Positions 1-64,000 of a stretch of 64,000 bases of DNA are shown here, one piece after another. The position numbers and the translations under genes are program-made. This DNA comes from an uncultured Hyphomonas sp. (GTDB lineage Bacteria > Pseudomonadota > Alphaproteobacteria > Caulobacterales > Hyphomonadaceae). The stretch spans positions 3,353,961 through 3,417,960 of the forward strand of contig OY782759.1 in assembly GCA_963678195.1 (NCBI GenBank), read 5' to 3'. The notes under the pieces are model-generated. The model was not told the origin of the DNA, ran no database searches, and was given only the letters and a program-made list of their open reading frames with translations. Each line of letters begins with the position of its first letter. Within the stretch, counting starts at the first letter, position 1.

Positions 1-2
1 TT

Positions 3-164
3 ACCATGAATGGGGTGCTGTTTGCCTTCACACATGAAGGCGCGGCGGTTCACTTCGCAGGAGCAGCTTTCCTGCTCGCCGGCATTCTGACGCTGATCTC
101 GCTCGCACCATTCATGCGCGGGGTTGCCGTGAACCGCGACGCCATTCCCGCCGAAGCGGACTAG
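3..164 (+). CDS. C-terminal end of an MFS transporter (TetA/TCR-like), partial
   Basis: Own translation ...MNGVLFAFTHEGAAVHFAGAAFLLAGILTLISLAPF...AD*, a final TM helix typical of Tet-family MFS proteins. Stop TAG at 162-164. Confidence 0.6.
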   Translation, partial: TMNGVLFAFTHEGAAVHFAGAAFLLAGILTLISLAPFMRGVAVNRDAIPAEAD

Positions 165-170
165 GCGGCC

Positions 171-437
171 TCAGGTTTTCTTCCGCATCATCAACCCGCC
201 CGCCAGGCCCAGCACGGCCCCGCCAGCCGCGCCCAACAGGACAGCCTGCACCATGCCCGGCATGGCGCTTTCCGATGCGGGATAAAGATAAAAGCGCAGC
301 GCCATCGCGCCGGTCATGCCGCCCAGCAATCCGCCTGTCATGTTCCCATGGACCAGCCGGGCGACAGCCAGACCAGCGCAGATCCCGCCCAGCGCACTCA
401 GCAGGACAGACACAAGAAACGTCACAACAACCGACAT
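171..437 (-). CDS. small Gly-rich membrane protein, hypothetical
   Basis: ORF 171..539. Likely start is MSVVVTF at 437; about 3 hydrophobic segments. Confidence 0.6.
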   Translation of the reverse strand: MSVVVTFLVSVLLSALGGICAGLAVARLVHGNMTGGLLGGMTGAMALRFYLYPASESAMPGMVQAVLLGAAGGAVLGLAGGLMMRKKT

Positions 438-550
438 CGGCACAAACTCCCGGCAGACCTGCAACAAACGCTGTCTTGCCCCCGGCGTCCAGCCCCGCAG
501 CATCGGGACACAGTTGCCAGCATGACAGGATGCAGGCAAAGACCCACCCG

Positions 551-1081
551 ATGGCTGACATGCGCCCTGCCCTGTTCCTGGACCGCGATGGCGTGATCAA
601 CGTCGACAAAGGCTATGTCAGCCGCATCGAAGATTTCGAATGGGTGGACGGGGCCGCCGAGACCATCGCCGCCTTCAACAAGCGCGGCTGGTTCGTCTTC
701 GTCGTCACCAACCAGTCCGGCATTGCGCGCAACTATTACACCGAGGCCGACATGCAGACCCTGCATGACTGGATGCAGGCAGAGCTGACAAAGGCCGGCG
801 CGCATATCGACCGCATCTACTATTGCCCCTACCACGAGGCCGGAGAAAACCCGGCCTACCGGAAGGACAGTTACGACCGCAAGCCAAAGCCGGGCATGCT
901 GTTGCACGCCATGTCCGACTTTCCGGTGAAACGGGAATTGAGCTTCATGATCGGCGACAAGGAAGCCGACATGCAGGCCGCCCGCGCCGCCGGTGTCGCC
1001 GGCTTCCTGTTCAGTGGCGGAAACCTTTCGCAATTTGCAGAATGGACCCTTGCCAGCTTCGAAGAAGGCAATCGGGGCTGA
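551..1081 (+). CDS. gmhB: D,D-heptose 1,7-bisphosphate phosphatase (GmhB/HisB-N HAD family)
   Basis: ALFLDRDGVINVD HAD motif I, VVTNQSGIAR, YCPYH and RKPKPGML motifs. Start re-placed at 551 (530 also possible). Confidence 0.9.
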   Translation: MADMRPALFLDRDGVINVDKGYVSRIEDFEWVDGAAETIAAFNKRGWFVFVVTNQSGIARNYYTEADMQTLHDWMQAELTKAGAHIDRIYYCPYHEAGENPAYRKDSYDRKPKPGMLLHAMSDFPVKRELSFMIGDKEADMQAARAAGVAGFLFSGGNLSQFAEWTLASFEEGNRG

Positions 1082-1161
1082 TCCAAAAACAACCTCGCGC
1101 CGAAATCCGTTCCGTGATACAGATCACGGATGATCTATCTGCTCTCTGATATTATCAGGCC

Positions 1162-1896
1162 ATGAGAAATTATGGCCCGGAAACGTTCGGTGAACTGAAC
1201 GCGGACGAATACGATCTGCTGCATAATCCGGGAACGACCGAAGCCGCCATCGAGCTTCTGTCGGAATTTGCCCTGCCCAGGCGCACGCTGGAATTTGCCA
1301 TCGGCACCGGCCGCGTCGCCCTGCCTCTGGCCGAACGCGGCTGCCGGATCGAAGGCATCGAGGCCTCCCCGCTCATGGTGGAGAAGCTGCGGCAAAAGCC
1401 CGGCGGACATGGCATCCCGGTCACCATCGGGGACATGTCCGAGGTGAAGGCGGACGGCATGTTCGACTTCATTTTCCTGATCTTCAACACGCTCTACAAT
1501 CTCACCAGCCAGGCCACGCAGGTAAAGTGTTTCCGGAATGCGGCCAGCATGCTTGCGCCCGGCGGGGCGTTCCTGATCGAAGCCTTCGTGCCGGACCTCT
1601 CACAGTTCCACGATCACCGCAGTGTGAAACCCAGGCATGTCGGGTTCAGCTCGCTGGCGCTCGAAGCGGCGGTGCATGATCCCACAACGCAGCGGATCGA
1701 CTATCAGGTCCTGCGCGTCACGCCCGAAGGGACGAAACTAACGCCGTTGCCCATGCGATACGCCTGGCCACAGGAAACGGATTTGATGGCGCAGCTTGCC
1801 GGGATGGATCTTGAAACCCGCTGGGGCGGCTGGGACAAATCAGACTTCACCGCCAACAGCCGGATGCATATCTCCGTCTACCGCAAACCGGCCTAG
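1162..1896 (+). CDS. class I SAM-dependent methyltransferase
   Basis: LEFAIGTGRVALPLA SAM-binding motif; GDM; FDFIFLIFNTLYNL. Confidence 0.9.
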   Translation: MRNYGPETFGELNADEYDLLHNPGTTEAAIELLSEFALPRRTLEFAIGTGRVALPLAERGCRIEGIEASPLMVEKLRQKPGGHGIPVTIGDMSEVKADGMFDFIFLIFNTLYNLTSQATQVKCFRNAASMLAPGGAFLIEAFVPDLSQFHDHRSVKPRHVGFSSLALEAAVHDPTTQRIDYQVLRVTPEGTKLTPLPMRYAWPQETDLMAQLAGMDLETRWGGWDKSDFTANSRMHISVYRKPA

Positions 1897-2330
1897 ACCG
1901 GCTTCAGCGTCTTCGGATCGATCCCGCCCATCTTGCAGACTTCCTTCCACTCCGCCGCCTTCACCGGCTGGACGGACAGGCGGAAGGAGGTGACGAGGCT
2001 CATCTCGCTCAGCTTCGGATTGGCTTTCACGGCCTTCAGGGTCACGGGCTTCGGCATCGGTGCCAGCGCCTTGACCCAGACACAATCCCAGCGCGGATCA
2101 TCCGTCGTCGAATCCGGCGTGCTTTCCTTGCACACTTCCGCAATGCCGACGACCTCCAGCCCCTTGTTGGAATGATAGAAGAAGAGCCGGTCGCCGATCT
2201 TCATTTCGCGCATGAAGTTCCGGGCCTGATAGTTGCGGATACCGCTCCACTCTTCGCCTTCTTCCCCCTTGGCAACCTGTTCGTCCCAGCTCCAGGCATC
2301 GGGTTCGGATTTGATCAGCCAGTATTTCAT
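1893..2330 (-). CDS. EVE domain protein
   Basis: MKYWLIKSEP...GIRNYQARN...GDRLFFYHS signature. Confidence 0.95.
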   Translation of the reverse strand: MKYWLIKSEPDAWSWDEQVAKGEEGEEWSGIRNYQARNFMREMKIGDRLFFYHSNKGLEVVGIAEVCKESTPDSTTDDPRWDCVWVKALAPMPKPVTLKAVKANPKLSEMSLVTSFRLSVQPVKAAEWKEVCKMGGIDPKTLKPV

Positions 2331-2408
2331 TGCGTCTTCCGTCTCTCATTCAGGGGTGTGCGATTCCGTCTGAGGCATAACGCGGTTGCCTCCCTCAGAA
2401 AAGGCATG

Positions 2409-3227
2409 TCAGGAAAGGTGCCCCAGCGCAGCGCGCACCAGTCGCTCATAATGCGGCCAGCCTTTATAGGCTGCCAGCGCCGGATCTGTGCCATCCCACG
2501 CCGCCCGGAAAGCCGCGATCCGTTCCGGCGAGGACAGCGCCGCTTCCAGAGGATCGACCGCGATCCGGATTGTGAACAGGAGCAGGCCGCTGCCGGGCAG
2601 TTTCGAAATCGTCTGCCGTTCGACGCGCAGATAAAGGACGCTCAGCGTGGAGTCGTCCGGCGTGGCCGCCGCCAGCGCCTTCAGCGGCGCCGCATCTGGC
2701 GTGAACCGGGCATCACCTGCCTGAACCGTCCAGTTGAACCGCTCCAGCACCTGCCCCGGCCGCAGTGCATCGAACATGCGTGCAATCCGCGAGACGAGGC
2801 CGGGATTGGCATCCGGCACCGGATCGTGCAGCCCGCCCAGCGGCTGACCGGCCTTTTCCGCAAGTCGCCAGAAAGTCGGCGCGACGAGGCTCGCCGCCTC
2901 CAGACGCCAAAGCCCATCGACGCCCCGCTGAAGCAGGCAGAGATCATCCGAAACGCGGGCGGCAGCCGCCTCAAGCGGGGTTGGCCAGTCTTCCTCCGAT
3001 GGCGGAAGGTGGCTCGTGACAAGGTACGCGGCTTCGGTCAACACCGCATCCGGCAGATTTGAGAAAAACACCTCGGCGCGGTGATCCCGCATAATCCGCC
3101 GCTTTTCCGGCAACCAGACCTCTGCCTCCGTATCCGGCGCGATAAGGTTGTCCGGCGCAATGGGTTTCAGTCCGGGCGCGAGACTGGCCGGGCCGGACAG
3201 GAATGGCAAATAGGGCGGCTCCCGCAT
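2409..3227 (-). CDS. DUF3445 / heme-dependent oxidative N-demethylase family protein
   Basis: DDLCLL, FWRLAEKAGQPLGGLHDPVP, ERFNW and LRVERQT...FTIR motifs. Start MREPPY at 3227; the upstream part of the listed ORF overlaps the next gene. Confidence 0.85.
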   Translation of the reverse strand: MREPPYLPFLSGPASLAPGLKPIAPDNLIAPDTEAEVWLPEKRRIMRDHRAEVFFSNLPDAVLTEAAYLVTSHLPPSEEDWPTPLEAAAARVSDDLCLLQRGVDGLWRLEAASLVAPTFWRLAEKAGQPLGGLHDPVPDANPGLVSRIARMFDALRPGQVLERFNWTVQAGDARFTPDAAPLKALAAATPDDSTLSVLYLRVERQTISKLPGSGLLLFTIRIAVDPLEAALSSPERIAAFRAAWDGTDPALAAYKGWPHYERLVRAALGHLS

Positions 3228-3228
3228 G

Positions 3229-3855
3229 TCAGACCGGAACGGCGGATCCCCAGGAACAGAAACCTGCAATCTTCGGCGTGCCCGGCAGGTACATGGTTTC
3301 GGCGTCCTGCAATTCGAAACCCGCCTCTTCCAGCATCTTCTTCGTATCACGCGTGAGGTGGCAGCCCCCTGAGAGCGGTTTCCAGACAGGTTCGACCCGG
3401 CGCTGCCACTTTGCGACACCTTCATCGGGCGCAAGGCCGTGCTCGGAAAAGATAATCTTTCCGCCCGGCTTCAGCAGGCGCCGGGTTTCCTGCAGGGCAC
3501 TTTTCCAGTCCGGGATCGTGCACAACACGAACGTGTAGACGACCGTATCGATGGAGTGATCTTCCAGCGGCACCGATTCCGCACCCGTCTCCAGAAATTC
3601 GATGCTGCTGCCGATCCCAAGCGCACCTGCCGTGCGGTGCGCCTTTTTCAACATGCCTTCAGACGGTTCCAGCGCATAAAGCCGTTCGACCTTTTCCGGG
3701 TCGTAATAGCTGAAATTCGTCCCGCTGCCGCACCCGATTTCCAGCACCTTGCCTTCCGCGTGCGGAATGACCTTTTCCCGCTGCTTCATCATCGGCTTCG
3801 ATGCGCAGGCGCACGAAATGAGATTCGGAACGACGTATTTTTCCCAGGGGTTCAC
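3229..3855 (-). CDS. class I SAM-dependent methyltransferase
   Basis: VLEIGCGSGTN, DTVVYTFVLCTIPD, EHG...GGCHLTRD. Confidence 0.9.
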   Translation of the reverse strand: MNPWEKYVVPNLISCACASKPMMKQREKVIPHAEGKVLEIGCGSGTNFSYYDPEKVERLYALEPSEGMLKKAHRTAGALGIGSSIEFLETGAESVPLEDHSIDTVVYTFVLCTIPDWKSALQETRRLLKPGGKIIFSEHGLAPDEGVAKWQRRVEPVWKPLSGGCHLTRDTKKMLEEAGFELQDAETMYLPGTPKIAGFCSWGSAVPV

Positions 3856-4559
3856 GGCTTGATCTCCGCGCCTGGCTGATAGCCGGGATAAGCGGCACGC
3901 TGCATCAACAGGCGCGTCGCCTCGGTCGGCCGGGCGACCAGGGCGTCTTGCGTGATATTCACATCGAACTCGTATCCATCACCCATTGGCATATAGGTGG
4001 CAGAGCCATACTGCGCATCTTCCAGACCAAAGCGCGCGCCCTGCTCTGCTGCGAATTTGCGGACATCCAGCCCCGGATTGGCATAGAGACGGATGCCATT
4101 GGACTCCGCCTTCGTGACAGCTTCCGTAGAGTAGCGATTCGAGTTTCGGCCTTCGAGATATTCCAGCCGGTAGACGGAATCATAGCCCAGCATATTGGCC
4201 AGCGGCTTGAACTTGATGACCTGGGCGCCCATTGAGAACTCATCGCCTGTCAGCGTGTAAACGCGCGGCTCGACTTCCTGCGGCACGGTCAGGGTTGCCT
4301 GATAGGTATCTGGCTGATCGACGACGGCGTCGAAGCGGATATGCGCCGCATCCCGCTCCAGCGTCAGGCGTTTATAAGTCTGCAGGTTCAGGCCCGACAG
4401 CGCCACAATTCCGGCAAGGCCGAGGAAGCCGACGCCGAAAATCAGCCGGCCTCCGCCGCTCACGGGCTTCAGGCTGGCCAGTTTGCCGAACCCGGCAAAC
4501 AACAGCATCAGCCCGATAACACCTGAAATTGCTGGCAGAATCCACCAAATCAGAGACAT
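3852..4559 (-). CDS. conserved membrane-anchored hypothetical protein
   Basis: Two N-terminal TM helices followed by a soluble domain (YxLTGD...YRLEYLEGR). 4-nt overlap with the downstream gene. Confidence 0.75.
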   Translation of the reverse strand: MSLIWWILPAISGVIGLMLLFAGFGKLASLKPVSGGGRLIFGVGFLGLAGIVALSGLNLQTYKRLTLERDAAHIRFDAVVDQPDTYQATLTVPQEVEPRVYTLTGDEFSMGAQVIKFKPLANMLGYDSVYRLEYLEGRNSNRYSTEAVTKAESNGIRLYANPGLDVRKFAAEQGARFGLEDAQYGSATYMPMGDGYEFDVNITQDALVARPTEATRLLMQRAAYPGYQPGAEIKP

Positions 4560-4739
4560 CCACCTACTCCCAAAAGGCCGCCATGTGCCGGCAGCTCAAC
4601 CGCTCACCCTTATACAGGTTAACTTAAACCCAGCCTGAATGCGGCCACAAGTGTACGCATGAAACTGGCTCCCGGTTCCCCCACAGGAAGGGGCTTACAA
4701 AGTCTGCCCAAATCGGGAAAAGCCTGATACGGGGCAAAC

Positions 4740-5642
4740 ATGAATTTCCGCGATTTTCTTCTCCTGTTCGGTGTCTGCCTCGTCTGGGGCCTCAATATCG
4801 TGCTGACCCGGTGGGTTGTGGCGGATATGCAGGTCCCGCCCCTGTTCTTTGCCGCCGTCCGCTTTGCCGGTGTCGCCCTTTTCCTGATCCCGTTCCTGCG
4901 GCCGGTACCGGACAAGCTGTTCACCCTGCTCCTGATCTCCATCATGATCGGATCGCTGAACTTCGCCCTGCTGTTCCTTGGCCTGCAATCGGCCGAAGCC
5001 TCGGCGGTTGCAGTTACGGGACAGCTCGGTGTGCCAATCTCCACGCTGATGAGCATGGCCTTCCTCGGCGAGACGATCGGCTGGCGCCGGGGGCTGGGCA
5101 TCATGATGTCCTTTGCGGGCGTGGTCCTGATTGCGTTCGACCCGTCGAGCTTCCAGATTTCTGTCGGCCTGATGTTCGTTGTCGGGTCTGCCTTCATCGG
5201 ATCTTTCGGGGGCATCCTGATGAAGAAGATGCCGCCGCTGACCGGTCTTCAGGTTCAGGCCTGGGTCGGCCTGTTCAGCTTTGCCCCGCTGTTTGCCGTG
5301 TCCTTCCTCTGGGAACGCGGCCAGGTGGACGCCTATATTCAAGGCGGCTGGCAGGTCTGGCTGGCCAGCCTGTTTGCCATCGCGGGCGTGTCGATCTTCG
5401 GGCATGCTGCTTTCTACACGCTGATCAAGAAGTATGATGTCTCCATGCTGTCTCCGCTGACCCTGATGACACCGATCTGGGGCGTCGTATTTGGTGTGGC
5501 CCTGCTGAACGAGCCGGTCTCGCCAAGGCTGCTGATGGGCGCCATCATCGCACTCGCCGGTGTGTTCATGATCGCCGTGCGCCAGAACACCCGCCTGCCC
5601 GAGGCCGCCCTTGGCCGCAAAGCCGGCGCCGGAGACAGCTGA
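4740..5642 (+). CDS. DMT/EamA family transporter
   Basis: About 10 TM segments; WGLN, two EamA repeats, LLNEP. Confidence 0.9.
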   Translation: MNFRDFLLLFGVCLVWGLNIVLTRWVVADMQVPPLFFAAVRFAGVALFLIPFLRPVPDKLFTLLLISIMIGSLNFALLFLGLQSAEASAVAVTGQLGVPISTLMSMAFLGETIGWRRGLGIMMSFAGVVLIAFDPSSFQISVGLMFVVGSAFIGSFGGILMKKMPPLTGLQVQAWVGLFSFAPLFAVSFLWERGQVDAYIQGGWQVWLASLFAIAGVSIFGHAAFYTLIKKYDVSMLSPLTLMTPIWGVVFGVALLNEPVSPRLLMGAIIALAGVFMIAVRQNTRLPEAALGRKAGAGDS

Positions 5643-6397
5643 TGGACATCACCATATCCCCCAGCCCGAACCATGATGAGCGCAAGCATCCGGTGGACAT
5701 GATTGTCCTGCACTATACCGGCATGCAAACCGGACAGGCGGCCTTCGAGCAGCTACGCAACCCGGACGCCAAGGTCTCCTCCCATTACCTCCTCTGGGAG
5801 GACGGGCGGGTGGACCAGCTGGTCGCCGAGGACCGCCGGGCCTGGCATGCCGGGGTCTCCAGCTGGCAGGGCGACGACGATCTGAACTCCCGCTCCATCG
5901 GGATCGAGATCGTCAATGGCGGTCACGATTTCCCGGCAGCGGACGGCACGCTGCCGCCGTACCCGGACGTTCAGATCCAGACCCTGATCGAGCTTTGCCA
6001 CAGGATCCTTGCTGGCCGGGACATTCCCCAGACGCGGATCGTCGGCCATTCCGACATCGCCCCGCTGCGCAAGCAGGACCCCGGTGAGCACTTCCCGTGG
6101 GCACGCCTTGCCCAGACCGGGATCGGCATCTGGGCGGATATCGAAGACCTGGCCACGCCGGACGGACAAGGCAATACCCTCTCCCCCGGTGAAGAGAATT
6201 CCAGCGTCCGCCAGATGCAGGAAAACCTGCAACGCATCGGCTATGGCCTCTCCCCTTCCGGCACTTATGACGAACTGACCGAAGCGGTCGTCCGGGCCTT
6301 CCAGCGCCGCTGGCTGCCAGACCGGATCAGCGGAACGGCGGACATCGCGACGCTTCGCCAGATCGGCGTGATCCACGCGCTGTATACGGCGGACTAG
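5642..6397 (+). CDS. N-acetylmuramoyl-L-alanine amidase (Amidase_2 plus peptidoglycan-binding domain)
   Basis: IVLHYTG, VSSHY, RAWHAG, SIGIE, GHSDIAPLRKQDPG; C-terminal AFQRRW PG-binding motif. Confidence 0.92.
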   Translation: MDITISPSPNHDERKHPVDMIVLHYTGMQTGQAAFEQLRNPDAKVSSHYLLWEDGRVDQLVAEDRRAWHAGVSSWQGDDDLNSRSIGIEIVNGGHDFPAADGTLPPYPDVQIQTLIELCHRILAGRDIPQTRIVGHSDIAPLRKQDPGEHFPWARLAQTGIGIWADIEDLATPDGQGNTLSPGEENSSVRQMQENLQRIGYGLSPSGTYDELTEAVVRAFQRRWLPDRISGTADIATLRQIGVIHALYTAD

Positions 6398-7326
6398 CCT
6401 TCCCCGCGCACGACGATATCGTCGTCCTCGTCTTCATCGTCGATAAGTTCCGGCTCTGCCTGACGGGCGGCCCATTCGGCCGTCAGGGCCGCGCCGAAGA
6501 GGAGCGATGACACAGACGTTGCCAGCCAGATGAAACCGAGGATGACCGAGGCCAGCGCGCCGTAGAAATTGTCGAGCGCGGTGAATTTCAGATAGAGGTG
6601 AAAGCCCCAGGTCGCGATCACCCAGCTGAGCGCCCCGGCCGCCGCCCCGGCGGCCTTGGCCCGATGCCCTTTCAGCCGGCCATGCAGGGCAACGGCGAGG
6701 ATCATGTAGAAGATGGCGAAACAGGCGATCCATTTGCCGAGCCAGAGCCGCGAAGCGAGATTGCTGATGTGCACGGCAAGGTCATAGGCGATAAAGCCCT
6801 GTTTCTCGGTGATGAAGGACAGGATCAGCTGCAGCGCGCCGAGCAGCCAGACCGCCAGGATCAATAGCGCCGTCATCAGGATCGACACGCCCTGAAAACG
6901 GATGATACGGGTACGCCGCTCAGAGCCGGTCACCATGCGGATGCCGGTGATCGCCGCTTTCGCGCCGGAGCTTGCCGTATACAGAACGATGATGACTGCC
7001 ACGAGCGCGCGCAGGGTGACGCCTTGCGGCGTGACCTGCCGGATGGTTTCAAGATCCGCCTGTGAGAGCGGCGCGACCGCAGAGACCAGCACATCGTCCA
7101 CCGTTGCAGCGAGGCGCTGCGACAGCTCCAGCGGCATGAAGGCGAACAACAGGCTGAGCGTCAGATAGATGATCGGGAAAATCGAGAAGAGCGCATAGAA
7201 GCTGATCCCGCCCGTGACGATGCGGACCTCCGGCTTCGACAGGCGCATGATGGCGCCCCAGACCGGCTCAACGGCCCAGACCTTCAGCCAGACCGGCAGG
7301 GGCAGTTTTTCAATCCATGGCCGCAT
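6394..7326 (-). CDS. YihY/BrkB family membrane protein
   Basis: ISFYALFSIFP, YGALASVI..FIWL motifs. Confidence 0.85.
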   Translation of the reverse strand: MRPWIEKLPLPVWLKVWAVEPVWGAIMRLSKPEVRIVTGGISFYALFSIFPIIYLTLSLLFAFMPLELSQRLAATVDDVLVSAVAPLSQADLETIRQVTPQGVTLRALVAVIIVLYTASSGAKAAITGIRMVTGSERRTRIIRFQGVSILMTALLILAVWLLGALQLILSFITEKQGFIAYDLAVHISNLASRLWLGKWIACFAIFYMILAVALHGRLKGHRAKAAGAAAGALSWVIATWGFHLYLKFTALDNFYGALASVILGFIWLATSVSSLLFGAALTAEWAARQAEPELIDDEDEDDDIVVRGEG

Positions 7327-7407
7327 GAGGTTCCTGTCGCACCGGGAGGTTGGGCCTTATTTAAAGCGGTTCGGCGCGCTTGGCCATTCGCTGCGCCGTC
7401 ATTCCGG

Positions 7408-7508
7408 TGTCATCCCGGAATTTGCGCAGTAAATATCCGGGAGCCATTGTGTCGTTTCAAGCGGGAGACTGGGCCCCGGATAAGCCCTGCGGGCTTTCCG
7501 GGGTGACA
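7408..7508. repeat. palindromic doublet A (GTCA-tagged, REPIN-like)
   Basis: TGTCATCCCGGAA (7408-7420) and TTCCGGGGTGACA (7496-7508) form an inverted repeat with 1 mismatch; each half has an internal hairpin. Confidence 0.85.
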
Positions 7509-7539
7509 TGAGGCGAACGACTGTTCCTTACTGTTCATC

Positions 7540-7610
7540 CTTCGACTTCGCTCAGGATGAGTCCCTCTCTTACCGCACTCTCGTAGCGCTCATGCTGAGC
7601 GAAGTCGAAG
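7540..7610. repeat. palindromic doublet B
   Basis: 22-bp inverted repeat with 1 mismatch: CTTCGACTTCGCTCAGGATGAG / CTCATGCTGAGCGAAGTCGAAG. Confidence 0.9.
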
Positions 7611-7632
7611 CACGGGCGCGGGCTGAAACAAG

Positions 7633-7761
7633 CCCCCTCCGTCAGCCGGCTTTGCCGTCTGCCACCTCCCCCGCAAGCGAGGGAGGATGTCCTAGCCGCC
7701 CGCACCGGACTCAATCCTCCACCGCTTGCGGGGGAGGTGGCGCCGAAGGCGACGGAGGGGG
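7633..7761. repeat. palindromic doublet C (CCCTC...GAGGG family)
   Basis: Outer 11-bp IR CCCCCTCCGTC/GACGGAGGGGG; inner perfect 19-bp IR GCCACCTCCCCCGCAAGCG/CGCTTGCGGGGGAGGTGGC. Confidence 0.9.
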
Positions 7762-7824
7762 AAAGCAGCACGTGCGACCGGAAACGCCCCCGCGCTCCGG
7801 CAAGTTTCCTGATTGTGCGTGAGT

Positions 7825-8415
7825 TCAACTCGAATCCGGCCAGCGTTTCAGCGCATCGATCAGCTGCACGGTGAGCCCGCCGGAAACAATGCCGAGCGCC
7901 GCCGGCATGCGGTGGCTGCGGGGAATGGGTGGCACATGCGGCCGGGCTTCACCTGCTGCCTGCCAGCGCTGGATCGTGCGGGCGAGGCATTTTGCCCGGC
8001 GCTTGTGATGCTTCAGCGTGTCCAGCATGGCCTGCCACCGCGCGATCAGCGGTGCGGCGGGCACAGGGCCGCGACCCGGCACCGTCACCGGCCCCTTCAG
8101 GAAAGGCGAGCATGGCCGCGATGGCGCAGGCACCATGGTGAAGACGTAGCGGTACTCGGCATCCGGCTTCTTCGGCTCGTAATAATTGCTGCCGATGCGG
8201 GGCGTCAGCGGCGCGAGTTCCAACCACAATGCTTCCAGAAAGATCAGACGGCGGAGCAGCACGGCCAGCCGCTTCAGCTCCGCCCGCACGCGCCGGTTCA
8301 CCGATTGCGCAATCGTCTGAGGATTCTTGAACAGGTCCACATTCACGCCCGCCTCGGCAATGGCGCGGGCGATCGTATAGTAAGCCTGAGAGAAGAAATC
8401 GGTGCGCTCTGTCAT
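7825..8415 (-). CDS. hypothetical protein (basic, Pro-rich middle)
   Basis: ORF 7825..8460 with host-like codon usage; probable start MTERTDF at 8415. No recognisable family motif. Confidence 0.7.
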   Translation of the reverse strand: MTERTDFFSQAYYTIARAIAEAGVNVDLFKNPQTIAQSVNRRVRAELKRLAVLLRRLIFLEALWLELAPLTPRIGSNYYEPKKPDAEYRYVFTMVPAPSRPCSPFLKGPVTVPGRGPVPAAPLIARWQAMLDTLKHHKRRAKCLARTIQRWQAAGEARPHVPPIPRSHRMPAALGIVSGGLTVQLIDALKRWPDSS

Positions 8416-8500
8416 GGCGCGGAGCGTGCCATGGAGGTCTATCCGGGAGGATAGAGGCACCGGTTTTCCGCGTGCTGTGTAATAAGTCTGGGCACCCAGT

Positions 8501-8531
8501 GGTGGGTATCGCTCTCCTCAACCCACCCTAC
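8501..8531 (-). repeat. GTAG-type REP sequence (left copy)
   Basis: Minus strand reads GTAG GGTGGGT TGAGGAGAGCGAT ACCCACC: a GTAG tetranucleotide followed by an imperfect hairpin. Confidence 0.85.
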
Positions 8532-8543
8532 TTACTCTTTCGA

Positions 8544-9410
8544 TCAATTCGGTCGGAGGTGCACGGCAGAGGCATCAACGCTCTCAAGAAACAGGTCGAA
8601 GAACCGCACATATGCAACGACGCCCAGCTTAATGATGTCCGACCAGAATTCAGGAGGAACAGTGTCGATCGGCCGCTGGCCGGTTCTGGAATCCCGCGGA
8701 CCCATCCTCGGATTTATTGCTCCCCTCATGAGACTATAAACATGCATCGCTGTAATAATGTCCCACGGCTTGAGCCACATAGAATCCAGATATTGCGCAT
8801 CTGTACATAGGTGGAAATTCACCAAGGGGGGAAGGGGAAGCCCAAACTTTACAATGGCTCCTTTTCCGCCCGAATCCACTCCGAAAAACCCGGTGATACC
8901 TGTATTCGGCATTTCCTTCACAAGGATCGAAGGCATGGGCGGCACTCTTTTGGAAAGATGTCGGAACCCATTACGCTCGCCGACCTTTCGGAGATAAGCC
9001 CGCACGTCGGAATTCCTGACAAGCAATTCGGAATCACTCGCCGGGATAAGAGCAAGTTCCTGTATCTTTTGCGCTTCCAGTACTCCGTAATATTGTCTGC
9101 CTTCTTCCTCAGGCGGCATACTGTGCAGACGTTTTGTCAATATCTCATTGAGTCGATTTGGATAGTTTGCGAGCAAAGCTGTATCCGGCGTGACGGCATA
9201 TCTGAGTCTAAAATAAGCCCTAGCATCAGATTCATCGAGATATTCGCGAGCTGTAAACGCCCCGTCGCACAGGACACTCGCCAGTTCCGCATGAACGTCG
9301 ATCAATTCGAAGCCCTCGGTGCGAAGGCTCTTGCGAAGCTCCGCCGCCGCCTCCCAGTAACGAAGATCTACTCCGTGAGTAAGCATTATCCATTCAACCT
9401 TGAGCGGCAA
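8544..9410 (-). CDS. low-GC orphan hypothetical protein (about 280-288 aa)
   Basis: Uninterrupted ORF in a visibly AT-richer segment; alternative ATG start at 9386. No family recognised. Confidence 0.75.
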   Translation of the reverse strand: MPLKVEWIMLTHGVDLRYWEAAAELRKSLRTEGFELIDVHAELASVLCDGAFTAREYLDESDARAYFRLRYAVTPDTALLANYPNRLNEILTKRLHSMPPEEEGRQYYGVLEAQKIQELALIPASDSELLVRNSDVRAYLRKVGERNGFRHLSKRVPPMPSILVKEMPNTGITGFFGVDSGGKGAIVKFGLPLPPLVNFHLCTDAQYLDSMWLKPWDIITAMHVYSLMRGAINPRMGPRDSRTGQRPIDTVPPEFWSDIIKLGVVAYVRFFDLFLESVDASAVHLRPN

Positions 9411-9412
9411 GC

Positions 9413-9445
9413 GTAGGGTGGGTTGAGGCGGAGCCGATACCCACC
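9413..9445 (+). repeat. GTAG-type REP sequence (right copy)
   Basis: GTAG GGTGGGT TGAGGCGGAGCCGAT ACCCACC; an inverted copy of 8501-8531 differing only in the loop. Confidence 0.85.
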
Positions 9446-9662
9446 GGCTGTGCCGCCATCCTAAACACGACTTTCATGCACGCACATACCCCCGCATGAC
9501 CTGCCATGACTATACCGGACTATAACGGATCATGAGCGGTTTACGGCGGGGCTGGAACGGGACTTCCGGACTTTCTCCACGATTCCACTCTCACGCGTAT
9601 CGCTTTGGCGGCGGGGCGGCGTTGCGGTACACAGATGCCCTCGCCGCCTTTGGGAAACCGCC

Positions 9663-10565
9663 TTGTCCTATTCCTTCCGCTTGTCCGATCATAGCCTGAC
9701 TGACGGGGTGCGCCGTATTGCGCGCAGCCAGATCGAGACGGCGATTGCCGAGATCGACGATGAGACGCTTGGCCCGGTGACGACCGTTCACCAGCTGCGC
9801 AAGCGCTGCAAGAAGGTCCGGGGCCTCGTGCGTCTCGTGCGGCCGGGCTTCAAGGCTTATCGGCAAGAGAATGCCGCCTTCCGGGACCTGTCACGCAGCC
9901 TTGCGGATTTGCGCGATGCCGGCGCCCTGCTGGAAACCGTCGCGGCGCTGGAGGCGCGGTTCGGCGAGGTGATTGGCGGCCCCTTCTTTGCCGATGTGCG
10001 CGAGACACTCGCCGCCGCCAGCCCGCCCGCAGGCGATGAAGACGTGACAGACCGCCTCGCCGGGGCGCGCACCGCGTTCGAGGATGCCCTCACCCGCACG
10101 GAGAGCTGGAAAGTCAAAGGCAAGGCGCCGGAAATTCTGGGTCGCGGCGTGGCGCAGACCTATAAGCGCGCCGTGAAAACGCTGAAACAGGCCGAAGACG
10201 ATGGCACACCGGTGGAGTTCCACGAGTTCCGCAAGCGCGTGAAGTACCATTGGTATCACATGCGCCTCATGAAACATGTCTGGCCGAAAATGATCCATGC
10301 ACGGATCGTCGAGGCACGGCATCTGGCAACGTCTCTGGGCGACCTGCACGATCTTGCCGTCTTCCGGCTGACCGTGTTGCCGTTGATCGAGACCGCAGAC
10401 ACCAAAGTGGGTGAAGTGCTGGGCGGCCTGATCGAGGCGGAAGAGAAACGCCTCGCGCCGGATTGCCTGCACCATGGCCACCGCCTGTTCGCCGAAAAAC
10501 CCCGCCCGTTCGGCGAGAGTATCAGTGCCTACTGGACGACCTGGCAGGAGACGGCGCGCAACTGA
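9663..10565 (+). CDS. CHAD domain protein
   Basis: VHQLRKRCKKVRGLVRL and a second FHEFRKRVKYHWY, plus LGDLHDLAV. TTG start. Confidence 0.9.
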   Translation: MSYSFRLSDHSLTDGVRRIARSQIETAIAEIDDETLGPVTTVHQLRKRCKKVRGLVRLVRPGFKAYRQENAAFRDLSRSLADLRDAGALLETVAALEARFGEVIGGPFFADVRETLAAASPPAGDEDVTDRLAGARTAFEDALTRTESWKVKGKAPEILGRGVAQTYKRAVKTLKQAEDDGTPVEFHEFRKRVKYHWYHMRLMKHVWPKMIHARIVEARHLATSLGDLHDLAVFRLTVLPLIETADTKVGEVLGGLIEAEEKRLAPDCLHHGHRLFAEKPRPFGESISAYWTTWQETARN

Positions 10566-10655
10566 TTTCCACTTGAACCCGGCCGCATCCGGTTCTATCT
10601 CCCCCTTCCCTCGTATTGCCGCGGCTGCTGACCCCGACAATATGAGGAAAAGACC

Positions 10656-11192
10656 ATGTCACACCCCGCAAGCCGGGCCGCACGACGCGTGGAGGCCCGC
10701 AAACATGATGGCGACCGCAAGGTCGAGCCGACCCATCGCGGCTTCGAACAGAAAAGCTGGAAACTGATCTACCGGCGAGCGAACAAGCTTGGCCGCGCGC
10801 GCCAGATCGGCAAGATATGGCCGCACCGGGAATGGGAGAAACTGATGGCCGATGCAGAACCGGTAAAGGTCCTGTTCGTCTGCAGCCACAACAAATGGCG
10901 CAGTCCGACGGGCGAAGCCATGTTCTCCCGCGCCCCCGGCGTGGCCACCCGCTCGGCCGGCACCGCGCACAATGCCCGCCACAGGATCACCGTGGCGGAC
11001 ATCCGCTGGGCCGACATGATCCTCGTCATGGAGGACAAGCACGAACAGCGCCTGCGCGCCGATTTCCGCCAGGAAGTCGCCTACAAGCCCGTGCACATGC
11101 TGGATATTCCGGACGACTACCAGTTCATGGAAGACGAACTGATCGAGCTGCTGCGCGTGAAGTGCGAACCGCTGATCTTCGGGGATGCGTAA
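10656..11192 (+). CDS. low-molecular-weight protein-tyrosine-phosphatase family protein with a basic N-terminal extension
   Basis: VLFVCSHNKWRS (CX5R), SAGT, WADMILVME, LDIPDDY. Confidence 0.85.
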   Translation: MSHPASRAARRVEARKHDGDRKVEPTHRGFEQKSWKLIYRRANKLGRARQIGKIWPHREWEKLMADAEPVKVLFVCSHNKWRSPTGEAMFSRAPGVATRSAGTAHNARHRITVADIRWADMILVMEDKHEQRLRADFRQEVAYKPVHMLDIPDDYQFMEDELIELLRVKCEPLIFGDA

Positions 11193-11235
11193 ACACGGCT
11201 GGCCACGGGCGGCCCTTGGCCCTATATACCGCGCC

Positions 11236-11608
11236 AGACCAGACGGCCGGGCAGCCGCTGGCATGCTGGTAACGGCATGCTGGAGGAAAGTCCGGGCTCC
11301 AGGGATACAGGGCGACGGCTAACGGCCGCCCGGCGCAAGCCGAGGGAAAGTGCCACAGAAAGCAAACCGCCTCCCCCCGGGGAGGTAAGGGTGAAAGGGT
11401 GGGGTAAGAGCCCACCGCGGGCCTGGCGACAGGACCGGCACGGTAAACCCCGCCCGGAGCAAGACCGAATAGGGGGCGCGCATGGGCTGTATCCCGCCTG
11501 CGCCCCGGGTGTGTCGCGTGAGGTGCCTGGCAACAGGCATCCCAGAGGAATGGCTGCCAGACCTGAGCAATCAGGCGAACAGAACCCGGCTTACAGGCCG
11601 TCTGGTCT
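11236..11608 (+). ncRNA. rnpB: RNase P RNA (bacterial type A)
   Basis: GAGGAAAGTCCGGGCTCC, GAAAGTGCCACAGAAA and AGAACCCGGCTTACAG conserved blocks; terminal P1 helix AGACCAGACGGCC/GGCCGTCTGGTCT. Confidence 0.98.
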
Positions 11609-11691
11609 TTTCTTCCGGTCGCGCAAGGCGCGGCAATTCGATCAAGGATCGAATGGAGGAAGAAAAGGCCTGCCACGCAAGCAAAGGCAAA

Positions 11692-12852
11692 TCAGTCTCC
11701 GGCGCCCTTGGTCAGGCTGGGCGGATAGTAGCGGTCCCTGCCATAGGTGCTCATCTCGTCCGACAGGGGAAACTGGTTCGGAGCAGTGATAACCAGTTCA
11801 TAGTTATAATCGTAGGCTTTCTCCAAAGCCTGGCGCGCGACAATGGCTTCAGTGGCCTCCTGGGGAAACACGAAGCAGAAATCTGCCGGGCATTCTGCAT
11901 CTTCCAGCAGGGTTGCATCAAAGCGCAGCGTGCCGGCCCGCCAGTCATTCCGGTCCCAGTCCCACTCCCGCTCATCCTGAACCAGCAATTGCGCCCCCAG
12001 CGTCTTCGGGCCCCAATCGGAGGCATCCTTGCTGATCAGGATCACAAGCCGCCCATCATCCATGACGCCTTCGGCTTCGTTGATTTCGATGGCCAACCAG
12101 TCAGCATCCCTGATTTTCGGATTGAAGCGATGGCCCAGCCGGGCAGGAAACGCCGTGCCGCTGCCATCGGTCCTGACCGCCCGGTAATAGCCGTGCGCCT
12201 CGGGATCGCTCTGATAGGCGAAGCCCTTCTCGCCAAGCCGCATCTGCCACAGGCCGTCATTGATGGGATTTTTCATGGCTTCCCAGGCAACATTTGCGTC
12301 ATATCCCTCGGCCTGAAGCTCGGCGATCAGTTGCTGGCCGACGGCTTCATAGTTCTGGCCGTAGAGGGACTGCACGAAGGTCAGCAACTGGTCGCCCGCC
12401 CGTTTCCGCCCAGACCTGTCCATCTGCCGCTGCTGCGACTGTTGCGCAGCGATCAGCGCCTTCAGGTAGTTGCGGATATACCCCCCGCGCACAGCCCTGA
12501 TATCTGCATCCCCGGCATCGCAGGGCCTGTCTGCCACAGCCAGCCTTGCTGTTTCCCGCCGCTGCTCCACCATGTTCACCATCTTTTCGAGTTCGATCTC
12601 GAAATAGGACTGGCCAGCTGCCGCTGAGACCGCCTTTCCCTCCTTGGTCAGATCCTTGGCATTGTTGATACCGCGGTCGATTTCCCTGATCTCGAAATAG
12701 TTCAGCATGTGGCATCGCTGCTCCAACTGCTCAGCCCGCAGCCAGGTATCCAGCACGCCATAGCTGTCGAGCGGTTCCTCCCGCGCGGCGGCCGGTGATG
12801 GCGCCAAAAGGCAAAGGACGAGAACACTCAGACAAGATACGATCAAACGCAT
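11692..12852 (-). CDS. secreted hypothetical protein, paralog 1
   Basis: Signal peptide ending AAA|REEP; GGAG before ATG 12852; colinear with 13013..14158. Confidence 0.85.
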   Translation of the reverse strand: MRLIVSCLSVLVLCLLAPSPAAAREEPLDSYGVLDTWLRAEQLEQRCHMLNYFEIREIDRGINNAKDLTKEGKAVSAAAGQSYFEIELEKMVNMVEQRRETARLAVADRPCDAGDADIRAVRGGYIRNYLKALIAAQQSQQRQMDRSGRKRAGDQLLTFVQSLYGQNYEAVGQQLIAELQAEGYDANVAWEAMKNPINDGLWQMRLGEKGFAYQSDPEAHGYYRAVRTDGSGTAFPARLGHRFNPKIRDADWLAIEINEAEGVMDDGRLVILISKDASDWGPKTLGAQLLVQDEREWDWDRNDWRAGTLRFDATLLEDAECPADFCFVFPQEATEAIVARQALEKAYDYNYELVITAPNQFPLSDEMSTYGRDRYYPPSLTKGAGD

Positions 12853-13012
12853 GTAGCGGCTCCATATTCCGCGGCAGGCGAGCCTAACCACATTCCCGGG
12901 GGACACAATATCCGTTTATCCCGCACCTGATTCCGCGTCGCGGCCGTATTTGATCGAGGATTCAATACAGGAAAAGAAGGGGTTTTCAGACTGCTGCTGC
13001 AAGCCACGCCGA

Positions 13013-14158
13013 TTAGTTCAGATCCATCGGATGGAACCTTCTCCGCGTACTCGACTCTTTTGTCTCCGGCAGCGGAAACTGTTCCGGCTCGGCAATCACC
13101 AATTCGAATTTGTAATCAGCCGCATTGCCCGTGCCCTGACGTTCACGGACGGCATCGGAGGCTTCCTGCGGGAAGGTAAAACAGAAATCAGCCGGACAGT
13201 CCGGCCCCGTCTCGACGTCGGCCATGAAGCTCAGCGACCTGCTGCGCCAATCCGGCCTGGACCATGCTTGGACGTCCGCATCCTTCTGCACGAACAATTG
13301 CGCCTGCAGCGCTTGTTTTCCGGCCTCAGCCGTATCCATGCTGACAAGTGTCACCAGCCGTCCGTCATCCGCAATGCCGTCGACTCGGTTGACGCTGACG
13401 GGCCAGCCTTCCGAATTCATGAAGCTTGGATCATCGCGTTCGGACAGTTTTGCCGGGAAGCGCGCGCCACTGCTATCCAGTTTCACGGCCTCATACGTCG
13501 CGTTCCCATTCGGCAGGGGATGAAAGCCATACCCCTTTTCACCCAGTCTGAGCTGCCACTGCAGATCATTGACGGTGTCATCCAGTCCGTCCCACGCCTT
13601 ATCGGCATCAAATCCTTCGGCCTGGAGTTCTGCGTTCACTTCCTGAACCAGGGGGTCAAACTTTGCGCCATACATCCCCTTGGAAAAACTAAAAAGGCTT
13701 TGTGCGGCGTATTTGCGCCCCGCTGTATCCTTCTGCAAATCCGGAGAGCTCTGAGATGCGAGCAGCGATTTTACGTACTCGCGGATGTAAAATATCCGTA
13801 GCACTTTTACGTCGTCACCCTGGCTGCACGCCTGGTTTGCCACGGCCTCCCTGGCTGTCGCCCGATGGGCTTTGACCATGTCGTCCCTCTTCGCGACAAC
13901 CTCGTCGCGAAACGCTGTCCCGGCCATGACCTTCACGTCATTGCCTTCCGGGGTTACTGACGCAGAAGCACTAATCCCGCGCTTGACCCGCTGCACTTCG
14001 AAATAGTTCAGCACACGGCAGCGTTCATTGAACTGTTCGGCGCGCAGCCAGGTATCCAGTACGGCATAGGATTCCAACGGTTCCTCACGCGCCAGGGAGG
14101 GCTGGGCCAGCGCCGTCCAGAAGAACAGACCGCCGAGAAGCGAAAGCGCAAGACGCAT
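13013..14158 (-). CDS. secreted hypothetical protein, paralog 2
   Basis: Signal peptide ending SLA|REEP; GGAG before ATG 14158; shares many blocks with paralog 1. Confidence 0.85.
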   Translation of the reverse strand: MRLALSLLGGLFFWTALAQPSLAREEPLESYAVLDTWLRAEQFNERCRVLNYFEVQRVKRGISASASVTPEGNDVKVMAGTAFRDEVVAKRDDMVKAHRATAREAVANQACSQGDDVKVLRIFYIREYVKSLLASQSSPDLQKDTAGRKYAAQSLFSFSKGMYGAKFDPLVQEVNAELQAEGFDADKAWDGLDDTVNDLQWQLRLGEKGYGFHPLPNGNATYEAVKLDSSGARFPAKLSERDDPSFMNSEGWPVSVNRVDGIADDGRLVTLVSMDTAEAGKQALQAQLFVQKDADVQAWSRPDWRSRSLSFMADVETGPDCPADFCFTFPQEASDAVRERQGTGNAADYKFELVIAEPEQFPLPETKESSTRRRFHPMDLN

Positions 14159-14276
14159 GAGGATGACTCCGATTGTTGTGCCCGGCACCTTATTCCTATT
14201 CGTACGGGACTCAATGCGCTACTTATCCTTGCATTGTCAGGCCGCAACCTGTCGCCACCATTGAACCGGCCGCAAA

Positions 14277-14328
14277 CCCGTTCGCGGGAAAGGTGGGGCC
14301 CGCGTCCAAAGGGCGTGGGCGGTGAGGG
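14277..14328 (-). repeat. single half-element of the CCCTC...GAGGG palindromic family
   Basis: Minus strand CCCTCACCGCCCAC...GGGCCCCACCTTTCCCGCG aligns with the left half of 52657-52761. Confidence 0.7.
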
Positions 14329-14346
14329 CCAGGAAAAGGTGCTGGC

Positions 14347-14748
14347 CTATGTCTTCCGACGCCGCATGAATTTCAGGCCGGACCAGTCTGAATCCACGGC
14401 GCAGACTTTCACATCGACCCAGCCGGTGGGCAGGATGACCTCCCGCAGCATGTCTTCGGTCAGGTCCCGGAACAGGGCAGAGCTTTTCTTCGGCCACGAC
14501 ACCCACAGCATGCCGCCGGGCGAGACCTGCGCCAGCGCCGGGGCAATTCCCGCCTCCAGATCTGCACGGACCGGACAGAACAGGTGGACGAGGTCCACCG
14601 GCCCTTTTTCAACAAAATCAATCCCTTGCGCCCCATCGACCAGTGCCTGATACGGCCCCGGCGGATTAAGGGGCAGGCAGGACATGCCGGGCTTCAGGCC
14701 CAGTTTCTGCCAGAGCGGCTTGCCGGAATAGCCCGCAGGTTTTGCCAT
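14347..14748 (-). CDS. DUF3052 family protein
   Basis: GYSGKPLWQKLGLK, LWVSWPKKSS, GWVDVKVCAVDSDWSGLKF. Confidence 0.85.
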   Translation of the reverse strand: MAKPAGYSGKPLWQKLGLKPGMSCLPLNPPGPYQALVDGAQGIDFVEKGPVDLVHLFCPVRADLEAGIAPALAQVSPGGMLWVSWPKKSSALFRDLTEDMLREVILPTGWVDVKVCAVDSDWSGLKFMRRRKT

Positions 14749-14852
14749 CTCCCGTCCCCTTTCGATACAGCTCCGACGTCATTCTGGCACATGCTGTGCA
14801 CAAGATCCGGCAGAAATTGCGTTGGACCCGGTCAAAGGAGACGGAATCCATC

Positions 14853-15566
14853 ATGCTGAAACGTATATTGCTGAGCGCCCTGCTGCTGGCCATGCCGTCC
14901 TGTGCCAATCGCGAAATCCCCAAGGGTCCGCTGCCGGATCTGCCGGGCAAAGTCCTGATCGTGGGCGATTCCATCTCGCTCGGCCTCGGTGCCATGGGGC
15001 CGGACAAAGCCTGCCCGCTGACACCGGAATATACGTCCGAGCGCCACTCCTATGGGGTCCAGGTCGCCGATGCGCTGGGCGTCGACTATGAGATGTTCGC
15101 CTGGGCGGGCATTGGCCTGGTGCACAATTACGGGGACAACCAGACCAATACGATGTCGATGCGCCTGACGCGGGCCAGAGAACTGGAACGCCTCGATGCA
15201 ACCGGCCCGGTGCAACTCGTGCTGGTCAACATCGGCACCCACGACTTCTTCCACAACGATCCGACGGACCGGTTCGTCCCGGCCATGGAAGACCTGCTGG
15301 CCCTGATGACCATGCGCTATCCGGATGCCACCATCTATGCCCTGACCGGCCCCATGCTGGGGGGCACGGACAAAGCCCTCCATGGCCAGGCCGTGGAAAC
15401 GGCGGTGAATTCCGTGAACAAGGACTATGACGCACACATCCGCTATCTCGCCCTGAATGGCGGCGACCCATCCATTGCCTATGGCTGCCAGTGGCATCCG
15501 TCCGTACCGGCACATGACCATATGGCGGAAATGATCCTGGACGATCTGCGCAGCCAGAACCGATAG
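14853..15566 (+). CDS. SGNH/GDSL hydrolase, probable lipoprotein
   Basis: IVGDSISLG block I, AWAGIG block II, VNIGTHD block III, CQWHPS block V; N-terminal LAMPSC. Confidence 0.85.
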   Translation: MLKRILLSALLLAMPSCANREIPKGPLPDLPGKVLIVGDSISLGLGAMGPDKACPLTPEYTSERHSYGVQVADALGVDYEMFAWAGIGLVHNYGDNQTNTMSMRLTRARELERLDATGPVQLVLVNIGTHDFFHNDPTDRFVPAMEDLLALMTMRYPDATIYALTGPMLGGTDKALHGQAVETAVNSVNKDYDAHIRYLALNGGDPSIAYGCQWHPSVPAHDHMAEMILDDLRSQNR

Positions 15567-15949
15567 TCCGGCAGCTGGCAAACTTACGTACCGCTCGTGC
15601 TCTCCACACCTGGAGATTCAAACACACGGTGTGTGCCGCTCATCGGAAACTGTGCTAGAATCACTCTAAAGAAGGCGGCTGGACGGCGCTTCCACCGGGG
15701 GTGATCCCGATCCGGTAGACGATTTTTATGCACGCAAAAATGGTAATTCTGAGCAGACTTTTCGGAGAACGAAGGCGTACGAAATCAAGGCAAATCAGCA
15801 CAATGTTTCAGTCTTCACGTGTCTTCACGCTGCGCGGCTGAGCGAACCGCGTTGACACTTGCAACCGCAATACACTAGTCGCAGCTACTGAATTCGGATA
15901 TTCACTCTGATAGAAGCCGTTTTAACGGTAAAGAGAGGCAGGCCCCTTC

Positions 15950-16573
15950 ATGGCCCGAACACCTGGCGCCCGGAACTACAACTTTGACGCGAAGCGCGGC
16001 GCATTGCTCGAAAGCGTCATCGACTTTGCCCTGTCCGGAGACATCGAACGCCCCTCCCTGCGCCAACTCGCAATGGCTGCCGACACGTCAGAGCCGACGC
16101 TGCGCCACTATTTTACCGACCGCAAAGGCCTGGTCATCGCCATGATGGCGGAACTGGGTGAGCGCGCCCAGCCCATCTGGACGCAATTGTCCGAGCCCGC
16201 CGCAAGCGTGGATGAAGCAGTCAGCGCCTGTTTCCGGCATGCCCAGACCCGGATGAATGATGACCTGTTCGTCCGCATGCACGCCTTCGGCATGGTCGAA
16301 GGCATGGCTGACCGGGATGTCGGGCAAGCCTATCTGGAACATGTGCTGGAGCCGTCGCTCGATTGCGTCTGCATCAAACTCTCCGGCACGCCGGGTTCGC
16401 CCGAAGAGCCGAACGAGCTGCGTACAGCTGCCATCGCCATGTTTTCCCCGGTGATCATGATGAGCCTGCACCAGCATTTGCTGGGCGGGCGCGCCGTGGC
16501 ACCACTGGATGATCAGTCATCCGTCCAGCATCTCAGCAACTGGCTGAGCGGGGCCTTCGCCGAAAGCGCCTAG
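15950..16573 (+). CDS. TetR/AcrR family transcriptional regulator
   Basis: N-terminal HTH SLRQLAMAADTSEPTLRHYFTDRKGL. Confidence 0.85.
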   Translation: MARTPGARNYNFDAKRGALLESVIDFALSGDIERPSLRQLAMAADTSEPTLRHYFTDRKGLVIAMMAELGERAQPIWTQLSEPAASVDEAVSACFRHAQTRMNDDLFVRMHAFGMVEGMADRDVGQAYLEHVLEPSLDCVCIKLSGTPGSPEEPNELRTAAIAMFSPVIMMSLHQHLLGGRAVAPLDDQSSVQHLSNWLSGAFAESA

Positions 16574-17592
16574 GGCTTCAGCGCCTCGGCGAGCGCCGCG
16601 ATGTCTGCCTCGGCCGTATTCCACGAACAGACGAACCGGTAGGCTCCGCCCGGCCAGGGATAGAATTTTGCGCCAGCCGCCATCAGCCGCTGCGCCACCT
16701 CGTCCGGCAGGATCGGGAAGACTTCATTCCCGTCGACCGGATAGGCCAGTTCATAGCCAGCGCCGATGAACACATCTGTCAGAGCCGAGGCGCGCGCGTT
16801 CGCCTGACCTGCCAGCGTCAGCCACAGCCCATCCTCCAGCATGGCGTGTGCCTGCGCCGCCACGAACCGCATCTTTGGCGGCATATGGCCGGACCGTTTG
16901 GCCCGGGCCCGCAGCTCGGGAAATTTCTTCCGGGCACCGCCGAACAGGAGAATGATCTCGCACCCGATGGCGCCGGTCTTGGTCAGGCCGAAAGTCAGCA
17001 CGTCGACACCGGCTCGCCAGGTCATGTCCGCCGCCGAAGCCTTGCCGGACACCAGCACATTGCCAAGCCGCGCGCCGTCGAGATGGACGCTGAGCCCCTT
17101 CTCTTTCGCTAGCCCTGCATAGAGCGCGATCTCTGCGGCGCGATAGGCCGTGCCGCATTCCGTCAGATTGGTGAGGGACAGCACTTCTGCCGGGGTACCA
17201 TGAACGAAGCCGGGATTGATCTGGCCAAGCGCCGTCTCCAGCGCCGCCCGGTCGATCCGTGCGCCGAACCCCGTCAGCAGCTGCAGCTTGCCGCCGCCGG
17301 AAAAGAATTCCGGCGCGCCGCGTTCGTCCATGGCGATGTGGGCCTCTTCATGGCAGAGGACCGCGCCGATTGGCGAGCAGAAGCAGGACAGCGCCAGCGC
17401 GTTGGAGGCCGTGCCCGACGCGGTCAGCCAGTAATCGAAATCTTCCGTTTCGAACACGGCGGCGAGCTTCGCCCGCAGGCCGGCCGTGACGCTGTCGCCG
17501 CCATAACTGGGTTCCATGCCGGAATTGGCCCCGGTCAGCGCCTCGATCACGGCGGGGTGCGCCGGCGCCGACGTGTCGGAGGAGAAGTTCAT
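16570..17592 (-). CDS. low-specificity threonine aldolase family (beta-eliminating lyase)
   Basis: MNFSSDT, HLDGARLGN, LTFGLTKTG (PLP-binding Lys); start at 17592. Confidence 0.9.
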   Translation of the reverse strand: MNFSSDTSAPAHPAVIEALTGANSGMEPSYGGDSVTAGLRAKLAAVFETEDFDYWLTASGTASNALALSCFCSPIGAVLCHEEAHIAMDERGAPEFFSGGGKLQLLTGFGARIDRAALETALGQINPGFVHGTPAEVLSLTNLTECGTAYRAAEIALYAGLAKEKGLSVHLDGARLGNVLVSGKASAADMTWRAGVDVLTFGLTKTGAIGCEIILLFGGARKKFPELRARAKRSGHMPPKMRFVAAQAHAMLEDGLWLTLAGQANARASALTDVFIGAGYELAYPVDGNEVFPILPDEVAQRLMAAGAKFYPWPGGAYRFVCSWNTAEADIAALAEALKP

Positions 17593-18341
17593 ATATTCAT
17601 GTCCGGAGTTTGCCACATCAGGTGCTGGCCGCCATCGCTGGCGATCATCTGGCCGGTCACGCTGCCCGCCGCGATCAGGTAGCGCATGGCCCGCACGATC
17701 TCTTCCGGGGATGAGCCCTCCCCTGTCAGGGTCGCAGCCTTTTCCGCAGCGAACTCCTCCGGCGTCTGATGAACGCTGGCCAGCGTCGGCCCGGGGCCGA
17801 TCCCGTTGACGCGGACATTCGGCGCCAGTGCCTGAGCGAGGGTCTGCGTCGCCTGCCACAGCGCCGCCTTTGACAAAGTATAGGTGAAGAAGACCGGGTT
17901 CAGCTTCCAGACGCGCTGGTCGATCATGTTGATCACCAGCCCGCGCTCACCATCTGGCAGATCTGAGGCCATCAGCTGCGCCAGATGGACCGGCGCGCGC
18001 AGGTTCGGTTCCATATGCGCGTCCCAGTCCTCCCGGGAATGGGTCAGCGCGGTGTCGTCATGGAAAGTGGAGGCTGAATTGACCAGCAGGCTGACGGGGC
18101 TGCGGAACAGGTCCGCCACGCCGGGAATAAGGCCGCTGCGGGCGGTCTCGTCTGCCAGATCGGCCTCGATGGACTCTGCGGTGCCGCCAGCCTTCCGGAT
18201 CAGGTCGCACGTCTCGTCTGCGCCCTCCGGCGAGCTGTGATAGTGGACGGCAACCTTCCAGCCGTCCTCTCCCAGTGCGACCGCCATCGCGCGGCCGAGA
18301 CGGGCCCCGGCGCCGGTGACGAGTGCGATACCGGGCGTCAT
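17589..18341 (-). CDS. SDR oxidoreductase (pteridine reductase/FolM-like)
   Basis: ALVTGAGARLG, LVNSAS, NMIDQRV, YTLSK. Confidence 0.9.
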   Translation of the reverse strand: MTPGIALVTGAGARLGRAMAVALGEDGWKVAVHYHSSPEGADETCDLIRKAGGTAESIEADLADETARSGLIPGVADLFRSPVSLLVNSASTFHDDTALTHSREDWDAHMEPNLRAPVHLAQLMASDLPDGERGLVINMIDQRVWKLNPVFFTYTLSKAALWQATQTLAQALAPNVRVNGIGPGPTLASVHQTPEEFAAEKAATLTGEGSSPEEIVRAMRYLIAAGSVTGQMIASDGGQHLMWQTPDMNI

Positions 18342-19327
18342 GTCCCCGCCGGCTGGAACAAGCCGGTAATATTGAGCCCGGTGATCAGGCCATAGATGTA
18401 GGCCACATAGATCAACAGCAGCAGCAGGCCGAAGAGCCGGCCGATCCGCGCCTTGGCCAAGATGACATAAGCAAGGACCAGCGTGGCAAGGCCAAGGGCC
18501 CAATGGTCATATTGCTGGAAGGTCGGCGCCATGTGGACCGGTCCGAACAGGGAAATGATTCCGCCCGCGCCGAGAATGTTGAACACATTTGACCCGAGCA
18601 CATTGCCGATCAGCACTTCGCCCTGCTTCTTGACCACGGCAACCAGCCCCGCGCCGATCTCCGGCAGGGACGTACCGATCGCCAGCAGGGTGAGGCCGAT
18701 ATATTCTTCCGGCACGTTCAGGAACATGGCGATGCCGACGCCGCCCTCGATCACGAGGTCTGCGCCCAGCACCAGGCCCAGAATGCCGAGCGGGACATAA
18801 ACCAGCGCCAGCCAGAGCGGCAGGTGGGGGTCTTCCTCCTCGGTGACGCCCGGATCCTTGCCGACTGCCACAGCGCGGCGGGCCGCAATGAAGGTGAGGC
18901 CCGAATAGGCAATCAGGAGCGCAATGAAACAGAGGCCGACCATCGGCGTCAGCGGCATGAGCGCGGTGATGCCGATCCAGGCGACGGCGGCGACAATCAC
19001 AGCCGTCAGGCCGCGCTTCTCCCCCACCCCGCCCGCCGCAATGGGCGCGATCAGGGCTGGCAGGCCGAGCACCAGGAAGACGTTCGCGATATTGGAGCCG
19101 ACAATATTGCCGAGGGCGAGACCGGCACGGTCCGACAGAGCCGCATCGAGCGACACGATCATTTCAGGCGCGGAGGTGCCGAAGCCGACAATAAAAATGC
19201 CCGCGACGAGAGGAGATACTCCCATCCGGGCTGCCAGGGACACAGCGCCACCGACCAGCGCGTTTCCCGCCAGTGCCATGATCACGAGGCCCCCGACGAG
19301 GGCAGCGATCAGAGAGAGCTCCGGCAT
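18338..19327 (-). CDS. calcium/sodium antiporter (YrbG family)
   Basis: Two alpha repeats: GTSAPE...GNIVGSNIAN and GTSLPE...GNVLGSNVFN. Confidence 0.92.
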   Translation of the reverse strand: MPELSLIAALVGGLVIMALAGNALVGGAVSLAARMGVSPLVAGIFIVGFGTSAPEMIVSLDAALSDRAGLALGNIVGSNIANVFLVLGLPALIAPIAAGGVGEKRGLTAVIVAAVAWIGITALMPLTPMVGLCFIALLIAYSGLTFIAARRAVAVGKDPGVTEEEDPHLPLWLALVYVPLGILGLVLGADLVIEGGVGIAMFLNVPEEYIGLTLLAIGTSLPEIGAGLVAVVKKQGEVLIGNVLGSNVFNILGAGGIISLFGPVHMAPTFQQYDHWALGLATLVLAYVILAKARIGRLFGLLLLLIYVAYIYGLITGLNITGLFQPAGT

Positions 19328-19342
19328 TAACAAGCCTAGCGG

Positions 19343-19429
19343 TTAGTCCAGCCGCTTGAATTCAATCAGGTTGAGGACGCCGAAAACGACGACGATGGCG
19401 GCAATGGCAAGCAGGGACGGATGGATCAT
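19343..19429 (-). CDS. 28-aa small membrane protein MIHPSLLAIAAIVVVFGVLNLIEFKRLD
   Basis: Own translation: ATG 19429, TAA 19343-19345; GAGAAAG just upstream; GC-biased third positions; single TM helix. Confidence 0.7.
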   Translation of the reverse strand: MIHPSLLAIAAIVVVFGVLNLIEFKRLD

Positions 19430-19626
19430 GTCGCTTTCTCGCTTGTGAAATCTTTGTCACATGATTGTGTTTGTTGGCGTGTGCATAGCGCGGTGCGCCG
19501 CGCATGGCGAGCCCAATTCGACAGGGTTTTCACCCGATTTTTCACCGGAAACGCGGATTTTTCGCCTGAACGCGGGAAAATTTTTGCATTCACCTCATCT
19601 TGAGACGACACCATTAGGCACATTGC

Positions 19627-20097
19627 ATGGCCCGTATCCGCACCCGTATCTTCCAGTCCTGGTTCCGCCTGTCCCGGCCGATGACACTCGGCGTGCGGGC
19701 CGTCGTGGAAAACGAGGCCGGGAAAGTCTTCATGATCCGCCACACCTATACGCCGGGCTGGTACCTGCCGGGCGGCGGGGTTGAGAAGGCCGAAACCTGC
19801 CTGAAATCGCTGGAACGCGAACTCCTCGAAGAAGGCGGTTTCTCGCTGACGTCTACGCCGGACCTGGTCGGCATCTATTCCAACCATTTCGTGTTTCCGA
19901 ATGACCATGTCGTGCTTTACCGGGCCCGGCCGGGCACCTGGACGCAGGGGGACGCGACCTCATACGGGGAAATCGCCGAAGCCGTCTGGGCCGATCCACT
20001 GTCCCCGCCGGAGGGCACAACAGGCGGCACGCGCACGAAGCTTCAGGAAGTGTTTGGCGGCGCCCCGCCCTCGCCCTATTGGGCCCCGCCCCGCTAG
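19627..20097 (+). CDS. NUDIX hydrolase
   Basis: Nudix box LPGGGVEKAETCLKSLERELLEEGG. Confidence 0.92.
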   Translation: MARIRTRIFQSWFRLSRPMTLGVRAVVENEAGKVFMIRHTYTPGWYLPGGGVEKAETCLKSLERELLEEGGFSLTSTPDLVGIYSNHFVFPNDHVVLYRARPGTWTQGDATSYGEIAEAVWADPLSPPEGTTGGTRTKLQEVFGGAPPSPYWAPPR

Positions 20098-20103
20098 GCC
20101 GGA

Positions 20104-20865
20104 TCAGCTGGCCGGGACGATCTGGTAATCCCCGTCGGACACCCGCACGACCGGCACATGACCTGTCTCTTCAAACGCCTCCCAGGCCGGGGCCAGCGAC
20201 CGCCAGAAAGCAGCGTTCGGGTCTCCCGCATGCCGCTGCAGATTCGCAGCCGTCATCGGGAAGGGAAAAATGTGCACCGGCACCGAGCGCTGGCCTTCTT
20301 CCATCGATGCCTGAATCAGCGTCCAGATTTCCTCGATGGCTTCATCGGTCATGGCGTAGCAACCGATGGACACGCAGTCGCCATGCACCATGAGGTAAGA
20401 ACCCGTGCGGCCCTGCGCCCGGTCATAGGCGTTCGGAAAACCGAGATTGAAGGCGAGATGATAGTCCGAGGCGGCATTCATCTGGCCCGGCGCGACCGTG
20501 TAGAAGCCTTCGGGGGCCTGCATGTCCCCTTCCGCCAGTTTCGGGCCCAGTTTGCCTGAATAGGCACAGACCGGCCAGGAACGGAACGGCTCGTACACCC
20601 CTTCCGCATCGGCGACATAGGCCGTCAGCACAGCAGGTTCCTTGGTAAGCCGGAGGTAAACGGGCGCCCCGAGGCGCAGGCCCTCTTCTGCCAGCGCGTC
20701 GCTGAGGTCTGCTGTGTGCGCCTCAACCACCGCCCGCGAGCGCGGTGTTTCGCGGACATCGTCCACCCCTGCCACGGCCAGAACCGCCGGCAGGCAGAGG
20801 AAGGCCATCGCCGCGCCGAACACGGCAACAAGCTTCCAGGCAGCGATGGGACGTTTACGTTTCAT
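20104..20865 (-). CDS. L,D-transpeptidase family protein (YafK/DpaA-like)
   Basis: GPKLAEGDMQAPEGFY, YHLAFNLGFPNAYD, LMVHGDCVSIGCYAM; N-terminal anchor. Confidence 0.9.
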   Translation of the reverse strand: MKRKRPIAAWKLVAVFGAAMAFLCLPAVLAVAGVDDVRETPRSRAVVEAHTADLSDALAEEGLRLGAPVYLRLTKEPAVLTAYVADAEGVYEPFRSWPVCAYSGKLGPKLAEGDMQAPEGFYTVAPGQMNAASDYHLAFNLGFPNAYDRAQGRTGSYLMVHGDCVSIGCYAMTDEAIEEIWTLIQASMEEGQRSVPVHIFPFPMTAANLQRHAGDPNAAFWRSLAPAWEAFEETGHVPVVRVSDGDYQIVPAS

Positions 20866-20954
20866 AAACCCAGTGGTCTGCCCCGAATGCGGCAGCACAG
20901 GGGCCAGTCCTGTGGCGGTTCCGTGGAAATGGCGCCCCAATCCTGCCTTGAGTG

Positions 20955-20969
20955 TTAAACCTCTTTTAA
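20955..20969. promoter_or_regulatory. CtrA binding site TTAA-N7-TTAA
   Basis: TTAA ACCTCTT TTAA is an exact consensus match in intergenic DNA, 90 bp upstream of the L,D-transpeptidase gene. Confidence 0.7.
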
Positions 20970-21080
20970 GTGGCCGGTGAGACGTTTTTCAGGTGACGGG
21001 GGAGTGAACCAGTTCTCGTCATTCGAAAGACCATCAGCGCTGCAGGTTCCCCTTGTTCTGCGCGCCGGTGATGGAAATGG

Positions 21081-21117
21081 AACGCCGGCTCTTTATTCCC
21101 CTTGGAGCCGGCGTTTT
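21081..21117 (+). terminator. intrinsic terminator-like hairpin
   Basis: Perfect 11-bp stem AACGCCGGCTC/GAGCCGGCGTT followed by a short T run on +; could also serve pgsA on the minus strand. Confidence 0.6.
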
Positions 21118-21122
21118 AGCAT

Positions 21123-21791
21123 TCAGCTTTTGGCGCTGCGGCCTGCTGCCACCATGTAGCGCCACCCCGTCAGCAGCGACAGGCTCGCCGCAATCCAGAG
21201 CAGGCCAACCAGCGCAACCGCCGTCAGCTCAGCCAGAGCGCCCGTCGTGGCCCCCTGCGTCACCGCACTCTGCGGGATGGCCGCCAGCGGCAGCATCAGG
21301 CCGATAATGGCGGCCATTTCAAACGCGGTTTTCCATTTGGCGAGGTTGGACGGGTCCACAACGGCCTTGCCGGCCGGCGTCGTGCGCAGCCAGGTCATGA
21401 AGGCATCGCGTGCGATGATCGCCGCGGCCGGAATGTAGATCAGCCAGGTGTGGAAAATCAGGGCGAGGCCCAGCAAGGCAAAGCCGACCAGAAACTTGTC
21501 CGCAATCGGGTCCAGCCACACGCCAAATCGCGACTGCGCGTTCAGCTTGCGGGCGAGCCAGCCATCCAGGAAATCCGTCAGCGCGCCGGAAAGGAAGGCC
21601 AGCAAGGCGAACTGATACCAGAGCTGCTGGACCGCGATCCGCGTCTCCTGCTCCGCCGCGGAGATATTCTGCGTTGCACCGAGATCGATCAGGTCCTGCA
21701 CTTTCAGGGCCTGCACGATGCCGCCGAGGCAGAGCAGAGCGAACACGCAGCGCGCGATCGTCAGTGCATTGGGGAGCCATTTGAATGTCAT
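21123..21791 (-). CDS. pgsA: CDP-diacylglycerol--glycerol-3-phosphate 3-phosphatidyltransferase
   Basis: LPNALTIAR, TDFLDGWLARK...FGVWLDPIADK, KWKTAFEM. Confidence 0.9.
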   Translation of the reverse strand: MTFKWLPNALTIARCVFALLCLGGIVQALKVQDLIDLGATQNISAAEQETRIAVQQLWYQFALLAFLSGALTDFLDGWLARKLNAQSRFGVWLDPIADKFLVGFALLGLALIFHTWLIYIPAAAIIARDAFMTWLRTTPAGKAVVDPSNLAKWKTAFEMAAIIGLMLPLAAIPQSAVTQGATTGALAELTAVALVGLLWIAASLSLLTGWRYMVAAGRSAKS

Positions 21792-21888
21792 GCGGCCCCA
21801 TGTGCCAGCGGGCGGGCGCCGAAGCAATGCGGAATGCAGGAGACGCCCGGCCTCCGCTCCCTCTCAGGGTGGAAGGCCGGGCGTCTTT

Positions 21889-22821
21889 CTAGTTGGCGGC
21901 GCCGGTGACCTTGTCGATCGGCACGGTGTAGTGGCGGCCGCAGAACTGGCAGTCGATCGACAGCGTGCCATCGTCTTCCACGAGGTCGTGCAGGCCATCG
22001 TCCGACATGTTCTGCAGCGTTGCGATGAGGCGTTCCTCATTGCAGGTGCAGCGGTCGTCCAGCGTGACCGGCATTTCCATCCGCACACCCTGTTCGTGGA
22101 ACAGGCGGTAAAGCAGCTGATCCATCGGCAGGTCCGGATCAGCGAGTTCCTGGTCGGTGATCGTCGCGAACAGGGCCTGCGCCTCGTTCCACGCTTCCTC
22201 GGTATCGCCGCGTGTCTCGTCATCCGCGATGCGCTGGACCATCATGCCCCCGGAGACCCAGAGACCAGGCTCGCCCTTGCGCTCGAACTCGGCAAGCGAC
22301 AAGCGGATGCGCGTCGGCACCTGTTCGGACTGAGCGAAATAGTCCTCCGCGCATTCCGCCAGCGTGCCTTTCTCCAGCGGGACGATGCCCTGGTAAGGCT
22401 GGATCGCCGGATTGTCCTGGATGATGATCAGGCCGAGCCGTCCGGCAGCGCCGAACAGCTGCGGCATGTGTGGAGCCGCGCCCTTGTTCAGCTTGTCCAG
22501 ATGCGCCCACGCCTCGGCATCGAAGCGGGCATAGCCGCGCACGCCGCCATCGGAGCGGTATTCGCCGACCAGCATCTTCACCGGGCCATCGCCTTCGGCC
22601 TGCACCAGCAGGCGGCCTTCGAACTTCAATGACGAGCCGACCAGCGCCGCCAGCGTGACGGCTTCGCCCAGAATGCGGGCGAGGTTCACGGGATAATCGT
22701 GGCGCTGCAGGATCGGCGAGATGCTGCCCGCGCCCATGCGGACAGCGCGGCCGCGCACGGGCCGCTGCTCGATCTGAAAATTGGCAACGAAATCGCTGAG
22801 GGGGGTGGATGTGTCAGCCAT
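21889..22821 (-). CDS. hslO: Hsp33 redox-regulated chaperone
   Basis: QAEGDGPV, YFAQSEQVPT, Zn-binding CTC...CQFC. Confidence 0.95.
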   Translation of the reverse strand: MADTSTPLSDFVANFQIEQRPVRGRAVRMGAGSISPILQRHDYPVNLARILGEAVTLAALVGSSLKFEGRLLVQAEGDGPVKMLVGEYRSDGGVRGYARFDAEAWAHLDKLNKGAAPHMPQLFGAAGRLGLIIIQDNPAIQPYQGIVPLEKGTLAECAEDYFAQSEQVPTRIRLSLAEFERKGEPGLWVSGGMMVQRIADDETRGDTEEAWNEAQALFATITDQELADPDLPMDQLLYRLFHEQGVRMEMPVTLDDRCTCNEERLIATLQNMSDDGLHDLVEDDGTLSIDCQFCGRHYTVPIDKVTGAAN

Positions 22822-22944
22822 GACGGGCTCCTTGTGACGCCCCCATGTGGCAGCGCCCCGCCCGCGTATCAAGGTCCTGCTATGTGATCGCCAGGCCTCA
22901 GCTTTCTATTGACTTGCACGCGCTGTCTTCGTCTATTTCCTCCA

Positions 22945-23319
22945 ATGAGGGCTGGGCTGAAATCCTCTGAGTTGAAGATCGCGCACCTGGACCTGGACGT
23001 GCCGGAGGAATTGCGGCCGTCCACCCTGCGCCGGCTGGGCCTGCGCCCGGAACTCGATGAACGGATCGATGCCTTGCCCGCCCTGAAAGGCTGGGGACTG
23101 CGTCAGGCCGCAATTAGCCTGCTGCGCCTCTATCGACGGCTACGACCGGAAGCGATCGGAAACCGATGCGGTTTTGAGCCGAGTTGTTCGCGCTACAGCG
23201 AACTGGCCTTCAGGACCAAACCGCCTATCACGGCATTACGCCTCACCCTGGCACGCCTGCACCGGTGCAAGCCCGGACATGGGGGAACTGACATGAAAAA
23301 CTTGGAGCTACCAGAATGA
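22945..23319 (+). CDS. YidD-like (membrane insertion efficiency factor/hemolytic domain) protein with N-terminal extension
   Basis: LRLYRR...RCGFEPSCSRY...RLHRCKP..GGTD three-Cys motif. Confidence 0.75.
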   Translation: MRAGLKSSELKIAHLDLDVPEELRPSTLRRLGLRPELDERIDALPALKGWGLRQAAISLLRLYRRLRPEAIGNRCGFEPSCSRYSELAFRTKPPITALRLTLARLHRCKPGHGGTDMKNLELPE

Positions 23320-23522
23320 AATACCGGATCCAGCCCATTGGGAAAGTGTTCTCCGACAAGGCTGTGAAGACGCTGGAAGACCGGCTGAATACAGCGCACG
23401 AAAAGGGCTACCGCTTTCACAGCGTCATGGAAGTTCAGCAGCCGGGCTGCCTCGGTCTCGGTGCGCCGACGATCACCTATCTCGCCGTATTCGAGCAAGT
23501 CGAACCGGGCTTCGGAGAGTAG
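23316..23522 (+). CDS. small DUF4177-like protein
   Basis: MKYR...LEDRLNTAHEKGYRF...YLAVFE; ATGA overlap with the upstream ORF. Confidence 0.65.
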   Translation: MKYRIQPIGKVFSDKAVKTLEDRLNTAHEKGYRFHSVMEVQQPGCLGLGAPTITYLAVFEQVEPGFGE

Positions 23523-23535
23523 GTCTCAGGCGCGA

Positions 23536-24486
23536 TCAGGCCGAGCAGCTGCCTCCGCCCAGCACGCAGAAACTGGCGCACCAGGGATGGTTGAGCTTCA
23601 CCGGCTCCGCCGTCGCCTGCTTCAGCGTGTGGCCCAGTTCAAAAGCCGGGTCGTCCACCAGCAGGGTGCAGGCCGTGACGCTGGCGCGGGCAGCGCCCTT
23701 TCGCCGGATGACCATGCGCTGGTCTGAGCACATGATGCTCTCAGGTGACTTGTTCAGGATCCCCCAGCAATCGGTGGTGATCTCGGGTGGATCGTCCTGG
23801 GCGATCATTTCCGGGAACAGGACCAGCTGTTTCGGGTCCGCCGGGTCCAGCTTCAGGCCGAGCGAACTGGCGAGTGCGCCATAGGCGGCGCGGGCGGCGG
23901 CCTCGTCCTCATGCAGGGACTGACGTCCGGCGATCGCCACGGGAAAACCTTCCTCCGCCAGCCAGCGAAGGCCCTTGCAGGCTTCCTCGAATGCCCCTGC
24001 CCCGCGTTCGGCGTCGTGCAGGCCCGGGTCGTGACTATCGAGCGAGACGCGCAGGGTGAGCTTCTCCGCAAGGCCATTCCGGCGAAGGCGCAGGAGGCCT
24101 TCCTGGATGCGCGGCCGCATCATCGGACGCATGGCATTGGTGAGGAAGAGCAGGCTATGCCCGCGGAACAGGATCGCTTCCATGATGGGCAGGATGTCCG
24201 GGCACATGAAAGGCTCGCCGCCGGTAATGCCGATCTCCACCTCGCCGGCGCTCAGACGCTCGATCTCATCCAGATAGGGCATGACATCGGCGAGGCTGAG
24301 ATAGACCAGCCGGTCATTTTTCGGCGAGGAGAGAATGTAGCAATTACGGCACTCGATATTGCAGAGCGTGCCAGTGTTGAACCAGAGCGTTTTCAGCCCG
24401 GTCCAGGCGACGCTGGCGCGCGTCTCGCCCTTGGCCGTGATGTCGGGGTGAGAGAATGTCTCGGTCGGATAGTCTGTGTCTGCCAT
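23536..24486 (-). CDS. radical SAM protein
   Basis: CNIECRNC (CxxxCxxC), ITGGEPF, FLTNA; C-terminal CASFC...SCS. Confidence 0.92.
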   Translation of the reverse strand: MADTDYPTETFSHPDITAKGETRASVAWTGLKTLWFNTGTLCNIECRNCYILSSPKNDRLVYLSLADVMPYLDEIERLSAGEVEIGITGGEPFMCPDILPIMEAILFRGHSLLFLTNAMRPMMRPRIQEGLLRLRRNGLAEKLTLRVSLDSHDPGLHDAERGAGAFEEACKGLRWLAEEGFPVAIAGRQSLHEDEAAARAAYGALASSLGLKLDPADPKQLVLFPEMIAQDDPPEITTDCWGILNKSPESIMCSDQRMVIRRKGAARASVTACTLLVDDPAFELGHTLKQATAEPVKLNHPWCASFCVLGGGSCSA

Positions 24487-24660
24487 ACGCGCACCCTATC
24501 CATGCAGGGCGCGCATGCCAGCCGGAAAATACCGTTCTGACAAAGGTTTGATTATTGCGTGTGTATCGCTCAATGAGCGGGTGGCTGCGCCTTCGCGATT
24601 GTCTTTTATGCAGGAAATATGATCCTTCCATAATCTGAATGGCTGAGGGCAATCCGGGCA

Positions 24661-25968
24661 ATGGTGCAGGACAAGAAGAAAGCCGTCTTTCGCTTGCTCA
24701 CATCGACGAGCGAAGCGCCCGGCAATCTCGATATTTCCGACACCGCCCGCGAACACGAGCCGGACAATTTCTTCCGGCACGTCACCAGCCTGTCGGCCAG
24801 CAAGGTTGCCGACGGCCTGATTGATCCGAAACTCGTGCTGAGCTGGCTGCTGACCACGCTGGGCGCCCCGGCCGGCCTGCTGGGCCTGCTCGTCCCGATC
24901 CGGGAAGCCGGCGCCCTCTTCCCGCAAATGTTTACCGCCGGCGCGCTCGGTCAGCTGAAACACCGCAAATGGGCCTGGGCCGGCGGCGCGCTGGTGGAAG
25001 GCCTGGCCGCCATCGCGATGGGACTGGCCGCGCTGATGCTGACCGGCGCCGCGGCGGGCTGGGCGATTCTGGCCGCTTTGGCCGCCCTGGCGCTCGCCCG
25101 GTCGGTCTGTTCGGTCACCTACAAGGACGTGCTCGGCAAGACGATTGCGAAATCCCGGCGCGGTACGGCGACGGGTGCGGCCGGCACGGTCGGCGCAGGT
25201 GCCGTGCTGACCTATGGCGTGCTGCTGGCCTTTGCGGGCGAAAGCCGGCTCACACTGGTGACCGGCGGGCTTGTGCTGGCAGGCCTGCTCTGGATCGCCG
25301 CCGCTGTGGTGTTTGCCAGCCTTGCCGAAGAGGCGAGCAAACCAGAAACCGGTTCCAACCCCGTCCAGCGCCTGAAGGAGGATTTCAGCCTGCTGGCACG
25401 CGATCCTCAGCTGCGCCGGTTCATCCTTGTCCGCGCCCTGCTGACCTCCACCGCCCTCGCCCCGCCTTTCATGGTGGCGCTCGGCACGGAGGCGGACGCT
25501 GCGCGAAACATGTTTGGCGGGCTCGGCCTTCTGGTCGTCGCCTCGGCGGGCGCCGGCCTGCTCAGTTCCTATGTCTGGGGACGGCTTGCCGACCGGTCGA
25601 GCCGCAAGGTGCTGATCCTGACAGGCCTCGCCGGGGCGGTCGCCCTGTTCGGGACGCTGGGTCTGAACGCGGCGGGCCTCCTCACGGCGACCATAGGCCT
25701 GCCCGCCATGATCTTTATCCTGATGATTGCCTATCAGGGCGTCCGGCTTGGACGCTCCACCCATCTGGTCGACATGGCGACGGCGGAGACGCGCGCGGCC
25801 TACACCGCGCTATCGAACACAATCATCGGCACCGTGCTCATCCTCGGCGGCGGCTTCAGCCTTGTGGCAAGCTTCGCCGGGCTGACTGCCGTCATTGCCA
25901 TCCTCGGCGTCATGAGCGCAGTGGCCGCCCTGTTCGCATTGGGCCTGAAGGAAGTTCAGTCCGGCTGA
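24661..25968 (+). CDS. MFS transporter
   Basis: About 12 TM helices; WGRLADRSSRK motif A. Confidence 0.88.
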   Translation: MVQDKKKAVFRLLTSTSEAPGNLDISDTAREHEPDNFFRHVTSLSASKVADGLIDPKLVLSWLLTTLGAPAGLLGLLVPIREAGALFPQMFTAGALGQLKHRKWAWAGGALVEGLAAIAMGLAALMLTGAAAGWAILAALAALALARSVCSVTYKDVLGKTIAKSRRGTATGAAGTVGAGAVLTYGVLLAFAGESRLTLVTGGLVLAGLLWIAAAVVFASLAEEASKPETGSNPVQRLKEDFSLLARDPQLRRFILVRALLTSTALAPPFMVALGTEADAARNMFGGLGLLVVASAGAGLLSSYVWGRLADRSSRKVLILTGLAGAVALFGTLGLNAAGLLTATIGLPAMIFILMIAYQGVRLGRSTHLVDMATAETRAAYTALSNTIIGTVLILGGGFSLVASFAGLTAVIAILGVMSAVAALFALGLKEVQSG

Positions 25969-25971
25969 GAC

Positions 25972-26898
25972 TTATTTTTCGAGGCACCAGCGCAGCACGG
26001 CCTTCTGGGCATGCAGGCGGTTTTCGGCTTCGTCGAAGACAAGGCTTTGCGGACCGTCGATGACTTCGGCGTCTACTTCCTCGCCCCGGTGGGCCGGCAG
26101 GCAATGCAGGAAATGGGCGCCCTTGTTTGCCAGCTGCATCAGGTCTTCGGTGACGGCATAGGGTTCCAGGATTTCAAGGCGGCGCTCGGCATCCTTGTCG
26201 CCCATGGACACGAACGTGTCGGCGATGACGACGTCTGCGCCTGCAACGGCTTCTTCCGCTGTCTCGAAGAGATCGATCTTGCCCTGAAGTTCGCGTGCGA
26301 TGTCGAGGTCCTCATCATCCGGTGCAAACCGCGCAGGCGTGCCGACCGCCAGCGAGAAGCCGAACTTGGCCGCCGCATGGATGAAACTCGCGCAGACATT
26401 GTTGCCGTCGCCGACCCAGGCGATGCGGGCCCCGCGCAGCTCCAGCCCGGTCTCTTCCAGCGTCTGCAGGTCCGCCATGATCTGGCAAGGGTGAGAGCGG
26501 TCGGTCAGACCGTTGATGACAGGCACGGAGGAGAACTCGGCGAACGCCTCAACATCGGAATGGTCATTGGCGCGGATCATCACCGCATCGATATAGCGCG
26601 ACAGGACACGGGCCGTGTCCTCGATCGTCTCGCCCCGGCCGAGCTGCATGTCGCTGGACGTCGCCGTGATCGACGAGCCGCCCAGCTGGCGCATGGCCAT
26701 GTCGAAGGAGAAGCGCGTGCGGGTCGAGGATTTCTCGAAGATCATCGCCAGCGTGTGGCCTTCCAGCGGGGCGCCGTCATCGACACGGCCCTTCGGCCAG
26801 CCGGCGCGCGCTTTCTTCATGGCGTGGGCCATGTCGAGAATTTCGCGCAGCTCGACATGATCGAGATGCCAGAGATCGATGAAGTGACGGCCTGCCAT
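25972..26898 (-). CDS. argF: ornithine carbamoyltransferase
   Basis: [33 protein letters not shown]. Confidence 0.97.
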
Positions 26899-27014
26899 GG
26901 CGTCCCCCTGTTTAAAATGAAGGGCGCGCCTTAGCCTAAATCTGCCCATACGGCTAGATGCGATCCGGATTGGCCTGGCCGCCGTATAGACAACAGGATA
27001 CCGGAGGGCACGCG

Positions 27015-27479
27015 ATGATCCGTTCCATATTGGCTTGTGCCACCCTGCTTCTATGCGCCGCTTGTGCCTCTGCGCCCAAACCTGCCGGCAGCTGGGTCAG
27101 TTTTGCCACGCTTGAGCCGGGCCTGCCGACCAATCGTTACCTGGCTTGCAACCCGTCCATCTGCGAGGCGGCCGGAAATACCGGAAATGCGCTGGATTTT
27201 GCCTATCCGGCCACGGACGTGGCAGCGGCGCTTCTCCGGCTTCAGCCGGGTGCCGAACAACGGGAATTGCCGAATGGCGACATCCAGCTGCGTTATGTCG
27301 CTGTAACCCCCATTGCCCGGTTCCGGGACGATGTGGACGTTCTCATCCGGCCGACCGGTGCGAACGCATCTCAGGTGGCGGTCTATTCCCGCTCCCGCAT
27401 CGGCTTGTCAGACCTCGGCAAGAACAAGTCGCGCGTCGAGGCGCTTGCGAAACAGCTGGATACCGAACTGGCGGGCTGA
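27015..27479 (+). CDS. DUF1499 domain lipoprotein
   Basis: LCAAC lipobox; RFRDDV...[18 protein letters not shown]. Confidence 0.85.
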
Positions 27480-27490
27480 TGCCCGCCGCG

Positions 27491-27745
27491 TCAGGCGCGC
27501 TTCAGCACACGCACTATCAGGAGCAGGACCACTGCGCCAATCGTGGCGTGCACGATCGCCCCAACGATGCCTGCGCCGAGACTGATGCCGAACGCCGGAA
27601 ACAGGAAGCCGGCCACGAAGGCACCGATGATGCCGACAGCGATATTGCCAATGATGCCAAAGCCGCCGCCGCGCACGATCAGCCCGGCCAGCCAGCCGGC
27701 AACGCCGCCAACCAGCAGAAAAATAATAATCCCTTCAAGGGTCAT
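27491..27745 (-). CDS. GlsB/YeaQ/YmgE family stress-response membrane protein
   Basis: GGVAGWLAGLIVRGGGFGIIGNIAVGIIGA; ATIGAVVLL. Confidence 0.92.
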   Translation of the reverse strand: MTLEGIIIFLLVGGVAGWLAGLIVRGGGFGIIGNIAVGIIGAFVAGFLFPAFGISLGAGIVGAIVHATIGAVVLLLIVRVLKRA

Positions 27746-27801
27746 CTGGTGTCTCCTCATGTATCGCCGGCACCGGGAACGGGCCGGACTGTTAAGCATA
27801 T

Positions 27802-27826
27802 AACCCGCAGAAGCGTCATTCGTTCC
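27802..27826 (-). promoter_or_regulatory. general-stress ECF sigma (EcfG/SigT-type) promoter candidate
   Basis: Minus strand GGAAC-N16-GGTT (consensus GGAAC-N16/17-CGTT) upstream of the GlsB-family gene. Confidence 0.5.
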
Positions 27827-27956
27827 CATCCGCAAGCCAGAACGTGGCCAGAGCGAAACGGGTACGACCTGCGACATTTTTGAGAATGACTTGCAATTAG
27901 CGCCGGCACGTGTACTTTATCCTTGTGAATGCCTCTCAATTGCAAGGAAACGTGTG

Positions 27957-28148
27957 ATGTGTGTTCCGGTCGATGACCCTGCCCTGCTGTGCTGGCTGCA
28001 AACGCAACTGCGCGTGATCAAAGCCTGGCAGGATGAGCTGGCCAGCCGCCCCGATGCCGACCTCCGTCAGGTCGAACGGCTCGCCCGGCACCATGACTGG
28101 CTGACCGAGGAACTCGCCCGGCTGCCCGCCTACCGGCAGGCCGCCTGA
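27957..28148 (+). CDS. 63-aa hypothetical helical protein
   Basis: AAGGA upstream of ATG 27957; host-like codon usage. Confidence 0.6.
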   Translation: MCVPVDDPALLCWLQTQLRVIKAWQDELASRPDADLRQVERLARHHDWLTEELARLPAYRQAA

Positions 28149-28310
28149 ACTTCCCCCCGGCGCAGCGCGGGCGGAACGTCGTTTCCTCCCACCCTCGCGA
28201 CCCGTTCGCGCTGCGCCACCCTCTCATGTCTCCACTGGCGAAGCCCTCCGGTTTGCCCTATGTGACGGGTCAATTCAGGAACCCCGCAGAGTATTGGAGG
28301 CCCAGCTATC

Positions 28311-29525
28311 ATGGACCGCGTTCTCATCATCGGTGCCGGCGCTGCCGGTTCGGTCGTCGCCCAGAAATGCGCGATGGACCGCGACACGTTCAAGCACATC
28401 ACGCTCGCCTCCCGCCGCATCGAAAGTTGCGAGAAAGTGGCGAAGCTCTGCAAGACACCGATCGAGATCGCCCAGGTCGATGCCGACAATGTGCCGGAAG
28501 TCGTCGCCCTCATCGAAAAGGTGAAGCCGGACCTGCTGATCAACATGGCCCTGCCCTATCAGGACCTGCCGATCATGGATGCCTGCCTCGAAACGGGCTG
28601 CAATTATATGGACACCGCGAACTATGAGCCGCGCGACGTGGCGAAGTTCGAATATCACTGGCAGTGGGCCTATCATGACCGCTTCAGGGAGAAGGGCATC
28701 ACCGCCATTCTCGGCTGCGGCTTCGACCCCGGCGTAACGAACGTCTATTGCGCCTATGCGCAGGAGCATCTGTTCGACGAAATCGAATATATCGACATTG
28801 TCGACTGCAATGCCGGCGACCATGGCAAGACGTTCGCGACGAACTTCAATCCGGAGATCAACCTCCGCGAAGTCACGCAGGACGGCAAATACTGGAAGAA
28901 TGGCGAATGGATCGAGATCCCCGCCCTCTCCATCAATTGCGATATCGACTATCCGGAAGTCGGCCCGAAGGATTCCTACCTCATCTATCACGAGGAAGAA
29001 GAAAGCCTTGTGAAGAACATCAAGGGCCTGAAACAGATCCGTTTCTGGATGACGTTCGGGTCCGAATACATCAAGCATTTGCAGGTGTTCAAATCCATCG
29101 GACTTATCGGTTTGGAACCAATCAAGCACAAGGGCATGGACATCATCCCGATGGAGTTCCTGAAAGACCTGCTGCCGCCGCCCTCCTCCCTGGCCGAGAA
29201 CTATACCGGCAAGACCAGTATTGGTGTGATTGTCCGTGGCAAGAAGGATGGCCAGCCACTGACCAAGATGATCTACAACGTCTCCGACCATGCCGAGACG
29301 AACAAGGAAGTCTCCGCGCAGGCCGTCTCCTATACGACGGGCGTGCCGCCGGTCTCCGGCGCGGCCATGTTCTTCCGCGGCGAATGGGCCGGCAAGGGCG
29401 TGTTCAATGTCGAGCAGTTCCCGGCCAAGCCCTTCCTCGAAGACGTCGCCCAGCGCGGCCTGCCCTGGCATGTCATTGACGTGAAGCCCGGCGACCAGGA
29501 CGAACTCTTCGCGGTGGAAACCTGA
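28311..29525 (+). CDS. carboxy(nor)spermidine dehydrogenase (saccharopine dehydrogenase family)
   Basis: IIGAGAAG, LPYQDL, YMDTANYE, GFDPGVTN, FATNFNPEINLRE; clustered with nspC. Confidence 0.92.
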   Translation: MDRVLIIGAGAAGSVVAQKCAMDRDTFKHITLASRRIESCEKVAKLCKTPIEIAQVDADNVPEVVALIEKVKPDLLINMALPYQDLPIMDACLETGCNYMDTANYEPRDVAKFEYHWQWAYHDRFREKGITAILGCGFDPGVTNVYCAYAQEHLFDEIEYIDIVDCNAGDHGKTFATNFNPEINLREVTQDGKYWKNGEWIEIPALSINCDIDYPEVGPKDSYLIYHEEEESLVKNIKGLKQIRFWMTFGSEYIKHLQVFKSIGLIGLEPIKHKGMDIIPMEFLKDLLPPPSSLAENYTGKTSIGVIVRGKKDGQPLTKMIYNVSDHAETNKEVSAQAVSYTTGVPPVSGAAMFFRGEWAGKGVFNVEQFPAKPFLEDVAQRGLPWHVIDVKPGDQDELFAVET

Positions 29526-29529
29526 CAAT

Positions 29530-30189
29530 ATGCGCCGCGCGACCGTCTCGCTTCTCGCTGCATTGACCTTCGCTGCGTGCAGCCAGGAAGCCGCTGCGCC
29601 GCAAGGGCCGCTCGTCTTCGAGAAAGCCGTCGACTATACCGCCTTCCAGCCGATTGAGGGCTGCACGGGTGAGCGGGCAAAGCCGACCTACTTCAAATGC
29701 CTCGATGCGCGCGAGCTCTACGATGCGGCCGTCACGCAGGCTGCGGAACAAGATCGCCCCCTGATGATCGTCTGGGGCTTTGACGAATGCCCCTCCTGCA
29801 TGAAGCTGGAAAAGACCGAACTCTCCGGCCGGAAGGCTTGGACTGTTGACCGTTTCCTGAAGGATGCGCTGACGCCGGCCCAGCGTGACGCCGCCCTCGC
29901 CAGTCAGGACGATTACCGCATCCTGACCCTGAAGATCGACGTCCGCCGCCCGAGTGGCGCGGCGCTCGCCGAAGAGATTGGCGTGACCGACATCGCTCAA
30001 TCACGTGGGTATGATCGCATAAGGACGCCCTTCATCACCCTCACCAATGCGGACACCGGCGCTCTGGTCTCACAAGCAGAACTGGGCGAAGGCTTGCGCC
30101 CCTGCACCCGTGAAGATGAATTCGTTCTCAACCTCGTCGAGGCCGGTTTCCTGCCGGACGATCCCTCACGCGACCGCCGAATGTGCTAG
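29530..30189 (+). CDS. thioredoxin-fold lipoprotein
   Basis: LTFAAC lipobox; LMIVWGFDECPSC (CxxC). Confidence 0.75.
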   Translation: MRRATVSLLAALTFAACSQEAAAPQGPLVFEKAVDYTAFQPIEGCTGERAKPTYFKCLDARELYDAAVTQAAEQDRPLMIVWGFDECPSCMKLEKTELSGRKAWTVDRFLKDALTPAQRDAALASQDDYRILTLKIDVRRPSGAALAEEIGVTDIAQSRGYDRIRTPFITLTNADTGALVSQAELGEGLRPCTREDEFVLNLVEAGFLPDDPSRDRRMC

Positions 30190-31338
30190 ATGGGACACGC
30201 CATGACATTGCCCGCCGATATCCCCACCCCCGTCTTCGTGCTCGACGTCGCGCGCCTCCGGAAAAATCTGGAAACAGCAAAGCGTGTGCGGGAGGAGGCT
30301 GGCTGCAAGGTGCTGCTCGCCACGAAGGCCTTTGCCATGCCAGCGGCCTTCCCGGTGATGAAGGATTATCTCGACGGCACAACGGCCAGCGGCGAGCATG
30401 AAGCCATTATGGGCAAGGAGTCCTTCGGCAAGGAAGTGCATGTCTACTCCCCGGCCTATACGGAAGATGAAGTCCGCCGCCTGACGAAGATTGCGGAGCA
30501 TATCTATTTCAATTCCGCCGAACAGCTCGCCCGGTTTGGCGATATTGCCCGCGATGCTGGCGCACATGTCGGCCTGCGGGTGAACCCCGGCTATTCCAAC
30601 GCGACCCTCGGCGGCGATCTCTACGACCCCTGCGCGCCGGGCAGCCGGTTTGGCGAAGTCCCGGCGAAGCTGGACGATGTGGACTGGTCGGGTGTCGACA
30701 TTTTCCACGTTCATGCCCTGTGTGAGAGCCTCGCTGACGGCTCAGCTGGCCTCATCCAGCATGTCGCCGACAAGTTCGGGCAGTACATCGAACAGGTCTC
30801 TGCTGTGAATTTCGGCGGCGGGCATTTCCTGAACAAGCCGGGTTATGATGTCGACGTGCTGATCGAAGCGATCAAAGACTTCAAGGCGCGCTTCGGCGTC
30901 GATGTGATCCTGGAGCCGGGCGCTGGCCTCGTCGTGAACACGGGCGAACTTTACGCCACGGTGCTCGCCCTGCACTGGAACGAGCTGGCCCTCGCCATCC
31001 TCGACGCCTCCGCCTCCACCCATATGCCGGACGTTCTGGAAGTCCCCTACCGGCCGGACATTGTCGGTGCAGGCCAACCGGCTGAGAAGCCCTACACCTA
31101 CCGCCTTGGCGGGAAGACCTGCATGACCGGCGATGTGATCGGGGATTACTCCTTCCACAAACCATTGCAGCCGGGCGACCAACTCGTCTTCACAGACCAG
31201 ATGCACTACAGCTTTGTGAAGACGAACACGTTCAACGGCACGCCGCTGGCAAACCTCGCCATCCGCTGGGAAGACGGCCGCGTCGAACAGGTCTCGCATT
31301 TCGGTTACGAGGAATTCCGCAGGCGGCTCGGGCGCTAG
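30190..31338 (+). CDS. nspC: carboxynorspermidine decarboxylase
   Basis: TPVFVLD, LLATKAF (PLP-binding Lys), GLRVNP, HALCE, LEPG, HYSFVKTNTFNG. Confidence 0.93.
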   Translation: MGHAMTLPADIPTPVFVLDVARLRKNLETAKRVREEAGCKVLLATKAFAMPAAFPVMKDYLDGTTASGEHEAIMGKESFGKEVHVYSPAYTEDEVRRLTKIAEHIYFNSAEQLARFGDIARDAGAHVGLRVNPGYSNATLGGDLYDPCAPGSRFGEVPAKLDDVDWSGVDIFHVHALCESLADGSAGLIQHVADKFGQYIEQVSAVNFGGGHFLNKPGYDVDVLIEAIKDFKARFGVDVILEPGAGLVVNTGELYATVLALHWNELALAILDASASTHMPDVLEVPYRPDIVGAGQPAEKPYTYRLGGKTCMTGDVIGDYSFHKPLQPGDQLVFTDQMHYSFVKTNTFNGTPLANLAIRWEDGRVEQVSHFGYEEFRRRLGR

Positions 31339-31438
31339 ACCCTGCCGGATTGCTTAGCGCATCTGTAAAAATCCACCGGATTTCTTTCACGCAATCTTCC
31401 AGTCCTTCTGCCAGACTGCAGGGCTCGGAGGAATGCGC

Positions 31439-31522
31439 ATGGCTGGGCGTATCGCACTCGGATGTCTTGTTCTCTGCCTGCTGGCAATCTGCCTGCTCGC
31501 ACCGGCAGCCGCGACCGGCTAA
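31439..31522 (+). pseudogene. 27-aa signal-peptide-only ORF (gene stub or small membrane peptide)
   Basis: GGAGG 7 nt before ATG; MAGRIALGCLVLCLLAICLLAPAAATG*. Confidence 0.5.
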
Positions 31523-31534
31523 CTGCCCAATCTG

Positions 31535-32371
31535 CTAGCTTCCGAGGCGCGCCATGCGGACGTCCCGGTCGTTCCCAAGTGACGGAATGCGTCCACGGGC
31601 CTTGGCCACCTCATCGAGATCCAGTTCCGCCAGAACGATTCCCGGCTCCGCCCCGCCGGCTTCCGCGATCACCTTGCCCCAGGGCGAGACGATGAGAGAG
31701 TGGCCGAAGGTTTCGCGTCCATCCTCATGCTTGCCGCCCTGCGCCGGGGCGACGACGAAACAGCCCGTCTCGATCGCCCGCGCGCGGACCAGCACATGCC
31801 AGTGCGCTTCCCCCGTCACGCGGGTGAACGCCGCCGGAATGGTGAGGATGTCCGCGCCCGCTTGCGCCAGCTTGCGATAAAGATGCGGGAAGCGGAGATC
31901 GTAACAGATCGTCATGCCGATCTGGCCAAACGGCGCCCTGGCCAGCACAGCCGCCTCACCCGGCCGGTAGGCCCGGCTCTCGCGATAGTTCTGCCCGTCG
32001 CCGACCTCCACATCGAACATGTGGATCTTGTCGTATCGCGCGATCACGCCGCCGTCCGGCCCGATCAGGAAAGACCGGTTGGCGAAGCGCTCCTCGCTCT
32101 CCAGCGTCACAGCCAGTGAGCCGATCAGCAGCGTCACCCCGAGTTCCACCGCCAGCGCCTGGAAGGCATGCAGGGGGATATGATCCTGTTCCACGATCTT
32201 CGGCCGCGCCATGCCGGGGCGGATGTCCAGCAGGTTCGTCATTTCAGGCGTCGCGATAAATTTCGCGCCCTTCCCGGCCGCTTCCCGGATAAGGGCGGAG
32301 GCCGCCGCAATATTCGGGGCGACTTCCACGCCGGAACGCATCTGGACACAGGCAGCAGTGATCTTGGTCAT
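31535..32371 (-). CDS. carbon-nitrogen hydrolase (Nit1/deaminated-glutathione amidase-like)
   Basis: ATPEM, RYDKIHMFDV, ICYDLRFP: E-K-C triad. Confidence 0.93.
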   Translation of the reverse strand: MTKITAACVQMRSGVEVAPNIAAASALIREAAGKGAKFIATPEMTNLLDIRPGMARPKIVEQDHIPLHAFQALAVELGVTLLIGSLAVTLESEERFANRSFLIGPDGGVIARYDKIHMFDVEVGDGQNYRESRAYRPGEAAVLARAPFGQIGMTICYDLRFPHLYRKLAQAGADILTIPAAFTRVTGEAHWHVLVRARAIETGCFVVAPAQGGKHEDGRETFGHSLIVSPWGKVIAEAGGAEPGIVLAELDLDEVAKARGRIPSLGNDRDVRMARLGS

Positions 32372-32415
32372 GCCCTGATCTTAACGCCGCAAATTTCCGG
32401 CGCCAGCACGCATCT

Positions 32416-32922
32416 TCAACCACCCGCGCCGGGCAGCAGATCTTCCAGAAAATAGGCAGACAAGGCATTGCGCCCTGCAAGGCTGCTCTTGCGGTAAACC
32501 GCGCGGGCCTGCTCGCGCACGGTGCGCTCGCTGGTCTCGCGCATATCCGCGATCTCCTGCAGGGAGAGCCCTTTCAACAGCAGCAGGCCAACATCGGATT
32601 CGGCGTCCGTCAGACCCCAGGCCGAAAACTGCCGCGCAATGGCAACGCCCAAGCCCTGCACCAGCTCCCGGTTTTCCTCCTGCCAGCGTCCGGCATCCTG
32701 ACGCGCATCGGCCAGGGCCCGGCGAAGGCGGCCCAGACGCCACAACATGGCGCCGAGCCCAAAAGATGCGGCGACCAGCACGACCAGTTCGGCCGCGAGG
32801 TGCCCCGCCCCGGCGCCTTCGCCGCTGTCGGTGATCAGGTCTGCCCCGATGAACAGGGCAATCGTGCCAAACAGCACGGCAACGCCCAAAAGGCCTCTGC
32901 GTCCGGATACGTCATCTGACAT
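32416..32922 (-). CDS. membrane-anchored LuxR-type HTH regulator
   Basis: Two TM helices, then LTDAESDVGLLLLKGLSLQEIA..R.TSERTVR. Confidence 0.85.
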   Translation of the reverse strand: MSDDVSGRRGLLGVAVLFGTIALFIGADLITDSGEGAGAGHLAAELVVLVAASFGLGAMLWRLGRLRRALADARQDAGRWQEENRELVQGLGVAIARQFSAWGLTDAESDVGLLLLKGLSLQEIADMRETSERTVREQARAVYRKSSLAGRNALSAYFLEDLLPGAGG

Positions 32923-33038
32923 ACGTCCTTCTCGCGCATCCCGCCGCCAAAGGGAATGCGTCATGTGACGGATGGACCGCGCAGCGTCCAGGGCGCCATC
33001 TTCCAGCCAAGCCAGCAGGTAGCGCCGGAGACAATGAC

Positions 33039-33704
33039 ATGAGCCAGATCAAGACCCCCACCCGCCCGGTATGGGACCCCCTAATCCGTATCGGGCACTG
33101 GACTCTCGTGATTGCCTTTTTCACGGCCTACCTGTCTGGCGACGACCTTTTCAGCATCCACAAATGGGCCGGCTATGTCGTGGCGGCCTATGTGCTGGTC
33201 CGAATCGTCTGGGGCATCATCGGCAGCCGCCATGCCCGGTTTACAGATTTCGTGCGCGGACCGGGGGCTGTCTTCGGATATCTGCGCGGTCTGATGACCG
33301 GCAAAGTGAAAGACTATGCCGGCCACAATCCCGCAGGCGGCGCCATGGTCGTCGCCCTCCTGTTCAGCCTTCTGGTCACAACCGGATCCGGCATGGCGCT
33401 CTATGCCGTGGAGGACGATGCCGGCCCGCTCGCCGGGATCGTGACAGAAGAGACCTTTGCCCCGCTCGCCGCAACATTCGGCGAGAATGAAGAGGGTGAA
33501 GAAGAGGAACATGAGCGCCGCGGCGGACATGAAGAATCGGCCTCCGAGGAATTGCTCGAAGGCGTGCACAAGGCGTTCGTCTACATCACGCTCGCGCTCG
33601 TCGGCCTGCACCTCGCCGGCGTGGTCGCCTCAAGCCTCGTCCACAAGGAAAACCTCGCCCGTGCCATGGTCACCGGCCGCAAGAAAGCGCCCGAGGAGTC
33701 CTGA
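33039..33704 (+). CDS. cytochrome b/b6 domain protein (Ni/Fe-hydrogenase cyt b-like)
   Basis: VWDPLIRIGHW, HKWAGY, GHNPAGG, VHKAF...LHLAGV...HKENL. Confidence 0.88.
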   Translation: MSQIKTPTRPVWDPLIRIGHWTLVIAFFTAYLSGDDLFSIHKWAGYVVAAYVLVRIVWGIIGSRHARFTDFVRGPGAVFGYLRGLMTGKVKDYAGHNPAGGAMVVALLFSLLVTTGSGMALYAVEDDAGPLAGIVTEETFAPLAATFGENEEGEEEEHERRGGHEESASEELLEGVHKAFVYITLALVGLHLAGVVASSLVHKENLARAMVTGRKKAPEES

Positions 33705-33707
33705 CCC

Positions 33708-34544
33708 TCACGCCCCCGGCCGGGGCAGGCACATCAGCTGGGACGAACCGCTGACCAGCAAGTGCCCCTCCGTATCCCGGATCTCCCCATCGGTGGCCAT
33801 CAACCCGTTCTCCGCCACTGGCGCGCGCACCCGCATATGAAGCCAGTCGGCATGACTGGTCGGGCGGTGGAAACGGTAGTGATAGTCAATGTTCGGGGCG
33901 ATCCAGGGCGAAGGCCCGTCCGTCGGATGAGCCGGATACTGGGCCAGCCAGCCGAAGGCATCCATCAGGATGATGGCCCGCCCGGCATCGGCGAACGCGT
34001 CCCCGCTGACGGCCAGCGGCGTGAAACGGTAGAACCCTGTCAGCTCCGGGTCGCGGGCGGCGTCTCCCTTATGCGGCGTGCCGCGGATCGGGCGCTGTTC
34101 GAAATGGTGGAAGAACGGGTGCGACGGCTCATCCGGATACTGTTCTTCAAAACTCGGCACACTCTCCGGTGCCGGCAGCTCCTCCTGCGTGTCGTCATGT
34201 TCCAGACCGGGCAGCGTGTCCGGCACAGTCCACACATGGCACAGCAGCAGCGTTTTACCGTCCTGCACCAGTTCTGCCCTCAGCAGCTCGCTGCGCTTGC
34301 CGGCCTTCACAGTCTCCACGCGAACCTCCGCCGGGGCATATTTGCCCATGCGAAGAAAATGGCAGGTCATGCTGGCTGGCCTCGGAAGATCGCTCGCCTC
34401 CCCCGCCGCCCGCAAAGCCAGCGCCGTAATGAATCCGCCCGCCGGGCTCCACAGGCCCCAGCTTTCCGGCAAGTCGACAGACCAGCGTCCCGCCTCCAAC
34501 GGCTTGAGCCGCGTGGCCAGCTCGAAATTGTCGGCGCCTTGCAT
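33708..34544 (-). CDS. TesB-like double hot-dog acyl-CoA thioesterase
   Basis: W..WSPAGGF...ASMTCHFLR; NIDYHYRFH. Confidence 0.8.
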   Translation of the reverse strand: MQGADNFELATRLKPLEAGRWSVDLPESWGLWSPAGGFITALALRAAGEASDLPRPASMTCHFLRMGKYAPAEVRVETVKAGKRSELLRAELVQDGKTLLLCHVWTVPDTLPGLEHDDTQEELPAPESVPSFEEQYPDEPSHPFFHHFEQRPIRGTPHKGDAARDPELTGFYRFTPLAVSGDAFADAGRAIILMDAFGWLAQYPAHPTDGPSPWIAPNIDYHYRFHRPTSHADWLHMRVRAPVAENGLMATDGEIRDTEGHLLVSGSSQLMCLPRPGA

Positions 34545-34657
34545 GAAAATCCCCCTCCTGACGGGTCTGTCTTTCCGGCAGACTTTACCCGCCCGCAGGA
34601 AACACAGAACCCCGAAAGGGGAAATTCAGATCAACTTGTTGGATAGGACGGGACCGG

Positions 34658-35848
34658 TCAGGCCGGCGTCCACTCCGAGATCGCTTCGTCCATCACGCGC
34701 GTCGCTTCGCGGACGTTCTCGTCCGTGATGACCAGCGGCGGGGCGAGGCGGAGGACATTGTTGCCCGCGACACCGACCAGCAGGTTCTTGTCACGGCAGA
34801 CACCCTGCAGGCTTTTCGGATCGGCCTTCATCTTCAGGCCGGTCAGCAGGCCCTTGCCGGTGACGGCTTCGACCTTGTCCGGGTGGCTGTCGGCGATGCT
34901 CTTCAGGCTTTGCGCGACCGTGCTGGAAACGCGGCGCACCTCGGCCAGGAAGTCCTCATCGGAGATGATGTCCCAGACGACATTGCCGACGGCCATGGCC
35001 AGCGGGTTGCCGCCATAGGTGGAGCCATGGCTGCCCGGCTGCATGTGTTCGCCGCAGGCTTCGGTCGTCAGGCAGGCGCCGAACGGGAAACCGCCGCCGA
35101 TACCCTTGGCGGAGCACAGAATGTCCGGCGCAGCACCTTCGGCCCATTCATGGGCGAACAGCTTGCCGGTCCGGCCCATGCCGCACTGGACTTCGTCATA
35201 GATCAGCAGCACGCCATGCTCGTCGCACAGTTCGCGGAAGCGTTTCAGGTCTTCCTCCGGCAGGGCGCGCACGCCGCCCTCGCCCTGCACCGGCTCGATC
35301 AGGACAGCGGCGGCCGTCGGGCGGGCGATGGCTTCTTCAAGGGCGGCCATGTCACCCCATTCAAGATGCACGAAGCCAGGCAGGGCCGGGCCGAAGCCTT
35401 CGAGGTATTTCGGATTGCCGCCGGCATTGATCGCCCCGATGGAGCGGCCATGGAAGGCGCCCGTGAAGGTGATGATGTCGATCCGCTCTTCATGGCCATT
35501 GGCCCACTGATACTTGCGCGCAGACTTGATGGCGCATTCGATCGCCTCAGTGCCGGAGTTGGTGAAGAACACCCGGTCAGCAAACGTGTCGCGGCAGATC
35601 TTGTCGGCCAGCTCTTCCGCTCCGCGCACGCGGAACATGTTCGATGTGTGCCACAGCTTGCCGGCCTGCTCGCGCAGGGCGTCCACCATGGCCGGATGCG
35701 AATGGCCAAGCGCGTTGACCGCGATGCCGGCGATGAAGTCCAGATATCGCGTACCGTCTTCGGTGAAGAGGTAGACGCCCTCCCCTTTTTCGAAGACCTG
35801 TTCCGGCGGCCGGTAGACCGGCATGATATGCTGGCGGGGATCGCTCAT
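34658..35848 (-). CDS. argD: acetylornithine aminotransferase
   Basis: YLDFIAGIAVNALGH, FFTNSGTEA, EPVQGEGG, DEVQCGMGRTG, SAKGIGGGFP. Confidence 0.93.
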   Translation of the reverse strand: MSDPRQHIMPVYRPPEQVFEKGEGVYLFTEDGTRYLDFIAGIAVNALGHSHPAMVDALREQAGKLWHTSNMFRVRGAEELADKICRDTFADRVFFTNSGTEAIECAIKSARKYQWANGHEERIDIITFTGAFHGRSIGAINAGGNPKYLEGFGPALPGFVHLEWGDMAALEEAIARPTAAAVLIEPVQGEGGVRALPEEDLKRFRELCDEHGVLLIYDEVQCGMGRTGKLFAHEWAEGAAPDILCSAKGIGGGFPFGACLTTEACGEHMQPGSHGSTYGGNPLAMAVGNVVWDIISDEDFLAEVRRVSSTVAQSLKSIADSHPDKVEAVTGKGLLTGLKMKADPKSLQGVCRDKNLLVGVAGNNVLRLAPPLVITDENVREATRVMDEAISEWTPA

Positions 35849-35996
35849 CTTTTGCCCTTCCGATGTCGCGAGGATTTCTCTCAGGGCGCCACGCATGACG
35901 GGGGGCTGACCGGAAGTCAACACACCGCAGGCGGGGACATGTGACAGCAGACACGATTCGCGCTTTAGTGCGGGCGAAGTGAATGGGAGTGAGAGG

Positions 35997-36410
35997 ATGA
36001 AACCGCTTGCTGGCCTGGCCGCCGGGCTTGGTCTGGTCGTGCTGCCCGCAGCCGCCCAGGACAGCCCCCAGCGCCTGTCTCCCCCACTCAATGTGGTCCA
36101 GTCCCGCACCGCTTCGCCAGCCGCAGGCGGCTCTGAAATGACCCAGCGTCAATCCATGGTGATCGAGGAAGACGGCACGGTCCGTTTCCTGACGCCGGTC
36201 GAAGCCGCAGAGGTTTTCGTGTCTCCTGACCAGGCCAGCGAATTCAATGTCGAGCTGGATCAGCCGGATGACGCACCGGATTCGCTGAAGATCGAAGTCT
36301 CGGGCGCTGAGATCAGCGAGACGCTCACGCCCGATGGCCAGTCCCGTATCCTGCGGGTCGTCCCGGAGGATGGCAGCCCCAGCTGGCTGATCACGATTAC
36401 AAAAGATTAA
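35997..36410 (+). CDS. secreted hypothetical protein (acidic)
   Basis: Signal peptide ...PAAA|QD; GAGAGG RBS. Confidence 0.65.
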   Translation: MKPLAGLAAGLGLVVLPAAAQDSPQRLSPPLNVVQSRTASPAAGGSEMTQRQSMVIEEDGTVRFLTPVEAAEVFVSPDQASEFNVELDQPDDAPDSLKIEVSGAEISETLTPDGQSRILRVVPEDGSPSWLITITKD

Positions 36411-36430
36411 TCGAAAAACGATAATAGTAC

Positions 36431-36458
36431 TTGACGATAAACGATAAGTGCTTATTGT
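36431..36458 (+). promoter_or_regulatory. sigma70-like promoter
   Basis: TTGACG-N16-TATTGT in an AT-rich patch; no downstream + strand CDS. Confidence 0.55.
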
Positions 36459-36464
36459 TATTCA

Positions 36465-36606
36465 TGAAGCCGGGCGGGACGGATGTGATGTCCAAACGCC
36501 CCCTACCTCACCTGAGCCGTTGCTTCGGACTGCCCGGTTTCCACACCCCTGATTTACTGATTACCCCCTGAACGGAAAGAGGCGCAGACCCTTGGTCTGC
36601 GCCTCC
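36465..36606 (+). ncRNA. candidate trans-acting sRNA (alphaproteobacterial alpha-r7/BjrC1505-like by recollection)
   Basis: Promoter upstream, 5' stem AAGCCGGGC/GCCCGGTTT, C-rich loops, and a 12-bp terminal hairpin GAGGCGCAGACC/GGTCTGCGCCTC. Family assignment not verified. Confidence 0.5.
36579..36605. terminator. perfect 12-bp hairpin, probable bidirectional terminator (hisG on minus strand)
   Basis: GAGGCGCAGACC-CTT-GGTCTGCGCCTC; followed by TTTCC on the minus strand. Confidence 0.65.
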
Positions 36607-36683
36607 CACCGTTTGCAGCGTTTCCTCCCAGAAACTTGCTGGGACATAAGGCCGCGCTTTTGCGGATGTGTCAAGAATGTGTC

Positions 36684-37406
36684 CTAGATTTTTTCTATTA
36701 ATTCCTTGGGTTTAATTGCTGCACCTGCGAACAAAACCTCAAGACTGGCCTTGGCTTCAGGTGACCATACGGCACCCGGCGACACGGCGAAGGCCGCCTC
36801 ACTTTTCAGGATCAGCCCGTCCGACAGGATTTTCAGCCCGTTGGCTTTCAACGTCGCCCCGGTGGAGGTGATGTCGACAATCACATCGGCCGAACCTGTC
36901 GTTGGGGCAGCTTCCGTCGCCCCGGCGCTCTCGACCAGACGGTATTCCCCGACAGACCGGGCCGCGAAGAAGCGGCGCGTGAGGCGCATATATTTCGTCG
37001 CGACCCGCAGGCGCCGGTGATGCGCCTTGCGGAACGCCGCCCCGGCCGCTTCCAGGTCCGACATCGTGTCGACATCGACCCAGGCCTGCGGCACGGCGAC
37101 GATCACATCCGCCCCGCCAAAGCCCAGCCGTTTCACCACTTCGAAATCGCTCTCCCCGACGGGGGCGAGGTCATGCAGCAGGTCTTCGCCGGTGACCCCG
37201 GCATGCAGGCTGCCATCGACGAGGCCCTGTGCAATCTCCCGCGCGGAGAGAAGCCGCATCTCGACATCGCCAAGGCCTTCGATCTCGGCCTGATAGCCGC
37301 GCTCGCCGCCGATCTGGGTAACCGGGAAGCCGGCCGATGCCAGCCATTCTTCGGATTTTTCCTTCAGCCGTCCCTTGGACGGGATCGCCAGTGACAGACG
37401 GGTCAT
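36684..37406 (-). CDS. hisG: ATP phosphoribosyltransferase, short form
   Basis: LAIPSKGRL, GVTGEDLL, VATKY, GATE.AP...ADVIVDITSTGATLKANGL. Confidence 0.96.
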   Translation of the reverse strand: MTRLSLAIPSKGRLKEKSEEWLASAGFPVTQIGGERGYQAEIEGLGDVEMRLLSAREIAQGLVDGSLHAGVTGEDLLHDLAPVGESDFEVVKRLGFGGADVIVAVPQAWVDVDTMSDLEAAGAAFRKAHHRRLRVATKYMRLTRRFFAARSVGEYRLVESAGATEAAPTTGSADVIVDITSTGATLKANGLKILSDGLILKSEAAFAVSPGAVWSPEAKASLEVLFAGAAIKPKELIEKI

Positions 37407-38533
37407 GCGCCCCTCCCTTTTGCACGCAGCACACGGTCGGGCCGGACCACGCCGCCGATTGCGGTTGCATCCGCCTTGCCGTTCGAGAGCCCGGAAACAA
37501 GGCCATCATAGCGGCCGCCTGATGCAATCGGCTGGCTCTCTGCGAGGTTCGCGCCCAGCGTCTCGAACAGGAAGCCATCATAATAGGTGAACCGGCGCCC
37601 GAAGCCGGAACGGAACCGGCAAATGGCTTTCACTTCCGGCAACAGCTCGCGGATCAGTTCCATCCGCCGCGCCACGCGGTCAATCGCGCCGGAGGTTCGC
37701 GGCAGGCTGTAGCGCGAGGCGATGGCATCCAGCTGGTCGGCGGCTTCGGCTGCGGTGCAATTCACCGCCGCCAATGCGCCGATCACTTCGCGCACCTTGT
37801 CCGGTACGCCGCCTGCAGCCATTGCAGCCGCCCGGGCGCGCAGGCCCGCGATGATTTCCGGAACGCTCCGTGTCCCAATCAGCGGAATGCCGCGTTCTGC
37901 AAGCGCCGCGCGGAAGGCCGTTTCGGCCTCCTCCGGGGTGGCAGCTTCCAGTGTCGGCACGAGGTCCGCTTCGATCGGTGCAGGCGATGCCTCGACCAGC
38001 GCCCGGACGCCGCCTTCCTGACGGAAGGCTCGTTTCAACAGGTCCGCCGTCACACGTGGCAGGCCAAGCGCGTCGATGAAGGCTGGAAAGATGGCAAGGT
38101 CGCCCGTTGCAATCGCGACCGGCCGGACATCACACTCCCGGACGGCTTCATGCACCAGAGCGAAGGCTTCGGCATCCTCCACCGGATCGGAATCCCGGCC
38201 GAAACGTTCGAAGCCCACCTGGGTGAACTCCATCGGGTCTCCATTGGCGGCCGGCAGGCGGAAGGCTTCCGCCGCGTAGCAATAGGCTTTCGGGCCATTG
38301 GTGCCGCTGGCAAGACGTTCGGCTTCCAGCCCAGCCACCGGCAGGGTCAGGTCCGGCCGCATGACCATTTCATTGCCGCGATGATCCGTGAACACGCAAA
38401 GCCGTGCGCGGACCGCTTCGCCGGACAGTTCCAGCGGAATATCGGACGGCAGGATATAGGCCGGATTGACCGGTTCGGCACCAGAGCCCTCGAACCGGGA
38501 CCGGGCCGCCTTCACCACAGCTGCATGTGTCAT
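37403..38533 (-). CDS. hisZ: ATP phosphoribosyltransferase regulatory subunit
   Basis: MRPDLTLPV, EFTQVGFE, FTYYDGFLF, ASGGRYD; lies between hisS and hisG. Confidence 0.92.
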   Translation of the reverse strand: MTHAAVVKAARSRFEGSGAEPVNPAYILPSDIPLELSGEAVRARLCVFTDHRGNEMVMRPDLTLPVAGLEAERLASGTNGPKAYCYAAEAFRLPAANGDPMEFTQVGFERFGRDSDPVEDAEAFALVHEAVRECDVRPVAIATGDLAIFPAFIDALGLPRVTADLLKRAFRQEGGVRALVEASPAPIEADLVPTLEAATPEEAETAFRAALAERGIPLIGTRSVPEIIAGLRARAAAMAAGGVPDKVREVIGALAAVNCTAAEAADQLDAIASRYSLPRTSGAIDRVARRMELIRELLPEVKAICRFRSGFGRRFTYYDGFLFETLGANLAESQPIASGGRYDGLVSGLSNGKADATAIGGVVRPDRVLRAKGRGA

Positions 38534-40014
38534 GCCTGGGCCTCGACGATACGGCGGATGGCGCCCACCATTTCGGCGCGCGGCACTTCGATCTGGCCAG
38601 GGCGCGCCTCACGGTACTCCTCGTTGGACTTGATGGCCTTCGCCTTGAGGGCGCCCATTTCGAGATCCTTGATGGTGACCGTGCCCTTGGCGAGCTCATC
38701 CTCACCCACCATGACCGCAACCGGGGAATTGCGCCGGTCGGCATATTTCATCTGTTTGCCCATATTGTTGGCCCCGCCCATATAGGCTTCGGCACGCAGG
38801 CCCGCCTTGCGCAACTCCGCGGCAATGGAAAGCGCGATGGCCGGGTTGTCCCGGTCGAGATTGAGCACGACGACCGGGCCGTCGAGCTTCGCCGTTTCGC
38901 CCATGATCTGCATTGCGGCAGCAAGGCGTGAGATACCGATGGAAAAGCCCGTGGCCGGAACGCTTTGCCCGGTGAAGCGCGCGACGAGATCGTCATAGCG
39001 TCCGCCGCCACCGATGGAGCCGATGCGGTAGGTCTTGCCGTCTTCCCCGGTCACTTCGCGCAGCAGCTCTGCCTCATAGACCGGGCCAGTATAGTATTCG
39101 AGCCCGCGCACGACCGACGGATCGATCAACACGTCGCTTTCAGGCGCGCCCAGTCCTTCGAGAGCGCTGGCAATGGCTTCGAGTTCGGCGAGACCGGCCT
39201 TGCCCTGCTCGCTGTCTCCTGCGGCTTTGGCGAGGTTGGCGAGCGTGGCTTCGCGCGTCCCCGCGCCAGCTTCCGCGAAGGCCAGAACCCGTTTGACCTC
39301 TTCAGTCCCGAGCCCTGCGCCTTTTGTATAGTCGCCGCTCTCATCAAGCCGCCCTTCCCCGAGCAGGTCGGCAACGCCGCTTGCTCCAAGCCGGTCGAGC
39401 TTGTCGAGCGCACGCAGGATGGCGAGGCGCGTCTCCTGGCTCTCGGCGCCTACGGCATCCAACACCCCGTTCAGAAGCCGGCGCGTGTTCACCCGGATCG
39501 CAAACTCACCCGACTGCATGCCGACCGCCCGCAGCGCTTCGGCGCCCATGGCGATCATCTCCGCATCGGCATGGAAGCCCGGCGCCCCCACTGTATCGGC
39601 ATCGCACTGCCAGAATTCCCGGAAACGGCCCGGGCCCGGCTTCTCGTTGCGCCAGACCGGCCCGGCCGCGTAGCGCCGGAACGGGCGGCCAAGGTCCTGG
39701 CCGGCTTCGGCGACAAAGCGGGCGAGCGGCGCTGTCAGGTCGTAACGCAGGGCGATCCATTGCTCGTCATCATCCTGCAGGGCGAACACGCCTTCATTCG
39801 GTCGGTCGGTATCGGGCAGGAACTTGCCAAGCGCATCGACATATTCAAAGGCGCCGGTTTCGAGGTGTTCAAAGCCCCATTGGCGATAGACGCCGGTAAT
39901 GGTTTCCACGAGCCTTGCCTGTGCATGCAGGAGGCCCTCGCGCTTGTCGGGAAAGCCGCGCGGCTTGCGGGCAAGCTGCTTGCCGGAGAGGGGCTTGCTG
40001 TCTTTGTCACTCAT
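38530..40014 (-). CDS. hisS: histidine--tRNA ligase
   Basis: PRGFPD, LRYDLTAP, GRFREFWQCDAD, VRGLEYYTG, GGGRYD. Confidence 0.97.
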   Translation of the reverse strand: MSDKDSKPLSGKQLARKPRGFPDKREGLLHAQARLVETITGVYRQWGFEHLETGAFEYVDALGKFLPDTDRPNEGVFALQDDDEQWIALRYDLTAPLARFVAEAGQDLGRPFRRYAAGPVWRNEKPGPGRFREFWQCDADTVGAPGFHADAEMIAMGAEALRAVGMQSGEFAIRVNTRRLLNGVLDAVGAESQETRLAILRALDKLDRLGASGVADLLGEGRLDESGDYTKGAGLGTEEVKRVLAFAEAGAGTREATLANLAKAAGDSEQGKAGLAELEAIASALEGLGAPESDVLIDPSVVRGLEYYTGPVYEAELLREVTGEDGKTYRIGSIGGGGRYDDLVARFTGQSVPATGFSIGISRLAAAMQIMGETAKLDGPVVVLNLDRDNPAIALSIAAELRKAGLRAEAYMGGANNMGKQMKYADRRNSPVAVMVGEDELAKGTVTIKDLEMGALKAKAIKSNEEYREARPGQIEVPRAEMVGAIRRIVEAQA

Positions 40015-40270
40015 GGGTCGCTCTTGGTCCTGTTTGCGCACCGCATAGTCGGTGCTGGTCCGGATTGGAAGGCGACACGTCAACATCAGGCACGCCCCGG
40101 CTGTGGCCTGCCTCGTCTGGTCTGGTTCTTGGGGGAACACTTTAGCAGAGGCGCAGCCGGACCGGTTCGCGCCTCATCGGCGCGTCACGAATGGTGATGA
40201 TGGTGGTGCAGTGCTGTGTTCATTACGAAAAGGCCGATACGGGGGCGACCCGGCAAAGTCAACCGAAAGG

Positions 40271-40744
40271 TCAGGCTTTCTGCGACTGGCGCGTGAACGG
40301 CTTCTCCTGCCCGTCCCGACGCTCGATCACCTTGAAAATGCCCGTGCCCCGCATCAGCAGCTTGTCGCCCGCCCAGATCCTGCCCTCGACCGTGAAGACA
40401 TCGTCCTGCCGGCCGATCACATGGCCCTTGCCTTCGACGAAGCTGCCCATGCTGGCGCCGGAGAGGAAGTCGCACATCAGGCGGACGGTCACCCACCAGG
40501 TGTCGTCGTCCTTCTCCACCGCCGCGCCCCAGGCCATATCGGCGAAGGTCATGAGCATGCCACCATGGGCGTTCATCATGCCGTTGGTGTGGTGCTCCTC
40601 GACGCGGAAGGCGCGGGTCAGGCCCGTCTCGTCCCGCTTCTCGAACAGCGGGCCGACCTGGCGGCCGAAGCCCCGGTGCCAGGGCAGCATCTGATAGCCT
40701 TCCGGCAGGTCGAATGTCTGGTTGCGTGAAAGATCGTCAGTCAT
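40271..40744 (-). CDS. PaaI family thioesterase
   Basis: [16 protein letters not shown] hot-dog motif. Confidence 0.9.
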
Positions 40745-40802
40745 GGCGCCCGCTTAGCGCTGTCCGGCGCGATTTGCCAGCCCTCTCCCGACGCAGGGCC
40801 GG

Positions 40803-41435
40803 TTACACTGCCAGCGAGATGAGGTTGATGAACATGTGCGCCATGATCGGCAGGAACAGTCCGCCGCTGGCCACGCGCAACAGGCCCAGCACGAGGCCAT
40901 ATACCAGCACCATCAGGATACCGATCCAGCCATACTGGAAATGCTGGAGCGCAAAGATGACCGCGGCCAGGCCCGAGGCGCTCAGCGGCGTCCAGCCACG
41001 CTCAAGCAACACGCCCATGAACAGGCCGCGATAGATGAATTCTTCCGCAAAAGGCGCGACCAGCACAATCGTGAACAGCAGTTCGGCGCGAGACCCGGCC
41101 TGCAACTGGCTGACGAAGCTCTCGCTGACACTCAGCCCCTGTGATCCGAACACCGCCGCCAGCAGGCCTGAGAGGAACGTCGTCAGGGCCACGGCCACCA
41201 TGGCGGCTGCCGCTGCGATGCCGACGACGACGAGGTTCATGTCGCCCGGCTCTGCCACTTCCCAGGCCACGCCGCGCAGGTTCAGATAGGCATAGATTGC
41301 CATCACGGTCAGCACATTGGCGAGGCCTGCGAGGGTGATGAGCGAAATGCCCGGCATCAGGCTGTTGACCAGAATGGCCGGCAGGATGACCAGGAACTGA
41401 TAAGCGACGGCCACAAACACCGCCGTCCAGATCAT
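40803..41435 (-). CDS. CPBP (CAAX-like) intramembrane metalloprotease
   Basis: APFAEEFIYRG, FALQH, AHMFIN; start uncertain. Confidence 0.9.
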   Translation of the reverse strand: MIWTAVFVAVAYQFLVILPAILVNSLMPGISLITLAGLANVLTVMAIYAYLNLRGVAWEVAEPGDMNLVVVGIAAAAAMVAVALTTFLSGLLAAVFGSQGLSVSESFVSQLQAGSRAELLFTIVLVAPFAEEFIYRGLFMGVLLERGWTPLSASGLAAVIFALQHFQYGWIGILMVLVYGLVLGLLRVASGGLFLPIMAHMFINLISLAV

Positions 41436-41601
41436 CGAGCGAAGCCTGGTCAATTGTGTCGCCCGTCCCTGCTGAAGGCCAAGAAGTCCCGAACCCGTAG
41501 AACTCCCGGCCGGACGGATCAAGCATTCCCGGAACACAATTGCGCCAGACAAGCGGAAACCGCCAGCGCGAACCGGCGGCTTCTGAAGAGAATAAAGTGC
41601 C

Positions 41602-42090
41602 CTATTCGCGGAAGTTCATTTCCTGCAGCAGGCTGGTGCCGGTGATTTCCCGGAATTCCGCCCGGTCGGCATTTTCCGAGGCAAGCTGTTCGGTCGTGGC
41701 CTCGGCCCATTCCCGGAAGGCATCATATTGCGCTTCGGATTCCGGGCCGCTCGGGATCTTCTCCATGATGGTCACGAGATAAAGATCCGGCTCGCCAGCC
41801 CGGTTATAGTAATTGCCGAAGACCATATAGTCCTTGATCCAACCCTGCGACTTGGCGAACTCCTGCGAGGCGCGCCAGCGGTCTGCCAGATGGTTGGCAT
41901 AGTAAAGGCCGCCGCCGGGCTTGATGTCGACGCCCGTGATTTCCCAGAAGTCGCCGCTGACCAGCGGATATCCGTCATCGGCCGGAGCGGCTTCAGCTGC
42001 CGGCTCCTGCGCGGTCGCGCTGGTGATACAGCCGGCCAGCACGACGGTGAGCGCCACGCCGGAGATTCTCAGTGATTGGATCAAACGCAT
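41602..42090 (-). CDS. secreted/lipoprotein hypothetical protein
   Basis: VLAGC lipobox or AxA signal; acidic alpha/beta-like domain; GGGAGG RBS. Confidence 0.75.
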   Translation of the reverse strand: MRLIQSLRISGVALTVVLAGCITSATAQEPAAEAAPADDGYPLVSGDFWEITGVDIKPGGGLYYANHLADRWRASQEFAKSQGWIKDYMVFGNYYNRAGEPDLYLVTIMEKIPSGPESEAQYDAFREWAEATTEQLASENADRAEFREITGTSLLQEMNFRE

Positions 42091-42117
42091 TATTTCCTCC
42101 CTTATTTCTTATTCGAT

Positions 42118-42139
42118 ATAGTTAACACAAATTAACTAT
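42118..42139. promoter_or_regulatory. 8-bp inverted repeat, operator-like
   Basis: ATAGTTAA-CACAAA-TTAACTAT upstream of 41602..42090. Confidence 0.5.
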
Positions 42140-42234
42140 TTCTCCTATCGCTTGTTTTTTGGGATGATTTTCGCGTCTTTCCTTTCAACCTGAAAAATAA
42201 TTCGAACCTCAGGCCAAGGTCCGCTCAAGGCGGC

Positions 42235-42414
42235 CTAAAGCTCGATCATGTCGAAGTCGGATTTCGGCGTGCCGCACAGCGGGCAGACCCAGTCGTCCGG
42301 AATGTCAGCCCAGCGCGTTCCGGCCGCCAGCCCCTCACCCGGATCCCCGTGCTCTTCTTCATAGATGTAGCCGCAGGTACGGCACTGCCAGACCTTGTAG
42401 GGCGCGTCGCTCAT
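42235..42414 (-). CDS. rubredoxin
   Basis: CRTCGYIY...GTRWADIPDDWVCPLCG; start MSDAPY at 42414. Confidence 0.96.
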   Translation of the reverse strand: MSDAPYKVWQCRTCGYIYEEEHGDPGEGLAAGTRWADIPDDWVCPLCGTPKSDFDMIEL

Positions 42415-42427
42415 TGCTTCTTCCTCC

Positions 42428-43084
42428 TCAGACCGGTGCCAGGCGCGCACGCAGCGACTGGACCAGCGCATCCCGGACAGGCGTGATCTCCGTATCCGGA
42501 TCAATCATGTTCTGCATGCGAATGCCGATCAGCGCGCAGCCGGCCATCAGCGCGGTCGCGTCGGCATTGGCATCCTTGCGGATACTGCCCTCGGCCTGTC
42601 CGCGCTCGATGATCTTCCGGATCAGCACGCGTTCCAGCTCGTGCGACTCGGCAAAGGCCGCGCGGGTTTCCAGCCGGTCGGCGACCGCCGCAGCCAGCAG
42701 CATGTAATAGGCCTTGTCCTCTTCCCGCCCGTCCAGCGCCCGGCAGTGCAGCTCGACAAAGGCGCAGAGGGCCGAGAGGCCGTCCATCCGTTCTACATGG
42801 GCCGCCGCCAGCGCCTCGCGCTGCCAGTCGTGAAGCGCGGCGATGAGGCTACGGATCAGCCCGTCCTTGGACCCGAAACGCTGAGTGACGAGACCGCGGG
42901 AATAGCCCGCCTCCTTGCCGATGGCATCGAACGTGGCCGCGGCCACCCCCTTCTCGGAGACGACGCGCATGGTGGCTTCAAGCAATTCCTGCTCGGACCG
43001 CTCGCGCCGCTCGGCCTGGGTCATCCGCCCCGCATTGGCGGATGCGTCTGAATCTGTGGTGGGGGCTGTCTTCGTATCCGACAT
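42428..43084 (-). CDS. TetR/AcrR family regulator
   Basis: ATFDAIGKEAGYSRGLVTQRFGSKDGL HTH. Confidence 0.92.
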   Translation of the reverse strand: MSDTKTAPTTDSDASANAGRMTQAERRERSEQELLEATMRVVSEKGVAAATFDAIGKEAGYSRGLVTQRFGSKDGLIRSLIAALHDWQREALAAAHVERMDGLSALCAFVELHCRALDGREEDKAYYMLLAAAVADRLETRAAFAESHELERVLIRKIIERGQAEGSIRKDANADATALMAGCALIGIRMQNMIDPDTEITPVRDALVQSLRARLAPV

Positions 43085-43108
43085 GAGTCTGCCTAACATA
43101 TTTGTTGG

Positions 43109-43134
43109 CCGTATAGCAAGTATATGCTAAACGG
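43109..43134. promoter_or_regulatory. probable TetR operator between divergent tetR and P450 genes
   Basis: CCGTATAGCA-N6-TGCTAAACGG: 10-bp IR with 1 mismatch. Confidence 0.55.
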
Positions 43135-43179
43135 CTTCTTGACTGGGGGCCGCCAATCGCTCCCGCACCGGAGGAACGC

Positions 43180-44454
43180 ATGACCATACCCGCCAATATC
43201 GCCGAAGCCGTTGTAGATCCCAAGGCCTATGCCGACTGGGACCGTTCGCACGAAGCCTTTGCCTGGCTGCGCAAGAACGCGCCGCTGGATGTCGCCGAGA
43301 TCGAAGGGTTCGATCCGTTCTGGGTGGTCAGCAAACATGCCGACATCCAGAACATCGAGAAGCAGAACGACCTCTTCCATAATGAAGACCGCTCCGCGAC
43401 GCTGACCAATATCGAGACCGACAAGAAAGTCCGCGAGATGATGGGCGGCTCGCCCAACCTGCTGCGCTCGCTCGTCCAGATGGATAATCCGGACCACATG
43501 CAGTACCGCCGCCTGACGCAGGCCTGGTTCATGCCGCAGAACCTCCGCAAGCTGGAAGACCGCATCCGCGAGATTGCCCGCGGCTTCATCGACAAGATGG
43601 CCGACAAGGGCACCGAGTGCGACTTCGCCCGCGACGTGGCCTTCCTCTATCCGCTGCATGTCATCATGGAAGTGCTGGGCGTGCCGGAAATTGACGAGCC
43701 GCGCATGCTGAAGCTGACGCAGGAATTGTTCGGCGCGCAGGATCCGGAAGTGAACCGCTCCGGCGCAGAAGTCACCGACTCCGATACCGGCCTCGCCAAC
43801 ATCCAGGCCACGGTCGCGGACTTCTTCACCTATTTCGTCGAGATGACCGAAGACCGCCGCAAGAACCCGCGCGAAGACCTCGCCAGCGTGATCGCCAATG
43901 GCGAAGTCTATGGCAAGCCGCTCGGCCACCTCGAAGCCATGTCTTATTATATCATCGCTGCGACGGCCGGGCATGACACGACCTCCAACACAACCGGCGG
44001 CGCGCTCTGGGCCCTTGCCGAGAACCAGGACCAGTTCCGTAAGCTGAAGGATGATCTCTCGCTGATCCCGTCCATGGTGGAAGAATCCATCCGCTGGGAA
44101 ACGCCGGTGAAGCACTTCATGCGCACGGCCACCGCCGACACGGAAGTCCACGGCAAACAGATCAAGAAGAATGACTGGCTGTTCCTGGCTTACCCCTCCG
44201 GCAACCGCGACGAGGACGTGTTCGACGATCCTTACAGCTTCAAAATCGACCGTTCGCCCAACAAGCATGTCGCCTTCGGCTATGGCGCGCATGTCTGCCT
44301 CGGCCAGCACCTCGGCCGGATGGAAATGCGTATCCTTTGGGAAGAGCTGCTGCCGCGCCTGCAATCGGTGGAGCTCAACGGCAAACCGACACGCGTTCAG
44401 GCGAACTTTGTGAGTGGGCCGAAGTCGATCCCGATCAAGTTCAAGATGAACTAG
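43180..44454 (+). CDS. cytochrome P450 (CYP108/P450terp-like)
   Basis: AGHDTT, EESIRW, FGYGAHVCLGQHL; colinear with P450terp as recalled (YPLHVIM..LGVPE.DEP.MLKLTQ). Confidence 0.95.
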   Translation: MTIPANIAEAVVDPKAYADWDRSHEAFAWLRKNAPLDVAEIEGFDPFWVVSKHADIQNIEKQNDLFHNEDRSATLTNIETDKKVREMMGGSPNLLRSLVQMDNPDHMQYRRLTQAWFMPQNLRKLEDRIREIARGFIDKMADKGTECDFARDVAFLYPLHVIMEVLGVPEIDEPRMLKLTQELFGAQDPEVNRSGAEVTDSDTGLANIQATVADFFTYFVEMTEDRRKNPREDLASVIANGEVYGKPLGHLEAMSYYIIAATAGHDTTSNTTGGALWALAENQDQFRKLKDDLSLIPSMVEESIRWETPVKHFMRTATADTEVHGKQIKKNDWLFLAYPSGNRDEDVFDDPYSFKIDRSPNKHVAFGYGAHVCLGQHLGRMEMRILWEELLPRLQSVELNGKPTRVQANFVSGPKSIPIKFKMN

Positions 44455-44473
44455 GGCCCTCGCCCCACACGCT

Positions 44474-45829
44474 TCAGTTCAGGCCGACCGCTGCCAGCGC
44501 GTCGGCCTGTCTTTTTGAGACTGCCTCCACCGAGAAGCCCTCAAGGCTTTCTTCAAACAGGCGGCAATAGTTCAGCTCGGCACCGAGCCTCAGATAGGCA
44601 GCGCCGAGGCCGATGGCGGCGCGGTCCATGAAGACGAATTCGCGCGGGATCTTCACCGGCCCCTTCTCTTTCAGGAGCTTCCGGACGGCGAAGGCTTCCT
44701 TGCGACCATACTCTCCGGAGGTCACGCCATCGGCGACGGAGCGCACACGGTCGTCCAGCAGCGGGCCATAGATAAAGCCCGCCCAGATGTTCAGCACTTC
44801 GACCAGGTCTTTCGACAGGCCCTCAAAGCCCCATTTCTCGTAAGCCGCATAGGTCGCATCGAAATCGTCCTTCTGGAGGGCGCGGTAGAGATCGACGACG
44901 CCTTCCACGAAGCCCGGCGGGAAAATGCGGATACAGCCGAAGTCGAGCAGATTGAGGCCCGTCCCCTCTCCGGTGACCTGATAATTGCCGAGATGCGGGT
45001 CGCCATGGATCACGGCATAGGTGTTCATCGGGCCCCACCAGGTCCAGAACAGCATTTCGGCGATATGGTTGCGTGTCTCCTGCGGCGCATCCTCGAAGGC
45101 TGTGAGGCGCTGGCCGGTCAGCCAGGTCATGGTGAGGAGGCGCGGCGTGGAGAGGTCCTCGATCGGCTCCGGCACCTGCACGAAGTCCTTCTCCGCCAGC
45201 ATGCGCGCATAGAGCGCCATGTGTTTTGCCTCGCGGGCATAATCGAGCTCCTCGCGCAGGCGGTCGGTAATCTCTTCCACCATTGCGGTCGGGTCGATCG
45301 AGCCGTCCATCCGCTTGAAGAGGCCCAGCACCGTTTTCAGCTGGCCGACATCGCTCTCCACGGCGCTGGCCATGTCCGGATATTGCAGCTTGCAGGCGAC
45401 CTTGCGGCCATCATGCAGCGTCGCGGCATGGACCTGGCCGAGGGAGGCGGCGTGGGAGGCCTCATGGCCGAAGTCTGCAAACCGGCCCTGCCAGTCCGCG
45501 CCAAGCTCCGCCCGCATGCGGCGGCGCACGAAGGGCCAGCCCATGGCCGGGGCCTCGGCCTGCAGCTGGGCAAACTCGGCGGCGTATTTCTCGGGCAACA
45601 GGTCCGGCACGGTGGACAGCATCTGCGCCACCTTCATCAGCGGGCCTTTTGACTTGCCGAGGGCCGCCGCCAGCGCCTTGGCGATCTTCTCATCGCCCTG
45701 ATCGCCGCCAAACAGGCTCTGCGCCGCAAAGGTCAGCCCCGCCCCGGAGAGGTTCGCGCCGACCCTTGCGGTCCGGCTGAGGCGCCCGGCAAGGCGGTTG
45801 CGTTCGGGATCTGCTGAAGTGTCAGTCAT
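44474..45829 (-). CDS. ABC1/UbiB/AarF atypical kinase family protein
   Basis: AASLGQVH, VACKLQYP, EELDY, HGDPHLGN, LLDFGC. Confidence 0.92.
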   Translation of the reverse strand: MTDTSADPERNRLAGRLSRTARVGANLSGAGLTFAAQSLFGGDQGDEKIAKALAAALGKSKGPLMKVAQMLSTVPDLLPEKYAAEFAQLQAEAPAMGWPFVRRRMRAELGADWQGRFADFGHEASHAASLGQVHAATLHDGRKVACKLQYPDMASAVESDVGQLKTVLGLFKRMDGSIDPTAMVEEITDRLREELDYAREAKHMALYARMLAEKDFVQVPEPIEDLSTPRLLTMTWLTGQRLTAFEDAPQETRNHIAEMLFWTWWGPMNTYAVIHGDPHLGNYQVTGEGTGLNLLDFGCIRIFPPGFVEGVVDLYRALQKDDFDATYAAYEKWGFEGLSKDLVEVLNIWAGFIYGPLLDDRVRSVADGVTSGEYGRKEAFAVRKLLKEKGPVKIPREFVFMDRAAIGLGAAYLRLGAELNYCRLFEESLEGFSVEAVSKRQADALAAVGLN

Positions 45830-45867
45830 CGCTATTTATATAGTGCGATGCAGGCCTAACGCCGACA

Positions 45868-46185
45868 TTATCCAGCTTTTTCTTCATGATCGACGTATGA
45901 ACGCAGAACCTGATTGATCCGGGTTTGGTAACCCTTTCCCTTACTCTTGAAGAATTCCACAATATCACTGTCCAGCCGGATTGAGACATGAGTCTTCGAG
46001 ATAGGTTCAACCAACTCTACATCTACAGATTTCCAATCAATTCTCGGAAAGTTGGGATCGCCCGCGCGGCGCGCGCGGATTTGCTCATCGCTCAATGAAC
46101 GAAGTTTGTTCCAATCCGTACCTGAGACCTTTTTCGTGTTCTCAGCCCGACGAAGGAAAGCTCTTGTCGTAGATTTCTTGGGCAT
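45868..46185 (-). CDS. BrnA (DUF4415) family antitoxin
   Basis: TDWNKL...K..VSIRLDSDIVEFFKSKGKGYQTRINQVLRSY. Confidence 0.9.
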   Translation of the reverse strand: MPKKSTTRAFLRRAENTKKVSGTDWNKLRSLSDEQIRARRAGDPNFPRIDWKSVDVELVEPISKTHVSIRLDSDIVEFFKSKGKGYQTRINQVLRSYVDHEEKAG

Positions 46186-46447
46186 CTTTTGTTGCAATAT
46201 CGGCAGCAAGGATAGTCAGGTGCAGATCAAAACGACAACGGATTTCAAAGATCATTCCGTTCACCTTGATCAACGCAGTGAAGTCATCCGGCCCACTCGG
46301 AACCACACGCACGTGTGGTTGAGCAAAGCCAGACTCGATGTCTTCAAAGGCTACGCCATACTTATCTTTGTTCCGATCATTGTCCTTTTCATCCCAGACA
46401 ACGCTTGAATAAATCCCCTCGGCGGGAAATCCCGTAGGCATCTCCAT
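46142..46447 (-). CDS. divergent BrnT-like toxin
   Basis: WDEKDNDRNKDKYGVAFED resembles the BrnT N-terminus; AGAGGA RBS; overlaps the brnA start. Confidence 0.65.
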   Translation of the reverse strand: MEMPTGFPAEGIYSSVVWDEKDNDRNKDKYGVAFEDIESGFAQPHVRVVPSGPDDFTALIKVNGMIFEIRCRFDLHLTILAADIATKDAQEIYDKSFPSSG

Positions 46448-46892
46448 AGATCCTCTTGTTCTTTAGTCTGTGCGCGTTCCACATCATACAAGTCTCCATG
46501 GGGTCCGTTTGGGGTCCTGGGTTCAATTAAAAATACGCTTGAAAACCAAGCGCCTGCCATCGCGCAGTCAATGGCCACACAAATGTATATACAACTTCCG
46601 CATTTTCAATAGGCCGTCCGCTTTTTTATCGCGACTCGGCACAGGGTTTGCGCCGCCGCAGGCCAGAATACAGGCGGAATCACTTTCTGACTCCACGGGG
46701 TGACAAGCCCATCCGGCGGCGTTATAGCGCGCCCCTCGAATTCATGACCGGCCCGTAATGCCAGGTTAACCACAAGAGGTACCCGCCGGGACGCCCGGCC
46801 ATGCCAATCCCTTCTTAACCAAGACATCATCATACTGGGCCCCTGTGCTGTCCCATGGACAGTTTTGCGGCCAAAGAAAGGATACCCTTTCC

Positions 46893-47675
46893 ATGCCCTA
46901 CGATACGCTTCTTACTGAGTTTGACGAGGATACCGGCGTTGCCGTGATCCAGATGAACCGCCCGGAGGCGCTGAACGCGCTGTCCGAAGCCATGATGAAC
47001 GACCTGACCAGCGCGCTCGACCGCTGCGACAAGGAAGACAAGGTCGGCTGTGTGATCCTGACCGGCTCCAAAAAAGCCTTTTCCGGCGGCGCCGACATCA
47101 AGGAAATCAAGGACAAGACCTATCCGGAATCCTATTATGAGGACTTCATCTCCCGGAACTGGGAGCGGACGGCCCGCCTGCGCAAACCGATCATCGCTGC
47201 TGTGGCGGGCTATGCCGTTGGCGGGGGCTGTGAGCTTGCCCTGATGTGCGACATCATCCTGGCGGCCGACAATGCGAAATTCGGCCAGCCGGAAGTGCGC
47301 CTCGGCGTGATGCCCGGTGCCGGCGGTACGCAACGCCTCACCCGCGCCATCGGCAAGTCGAAGACGATGGAACTCTGCCTCACCGGCCGCCTGATGGACG
47401 CCGCTGAAGCCGAGCGCTTCGGCCTGGTCAGCCGCGTTGTGAAAGCCGAAGACCTGATGGACGATGCCCGCAGCCTCGCCCGCACTATCGCCTCCATGCC
47501 GATGGCCGGGGCGATGATGACCAAGGAAGCCGTCAACTATGCCTATGAGACCCCGCTCTCGCAGGGCATCCAGTTCGAGCGGCGCCTGTTCCAGTCCCTC
47601 TTTTCGACCGCCGACCAGAAAGAGGGCATGGAGGCCTATATCGAGAAACGCTCGGCGCACTTCCGCGATAAATAG
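46893..47675 (+). CDS. enoyl-CoA hydratase
   Basis: NRPEALNAL, AFSGGADIKE, GGGCELAL, FGQPE...PGAGGTQRL. Confidence 0.95.
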   Translation: MPYDTLLTEFDEDTGVAVIQMNRPEALNALSEAMMNDLTSALDRCDKEDKVGCVILTGSKKAFSGGADIKEIKDKTYPESYYEDFISRNWERTARLRKPIIAAVAGYAVGGGCELALMCDIILAADNAKFGQPEVRLGVMPGAGGTQRLTRAIGKSKTMELCLTGRLMDAAEAERFGLVSRVVKAEDLMDDARSLARTIASMPMAGAMMTKEAVNYAYETPLSQGIQFERRLFQSLFSTADQKEGMEAYIEKRSAHFRDK

Positions 47676-47801
47676 GACAAGCAGGCAGGCAGGTGCATTT
47701 TTCCCGCTTCAGACGGGACTCTCCGGTTGACGCCCAACCGGCCTTTATGTATCTCCGCGCCTTCAGCCTGAGGGTCGCCCCTCGGGCAACAGGAGTTTGA
47801 T

Positions 47802-48065
47802 ATGGCTAATACCCGTTCCGCCAAGAAAATGGTCCGCAAGATCGAGCGGCGCACCGAGGTCAACAAGGCCCGGCGTTCGCGCGTGCGCACATTCGTCCGT
47901 CAGGTCGAAGAAGCCATTGCCTCGGGCGACAAGACCGCTGCCGCAGATGCGCTCAAGGCTGCCCAGCCTGAGCTGATGCGTGCCGTCACCAAAGGCGTCA
48001 TGCACAAGAACACATCTTCGCGTAAAGTCTCGCGCCTGGCTGCCCGTGTGAAGTCGATGGCCTGA
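47802..48065 (+). CDS. rpsT: 30S ribosomal protein S20
   Basis: MANTRSAKK...[10 protein letters not shown]...[16 protein letters not shown]. Confidence 0.98.
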
Positions 48066-48111
48066 GGCCAGACGCTTTAGAATTCGGGCCGGACCACCGG
48101 CAAGACACAAG

Positions 48112-48143
48112 ACCCGCCCGGCGCCTCGCCCGGCGGGTTTTTT
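48112..48143 (+). terminator. rho-independent terminator of rpsT
   Basis: ACCCGCC...GGCGGGT followed by a T run. Confidence 0.8.
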
Positions 48144-48676
48144 CTTGCCCGGAATTTGCGTTTCGCGTTTAGTTTCCCCACGCTCAATTCATGGCCAGCA
48201 CCTGCCCGATTGTGTGTCACAGTTATGATCGTACAACCTACAGAAATGCAATTTTGCAAATCTCCTCCTCCCCTCCCTGCACGAATGCGCAATCTGCGCG
48301 CCCGATCAAAATCGTTCCAAAATATTTCCTGTTTTTGATACGAATTTCACAGCCTATTTCCACGAGTACGTGTTGACAGAACAAACGTGAACTTTAGTGC
48401 GCAAAAGCTCACTTCAAAAAAAATACATGCTTTGCAGAAAGCAAAAAACCATTGAGCCATATAGGTTTTTTTCGCCTCACAAGGGTGCTGTGGAAAGAGT
48501 CAACACGCCAATCACGGCTACAGGCCAAAAGATGCACTTGTGTTTGAAAGCGCCGGTCGGTACTTTGAATTCACCAACGATAAACATCCCTGTACGGAGT
48601 ATTTTCGGGGCCAGTTTCGGGTGACTGGACAGGGGTGTTGCGTGCCGGTTTGGTGGCTGTAACAAATAACAAAAAA

Positions 48677-50179
48677 ATGGGGCTCGGCATGGACCGAAAC
48701 AGACTCTTTGACACTCCAGCCAGCGTAGATTCCAATACCAACAAGAAGATCTCCAGTCTTCCGGGCCAGGCAATCTGGCAGGCCGTCCGGGAACACCTGA
48801 AGGAGGTCCTCTCCGCTGCTGATTATCAACGGTGGATCGCCGATCTGAAGCTTATCGCGGAAGTTGACGGGAAGATCGTGCTTGCAGCGCGTGACCGCCT
48901 CTCCTTTGACCGGGTTTCCGCCGATCACCGTCATATCCTCCTTCGTATCTGGAAGGAGCATGACGATGCCCGGCGCGACATCCGGCTGGTCTGCTGGAAG
49001 GACGCCGGGGCGGACCTGCGCGCCATCGTCGAGGACCCGTGGGCCGAAGCGGAGCCGGAAGCGGCTGCGGGCGGCGCCGGTGACGGGACCGGCGGCAATG
49101 ATGGCGGCGCGACCCGCCCGCCGCGTCCCTCCTCCGGCGCACCGGAAATGACGTTCGCCACGCTGGTCACCGGAAAATCGAACGCGATTTCCGTGGAACT
49201 GGCCAAACGTGTGGCCGATGGCCAGCCGGTCGGGACACAGGTTCACCTGATCTCCGGCCCGCAGGGGACCGGCAAGACGCACACGCTGCTCGCCCTGCGG
49301 ACAAGGGCGATGGAAACCAATGCCGATGCAACAGTGGTTTACCTGACCGCAGAAGAATTCCTCTCGGCCTATACCGACGGGGTGAAGGCCAAGGACACCA
49401 GTGCCCTGAAAAAGCGCCTGCGCTCCGCCACCATCCTGCTGATCGACGATCTGCACCGCATCTCGGGCAAGCCGGGCACGGAAACCGAGCTGTTCCAGAA
49501 CATCCGGGAAGTCACCGGTCAGGGCGGCAATGTCGTGCTGGCGGGCGACAAGACGCCGGGCGAACTGGCCGGCTTCTCCCCGCGCATGATGAGCGAGCTG
49601 AAAGGCGCCACCGTGGTCGAGGTGGCACTGCCGGACGAGGACATGCGGCGCGAGATCATCCGCCGTCTCGCCCGTCACATCGAACAGGCACATCCGGACT
49701 TCCTGCTGGACGAGGCCCTGATCGAGCGCATCCATACCGGCATTCGCGGCCCCGGCCGGGAGCTAACCGGCGCGGTCTGGAACCTCTTCACCGAGGCCGG
49801 GTTCGGCACGATGGCACCGACCTCCGACATGCTGGAACGGGTCATCCGCCGCATGGAAGGCGAAGTGCGCGCGCCGACGATCGAACTGGTGAAAAAGGCG
49901 ACGATGAAGGTCTTCAACGTTTCGAAGGCCGATCTCGAAAGCCCGTCCAAGGCTCGTGCGGTCGTCTATCCGCGCCAGATCGCCATGTATCTGTGCCGGG
50001 AGCAGACGCATAAGTCCTTCCCGCAGATCGGTCGCGCCTTCGGACGCCGCGATCACACGACCGTCCTCTATGCGCACCGCAAGCTTTCAAAGGAGCTGGC
50101 GACGGATCAGGAACTGGCCGCGGACATCGCCCGTGTGGCCGCAGCGATCCTCGAAATGCAGGCGGCCGGCAACCATTAA
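48677..50179 (+). CDS. dnaA: chromosomal replication initiator DnaA (divergent)
   Basis: Walker A GPQGTGKT, Walker B LLIDDL, GRELTGA; domain IV RQIAMYL...FG.RDHTTV; rpsT-dnaA-dnaN synteny. Confidence 0.92.
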   Translation: MGLGMDRNRLFDTPASVDSNTNKKISSLPGQAIWQAVREHLKEVLSAADYQRWIADLKLIAEVDGKIVLAARDRLSFDRVSADHRHILLRIWKEHDDARRDIRLVCWKDAGADLRAIVEDPWAEAEPEAAAGGAGDGTGGNDGGATRPPRPSSGAPEMTFATLVTGKSNAISVELAKRVADGQPVGTQVHLISGPQGTGKTHTLLALRTRAMETNADATVVYLTAEEFLSAYTDGVKAKDTSALKKRLRSATILLIDDLHRISGKPGTETELFQNIREVTGQGGNVVLAGDKTPGELAGFSPRMMSELKGATVVEVALPDEDMRREIIRRLARHIEQAHPDFLLDEALIERIHTGIRGPGRELTGAVWNLFTEAGFGTMAPTSDMLERVIRRMEGEVRAPTIELVKKATMKVFNVSKADLESPSKARAVVYPRQIAMYLCREQTHKSFPQIGRAFGRRDHTTVLYAHRKLSKELATDQELAADIARVAAAILEMQAAGNH

Positions 50180-50242
50180 CGAACTGATTGGGCCGCGACC
50201 GCGATCAACGCTTGGCTTTTTCGTTTGGATGTTTAAGTGTTC

Positions 50243-50273
50243 TCAGCCCGTTCCCTACCTGGGGACGGGCTGA
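50243..50273. terminator. 13-bp hairpin between dnaA and dnaN
   Basis: TCAGCCCGTTCCC-TACCT-GGGGACGGGCTGA; no clear U tract. Confidence 0.45.
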
Positions 50274-50368
50274 TTCCGTCGGCACGTACCGGCGGGACAG
50301 ACCAGCAGGCAGACGCAACAGGGTTTAACGGGCGGCAGCAGCGCTGGCCCGGGATGGACGGAAACACG

Positions 50369-51490
50369 ATGAAACTGACGATCGAACGCGGCGACCTCCT
50401 CAACGCACTCTCCCACGTGCAGAACGTGGTCGAGCGGCGCAACACGATCCCGATCCTGTCCAATGTGCTCTTGCAGGCTTCCGGCAGCGAACTTCGCCTG
50501 ACCGCGACGGACCTCGACATCGAGGCCGTCGACAGCGCCCCGGCCAAAGTGGCCAGCGAAGGCGCCGTGACGGCCCCGGCCGGCACATTGTTCGACGTGG
50601 TGCGCAAACTGCCAGCCGGCGCCGAGGTGGAGCTGGAGCTGCAGCCGGAGAACCAGCGCCTGTCGATCCAGGCCGGCCGCTCGCACTTCGAACTGCCGAC
50701 CCTGCCGGCCTCCGATTTCCAGACCATGACGACCGATGACAGCGCGATCAAATTCGCGCTCGACGCCAAGGATCTCGTCCGCCTGATCGACAAGACCCGT
50801 TTCGCGATCTCGACCGAGGAAACGCGCTACTATCTGAACGGCGTCTTCCTGCACACGACCGACGATGCCGACGGCAAGCCGGTGCTGCGCGCCGTGGCGA
50901 CCGATGGCCACCGCCTGGCGCTGGCCGAAGCGAAAGCGCCGGACGGCTCTGCCGGCCTCGAAGGCGTGATCGTGCCGCGCAAGGCCGTGGGGGAGGCCCG
51001 CCGCCTGATCGACGGGCTGGACGGCCCGGTCGACATCGAAATCTCCGATACGAAAATCATCGTCCGCGCCGGCCGCGCGACACTGACATCCAAACTGATT
51101 GACGGATCGTTCCCGGACTATGGCCGCGTGATCCCGAAGGGGAACACGCGCAAGCTGTCGATCGACAACAAGGCCTTCGAAGCCGCCGTCGACCGCGTGT
51201 CCACCGTCTCGGCAGAGCGCTCGCGCTCGGTGAAGCTGTCCCTGTCGGAAGGCAAGCTTGTGCTGGCCGTGAACCACGCCGAAACGGGCGTCGGCAATGA
51301 GGAACTCGAAGCCGAGTATGGCGACGAGCCGATGGAGATCGGCTTCAACGCCAAATACCTGCTCGACATTGCCGGGCAGATCGAGGCGCCGGAAGCCGAA
51401 TTCATGTTCAATGATCCGGCCTCCCCTGCCCTCGTGCTGGACCCGTCCGACGACTCCGCGCGCTATGTGCTGATGCCGCTGCGCGTGTAA
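50369..51490 (+). CDS. dnaN: DNA polymerase III beta clamp
   Basis: VVERRNTIPILSNV, STEETRYYLNG, VATDGHRLA, SKLIDGSFPDY, IGFNAKY, VLMPLRV. Confidence 0.98.
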   Translation: MKLTIERGDLLNALSHVQNVVERRNTIPILSNVLLQASGSELRLTATDLDIEAVDSAPAKVASEGAVTAPAGTLFDVVRKLPAGAEVELELQPENQRLSIQAGRSHFELPTLPASDFQTMTTDDSAIKFALDAKDLVRLIDKTRFAISTEETRYYLNGVFLHTTDDADGKPVLRAVATDGHRLALAEAKAPDGSAGLEGVIVPRKAVGEARRLIDGLDGPVDIEISDTKIIVRAGRATLTSKLIDGSFPDYGRVIPKGNTRKLSIDNKAFEAAVDRVSTVSAERSRSVKLSLSEGKLVLAVNHAETGVGNEELEAEYGDEPMEIGFNAKYLLDIAGQIEAPEAEFMFNDPASPALVLDPSDDSARYVLMPLRV

Positions 51491-51539
51491 TTCCTGACAC
51501 GGAGCGGCCGCAACGCCGGAAGGCAGGCCGCGTGACGAC

Positions 51540-52655
51540 ATGACCGCCTTAACGAGACTGTCGCTCACGGACTTTCGCAATTACGCGTCGCTGACCCTGC
51601 CGCTGGATGGCCGGCATGTCTGCCTCTATGGCGCAAACGGCGCGGGCAAGACGAACCTTCTGGAAGCCGTCAGCCAGCTGGGTCCGGGCCGGGGCCTGCG
51701 CTCCTCCACATTGCCGGACATGGCCCGCACCGGGTCTGCCGGCAGCTGGACCGTGGCCGCTGCCCTCGCCGACGGGCACAAGGTGGGCGTGACGCTGGAC
51801 ACGTCCGGCGGCAGTTCCAAACGTGTCGTCCGCCTTGATGGTGCACCGTCCACCGCGACCGAGCTGGCCGAGATCGTCCGCATCGTCTGGCTGACGCCGA
51901 ACATGGACGGCGTCTTCCGCGGCAGCGCCAGCGACCGGCGTCGCTTCTATGACCGCCTCGTGCTCGCCCACACGCCCTCGCACGCCAGCGCCTCCAGCCG
52001 CTATGAGCGTGCGATGCGCGAGCGTAATGCCCTGCTGGAACGTGGCCATGTCGACCCGGCCTGGGCCGATGCGATCGAGACGCGGCTTGCAGAGAGCGGC
52101 GCCGAGATCGCCATCAACCGCGCCCATGTGCTGGAGTCGCTGCAGGCCGCCATCGAAGCCCGGCCGGAAGGGCATTTTCCGAAGGCGGACATTTCACTCG
52201 AAGGCAAGGCCGAACAGGCCGCCATGCGCGGCGACGATTTCAAATCCATTTTCGAGATGCTGGCAGAGACCTGGCGCACGTCCCGCCGCCGCGACATGGC
52301 CGCCGGGCGCACGCTGGAAGGCCCGCACCGCGCAGACCTCGCCGTCATTCACCGGCCGACGGGGGCACCCGCGAAAGATGCCTCGACCGGGCAGCAGAAG
52401 GCCCTGCTGATCGGGCTGATCCTCGCCTCGGCTACGGCGCTGAAGGCGGAGCGCGATGGGCCGCCGCCCCTGCTCCTGCTGGACGAGGCCGCCGCCCATC
52501 TCGACCCGGACCGGCGCGCCGCCCTGTTCGACGAGATCTGCGCCCTTGGCGGCCAGGCCTGGCTGACGGGCACGGAGAAGTTCCTGTTCGACAGTTTCGG
52601 CGACCGCGCCCAGGCCCTGCACGTGCAGGACGGTAGCGTGGTGGCAGAGGGGTAA
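51540..52655 (+). CDS. recF: DNA replication/repair protein RecF
   Basis: FRNY, GANGAGKTNLLEA, STGQQKALL, LLLDEAAAHLD. Confidence 0.97.
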   Translation: MTALTRLSLTDFRNYASLTLPLDGRHVCLYGANGAGKTNLLEAVSQLGPGRGLRSSTLPDMARTGSAGSWTVAAALADGHKVGVTLDTSGGSSKRVVRLDGAPSTATELAEIVRIVWLTPNMDGVFRGSASDRRRFYDRLVLAHTPSHASASSRYERAMRERNALLERGHVDPAWADAIETRLAESGAEIAINRAHVLESLQAAIEARPEGHFPKADISLEGKAEQAAMRGDDFKSIFEMLAETWRTSRRRDMAAGRTLEGPHRADLAVIHRPTGAPAKDASTGQQKALLIGLILASATALKAERDGPPPLLLLDEAAAHLDPDRRAALFDEICALGGQAWLTGTEKFLFDSFGDRAQALHVQDGSVVAEG

Positions 52656-52656
52656 A

Positions 52657-52761
52657 CCCTCACCTCCCATCGCTGACGCGATGGGCCCCTCCTCTCCCAG
52701 AGGGAGAGGGATTGTTCTTGCGCCATCTCACCAGATTTCCGAAGGCAGCGGGAGGTGAGGG
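52657..52761. repeat. CCCTC...GAGGG family palindromic element
   Basis: 12-bp IR CCCTCACCTCCC/GGGAGGTGAGGG enclosing hairpins CCCATCGC/GCGATGGG and CCTCTCCC/GGGAGAGG; between convergent genes. Confidence 0.85.
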
Positions 52762-52768
52762 AGCGACG

Positions 52769-54307
52769 CTACTGCTTGATGCGCAGGTCGGCGATCGACT
52801 GGGCGATTTCCTTATAGACCTGCAGCAGCTCGTCGCCATCGGCGGCCGAATAGGCGAAGGCCGGGCTGGTGGCGCAGTATTCGAGGATGGTGCGCCCGTC
52901 ACCGGTCTTCTGAACCGAGTCCGGCACCTGGAAGCCGACCGTATAGATCGTCACCTTGGACGGCGCCGCCTTCATCTGATCGCAGAGATCCATGGATTGC
53001 TGGAACGAGCCCTTGGACGCGGAGAAGTGCTGCGAGTTGAAGTCACCATCTGTCATCAGGATGAGCGCCTTGGTGGCGTTCACCTCGTCATAGGCCCAGG
53101 GCTCGGACGCCGCCGGCCAGATAGATTTCCATTTCGGCGAGATCAGGTACCAGCCCCAGGCGATACCGAGATGGCCCGCCGTGCCGCCGCCAGCCGTCAG
53201 GCTGTTCACATGCGCCTTCAGGGCTGCCTTGTTGTCCGTCAGCGGAACAGGGCCGGAATCGCGGCAGGTGGCATAGTTGTTACGGAACGCGCCGGTATTG
53301 GAATTGGCACCGCCATAAGCGACCTCCTGCCAGCCCCGGTATTTGTTCCTGTCATTGTAGCTGAAATACCATTCCGGATTGGCCGAGCCGATCCAGGCGA
53401 GCGAGCCGGGGGCGGCGTCTGTGTCTGCCTGGCTGCCGGTGCGCTCATAAACGCAGCTGTCTTTCACCGAGACGTCTGAATAGAAGCGCCTGGCCGGATC
53501 CCAGTCCCAGTTCGACCACTGATCACAATAGCCGTAATCAAGGCAGGTGCCGGTCTGATAGTAGAAGAAGCGCTTTCCGGTCGCGGAGTCGTACATCCGC
53601 TTGCCATTATACGAATTGAAATTCGCAGAGGCGGCGAGGTTGGAGGCTTCAGGCGCCAGCGACACGCTGTCGGTGACATCATTGATATAGGATCCGGCAT
53701 TGACCGAATTGTTGTAGGTCGTCACCGCGATGCGGATCGTCTTGTCATCCGGCTTGTCGTCCGGCAGCAGCGTGTCGAAGGCGGCATTTGCGGCCGTCTT
53801 CAACAGCGACAGCCGGTTATAGCTGTTCATCGAACCGGAGACGTCAAAGACAAAGGCCACATCCACCTTGCCGACCGAATAGGTCGATGTCGTGGAGACC
53901 ATGAAATCGAGATGATCGCGGCCAAGGATCTGTGAAATGAAGGTCGGCTGCGTGCAGGTGATGGTGGCGTTGATGTCCTCGCTGACATCGTCCATCACGA
54001 CGCCGATGTCCTGGCAGGTCATGCCGCCGCCCTGCATGCCGATCAGGGCGCCGGCATAGTTGCGCACTTCGGCCTTCACCTCTTCCTCGGTCTTGCCCTT
54101 CTGGCGTTCCAGAGCCCCCGCAAGCACGGCAGAGTCCAGCGCGTACTGGACCTTCTCCTTCTGCGAGATCGTGAAACGCAGGTCGATGGCAAGGCCGGCC
54201 AGCCCCATCACCGCAACGACCACAAGCGCCATCAGCACCATGATATTGCCGCGCGTATCGCGGCGATACAGGCTTAAGGCTTCCTGAATCTTCTTCATCT
54301 GAAACAT
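52769..54307 (-). CDS. TadG-like pseudopilin with vWA domain
   Basis: RDTRGNIMV..AL...GLAIDL N-terminus; VFDVSGSM MIDAS, GGTAGHLGIAWG, LMTDG, YTVGF. Confidence 0.9.
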   Translation of the reverse strand: MFQMKKIQEALSLYRRDTRGNIMVLMALVVVAVMGLAGLAIDLRFTISQKEKVQYALDSAVLAGALERQKGKTEEEVKAEVRNYAGALIGMQGGGMTCQDIGVVMDDVSEDINATITCTQPTFISQILGRDHLDFMVSTTSTYSVGKVDVAFVFDVSGSMNSYNRLSLLKTAANAAFDTLLPDDKPDDKTIRIAVTTYNNSVNAGSYINDVTDSVSLAPEASNLAASANFNSYNGKRMYDSATGKRFFYYQTGTCLDYGYCDQWSNWDWDPARRFYSDVSVKDSCVYERTGSQADTDAAPGSLAWIGSANPEWYFSYNDRNKYRGWQEVAYGGANSNTGAFRNNYATCRDSGPVPLTDNKAALKAHVNSLTAGGGTAGHLGIAWGWYLISPKWKSIWPAASEPWAYDEVNATKALILMTDGDFNSQHFSASKGSFQQSMDLCDQMKAAPSKVTIYTVGFQVPDSVQKTGDGRTILEYCATSPAFAYSAADGDELLQVYKEIAQSIADLRIKQ

Positions 54308-54517
54308 TGTTCCACAGCTCCACCACCCGGAATCGGACGGATAATGCCCCGGATGGGTTGCTTCGCTGTTCTGTTTCGGCTTCCAATTTCCGGCGGCCCG
54401 GCAAAGCCTGTTTAACCATGCCAACCGAACCTCACGGGCAAGGAAGACGGCGCCAAAGGAATCGCGCTAAAAGCTGTTCGTTTGCGGTCGGCCAGAAAAG
54501 CTGAGGAGCCCGGATCC

Positions 54518-55312
54518 ATGCAACAGTATCTCGATCTTCTGCGCGATGCCCTGGAGAATGGTTTCGAGCGGGGCGACCGCACGGGCACCGGCACGCGCGC
54601 CGTGTTCGGCCGCCAGCTGCGCTTCAATCTGGAAGACGGCTTCCCGATGGTGACGACCAAGAAGCTGCACCTGCGCTCGATCATCATCGAGCTCTTATGG
54701 TTCCTGAAGGGCGACACCAACATCAAATACCTGAAGGACAACAAGGTCTCGATCTGGGATGAGTGGGCCGACGAGCATGGCGACCTTGGCCCCGTCTATG
54801 GCAAACAGTGGCGCAGCTGGGCGGCGCCGGACGGGCGCACGATCGACCAGATCCAGTGGGTGCTGGACGAGATCCGCACCAATCCGAATTCGCGCCGCCT
54901 GATCGTATCTGCCTGGAACCCGGCCGATGTGAACGAAATGGCCCTGCCGCCCTGCCACTGCCTGTTCCAGTTCAATGTCATGGACGGCAAGCTGAACTGC
55001 CAGCTCTACCAGCGCTCAGCCGACATCTTCCTCGGCGTGCCGTTCAACATCGCATCATACGCGCTGCTGACCATGATGATGGCGCGCGCCACAGGCCTGA
55101 AGCCGGGCGAGTTCATCCACACATTCGGCGACGCGCATCTCTACCTGAACCATGTCGAGCAGGCAGAGCTGCAGCTCTCGCGGGAGCCTCTGCCCCTGCC
55201 GACCATGCGCATGAACCCGGACAAGACGGATCTGTTCGGCTGGGAGTTTGAAGACTTCAAGGTCGAGAACTATCAGGCTCACGCCCACATCAAGGCACCG
55301 GTCGCCGTTTAG
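54518..55312 (+). CDS. thyA: thymidylate synthase
   Basis: [46 protein letters not shown]. Confidence 0.98.
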
Positions 55313-55331
55313 TGGGACTGTCCGGAAGAGA

Positions 55332-55685
55332 TTAGTCCTTCAGCGCCTGCCAGGCGTTCCAGGCATCGGCGGCGTACATCAGGCTCGGGCCGCCGCCCAT
55401 ATAGACCGTCACGCCAAGCGCTTCGGACACTTCCTCGTCCGTCGCGCCAAGCCGTTTCAGCGCCTTGGTATGAAACCCGATACAGCCGTCGCAATGCGTC
55501 GCGACCCCGATGGAGAGCGCGATCAGTTCCTTCATCTTCTTGTCCAGCGCGCCATCGGCCATCGCGGCCTTGGACATGGCGGAAAACTGGGTCAGCGTCT
55601 CGACGGCGCCTGTGCCGCGCAGGCCCTTGATGCCTTCATTGATCGAGCCTGTGATGGCGGCGAAATCCTTGGTATCCATGCTCAT
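55332..55685 (-). CDS. carboxymuconolactone decarboxylase/AhpD family protein
   Basis: LDKKMKELIAL...HCDGCIGFH; MGGGPSLMYA. Confidence 0.92.
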   Translation of the reverse strand: MSMDTKDFAAITGSINEGIKGLRGTGAVETLTQFSAMSKAAMADGALDKKMKELIALSIGVATHCDGCIGFHTKALKRLGATDEEVSEALGVTVYMGGGPSLMYAADAWNAWQALKD

Positions 55686-55822
55686 GCGTCGCTCCTGTCG
55701 TCTGTGCTCTGGTCTAGCTGGCGGCTGAAAGTGTCATCTTCAATAAGGGTTTAACCGGATGGGCACGGGCGGCAAGCGTGTTGGCGATTGGCAGCGGCGC
55801 CGGCGGCCTCTAGGCTGGCTTC

Positions 55823-56512
55823 ATGTGCGGACGTTTCTTCAGACATGGCGTGACCTGGGCGGAATATCACGCGGCCCTGTCGATCATCCAGCCGCTCGGT
55901 GTGGAGCCGCCGGAGGCGGCGTACAATATCGCGCCGACCCAATATGTCCCGATCATCCGCCTGACGCCCGAGGGAGAGCCGGAACCGGCCGGATCCCGCC
56001 AGATGGCGCCGGCCATGTGGGGCCTCGTGCCGAGCTGGTGGCACCAGCCGCTGAAGGAGAAGAAATTCGCCACCTTCAATGCCCGCGCCGAGGGCCTTCA
56101 GGAATCGAACACGTTCCGCGGGTCTTTCCGCCACCGGCGTTGCCTGATCCCGGCCAGCGGCTTCTATGAATGGACCGGGCCGAAGGGCAGCAAGACGCCC
56201 TATGCCATCGGCCTGCGTAACCGGCGCTGGTTCTGTTTCGGCGGCCTCTGGGACCGGGCCATGATCGACGGCTCGGAAATCGACAGTTTCACTATTATCA
56301 CGACCAAGCCGAACGATCTGATGGCGGGCCTGCACACGCGGATGCCGGTGATCATAGACCCGCAGAATTATTCGCGCTGGCTGACCGCTTCCACGAGGGA
56401 GGTGGAAAGACTGTTCGAGCCCTTCCCCACCGACGCGATGCATGCCTGGCCGGTCGGTGCCGCGGTCGGCAATGTCCGCAATCAGGGCTCGCAGCTGATC
56501 GAGGAAGCCTGA
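55823..56512 (+). CDS. SOS response-associated peptidase (SRAP/YedK/HMCES)
   Basis: N-terminal MCGRF, YNIAPTQ, FNARAE, RCLIPASGFYEW, H.RMPVI. Confidence 0.95.
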   Translation: MCGRFFRHGVTWAEYHAALSIIQPLGVEPPEAAYNIAPTQYVPIIRLTPEGEPEPAGSRQMAPAMWGLVPSWWHQPLKEKKFATFNARAEGLQESNTFRGSFRHRRCLIPASGFYEWTGPKGSKTPYAIGLRNRRWFCFGGLWDRAMIDGSEIDSFTIITTKPNDLMAGLHTRMPVIIDPQNYSRWLTASTREVERLFEPFPTDAMHAWPVGAAVGNVRNQGSQLIEEA

Positions 56513-56520
56513 GCGCGGGG

Positions 56521-57228
56521 TCAGAGCTCCGCCGGATTGGTCAGGCCAAGGTCTTCGCGCCGCCGGATGACGGCGGAGACGATCACCGCGCCGACCATCT
56601 TGCCGATGACGAAGACGATCCAGTTCCAGAAATGCAGGGAGTTGCCGGGCTCTGCGCCGAGCTCGATCTGTTTGGCGAGGTCTGCGCCATAGAGGAACAC
56701 GGTCGTGTCCACCGGCGCGGCGAACAGGCTGGAGAGCAGGATCCGCGTCGACAGGCGGTATTTGGTGAAGGTGAACATCAGCCAGTCCACGCCCTCGGAA
56801 ATGGCGAAGGCCACGCCGCTGGCCAGCGCGATCACGGGCCAGGCATAATAGAACGACCAGCCCACCGCGAGCGCCATGGCGATGAGCACCCGGTGGTGCA
56901 TCTCGCGCTGAACGAAATCGCGCACCACAAACACCATGCCCGTCACCATCGTCATCGGATGCAGCGAGACCCCGTGCGGGAACATCTCATTGGTGTGCGG
57001 GGTGACGACCTGGAACTCCGGAATGACCCCGAACGACCAGTTCAGGAAGGGAATCAGGGCGACGTAAATGATCGCCCAGAAGCGGCCCTTGAGATACCAG
57101 ATCGCAGCGAATGTCAGCGCCAGCGCCAGAAGCGCAGGCAGCAGCTGCTCTGCGTGCCCATTGGTAAGCACTGAAATCAAAGTATTAATCGCGAGGCTCC
57201 CCGGCTGACTTGCATTATTGGCAGACAT
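56521..57228 (-). CDS. VUT family (queuosine-precursor transporter-like) membrane protein
   Basis: FVVRDFVQ, ASGVAFAISEGVDW, APVDTTVFL. Confidence 0.8.
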   Translation of the reverse strand: MSANNASQPGSLAINTLISVLTNGHAEQLLPALLALALTFAAIWYLKGRFWAIIYVALIPFLNWSFGVIPEFQVVTPHTNEMFPHGVSLHPMTMVTGMVFVVRDFVQREMHHRVLIAMALAVGWSFYYAWPVIALASGVAFAISEGVDWLMFTFTKYRLSTRILLSSLFAAPVDTTVFLYGADLAKQIELGAEPGNSLHFWNWIVFVIGKMVGAVIVSAVIRRREDLGLTNPAEL

Positions 57229-57340
57229 GACTGACTTGCAAGTCTTGTCATTACCCCGGTGTAACGGCCACTACATTACCTGCACGGGGGCTGCCTCCCC
57301 GTCACCCCGACAGGAAATCAGCAACGAAGGTGTTGCCCCC

Positions 57341-57880
57341 ATGCCGGACAGTCTGAACGTCTGCCTGATTGCCGCCCGCGGCAAGAACAATGTGATCGGA
57401 AAAGAGGGCGACCTGCCGTGGCGCCTGAAAGATGATCTTTCCTTCTTCAAGAAGGTCACGATGGGCTGCCCCATCCTGATGGGCCGCAAGACCTGGGAAA
57501 GCCTGCCGGTGCGCCCGCTGAAGGGTCGCGAGAACATCGTGATGACCCGGGACTGGACCTATAACGCCCCGGGCGCGCGGGTCTATTCCAGCTTCCCGGC
57601 GGCCATCAATGCCGGCCGCGCCGTTGCCACCCGGCAGAACGCCAGTTGCGTCTTCGTCATCGGCGGGGCCACGATCTATGATCTCGCCCTGCCCTATGTC
57701 GACCGGATCTTCATGACCGAAGTCGATGCCGCCCCCGAAGGCGACGCCCATTTCCCGGAGTTGCAGACAGGCAACTGGTCCCGCGAGACGCTGGCCACCT
57801 ATCCGGCCGGGGATGGGAATGATCACGCCTTCTCCATCGTCCGGATGGACCGTGAGGCAGCTATCGCGCCGCGCACCTGA
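57341..57880 (+). CDS. folA: dihydrofolate reductase
   Basis: VIGKEGDLPWRLKDDLSFFK, MGRKTWES, PLKGRENIV, IGGATIY. Confidence 0.97.
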   Translation: MPDSLNVCLIAARGKNNVIGKEGDLPWRLKDDLSFFKKVTMGCPILMGRKTWESLPVRPLKGRENIVMTRDWTYNAPGARVYSSFPAAINAGRAVATRQNASCVFVIGGATIYDLALPYVDRIFMTEVDAAPEGDAHFPELQTGNWSRETLATYPAGDGNDHAFSIVRMDREAAIAPRT

Positions 57881-57974
57881 CACACCCCGCACGAAAACAA
57901 TTGACACGATAACTGCCAGATTGCAGTTTCGCTGACACGCGCATAGGGTGGCCTCCATCTATGGGAGGAAAAAC

Positions 57975-58883
57975 ATGGAATACGAAACAGTCGCCAGCGG
58001 TCTCCGCTTTCCGGAAGGCCCGGTCGTCATGGCAGACGGCTCCATCATCGTGGTGGAGATCGAGAAGAAGTGCATCACGCGCTGCTGGGATGGCGGCAAG
58101 ACCGAAGTGATCGCGACACCCGGCGGCGGCCCGAACGGCCTCGCCATCGGCCCGGATGGCGCGCTCTGGGTCTGCAATAATGGCGGCTTCGAATATGCCG
58201 AAATGGACGGCATGCTGATCCCCGGCAACTGCCCGGAGGATTATGATGGCGGCCGGATCGAGCGGGTGGACCTCGCCACCGGCAAGGTCGAGCGTGTCAT
58301 CGAAGCGGTCGACGGCAACCCGCTGCGAGGGCCGAACGATCTGGTCTTCGACAAGGCCGGCAATCTCTATTTCACCGACCATGGCAAGGTCCATCCGCGC
58401 CACCGCGAATTCGGCGGGCTCTATTTCCTCGCCAACGGGGCCAGCGCGGCAAAGGAACTGGACTATCACTATTCCAGCCCCAATGGCGTCGGCCTCTCGC
58501 CTGACGAGCAGACCGTCTACATGGCCGACACGATGACCGGCCGGATGTGGGCGTTCGACCTGGAAAGCCCCGGCGTCATCAAGCCAGCCAGCCCGCTGAA
58601 TGGTGGACGCGTCGTCGCCACCATGCCGGGCCTGCAATATTTCGACAGCCTGGGCATGACCGCAGCAGGGAATGTCTGTGTGGCAACCATCCTCAATGGC
58701 GGCATCACCACAATCACACCGGATGGCCAGCACAGCCATATCGCCTTCCCGGACCTGCTGGTCACCAATATCGCCTTTGGCGGAGACGACATGCGCGATG
58801 CCTACATCACGCTGTCGGGTACGGGAAACCTGATCAAGTGCCGATGGCCGGAACCGGGCCTGAAGCTCAACTTCAACGCCTGA
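57975..58883 (+). CDS. SMP-30/gluconolactonase family protein
   Basis: FPEGP, GPNGL, PNDLVFD, YFTD, PNGVGLSPD, VTNIAFGG. Confidence 0.92.
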   Translation: MEYETVASGLRFPEGPVVMADGSIIVVEIEKKCITRCWDGGKTEVIATPGGGPNGLAIGPDGALWVCNNGGFEYAEMDGMLIPGNCPEDYDGGRIERVDLATGKVERVIEAVDGNPLRGPNDLVFDKAGNLYFTDHGKVHPRHREFGGLYFLANGASAAKELDYHYSSPNGVGLSPDEQTVYMADTMTGRMWAFDLESPGVIKPASPLNGGRVVATMPGLQYFDSLGMTAAGNVCVATILNGGITTITPDGQHSHIAFPDLLVTNIAFGGDDMRDAYITLSGTGNLIKCRWPEPGLKLNFNA

Positions 58884-58905
58884 CCTGTCAGGCCGGGGGA
58901 CGACA

Positions 58906-59982
58906 ATGCGCTTTCTGAAACCTGCACTCGTCATTCTGGCGCTGTTACTGGTGGCCGGGGCGGTTGCCCGCACCGTGTTCAGTGTACAGATCGGGGAGGC
59001 GGTTTTCAGGAGCGCGATCAAGAAGAATGTCGGACGGAACGCACTGGCAGACATCCCGGACGGGCTGATGGTCGTGCTGGTCGGCACCGGCTCCCCCCTG
59101 CCGGATCCGAAGCGGGCAGGCCCGATGACAGTGGTCGCCGCCGGCGACCGGGTCTTCATCATCGATGCGGGGGCAGGCTCAGGACGCAAGTTCGGGGAAT
59201 TCGCCCTGCCCTGGGGCCGGGTGGAAGCGGCGTTCCTGACCCACTTCCATTCCGACCATATCGACGGCCTCGGCGAGGTCATGCTGCAGCACTGGGCCGC
59301 AGGCGGGGCCGACACACCGCTGGCCCTTTACGGGCCGCACGGGGTCCAGCGCATCGCCGACGGCTTCAACGAGGCTTATGCGCTGGATGCGACCTACCGG
59401 ATCGCCCATCACGGGGCAGACGTCGTGCCGCCCTCCGGCGCCGGGATGGAAGCCTTTCCCTTCCTCACCAACGGGGCCGCAACACGTGTCTATGCGCGCG
59501 ACGGCCTGACCGTGACCGCTGTGCCGGTGGACCATTCCCCGGTCGAGCCTGCCGTCGCCTACCGGTTCGATTACAAGGGCCGCTCGGTCACCATTTCCGG
59601 CGACACGGTGAAAAACCAGGCCCTGATCGGTCTTGCCCGTGACACCGACGTGCTGGTGCATGAGGCGCTGAATGACGAAATGGTCGGCGAGGTCGCCAGC
59701 CGGCTCAACACGCTCGGCGCCAGACGGCTGGAAAAGATCATGCACGACATTCCGGATTACCACACCAGCCCCGTCCAGGCCGCCGAAGTGGCCAGCGAGG
59801 CAGGCGCCGGCCTGCTCGTCTTCACCCATATCGTGCCGGCCCAACCGAGTCGTATCCTCTACCCCGCCTTCATGAAGGGCACGAAGAAAGCCTTCGACGG
59901 TCCGATCCTGATGGGCGAGGATGGCATGGCCTTTGTCCTGCCTGCAGGCTCTGACAAAATTGAGCGCAGGCGGCTGGACTAG
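58906..59982 (+). CDS. MBL-fold hydrolase (RNase Z/AtsA arylsulfatase-like), membrane-anchored
   Basis: LVGTGSP, THFHSDHIDG, VDH, ISGDT, VHEA, YHT, FTH. Confidence 0.88.
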   Translation: MRFLKPALVILALLLVAGAVARTVFSVQIGEAVFRSAIKKNVGRNALADIPDGLMVVLVGTGSPLPDPKRAGPMTVVAAGDRVFIIDAGAGSGRKFGEFALPWGRVEAAFLTHFHSDHIDGLGEVMLQHWAAGGADTPLALYGPHGVQRIADGFNEAYALDATYRIAHHGADVVPPSGAGMEAFPFLTNGAATRVYARDGLTVTAVPVDHSPVEPAVAYRFDYKGRSVTISGDTVKNQALIGLARDTDVLVHEALNDEMVGEVASRLNTLGARRLEKIMHDIPDYHTSPVQAAEVASEAGAGLLVFTHIVPAQPSRILYPAFMKGTKKAFDGPILMGEDGMAFVLPAGSDKIERRRLD

Positions 59983-60010
59983 GCTGCCAACGCCCTTTAC
60001 CTGCGCCACC

Positions 60011-61108
60011 ATGAAACACAGACTGATCGCGGCCCTTGCCGCAACCCTGCTGGCGTGCGGCTGCACCGCTGAACAACCAGCCCCCGACACGGCCACCGCA
60101 ACGCAAAGTGCCGGAGAGGCAAAATCGGACGAGCTCTCCGCCCTGCTGGACGAACTGGATTTCTCCGGCACGCTCCTCGTCAGCAAAGGGGACGACCTGC
60201 TGCTGCGCGAAGCGGTGAACGACTCCCCGATGACAGATGCCAAGGTCGTTACCGTCGACACCCGTTTTCCCATCGCGTCCATGACGAAAAGCTTCACGTC
60301 CGCGCTCGTGCTGAAACTGGTGGACGACGGAAAGCTCGGACTGGACCAGACCCTGGAAGACCTGTTGCCGGACTTCGACGTGCCTTATGCCAGCGAGGTC
60401 ACGCTCCGCCACCTGCTGCAGAACCGGTCCGGCATTCCGCACTATATCGACATCCCCGGCTGGTTCGACAATGACGTGAAGCGTGCCTTCACAGATGAGT
60501 CCTTCATGGACACGCTGGAACAACTGGAGCTGAAGTTCCCGCCTGGCAGCGATTATCTGTACTCGAACGTAAACTACTATCTTCTGGCTCTGATGATCGA
60601 CCGGTATTCGGGTATGGATTACGAGACCTATCTGCAGACGCAGATCCTGGGTCCGCTCGGTATGACCGCGACCGGCCAGCTCTACCGGGACGCAGACGGC
60701 ATTGCCGCAGACTACCTGAAAAATGATGACGGCACCTATGAGGTCATCCCCGTCGTGAACCCGGCCTTGTTCCGCGGCACGGCCTCCATGGTCTCGGCCG
60801 CGGATGATCTGAATGCCTGGGGACACGCCGTCATCGACGGCGAAATTTATTCAGACGCTGCCGCGGCAGAAGCCTTCAATGCCGACACGCCCATGGCCTG
60901 GAGCGTGTCGGAGCTTCCTGTGACAGACGACCGGACCGTCGGCGTCACCTATTATAATGGCCGCCTGATCGGTTATCTCAGCCTGATCATGCTGGTGCCG
61001 GAAGAGGATGGCGTCATCGTCATCCTGAACAACAACACGGTCGGCTATGAAAACATGATCGGCCTCGCCGCGACGCTGGCCGCGCAGCATTTCGGCAGCG
61101 AAGACTAG
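60011..61108 (+). CDS. serine hydrolase (beta-lactamase class C-like) lipoprotein
   Basis: ASMTK (SxxK), YSNVNY, LLACGC lipobox. Confidence 0.9.
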   Translation: MKHRLIAALAATLLACGCTAEQPAPDTATATQSAGEAKSDELSALLDELDFSGTLLVSKGDDLLLREAVNDSPMTDAKVVTVDTRFPIASMTKSFTSALVLKLVDDGKLGLDQTLEDLLPDFDVPYASEVTLRHLLQNRSGIPHYIDIPGWFDNDVKRAFTDESFMDTLEQLELKFPPGSDYLYSNVNYYLLALMIDRYSGMDYETYLQTQILGPLGMTATGQLYRDADGIAADYLKNDDGTYEVIPVVNPALFRGTASMVSAADDLNAWGHAVIDGEIYSDAAAAEAFNADTPMAWSVSELPVTDDRTVGVTYYNGRLIGYLSLIMLVPEEDGVIVILNNNTVGYENMIGLAATLAAQHFGSED

Positions 61109-61965
61109 TCAGCTGGTCTTCGGTCCTTCAGCGTGTATCCGTAAGCGGAGAAGTCCGCCGCACAGACTTTGCGGATGACCTCCCCTGCCGGAGACCGGGC
61201 GATAACCTCTGCTGGCGGGTCGGCGACGCTGGACCTGAAAGGCCGGTCCGGCGGCAAGGGCGTATCCAGCGCCGCGACCGCTTCCTCGCCGGACACGGGC
61301 TCTTTCGCATGGTGGTGGCCGGACCTGTAGAGCTGTTTTTCATCCCGCGTTGACGGCAGGCCAAGCTGCGCTTCTGCATACAGGAAGGCATTCTCATGGT
61401 CTTCCAGCCGAATGTTCTGAACATCAAAACGGGCTTCCACATCCAGGTATTGCGGCGCCAGATGATAATCGAGCGTCCGGACAGGCTGCGCCCGCATCCA
61501 GTCTGCAAACTGGTTGAAGGAATAGGGCGTCGCCACATCGGCATCTGCCCCGAAGACATGCCGCACCACCGCTGCCCGTGTCACAGCGGACCAGTGCTCC
61601 GGCTCCGTCAGCGTGCGCGGGTGGCAGGTTTCGAGGAAGCCGCTGAAGGCGCGCGTATAGGGATTGCGCACAAACTTGATCACCGGCCGGCCATCGCGGA
61701 TCGCGCCAGCGCAGGCTTCAATATAGCCGGGCGCGGCCTTGAACACCTCGTTCTCCCAGACATGCACCCAGATATGGCGCGCCATCGCCTCATCCAGCCG
61801 GCCGATATGATGGAAGAACCATTTCACCGCGACAGTGCAGGCGGATTTCTCGGACCACATCACCACAGCCGGAAAGGCCGGATCGTACAGCGGCGTGCGC
61901 GACCGTAAGGCAAAGCGCAACGAGCTGCGGGCCATGGCCCGTTCGAGCGTGTTCCGTAAATTCAT
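61105..61965 (-). CDS. sulfotransferase family 2-like protein
   Basis: SEKSACT (5'-PSB-like), KFVRNPYTRAFS (3'-PB), H..PQ. Confidence 0.7.
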   Translation of the reverse strand: MNLRNTLERAMARSSLRFALRSRTPLYDPAFPAVVMWSEKSACTVAVKWFFHHIGRLDEAMARHIWVHVWENEVFKAAPGYIEACAGAIRDGRPVIKFVRNPYTRAFSGFLETCHPRTLTEPEHWSAVTRAAVVRHVFGADADVATPYSFNQFADWMRAQPVRTLDYHLAPQYLDVEARFDVQNIRLEDHENAFLYAEAQLGLPSTRDEKQLYRSGHHHAKEPVSGEEAVAALDTPLPPDRPFRSSVADPPAEVIARSPAGEVIRKVCAADFSAYGYTLKDRRPAD

Positions 61966-62037
61966 GCCGCTTCCAATCCGTCCCTGCGCGGTTTCAGTTG
62001 CCGGAAACAATACCGGGCAAAACGCTCGTCCCCGCCC

Positions 62038-63252
62038 TCAATCCTCGAACACGATCTCCGGCGGCGCTTTCGTCTCCAGCGTGTCGAGGCCGAGGGCGAC
62101 CTTGCGGGCCAGTTCGTGGAAAGCTGTCGCCGTTTCCGCGTCGCCAATGGCTGCCGGCACGCCCTTGTCTCCGCCCTCGCGGATCGCCTGAAGCATCGGA
62201 ACTTCCGCCAGCAGCGGCAGGCCAAGCGCGTCGGCCATGCGTTTTCCGCCGCCATGGCCCATCAGGTAATGCTTGTTGCCGGCCGGATCCTGGAAATAAC
62301 TCATCGTCTCGACGAGGCCGATCACCGGCACGGCGGTCTTGGTGAACATGGCCGCGCCCCGGCGCACGTCAGCGAGGGCGACTTCCTGCGGCGTCGTCAC
62401 GATCAGCGCGGCGGTGACCGGGACTTTTTGCGCGATGGTCAGCTGCGCATCGCCTGTGCCGGGCGGCGTGTCGATGACCAGCACGTCCAGCGGGTCTTCC
62501 GGCGTACCCCATTCGGCATCGTTCAGCATCTGCGTGATCGCCGACATGACGATCGGCCCGCGCCAGATCATCGGCGCGTCCGGGTCTGACAGATAGCCGA
62601 TCGACAGCGTCTTCAGCCCGTGCGCCTCCACCGGCACCAGTTTCTTGTTCTTAGACCCCTTCGGTTCGGCCCCCTGCGTCCCCAGCATGGTGGGAATGGA
62701 GGGGCCATAGATATCGGCGTCCAGCAGGCCGACCTTCATGCCCGTCTTGGCGAGGGCGGCGGCGAGGTTCACCGAGACGGTAGACTTGCCCACCCCGCCC
62801 TTGGCGCTGGCGATGACCAGAATGCGGGAAATACCGGGGATTTTCGCGACGCTCCCCTGCTGGCGCTGCGGGGCCCCCTGCTGCATCGCCTCGTCCGACA
62901 GGCGGGCGCCTTTCGACACGCGGCGCGGCGACGGGGTGAGATTCAGCAGTTCGCTGCGCCCTTTCGGGGCGGCCGGCGCATGGCTGTGACTGTGCGGGGT
63001 TGAAGCGCCCTGTTTGCGTTCGGCAGTCAGCACAGTGGTGACGGTTTTGATCCCCGAAACGAGGCCCGCCTTGCCTTCTGCGTCCATTCGCCGGGCCTCA
63101 GCGGCGGCGGTATCGGCCGGATCGGCCTCGATTACCAGCACGGCGCGGCCGGTCTCGTCGACGCTGACAGACTCCAGCCATGGCGGGCTGCCGAGCGCCT
63201 TCATGATGGCATCTGCCTGTTTTTGCCGGGTTTTCCCCTTGGAACCGAACAT
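62038..63252 (-). CDS. mrp: Mrp/NBP35 (ApbC) Fe-S carrier ATPase
   Basis: SAKGGVGKST, DADIYGPS, IWRGP, DTPPGTGD, VTTPQ. Confidence 0.93.
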   Translation of the reverse strand: MFGSKGKTRQKQADAIMKALGSPPWLESVSVDETGRAVLVIEADPADTAAAEARRMDAEGKAGLVSGIKTVTTVLTAERKQGASTPHSHSHAPAAPKGRSELLNLTPSPRRVSKGARLSDEAMQQGAPQRQQGSVAKIPGISRILVIASAKGGVGKSTVSVNLAAALAKTGMKVGLLDADIYGPSIPTMLGTQGAEPKGSKNKKLVPVEAHGLKTLSIGYLSDPDAPMIWRGPIVMSAITQMLNDAEWGTPEDPLDVLVIDTPPGTGDAQLTIAQKVPVTAALIVTTPQEVALADVRRGAAMFTKTAVPVIGLVETMSYFQDPAGNKHYLMGHGGGKRMADALGLPLLAEVPMLQAIREGGDKGVPAAIGDAETATAFHELARKVALGLDTLETKAPPEIVFED

Positions 63253-63347
63253 GACCGCGACCCTCTATCCCTTGATGCCCCTCAAAAGGGCATGCATCTA
63301 TTAGCAAAGCACCTATATGGAAGCGAACACGCGCAACAGGAGGGGCC

Positions 63348-64000
63348 ATGCCCTGGGATGATAAAACTAAAGGTAGCGGCCCTTGGGGCGGCGGAGGCGG
63401 CGACAATGGCGGCGGGGACGGCAACTCCCCGTGGAAGCGCCCGTCCGGCGGCGGCAGCGGTGGCGGGGGTGACCTCGAAGACCAGATGCGCCGCATGCAG
63501 GAACGTTTCCGCGGACGCGGCAATGGCGGCGGCGGTGGCCGGCGCAAAGGCGGTGGCTCGGGCCCGAATTTCGGCCCGCTCGGCATCCTTGTTATCGCCG
63601 GCATCGCACTTATTGCCTGGCTGATGACGGGTGTCGTCGTGGTTGACGAAGGCTCGCGCGCCGCTGTGTTCCGCTTCGGCCAGTGGCAGACGAACTTCAC
63701 GCCCGGCCTGCACTTCCACCTGCCTGCCCCGATCGAGACGCATGTCGTCATGCCGTCCGAGAAGCAGCAGGAGACCCAGATCGGCAACAATTCCAATGAG
63801 GCCCTGATGCTGACCGGCGACGAAAACATCGTCGATGTCCGCTTCCGGGTGTTCTGGTTCTACGACCCGGCCAATCCGGAGAATTTCATCCTCAACGTGG
63901 ATGGCGGCGGCGAGCTGCTGAAAGCCTCCGCCGAGAGCGTGATGCGCGAAGTGGTCGGCAAGTCGAAGCTCGACGATGTCATCACCACGGGCCGGACCAC
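63348..64000 (+). CDS. hflK: FtsH modulator HflK, 5' partial (not in ORF track)
   Basis: Own translation MPWDDK...GPWGGG...DLEDQMRR...RFG...PGLHFHLPAPIE...MLTGDENIVDV; AGGAGG RBS; runs off the window. Confidence 0.95.
   Translation, partial: MPWDDKTKGSGPWGGGGGDNGGGDGNSPWKRPSGGGSGGGGDLEDQMRRMQERFRGRGNGGGGGRRKGGGSGPNFGPLGILVIAGIALIAWLMTGVVVVDEGSRAAVFRFGQWQTNFTPGLHFHLPAPIETHVVMPSEKQQETQIGNNSNEALMLTGDENIVDVRFRVFWFYDPANPENFILNVDGGGELLKASAESVMREVVGKSKLDDVITTGRT

Follow-up and report, generated by a model that had tools for sequence, protein, structure and literature searches.

Two exported paralogues of a small orphan family beside rnpB in a Hyphomonas genome, most likely brought together by cassette exchange between strains

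Two adjacent genes next to rnpB in an uncultured Hyphomonas genome (G000) encode similar proteins with export signals, and they raise the question of what family they represent, how the pair arose and what its products might do. The window, i.e., the whole stretch of DNA analyzed, is 64,000 nucleotides long, and the pair occupies positions 11692-14158 exactly as first described. Both genes start with ATG (at 12852 for gene A and 14158 for gene B), each preceded by GGAG 7 nt upstream, and both reading frames are intact. The two proteins share 44% identity over 382 residues with 2 gaps (BLASTP, E 9e-119), which is far above chance level and confirms that they are paralogues. The predicted convergence on the rnpB 3′ end was also borne out, with the stop codon of gene A 82 bp away in the opposing orientation. 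The features of the region are as follows.

11239..11609, plus strand: rnpB, class A RNase P RNA (Rfam RF00010, 312.5 bits, full length)
11605..11670, plus strand: mod1, structured rnpB 3′ trailer (MFE -39.2 kcal/mol, z -5.05)
11668..11682, minus strand: terminator-like hairpin of gene A, GCTTGC-GTG-GCAGGC then CTTTTCTTCC (consensus scan)
11692..12852, minus strand: gene A, putatively exported two-domain protein of 386 aa (open reading frame and ribosome-binding site)
Gene A residues 1-26: predicted signal peptide
Gene A residues ~30-208: predicted helical domain
Gene A residues ~211-356: predicted beta-rich domain
12853..12932, minus strand: upstream region of gene A, within the A cassette, with the motif GGATAA..TTGTGTCCC..GTTAGGCT
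12933..13012, no strand assigned: mod2, decayed copy of the rnpB trailer module, downstream of gene B
13013..14158, minus strand: gene B, 381-aa paralogue of gene A
14159..14276, minus strand: upstream region of gene B, in the B cassette, with the shared motif GGATAA..TTGAGTCCC
14277..14360, no strand assigned: right-hand slot junction, containing a short dispersed REP-like repeat
14347..14748, minus strand: 133-aa gene, no Pfam hit

A and B belong to an orphan family that is very small and restricted to Hyphomonadaceae. Twelve clusters at 90% identity were found among 5.8 billion proteins, and 28 representatives among 1.84 billion. A survey of distribution and copy number located the family in 14 of 201 Hyphomonadaceae genomes, in 6 of 80 species within the genus Hyphomonas and in none of 400 genomes of other Alphaproteobacteria. 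Across the 80 species of the genus and the 201 genomes of the family, two copies are present in G000 only, and the 13 other carriers are single-copy. The gene B orthologue of Hyphomonas adhaerens MHS-3, HAD_01500 (WP_035568933.1; 94-95% amino acid identity), occupies the same slot on the rnpB side, and relatives in Hyphomonas sp., Ponticaulis sp. and Hyphomonadaceae metagenome-assembled genomes are proteins of ~380 aa with a signal peptide and four Cys. All of these are uncharacterized, being annotated as “hypothetical protein” with one automatic “Lipoprotein” label, and, unlike the genes of G000, they are single-copy. The nearest relatives of gene A are metagenome proteins with 59-62% identity. 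Literature searches on rnpB-linked islands and on H. adhaerens turned up nothing relevant to a gene of this family.

The original prediction recognized no known family, and both sequence searches and a fold search agree with it. A and B matched no Pfam or NCBIfam family at E ≤ 10, PADLOC gave no hit for either protein, PHROGs returned a single hit at E 0.22, and a PDB profile search found no sequence relative among PDB chains; none of these resources thus yielded a characterized family. A Pfam scan of 34 family members produced scattered hits with E ≥ 0.009, none common to more than three members. We took the C..LNYFE motif as a presumable lead to the lysozyme-inhibitor LprI-like helical domain (DUF1311), and this domain gave no hit at E ≤ 1 in any of the 34 members.

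In both A and B, the initial M-R is followed by a hydrophobic core and then an A-x-A site, after which the sequence reads REEPL[D/E]SY.VLDTWLRAEQ, the predicted cleavage sites being MRLIVSCLSVLVLCLLAPSPAAA|REE in A and MRLALSLLGGLFFWTALAQPSLA|REE in B. Both proteins thus carry the Sec signal peptides attributed to them, and a Sec-type N-terminus can be read from the sequence in 34/34 aligned family members, including two distant ones with lipoboxes (LAAC and FSAC). These features are those expected of putative Sec-exported envelope proteins processed by signal peptidase I. The four positionally conserved Cys residues noted in the pair turned out to be invariant across the 34 members: C47, C111, C321 and C326 (A numbering) are the only invariant columns of the alignment together with G262. 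The start codon residue M1 and G165, G267, W304, R305, P322, F329, E352 and R372 are near-invariant. No Ser, His, Asp or Lys is invariant in this alignment, and we therefore read the product as non-enzymatic. A and B look both exported and disulfide-bonded, the presumed pairs being C47 with C111 and, within CPADFC, C321 with C326.

AlphaFold models with pLDDT of 91.3 and 93.5 (91-93) were used for the fold search, the AF2 model of gene A having a pLDDT of 91.3 and a pTM of 0.86. The C-terminal domain was modeled as ~10 strands and one long helix, an arrangement that resembles lipocalin/calycin-like and PH-like beta-barrel-with-helix domains. However, Foldseek found no match at E ≤ 0.001, with the full model searched against PDB and BFVD and the C-domain model against PDB. 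The top hits, PloI4, CRABP-II, PH domains and the Neisseria hypothetical protein 5ueb, were insignificant and so give no evidence that A or B belongs to those groups. All of the weak hits had E ≥ 0.056, probability ≤ 0.38 and TM ≤ 0.44, and a sequence signal was absent. With neither sequence nor fold relatives, the proposal of a candidate novel periplasmic or surface protein family stands.

We then considered where the genes lie. In Hyphomonas they lie in a variable slot at a single chromosomal position, beginning ~60-80 bp past rnpB, which serves as its conserved anchor on the left side; in 5/5 other carriers of the genus rnpB adjoins the homologue. The left border of the slot is formed by rnpB with the structured trailer, and the right border by either the 133-aa gene or a GDSL lipase gene. 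In close strains the slot contains alleles A, B, C, the P0007 type or the P0012 type, other cargo, or nothing, and the allele classes share 38-60% amino acid identity with one another. The slot of G000 holds A, B, short intergenic DNA and nothing else; those of relatives hold DUF1428, AAA_28, DUF4380 and a 130-aa open reading frame, with integrase absent. Neither a recombinase nor an integrase lies in or beside the slot, so that the mechanism of exchange is one that we infer.

Gene A is flanked by the rnpB trailer, mod1, and its decayed copy, mod2. The fold of mod1 was matched by 0/200 shuffles and comprises an outer 12-bp stem around two hairpins, GUCGCGC-AAG-GCGCGGC and AUUCGAUC-AAG-GAUCGAAU; in relatives, both arms of hairpin 1 are changed (GCGC/GCGC, GTGC/GCAC and GACGC/GCGTC). 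The fold of mod2 is unstable (z +0.09 to +1.2). The palindrome ATTYGATCRAGGATYSAAT occurs twice in the 3.67-Mb genome, at 11636 and 12948, and both modules are unique to the locus, by which we rejected the idea that they belong to a genome-wide REP family. In B-only genomes mod1 is directly followed by mod2, as seen in the alignment to L030.

Homology with all close relatives stops just past mod1, at 11670-11688. From there, a G000-specific stretch at 11671-12932 (1,262 nt, hereafter the 1.26-kb A cassette) replaces 28 nt of the B-only genomes. An independent run contig covering 11584-12992 showed 0 differences and spans both junctions of this cassette; Logan contigs drop the B variant of the rarer strain, and gene B of G000 consequently lacks independent run-contig support. 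The terminator-like hairpin of gene A is restricted to the A cassette, and B-only genomes have a different 28-nt hairpin at this place. The motif upstream of gene A, to which we would assign a promoter role, recurs ahead of B and of the P0012 allele when the upstream regions are aligned.

H. adhaerens-type genomes carry B alone, and a strain of this type and a G000-type strain co-occur in one sample. The B cassette is 95.9% identical in nucleotide sequence to L030 over 12933-14277. Gene B has a dS of 0.074-0.078 relative to G005 and G023, versus 0.27-0.98 for the flanking genes, which suggests a recent exchange of this gene with the H. adhaerens lineage. The nearest genome by flanks is another one, G200 (93-97% nucleotide identity), whose slot contains one copy with 51% amino acid identity to A and a saturated dS (1.67). 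G200 and G158 carry this third allele, C, with DUF1428. In class C the dS of the gene equals that of its flanks.

The view that the two copies result from an old duplication and were both retained is therefore not the best reading of the locus. We consider it most likely that the pair was put together by cassette exchange between strains and not by local duplication. Homologous recombination anchored on the conserved flanks would have assembled it: a G200-like backbone would have lost its C-type allele and the DUF1428 gene, the same backbone would have gained the B cassette recently shared with the H. adhaerens lineage, and the 1.26-kb A cassette would have arrived from a further donor, each cassette bringing its own candidate promoter and candidate terminator. 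The outcome would be allele stacking rather than in situ duplication. A donor of the A cassette was not found.

An ancient in situ tandem duplication beside rnpB, followed by loss of copies in most lineages so that G000 alone kept the pair, appears unlikely to us, although the trees leave it some room: the A clade (A, P0002 and P0003) groups with the B clade with moderate support (91/71), and A and B as an exclusive clade are compatible with the AU test (p 0.25). A and B also have in common the mature N-terminus REEPL[DE]SY and the upstream motif GGATAA..TTGnnTCCC, which point the same way and could also reflect shared ancestry or gene conversion. The DNA identity between A and B is slightly higher at codons 16-60; this rise is too slight to establish a gene-conversion tract. 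Against a duplication, two copies occur in 1 of 14 carriers, and A is a discrete insertion relative to B-only genomes, in which mod1, the hairpin and mod2 are undisturbed and no remnant of A is present. In addition, the dS of gene B to H. adhaerens-type genomes (0.075) is 4- to 12-fold below that of the flanks, the flank-nearest genomes hold the third allele with DUF1428 instead, and the closest relatives of A have a different genomic context, in organisms whose housekeeping proteins are ~71% identical.

Exchange between strains invites comparison with two kinds of known loci. As in the islets found at the 3′ ends of stable RNA genes (tRNA or tmRNA, with an integrase and att repeats), variable DNA directly follows a stable RNA gene, the rnpB trailer is partly repeated 1.3 kb away as mod2, and the A cassette sits between these two related modules. 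However, the slots of G000 and its relatives contain no integrase or recombinase, and the modules are equivocal as att repeats: their palindrome is confined to these two places, yet mod1 and mod2 are only loosely similar, and in B-only genomes they stand in tandem with nothing inserted, unlike an empty att site. Homologous recombination in the conserved flanks fits better. The locus also resembles hypervariable accessory loci in which surface or envelope alleles are swapped, with conserved flanks, deep classes swapped between near-identical backbones, discordant synonymous divergence of cassette and flank, and a REP-like repeat at the right junction. It differs in that its cargo is one orphan family with several alleles, two of them stacked in G000.

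The pairwise dN/dS was 0.35-0.37 for gene B and 0.14-0.23 for class C, the latter gene being under purifying selection; these estimates cover B and class C, as gene A has no close orthologue, and the comparison leaves out the GDSL (L030) and aldolase (L031) rows, which are frame artefacts. The same values (0.14-0.37) led us to reject rapid, positively selected change inside an allele class.

The genomic context of the family differs between lineages, and no conserved functional neighbor was found. In other genera the arrangement is DUF418-X-purL, where X is the family gene. This fixed housekeeping position, present in three genera, looks vertically inherited. The nearest relatives of A are preceded by AraC and a secreted protein of 221-231 aa, a partner absent from G000. 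A 367-aa neighbor in Ponticaulis was considered as a paralogue and rejected (hhalign probability 0.2).

What the proteins do can be approached from their anatomy and from this population pattern. The product would be cleaved by signal peptidase I and oxidized to two disulfides, and it may be a non-enzymatic binding protein of the periplasm or cell envelope, which is the weakest step of our proposal. Its partner would vary by strain; candidates are components of phages, toxins arriving from outside, and surface or polymer ligands. On this view, a strain with two alleles would recognize a broader range. Taken as a whole, cassette exchange and allele stacking of an envelope binding protein with a strain-variable partner is our best explanation, and we hold it to be reasonably probable. 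A bolder version is tentative and rather improbable: a new fold and family, confined to Hyphomonadaceae, would serve strain-specific envelope recognition, its ancient classes being kept by balancing selection and shuffled through the rnpB slot, with stacking widening specificity.

A more specific possibility is that A and B are orphan periplasmic immunity or inhibitor proteins directed against variants of a competitor's envelope-targeting toxin (e.g., a bacteriocin or secreted effector), stacked like the orphan immunity genes of other bacteria. This would suit products that look exported and disulfide-bonded and have no conserved catalytic residues, the patchy accessory distribution, the deep allele classes swapped between close strains, and a two-allele strain that shares a sample with a one-allele strain. 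Nevertheless, no toxin or delivery gene adjoins a family member in the ~20 contexts examined, PADLOC and Pfam matches are absent, and the DUF418-X-purL position is fixed in three other genera. Typical immunity proteins are also much smaller than A and B, which have ~360 mature residues in two domains, and their size counts against this idea, which we regard as quite doubtful.

The original prediction further envisaged a heterodimer or a specificity-diversified pair. A and B are neighbors on one strand, differ little in size and presumably share a fold, as two halves of one functional complex might be. Yet 13/13 other carrier genomes are single-copy, which makes an obligate heterodimer unlikely, and the cassettes of A and B have different histories. 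Moreover, the 160-bp gap between the genes contains a terminator-like module that has decayed, together with an upstream region proper to A alone, so that A and B are probably two transcription units. An obligate A-B complex is therefore very improbable. The diversified pair is compatible with the data.

The value of the locus lies mainly in a well-delimited orphan family as a target for structural and genetic work. If the fold is truly new, the envelope proteome of marine stalked bacteria gains a family that is confidently modeled but unassigned. The locus also offers a clean natural case of allele swapping and stacking between co-occurring strains at a stable-RNA anchor without a recombinase, and it is tractable for studying the selection behind deep allelic diversity among the accessory envelope proteins that free-living marine bacteria carry.

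Homology also breaks at the right-hand edge of the slot. Upstream of B, a palindromic half-element had been proposed; such an element does exist, in the form of a short dispersed repeat at ~14286-14330 of which the genome has at least five partial copies, but a repeat search detected no inverted repeat locally. The match to B-only genomes stops at 14277-14320, and homology to G200-type genomes restarts at 14360. The 133-aa gene, which is missing from B-only genomes, is the first conserved gene to the right of the slot in G200-type genomes.

Genes A and B, which encode paralogous, predicted secreted proteins, were located exactly where the original prediction had placed them, and its observation of two open reading frames was confirmed. 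The features of the locus, in window coordinates, are as follows.

11239-11609, plus strand: rnpB (RF00010, 312 bits)
11605-11670, plus strand: rnpB trailer (mod1), a three-way junction with a 12-bp outer stem around two hairpins (MFE -39.2 kcal/mol, z -5.05)
11692..12852, minus strand: gene A, 386 aa, ATG at 12852, GGAG 7 nt upstream
12933-13012, downstream of gene B: mod2, a decayed copy of the rnpB trailer module
13013..14158, minus strand: gene B, 381 aa, ATG at 14158, GGAG upstream
14277-14360: right junction of the variable region that follows rnpB (the slot), containing a short dispersed repeat

BLASTP aligned the two proteins over 382 residues with 44% identity and two gaps (E 9e-119). 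Each has at its N-terminus a Sec signal peptide of typical form that finishes at A-x-A, and REEPL[D/E]SY.VLDTWLRAEQ comes next. No column other than four Cys (C47, C111, C321 and C326 in A numbering) and G262 is invariant when 34 family members are aligned; M1 (the start codon), G165, G267, W304, R305, P322, F329, E352 and R372 are nearly invariant. Gene A and rnpB are convergent and 82 bp apart. An upstream motif, GGATAA..TTGnnTCCC..(G/A)nTA, is common to A, B and the metagenome allele P0012; we take it to resemble a Caulobacter-type sigma-70 promoter, as a candidate. Together with the 160-bp spacer, this motif suggests that A and B are two transcription units.

The family is very small and lineage-restricted: it amounts to 12 clusters in a collection of 5.8 billion proteins (90% identity) and to 28 representatives in one of 1.84 billion (50%). 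Of 201 genomes from the bacterial family, 14 carry it, and these belong to 4 of the 18 genera. Within the genus it was found in 6 of the 80 species, and among other Alphaproteobacteria in none of 400 genomes covering 308 genera. Its named members, from Hyphomonas adhaerens MHS-3 (HAD_01500, the orthologue of B), Hyphomonas sp., Ponticaulis sp. and Hyphomonadaceae MAGs, are labelled "hypothetical protein." The structure model is confident and has no match; this is a clean orphan family, and the proposal that it is novel stands. Across the 201 family genomes and the 80 species, only the window's genome has two copies. An obligate A-B heterodimer is therefore unlikely: all carriers but this one have a single copy.

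The homologue adjoins rnpB in each of the five further carriers within the genus, and the metagenome alleles P0007, P0008 and P0012 have the same neighborhood of LMWP (low-molecular-weight phosphatase), GDSL lipase and aldolase genes. DNA comparisons placed the left limit of homology with every close relative at 11670-11688, just past the structured trailer; homology does not return before 14360 for G200-type genomes, or before 12933 for B-only ones. Three states of the slot were found among these genomes.

G005 (H. adhaerens MHS-3) and G023, B-only: rnpB, mod1, 28-nt hairpin, mod2, B
G200, G158 and G149: rnpB, mod1, DUF1428, third allele C
Window's genome: rnpB, mod1, A, mod2, B

Allele C is 51% identical to A and 38% to B. 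It is followed by AAA_28 in G149 at least, and a 133-aa gene is present in G200 and G158 but was not detected in G149. In more distant species, rnpB directly adjoins a TetR gene, an empty slot, or the slot holds different cargo, e.g., a DUF4380 lipoprotein, DUF1428 or AAA_28. No integrase or recombinase was found in the slot.

Relative to the B-only genomes, 1262 nt (11671-12932) replace 28 nt in the window. This stretch comprises gene A, the 80 bp upstream of it and a terminator-like hairpin belonging to the gene (11668-11682). The A+B arrangement is no assembly artifact, because a public-run contig matches window 11584-12992 with 0 differences and covers both junctions of the A cassette. Over window 10600-15600, one public sample (four sequencing runs) contained two Hyphomonas strains: a minority A+B strain identical to the window, and a B-only strain of H. 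adhaerens type, some 5-7x more abundant, with flanks 3-5% diverged.

Synonymous divergence (dS) between B and its G005/G023 orthologues is 0.074-0.078, versus 0.27-0.98 for flanking genes; therefore, B was recently shared with the H. adhaerens-type lineage. The flanks themselves are closest to those of G200 (93-97% nucleotide identity, dS 0.14-0.33), whose slot allele is C, with a saturated dS to A of 1.67. Among C carriers, the dS of the gene equals that of the flanks and dN/dS is 0.14-0.23, showing that allele classes are old, stable and under purifying selection. What gets reshuffled would thus be the distribution of these classes. The most economical history of the pair is one in which, on a G200-like backbone, a C-type cassette would have been replaced by B and A, i.e., allele stacking. 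An in situ duplication retained only in the window's genome is a poor match to both synteny and dS. The tree discriminates less well: A clusters with metagenome relatives P0002 and P0003 (support 91/83), and that group next joins the B clade (91/71). An exclusive A+B clade was not rejected (AU p 0.25), so an ancient duplication may have occurred somewhere in the family history. Stacking in an rnpB-anchored swap slot largely supersedes the earlier view of an old retained duplication or heterodimer, and the history of this locus is instructive.

The trailer could be a conserved Hyphomonas element for processing or termination at the rnpB 3' end; its hairpin 1 has changes on both sides among relatives. 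The palindrome ATTYGATCRAGGATYSAAT occurs at only two sites in the whole genome, in the trailer (11636) and in mod2, and the two modules are in tandem in B-only genomes. A short GC-rich repeat (..GGGCCCGCGTCCAAAGGGCGTGGGCGG.., 14277-14330), with at least five partial copies elsewhere in the genome, sits exactly on the right-hand limit of the B cassette.

Slot cargo in other Hyphomonas species (L024-L027, L051) includes a 348-aa DUF4380 lipoprotein, DUF1428, an AAA_28 ATPase and a conserved 130-aa ORF without Pfam match. In G200-type genomes, DUF1428 (115 aa) lies immediately downstream of the C-type allele. Variation also extends upstream of rnpB: in G200, a 650-bp insertion between the LMWP gene and rnpB (L032 7136-7750) encodes a 204-aa DUF3574 protein that includes a segment resembling a signal peptide, and the window lacks this insertion (11210/11221). 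An orphan 288-aa gene (8544-9410, minus strand) is 100% identical in G200 and missing from the four remaining close relatives, in agreement with recent swappable cargo.

The function of A and B was inferred from sequence and distribution. The signal peptides, the four invariant Cys and the lipoboxes of two distant members suggest exported, disulfide-stabilized products, and the absence of any invariant catalytic-type residue from the 34-member alignment points to binding rather than catalysis. A patchy accessory range and deeply diverged allele classes exchanged between co-occurring strains are as expected for envelope proteins facing variable biotic partners. We therefore propose, with modest confidence, periplasmic or envelope binding proteins with allele-specific partners, two alleles widening the range recognized. 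An immunity-type role would be one version of allele-specific binding, but no toxin is linked to them, and A and B exceed the usual size of immunity proteins.

The nearest relatives of A are 59-62% identical to it, in organisms ~71% identical in housekeeping proteins. There, the homologue follows a gene for a 221-231-aa secreted protein, beside an AraC regulator gene. This Cys-containing protein (L043 5324-6019, L044 1980-2645) has no Pfam match; its gene is divergent from that of the regulator and overlaps the homologue start by 4-18 bp. The protein may be a lineage-specific partner; the window's genome lacks it. The homologue of other genera occupies a different site, a fixed DUF418-X-purL position. 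In L035, L036, L038, L039 and L040 it lies just upstream of purL, in three of them downstream of the DUF418 membrane protein. It is among the most diverged local genes (42-47% identity between congeners versus 65-93% for most neighbors), and two or three neighbors are equally diverged (38-60%).
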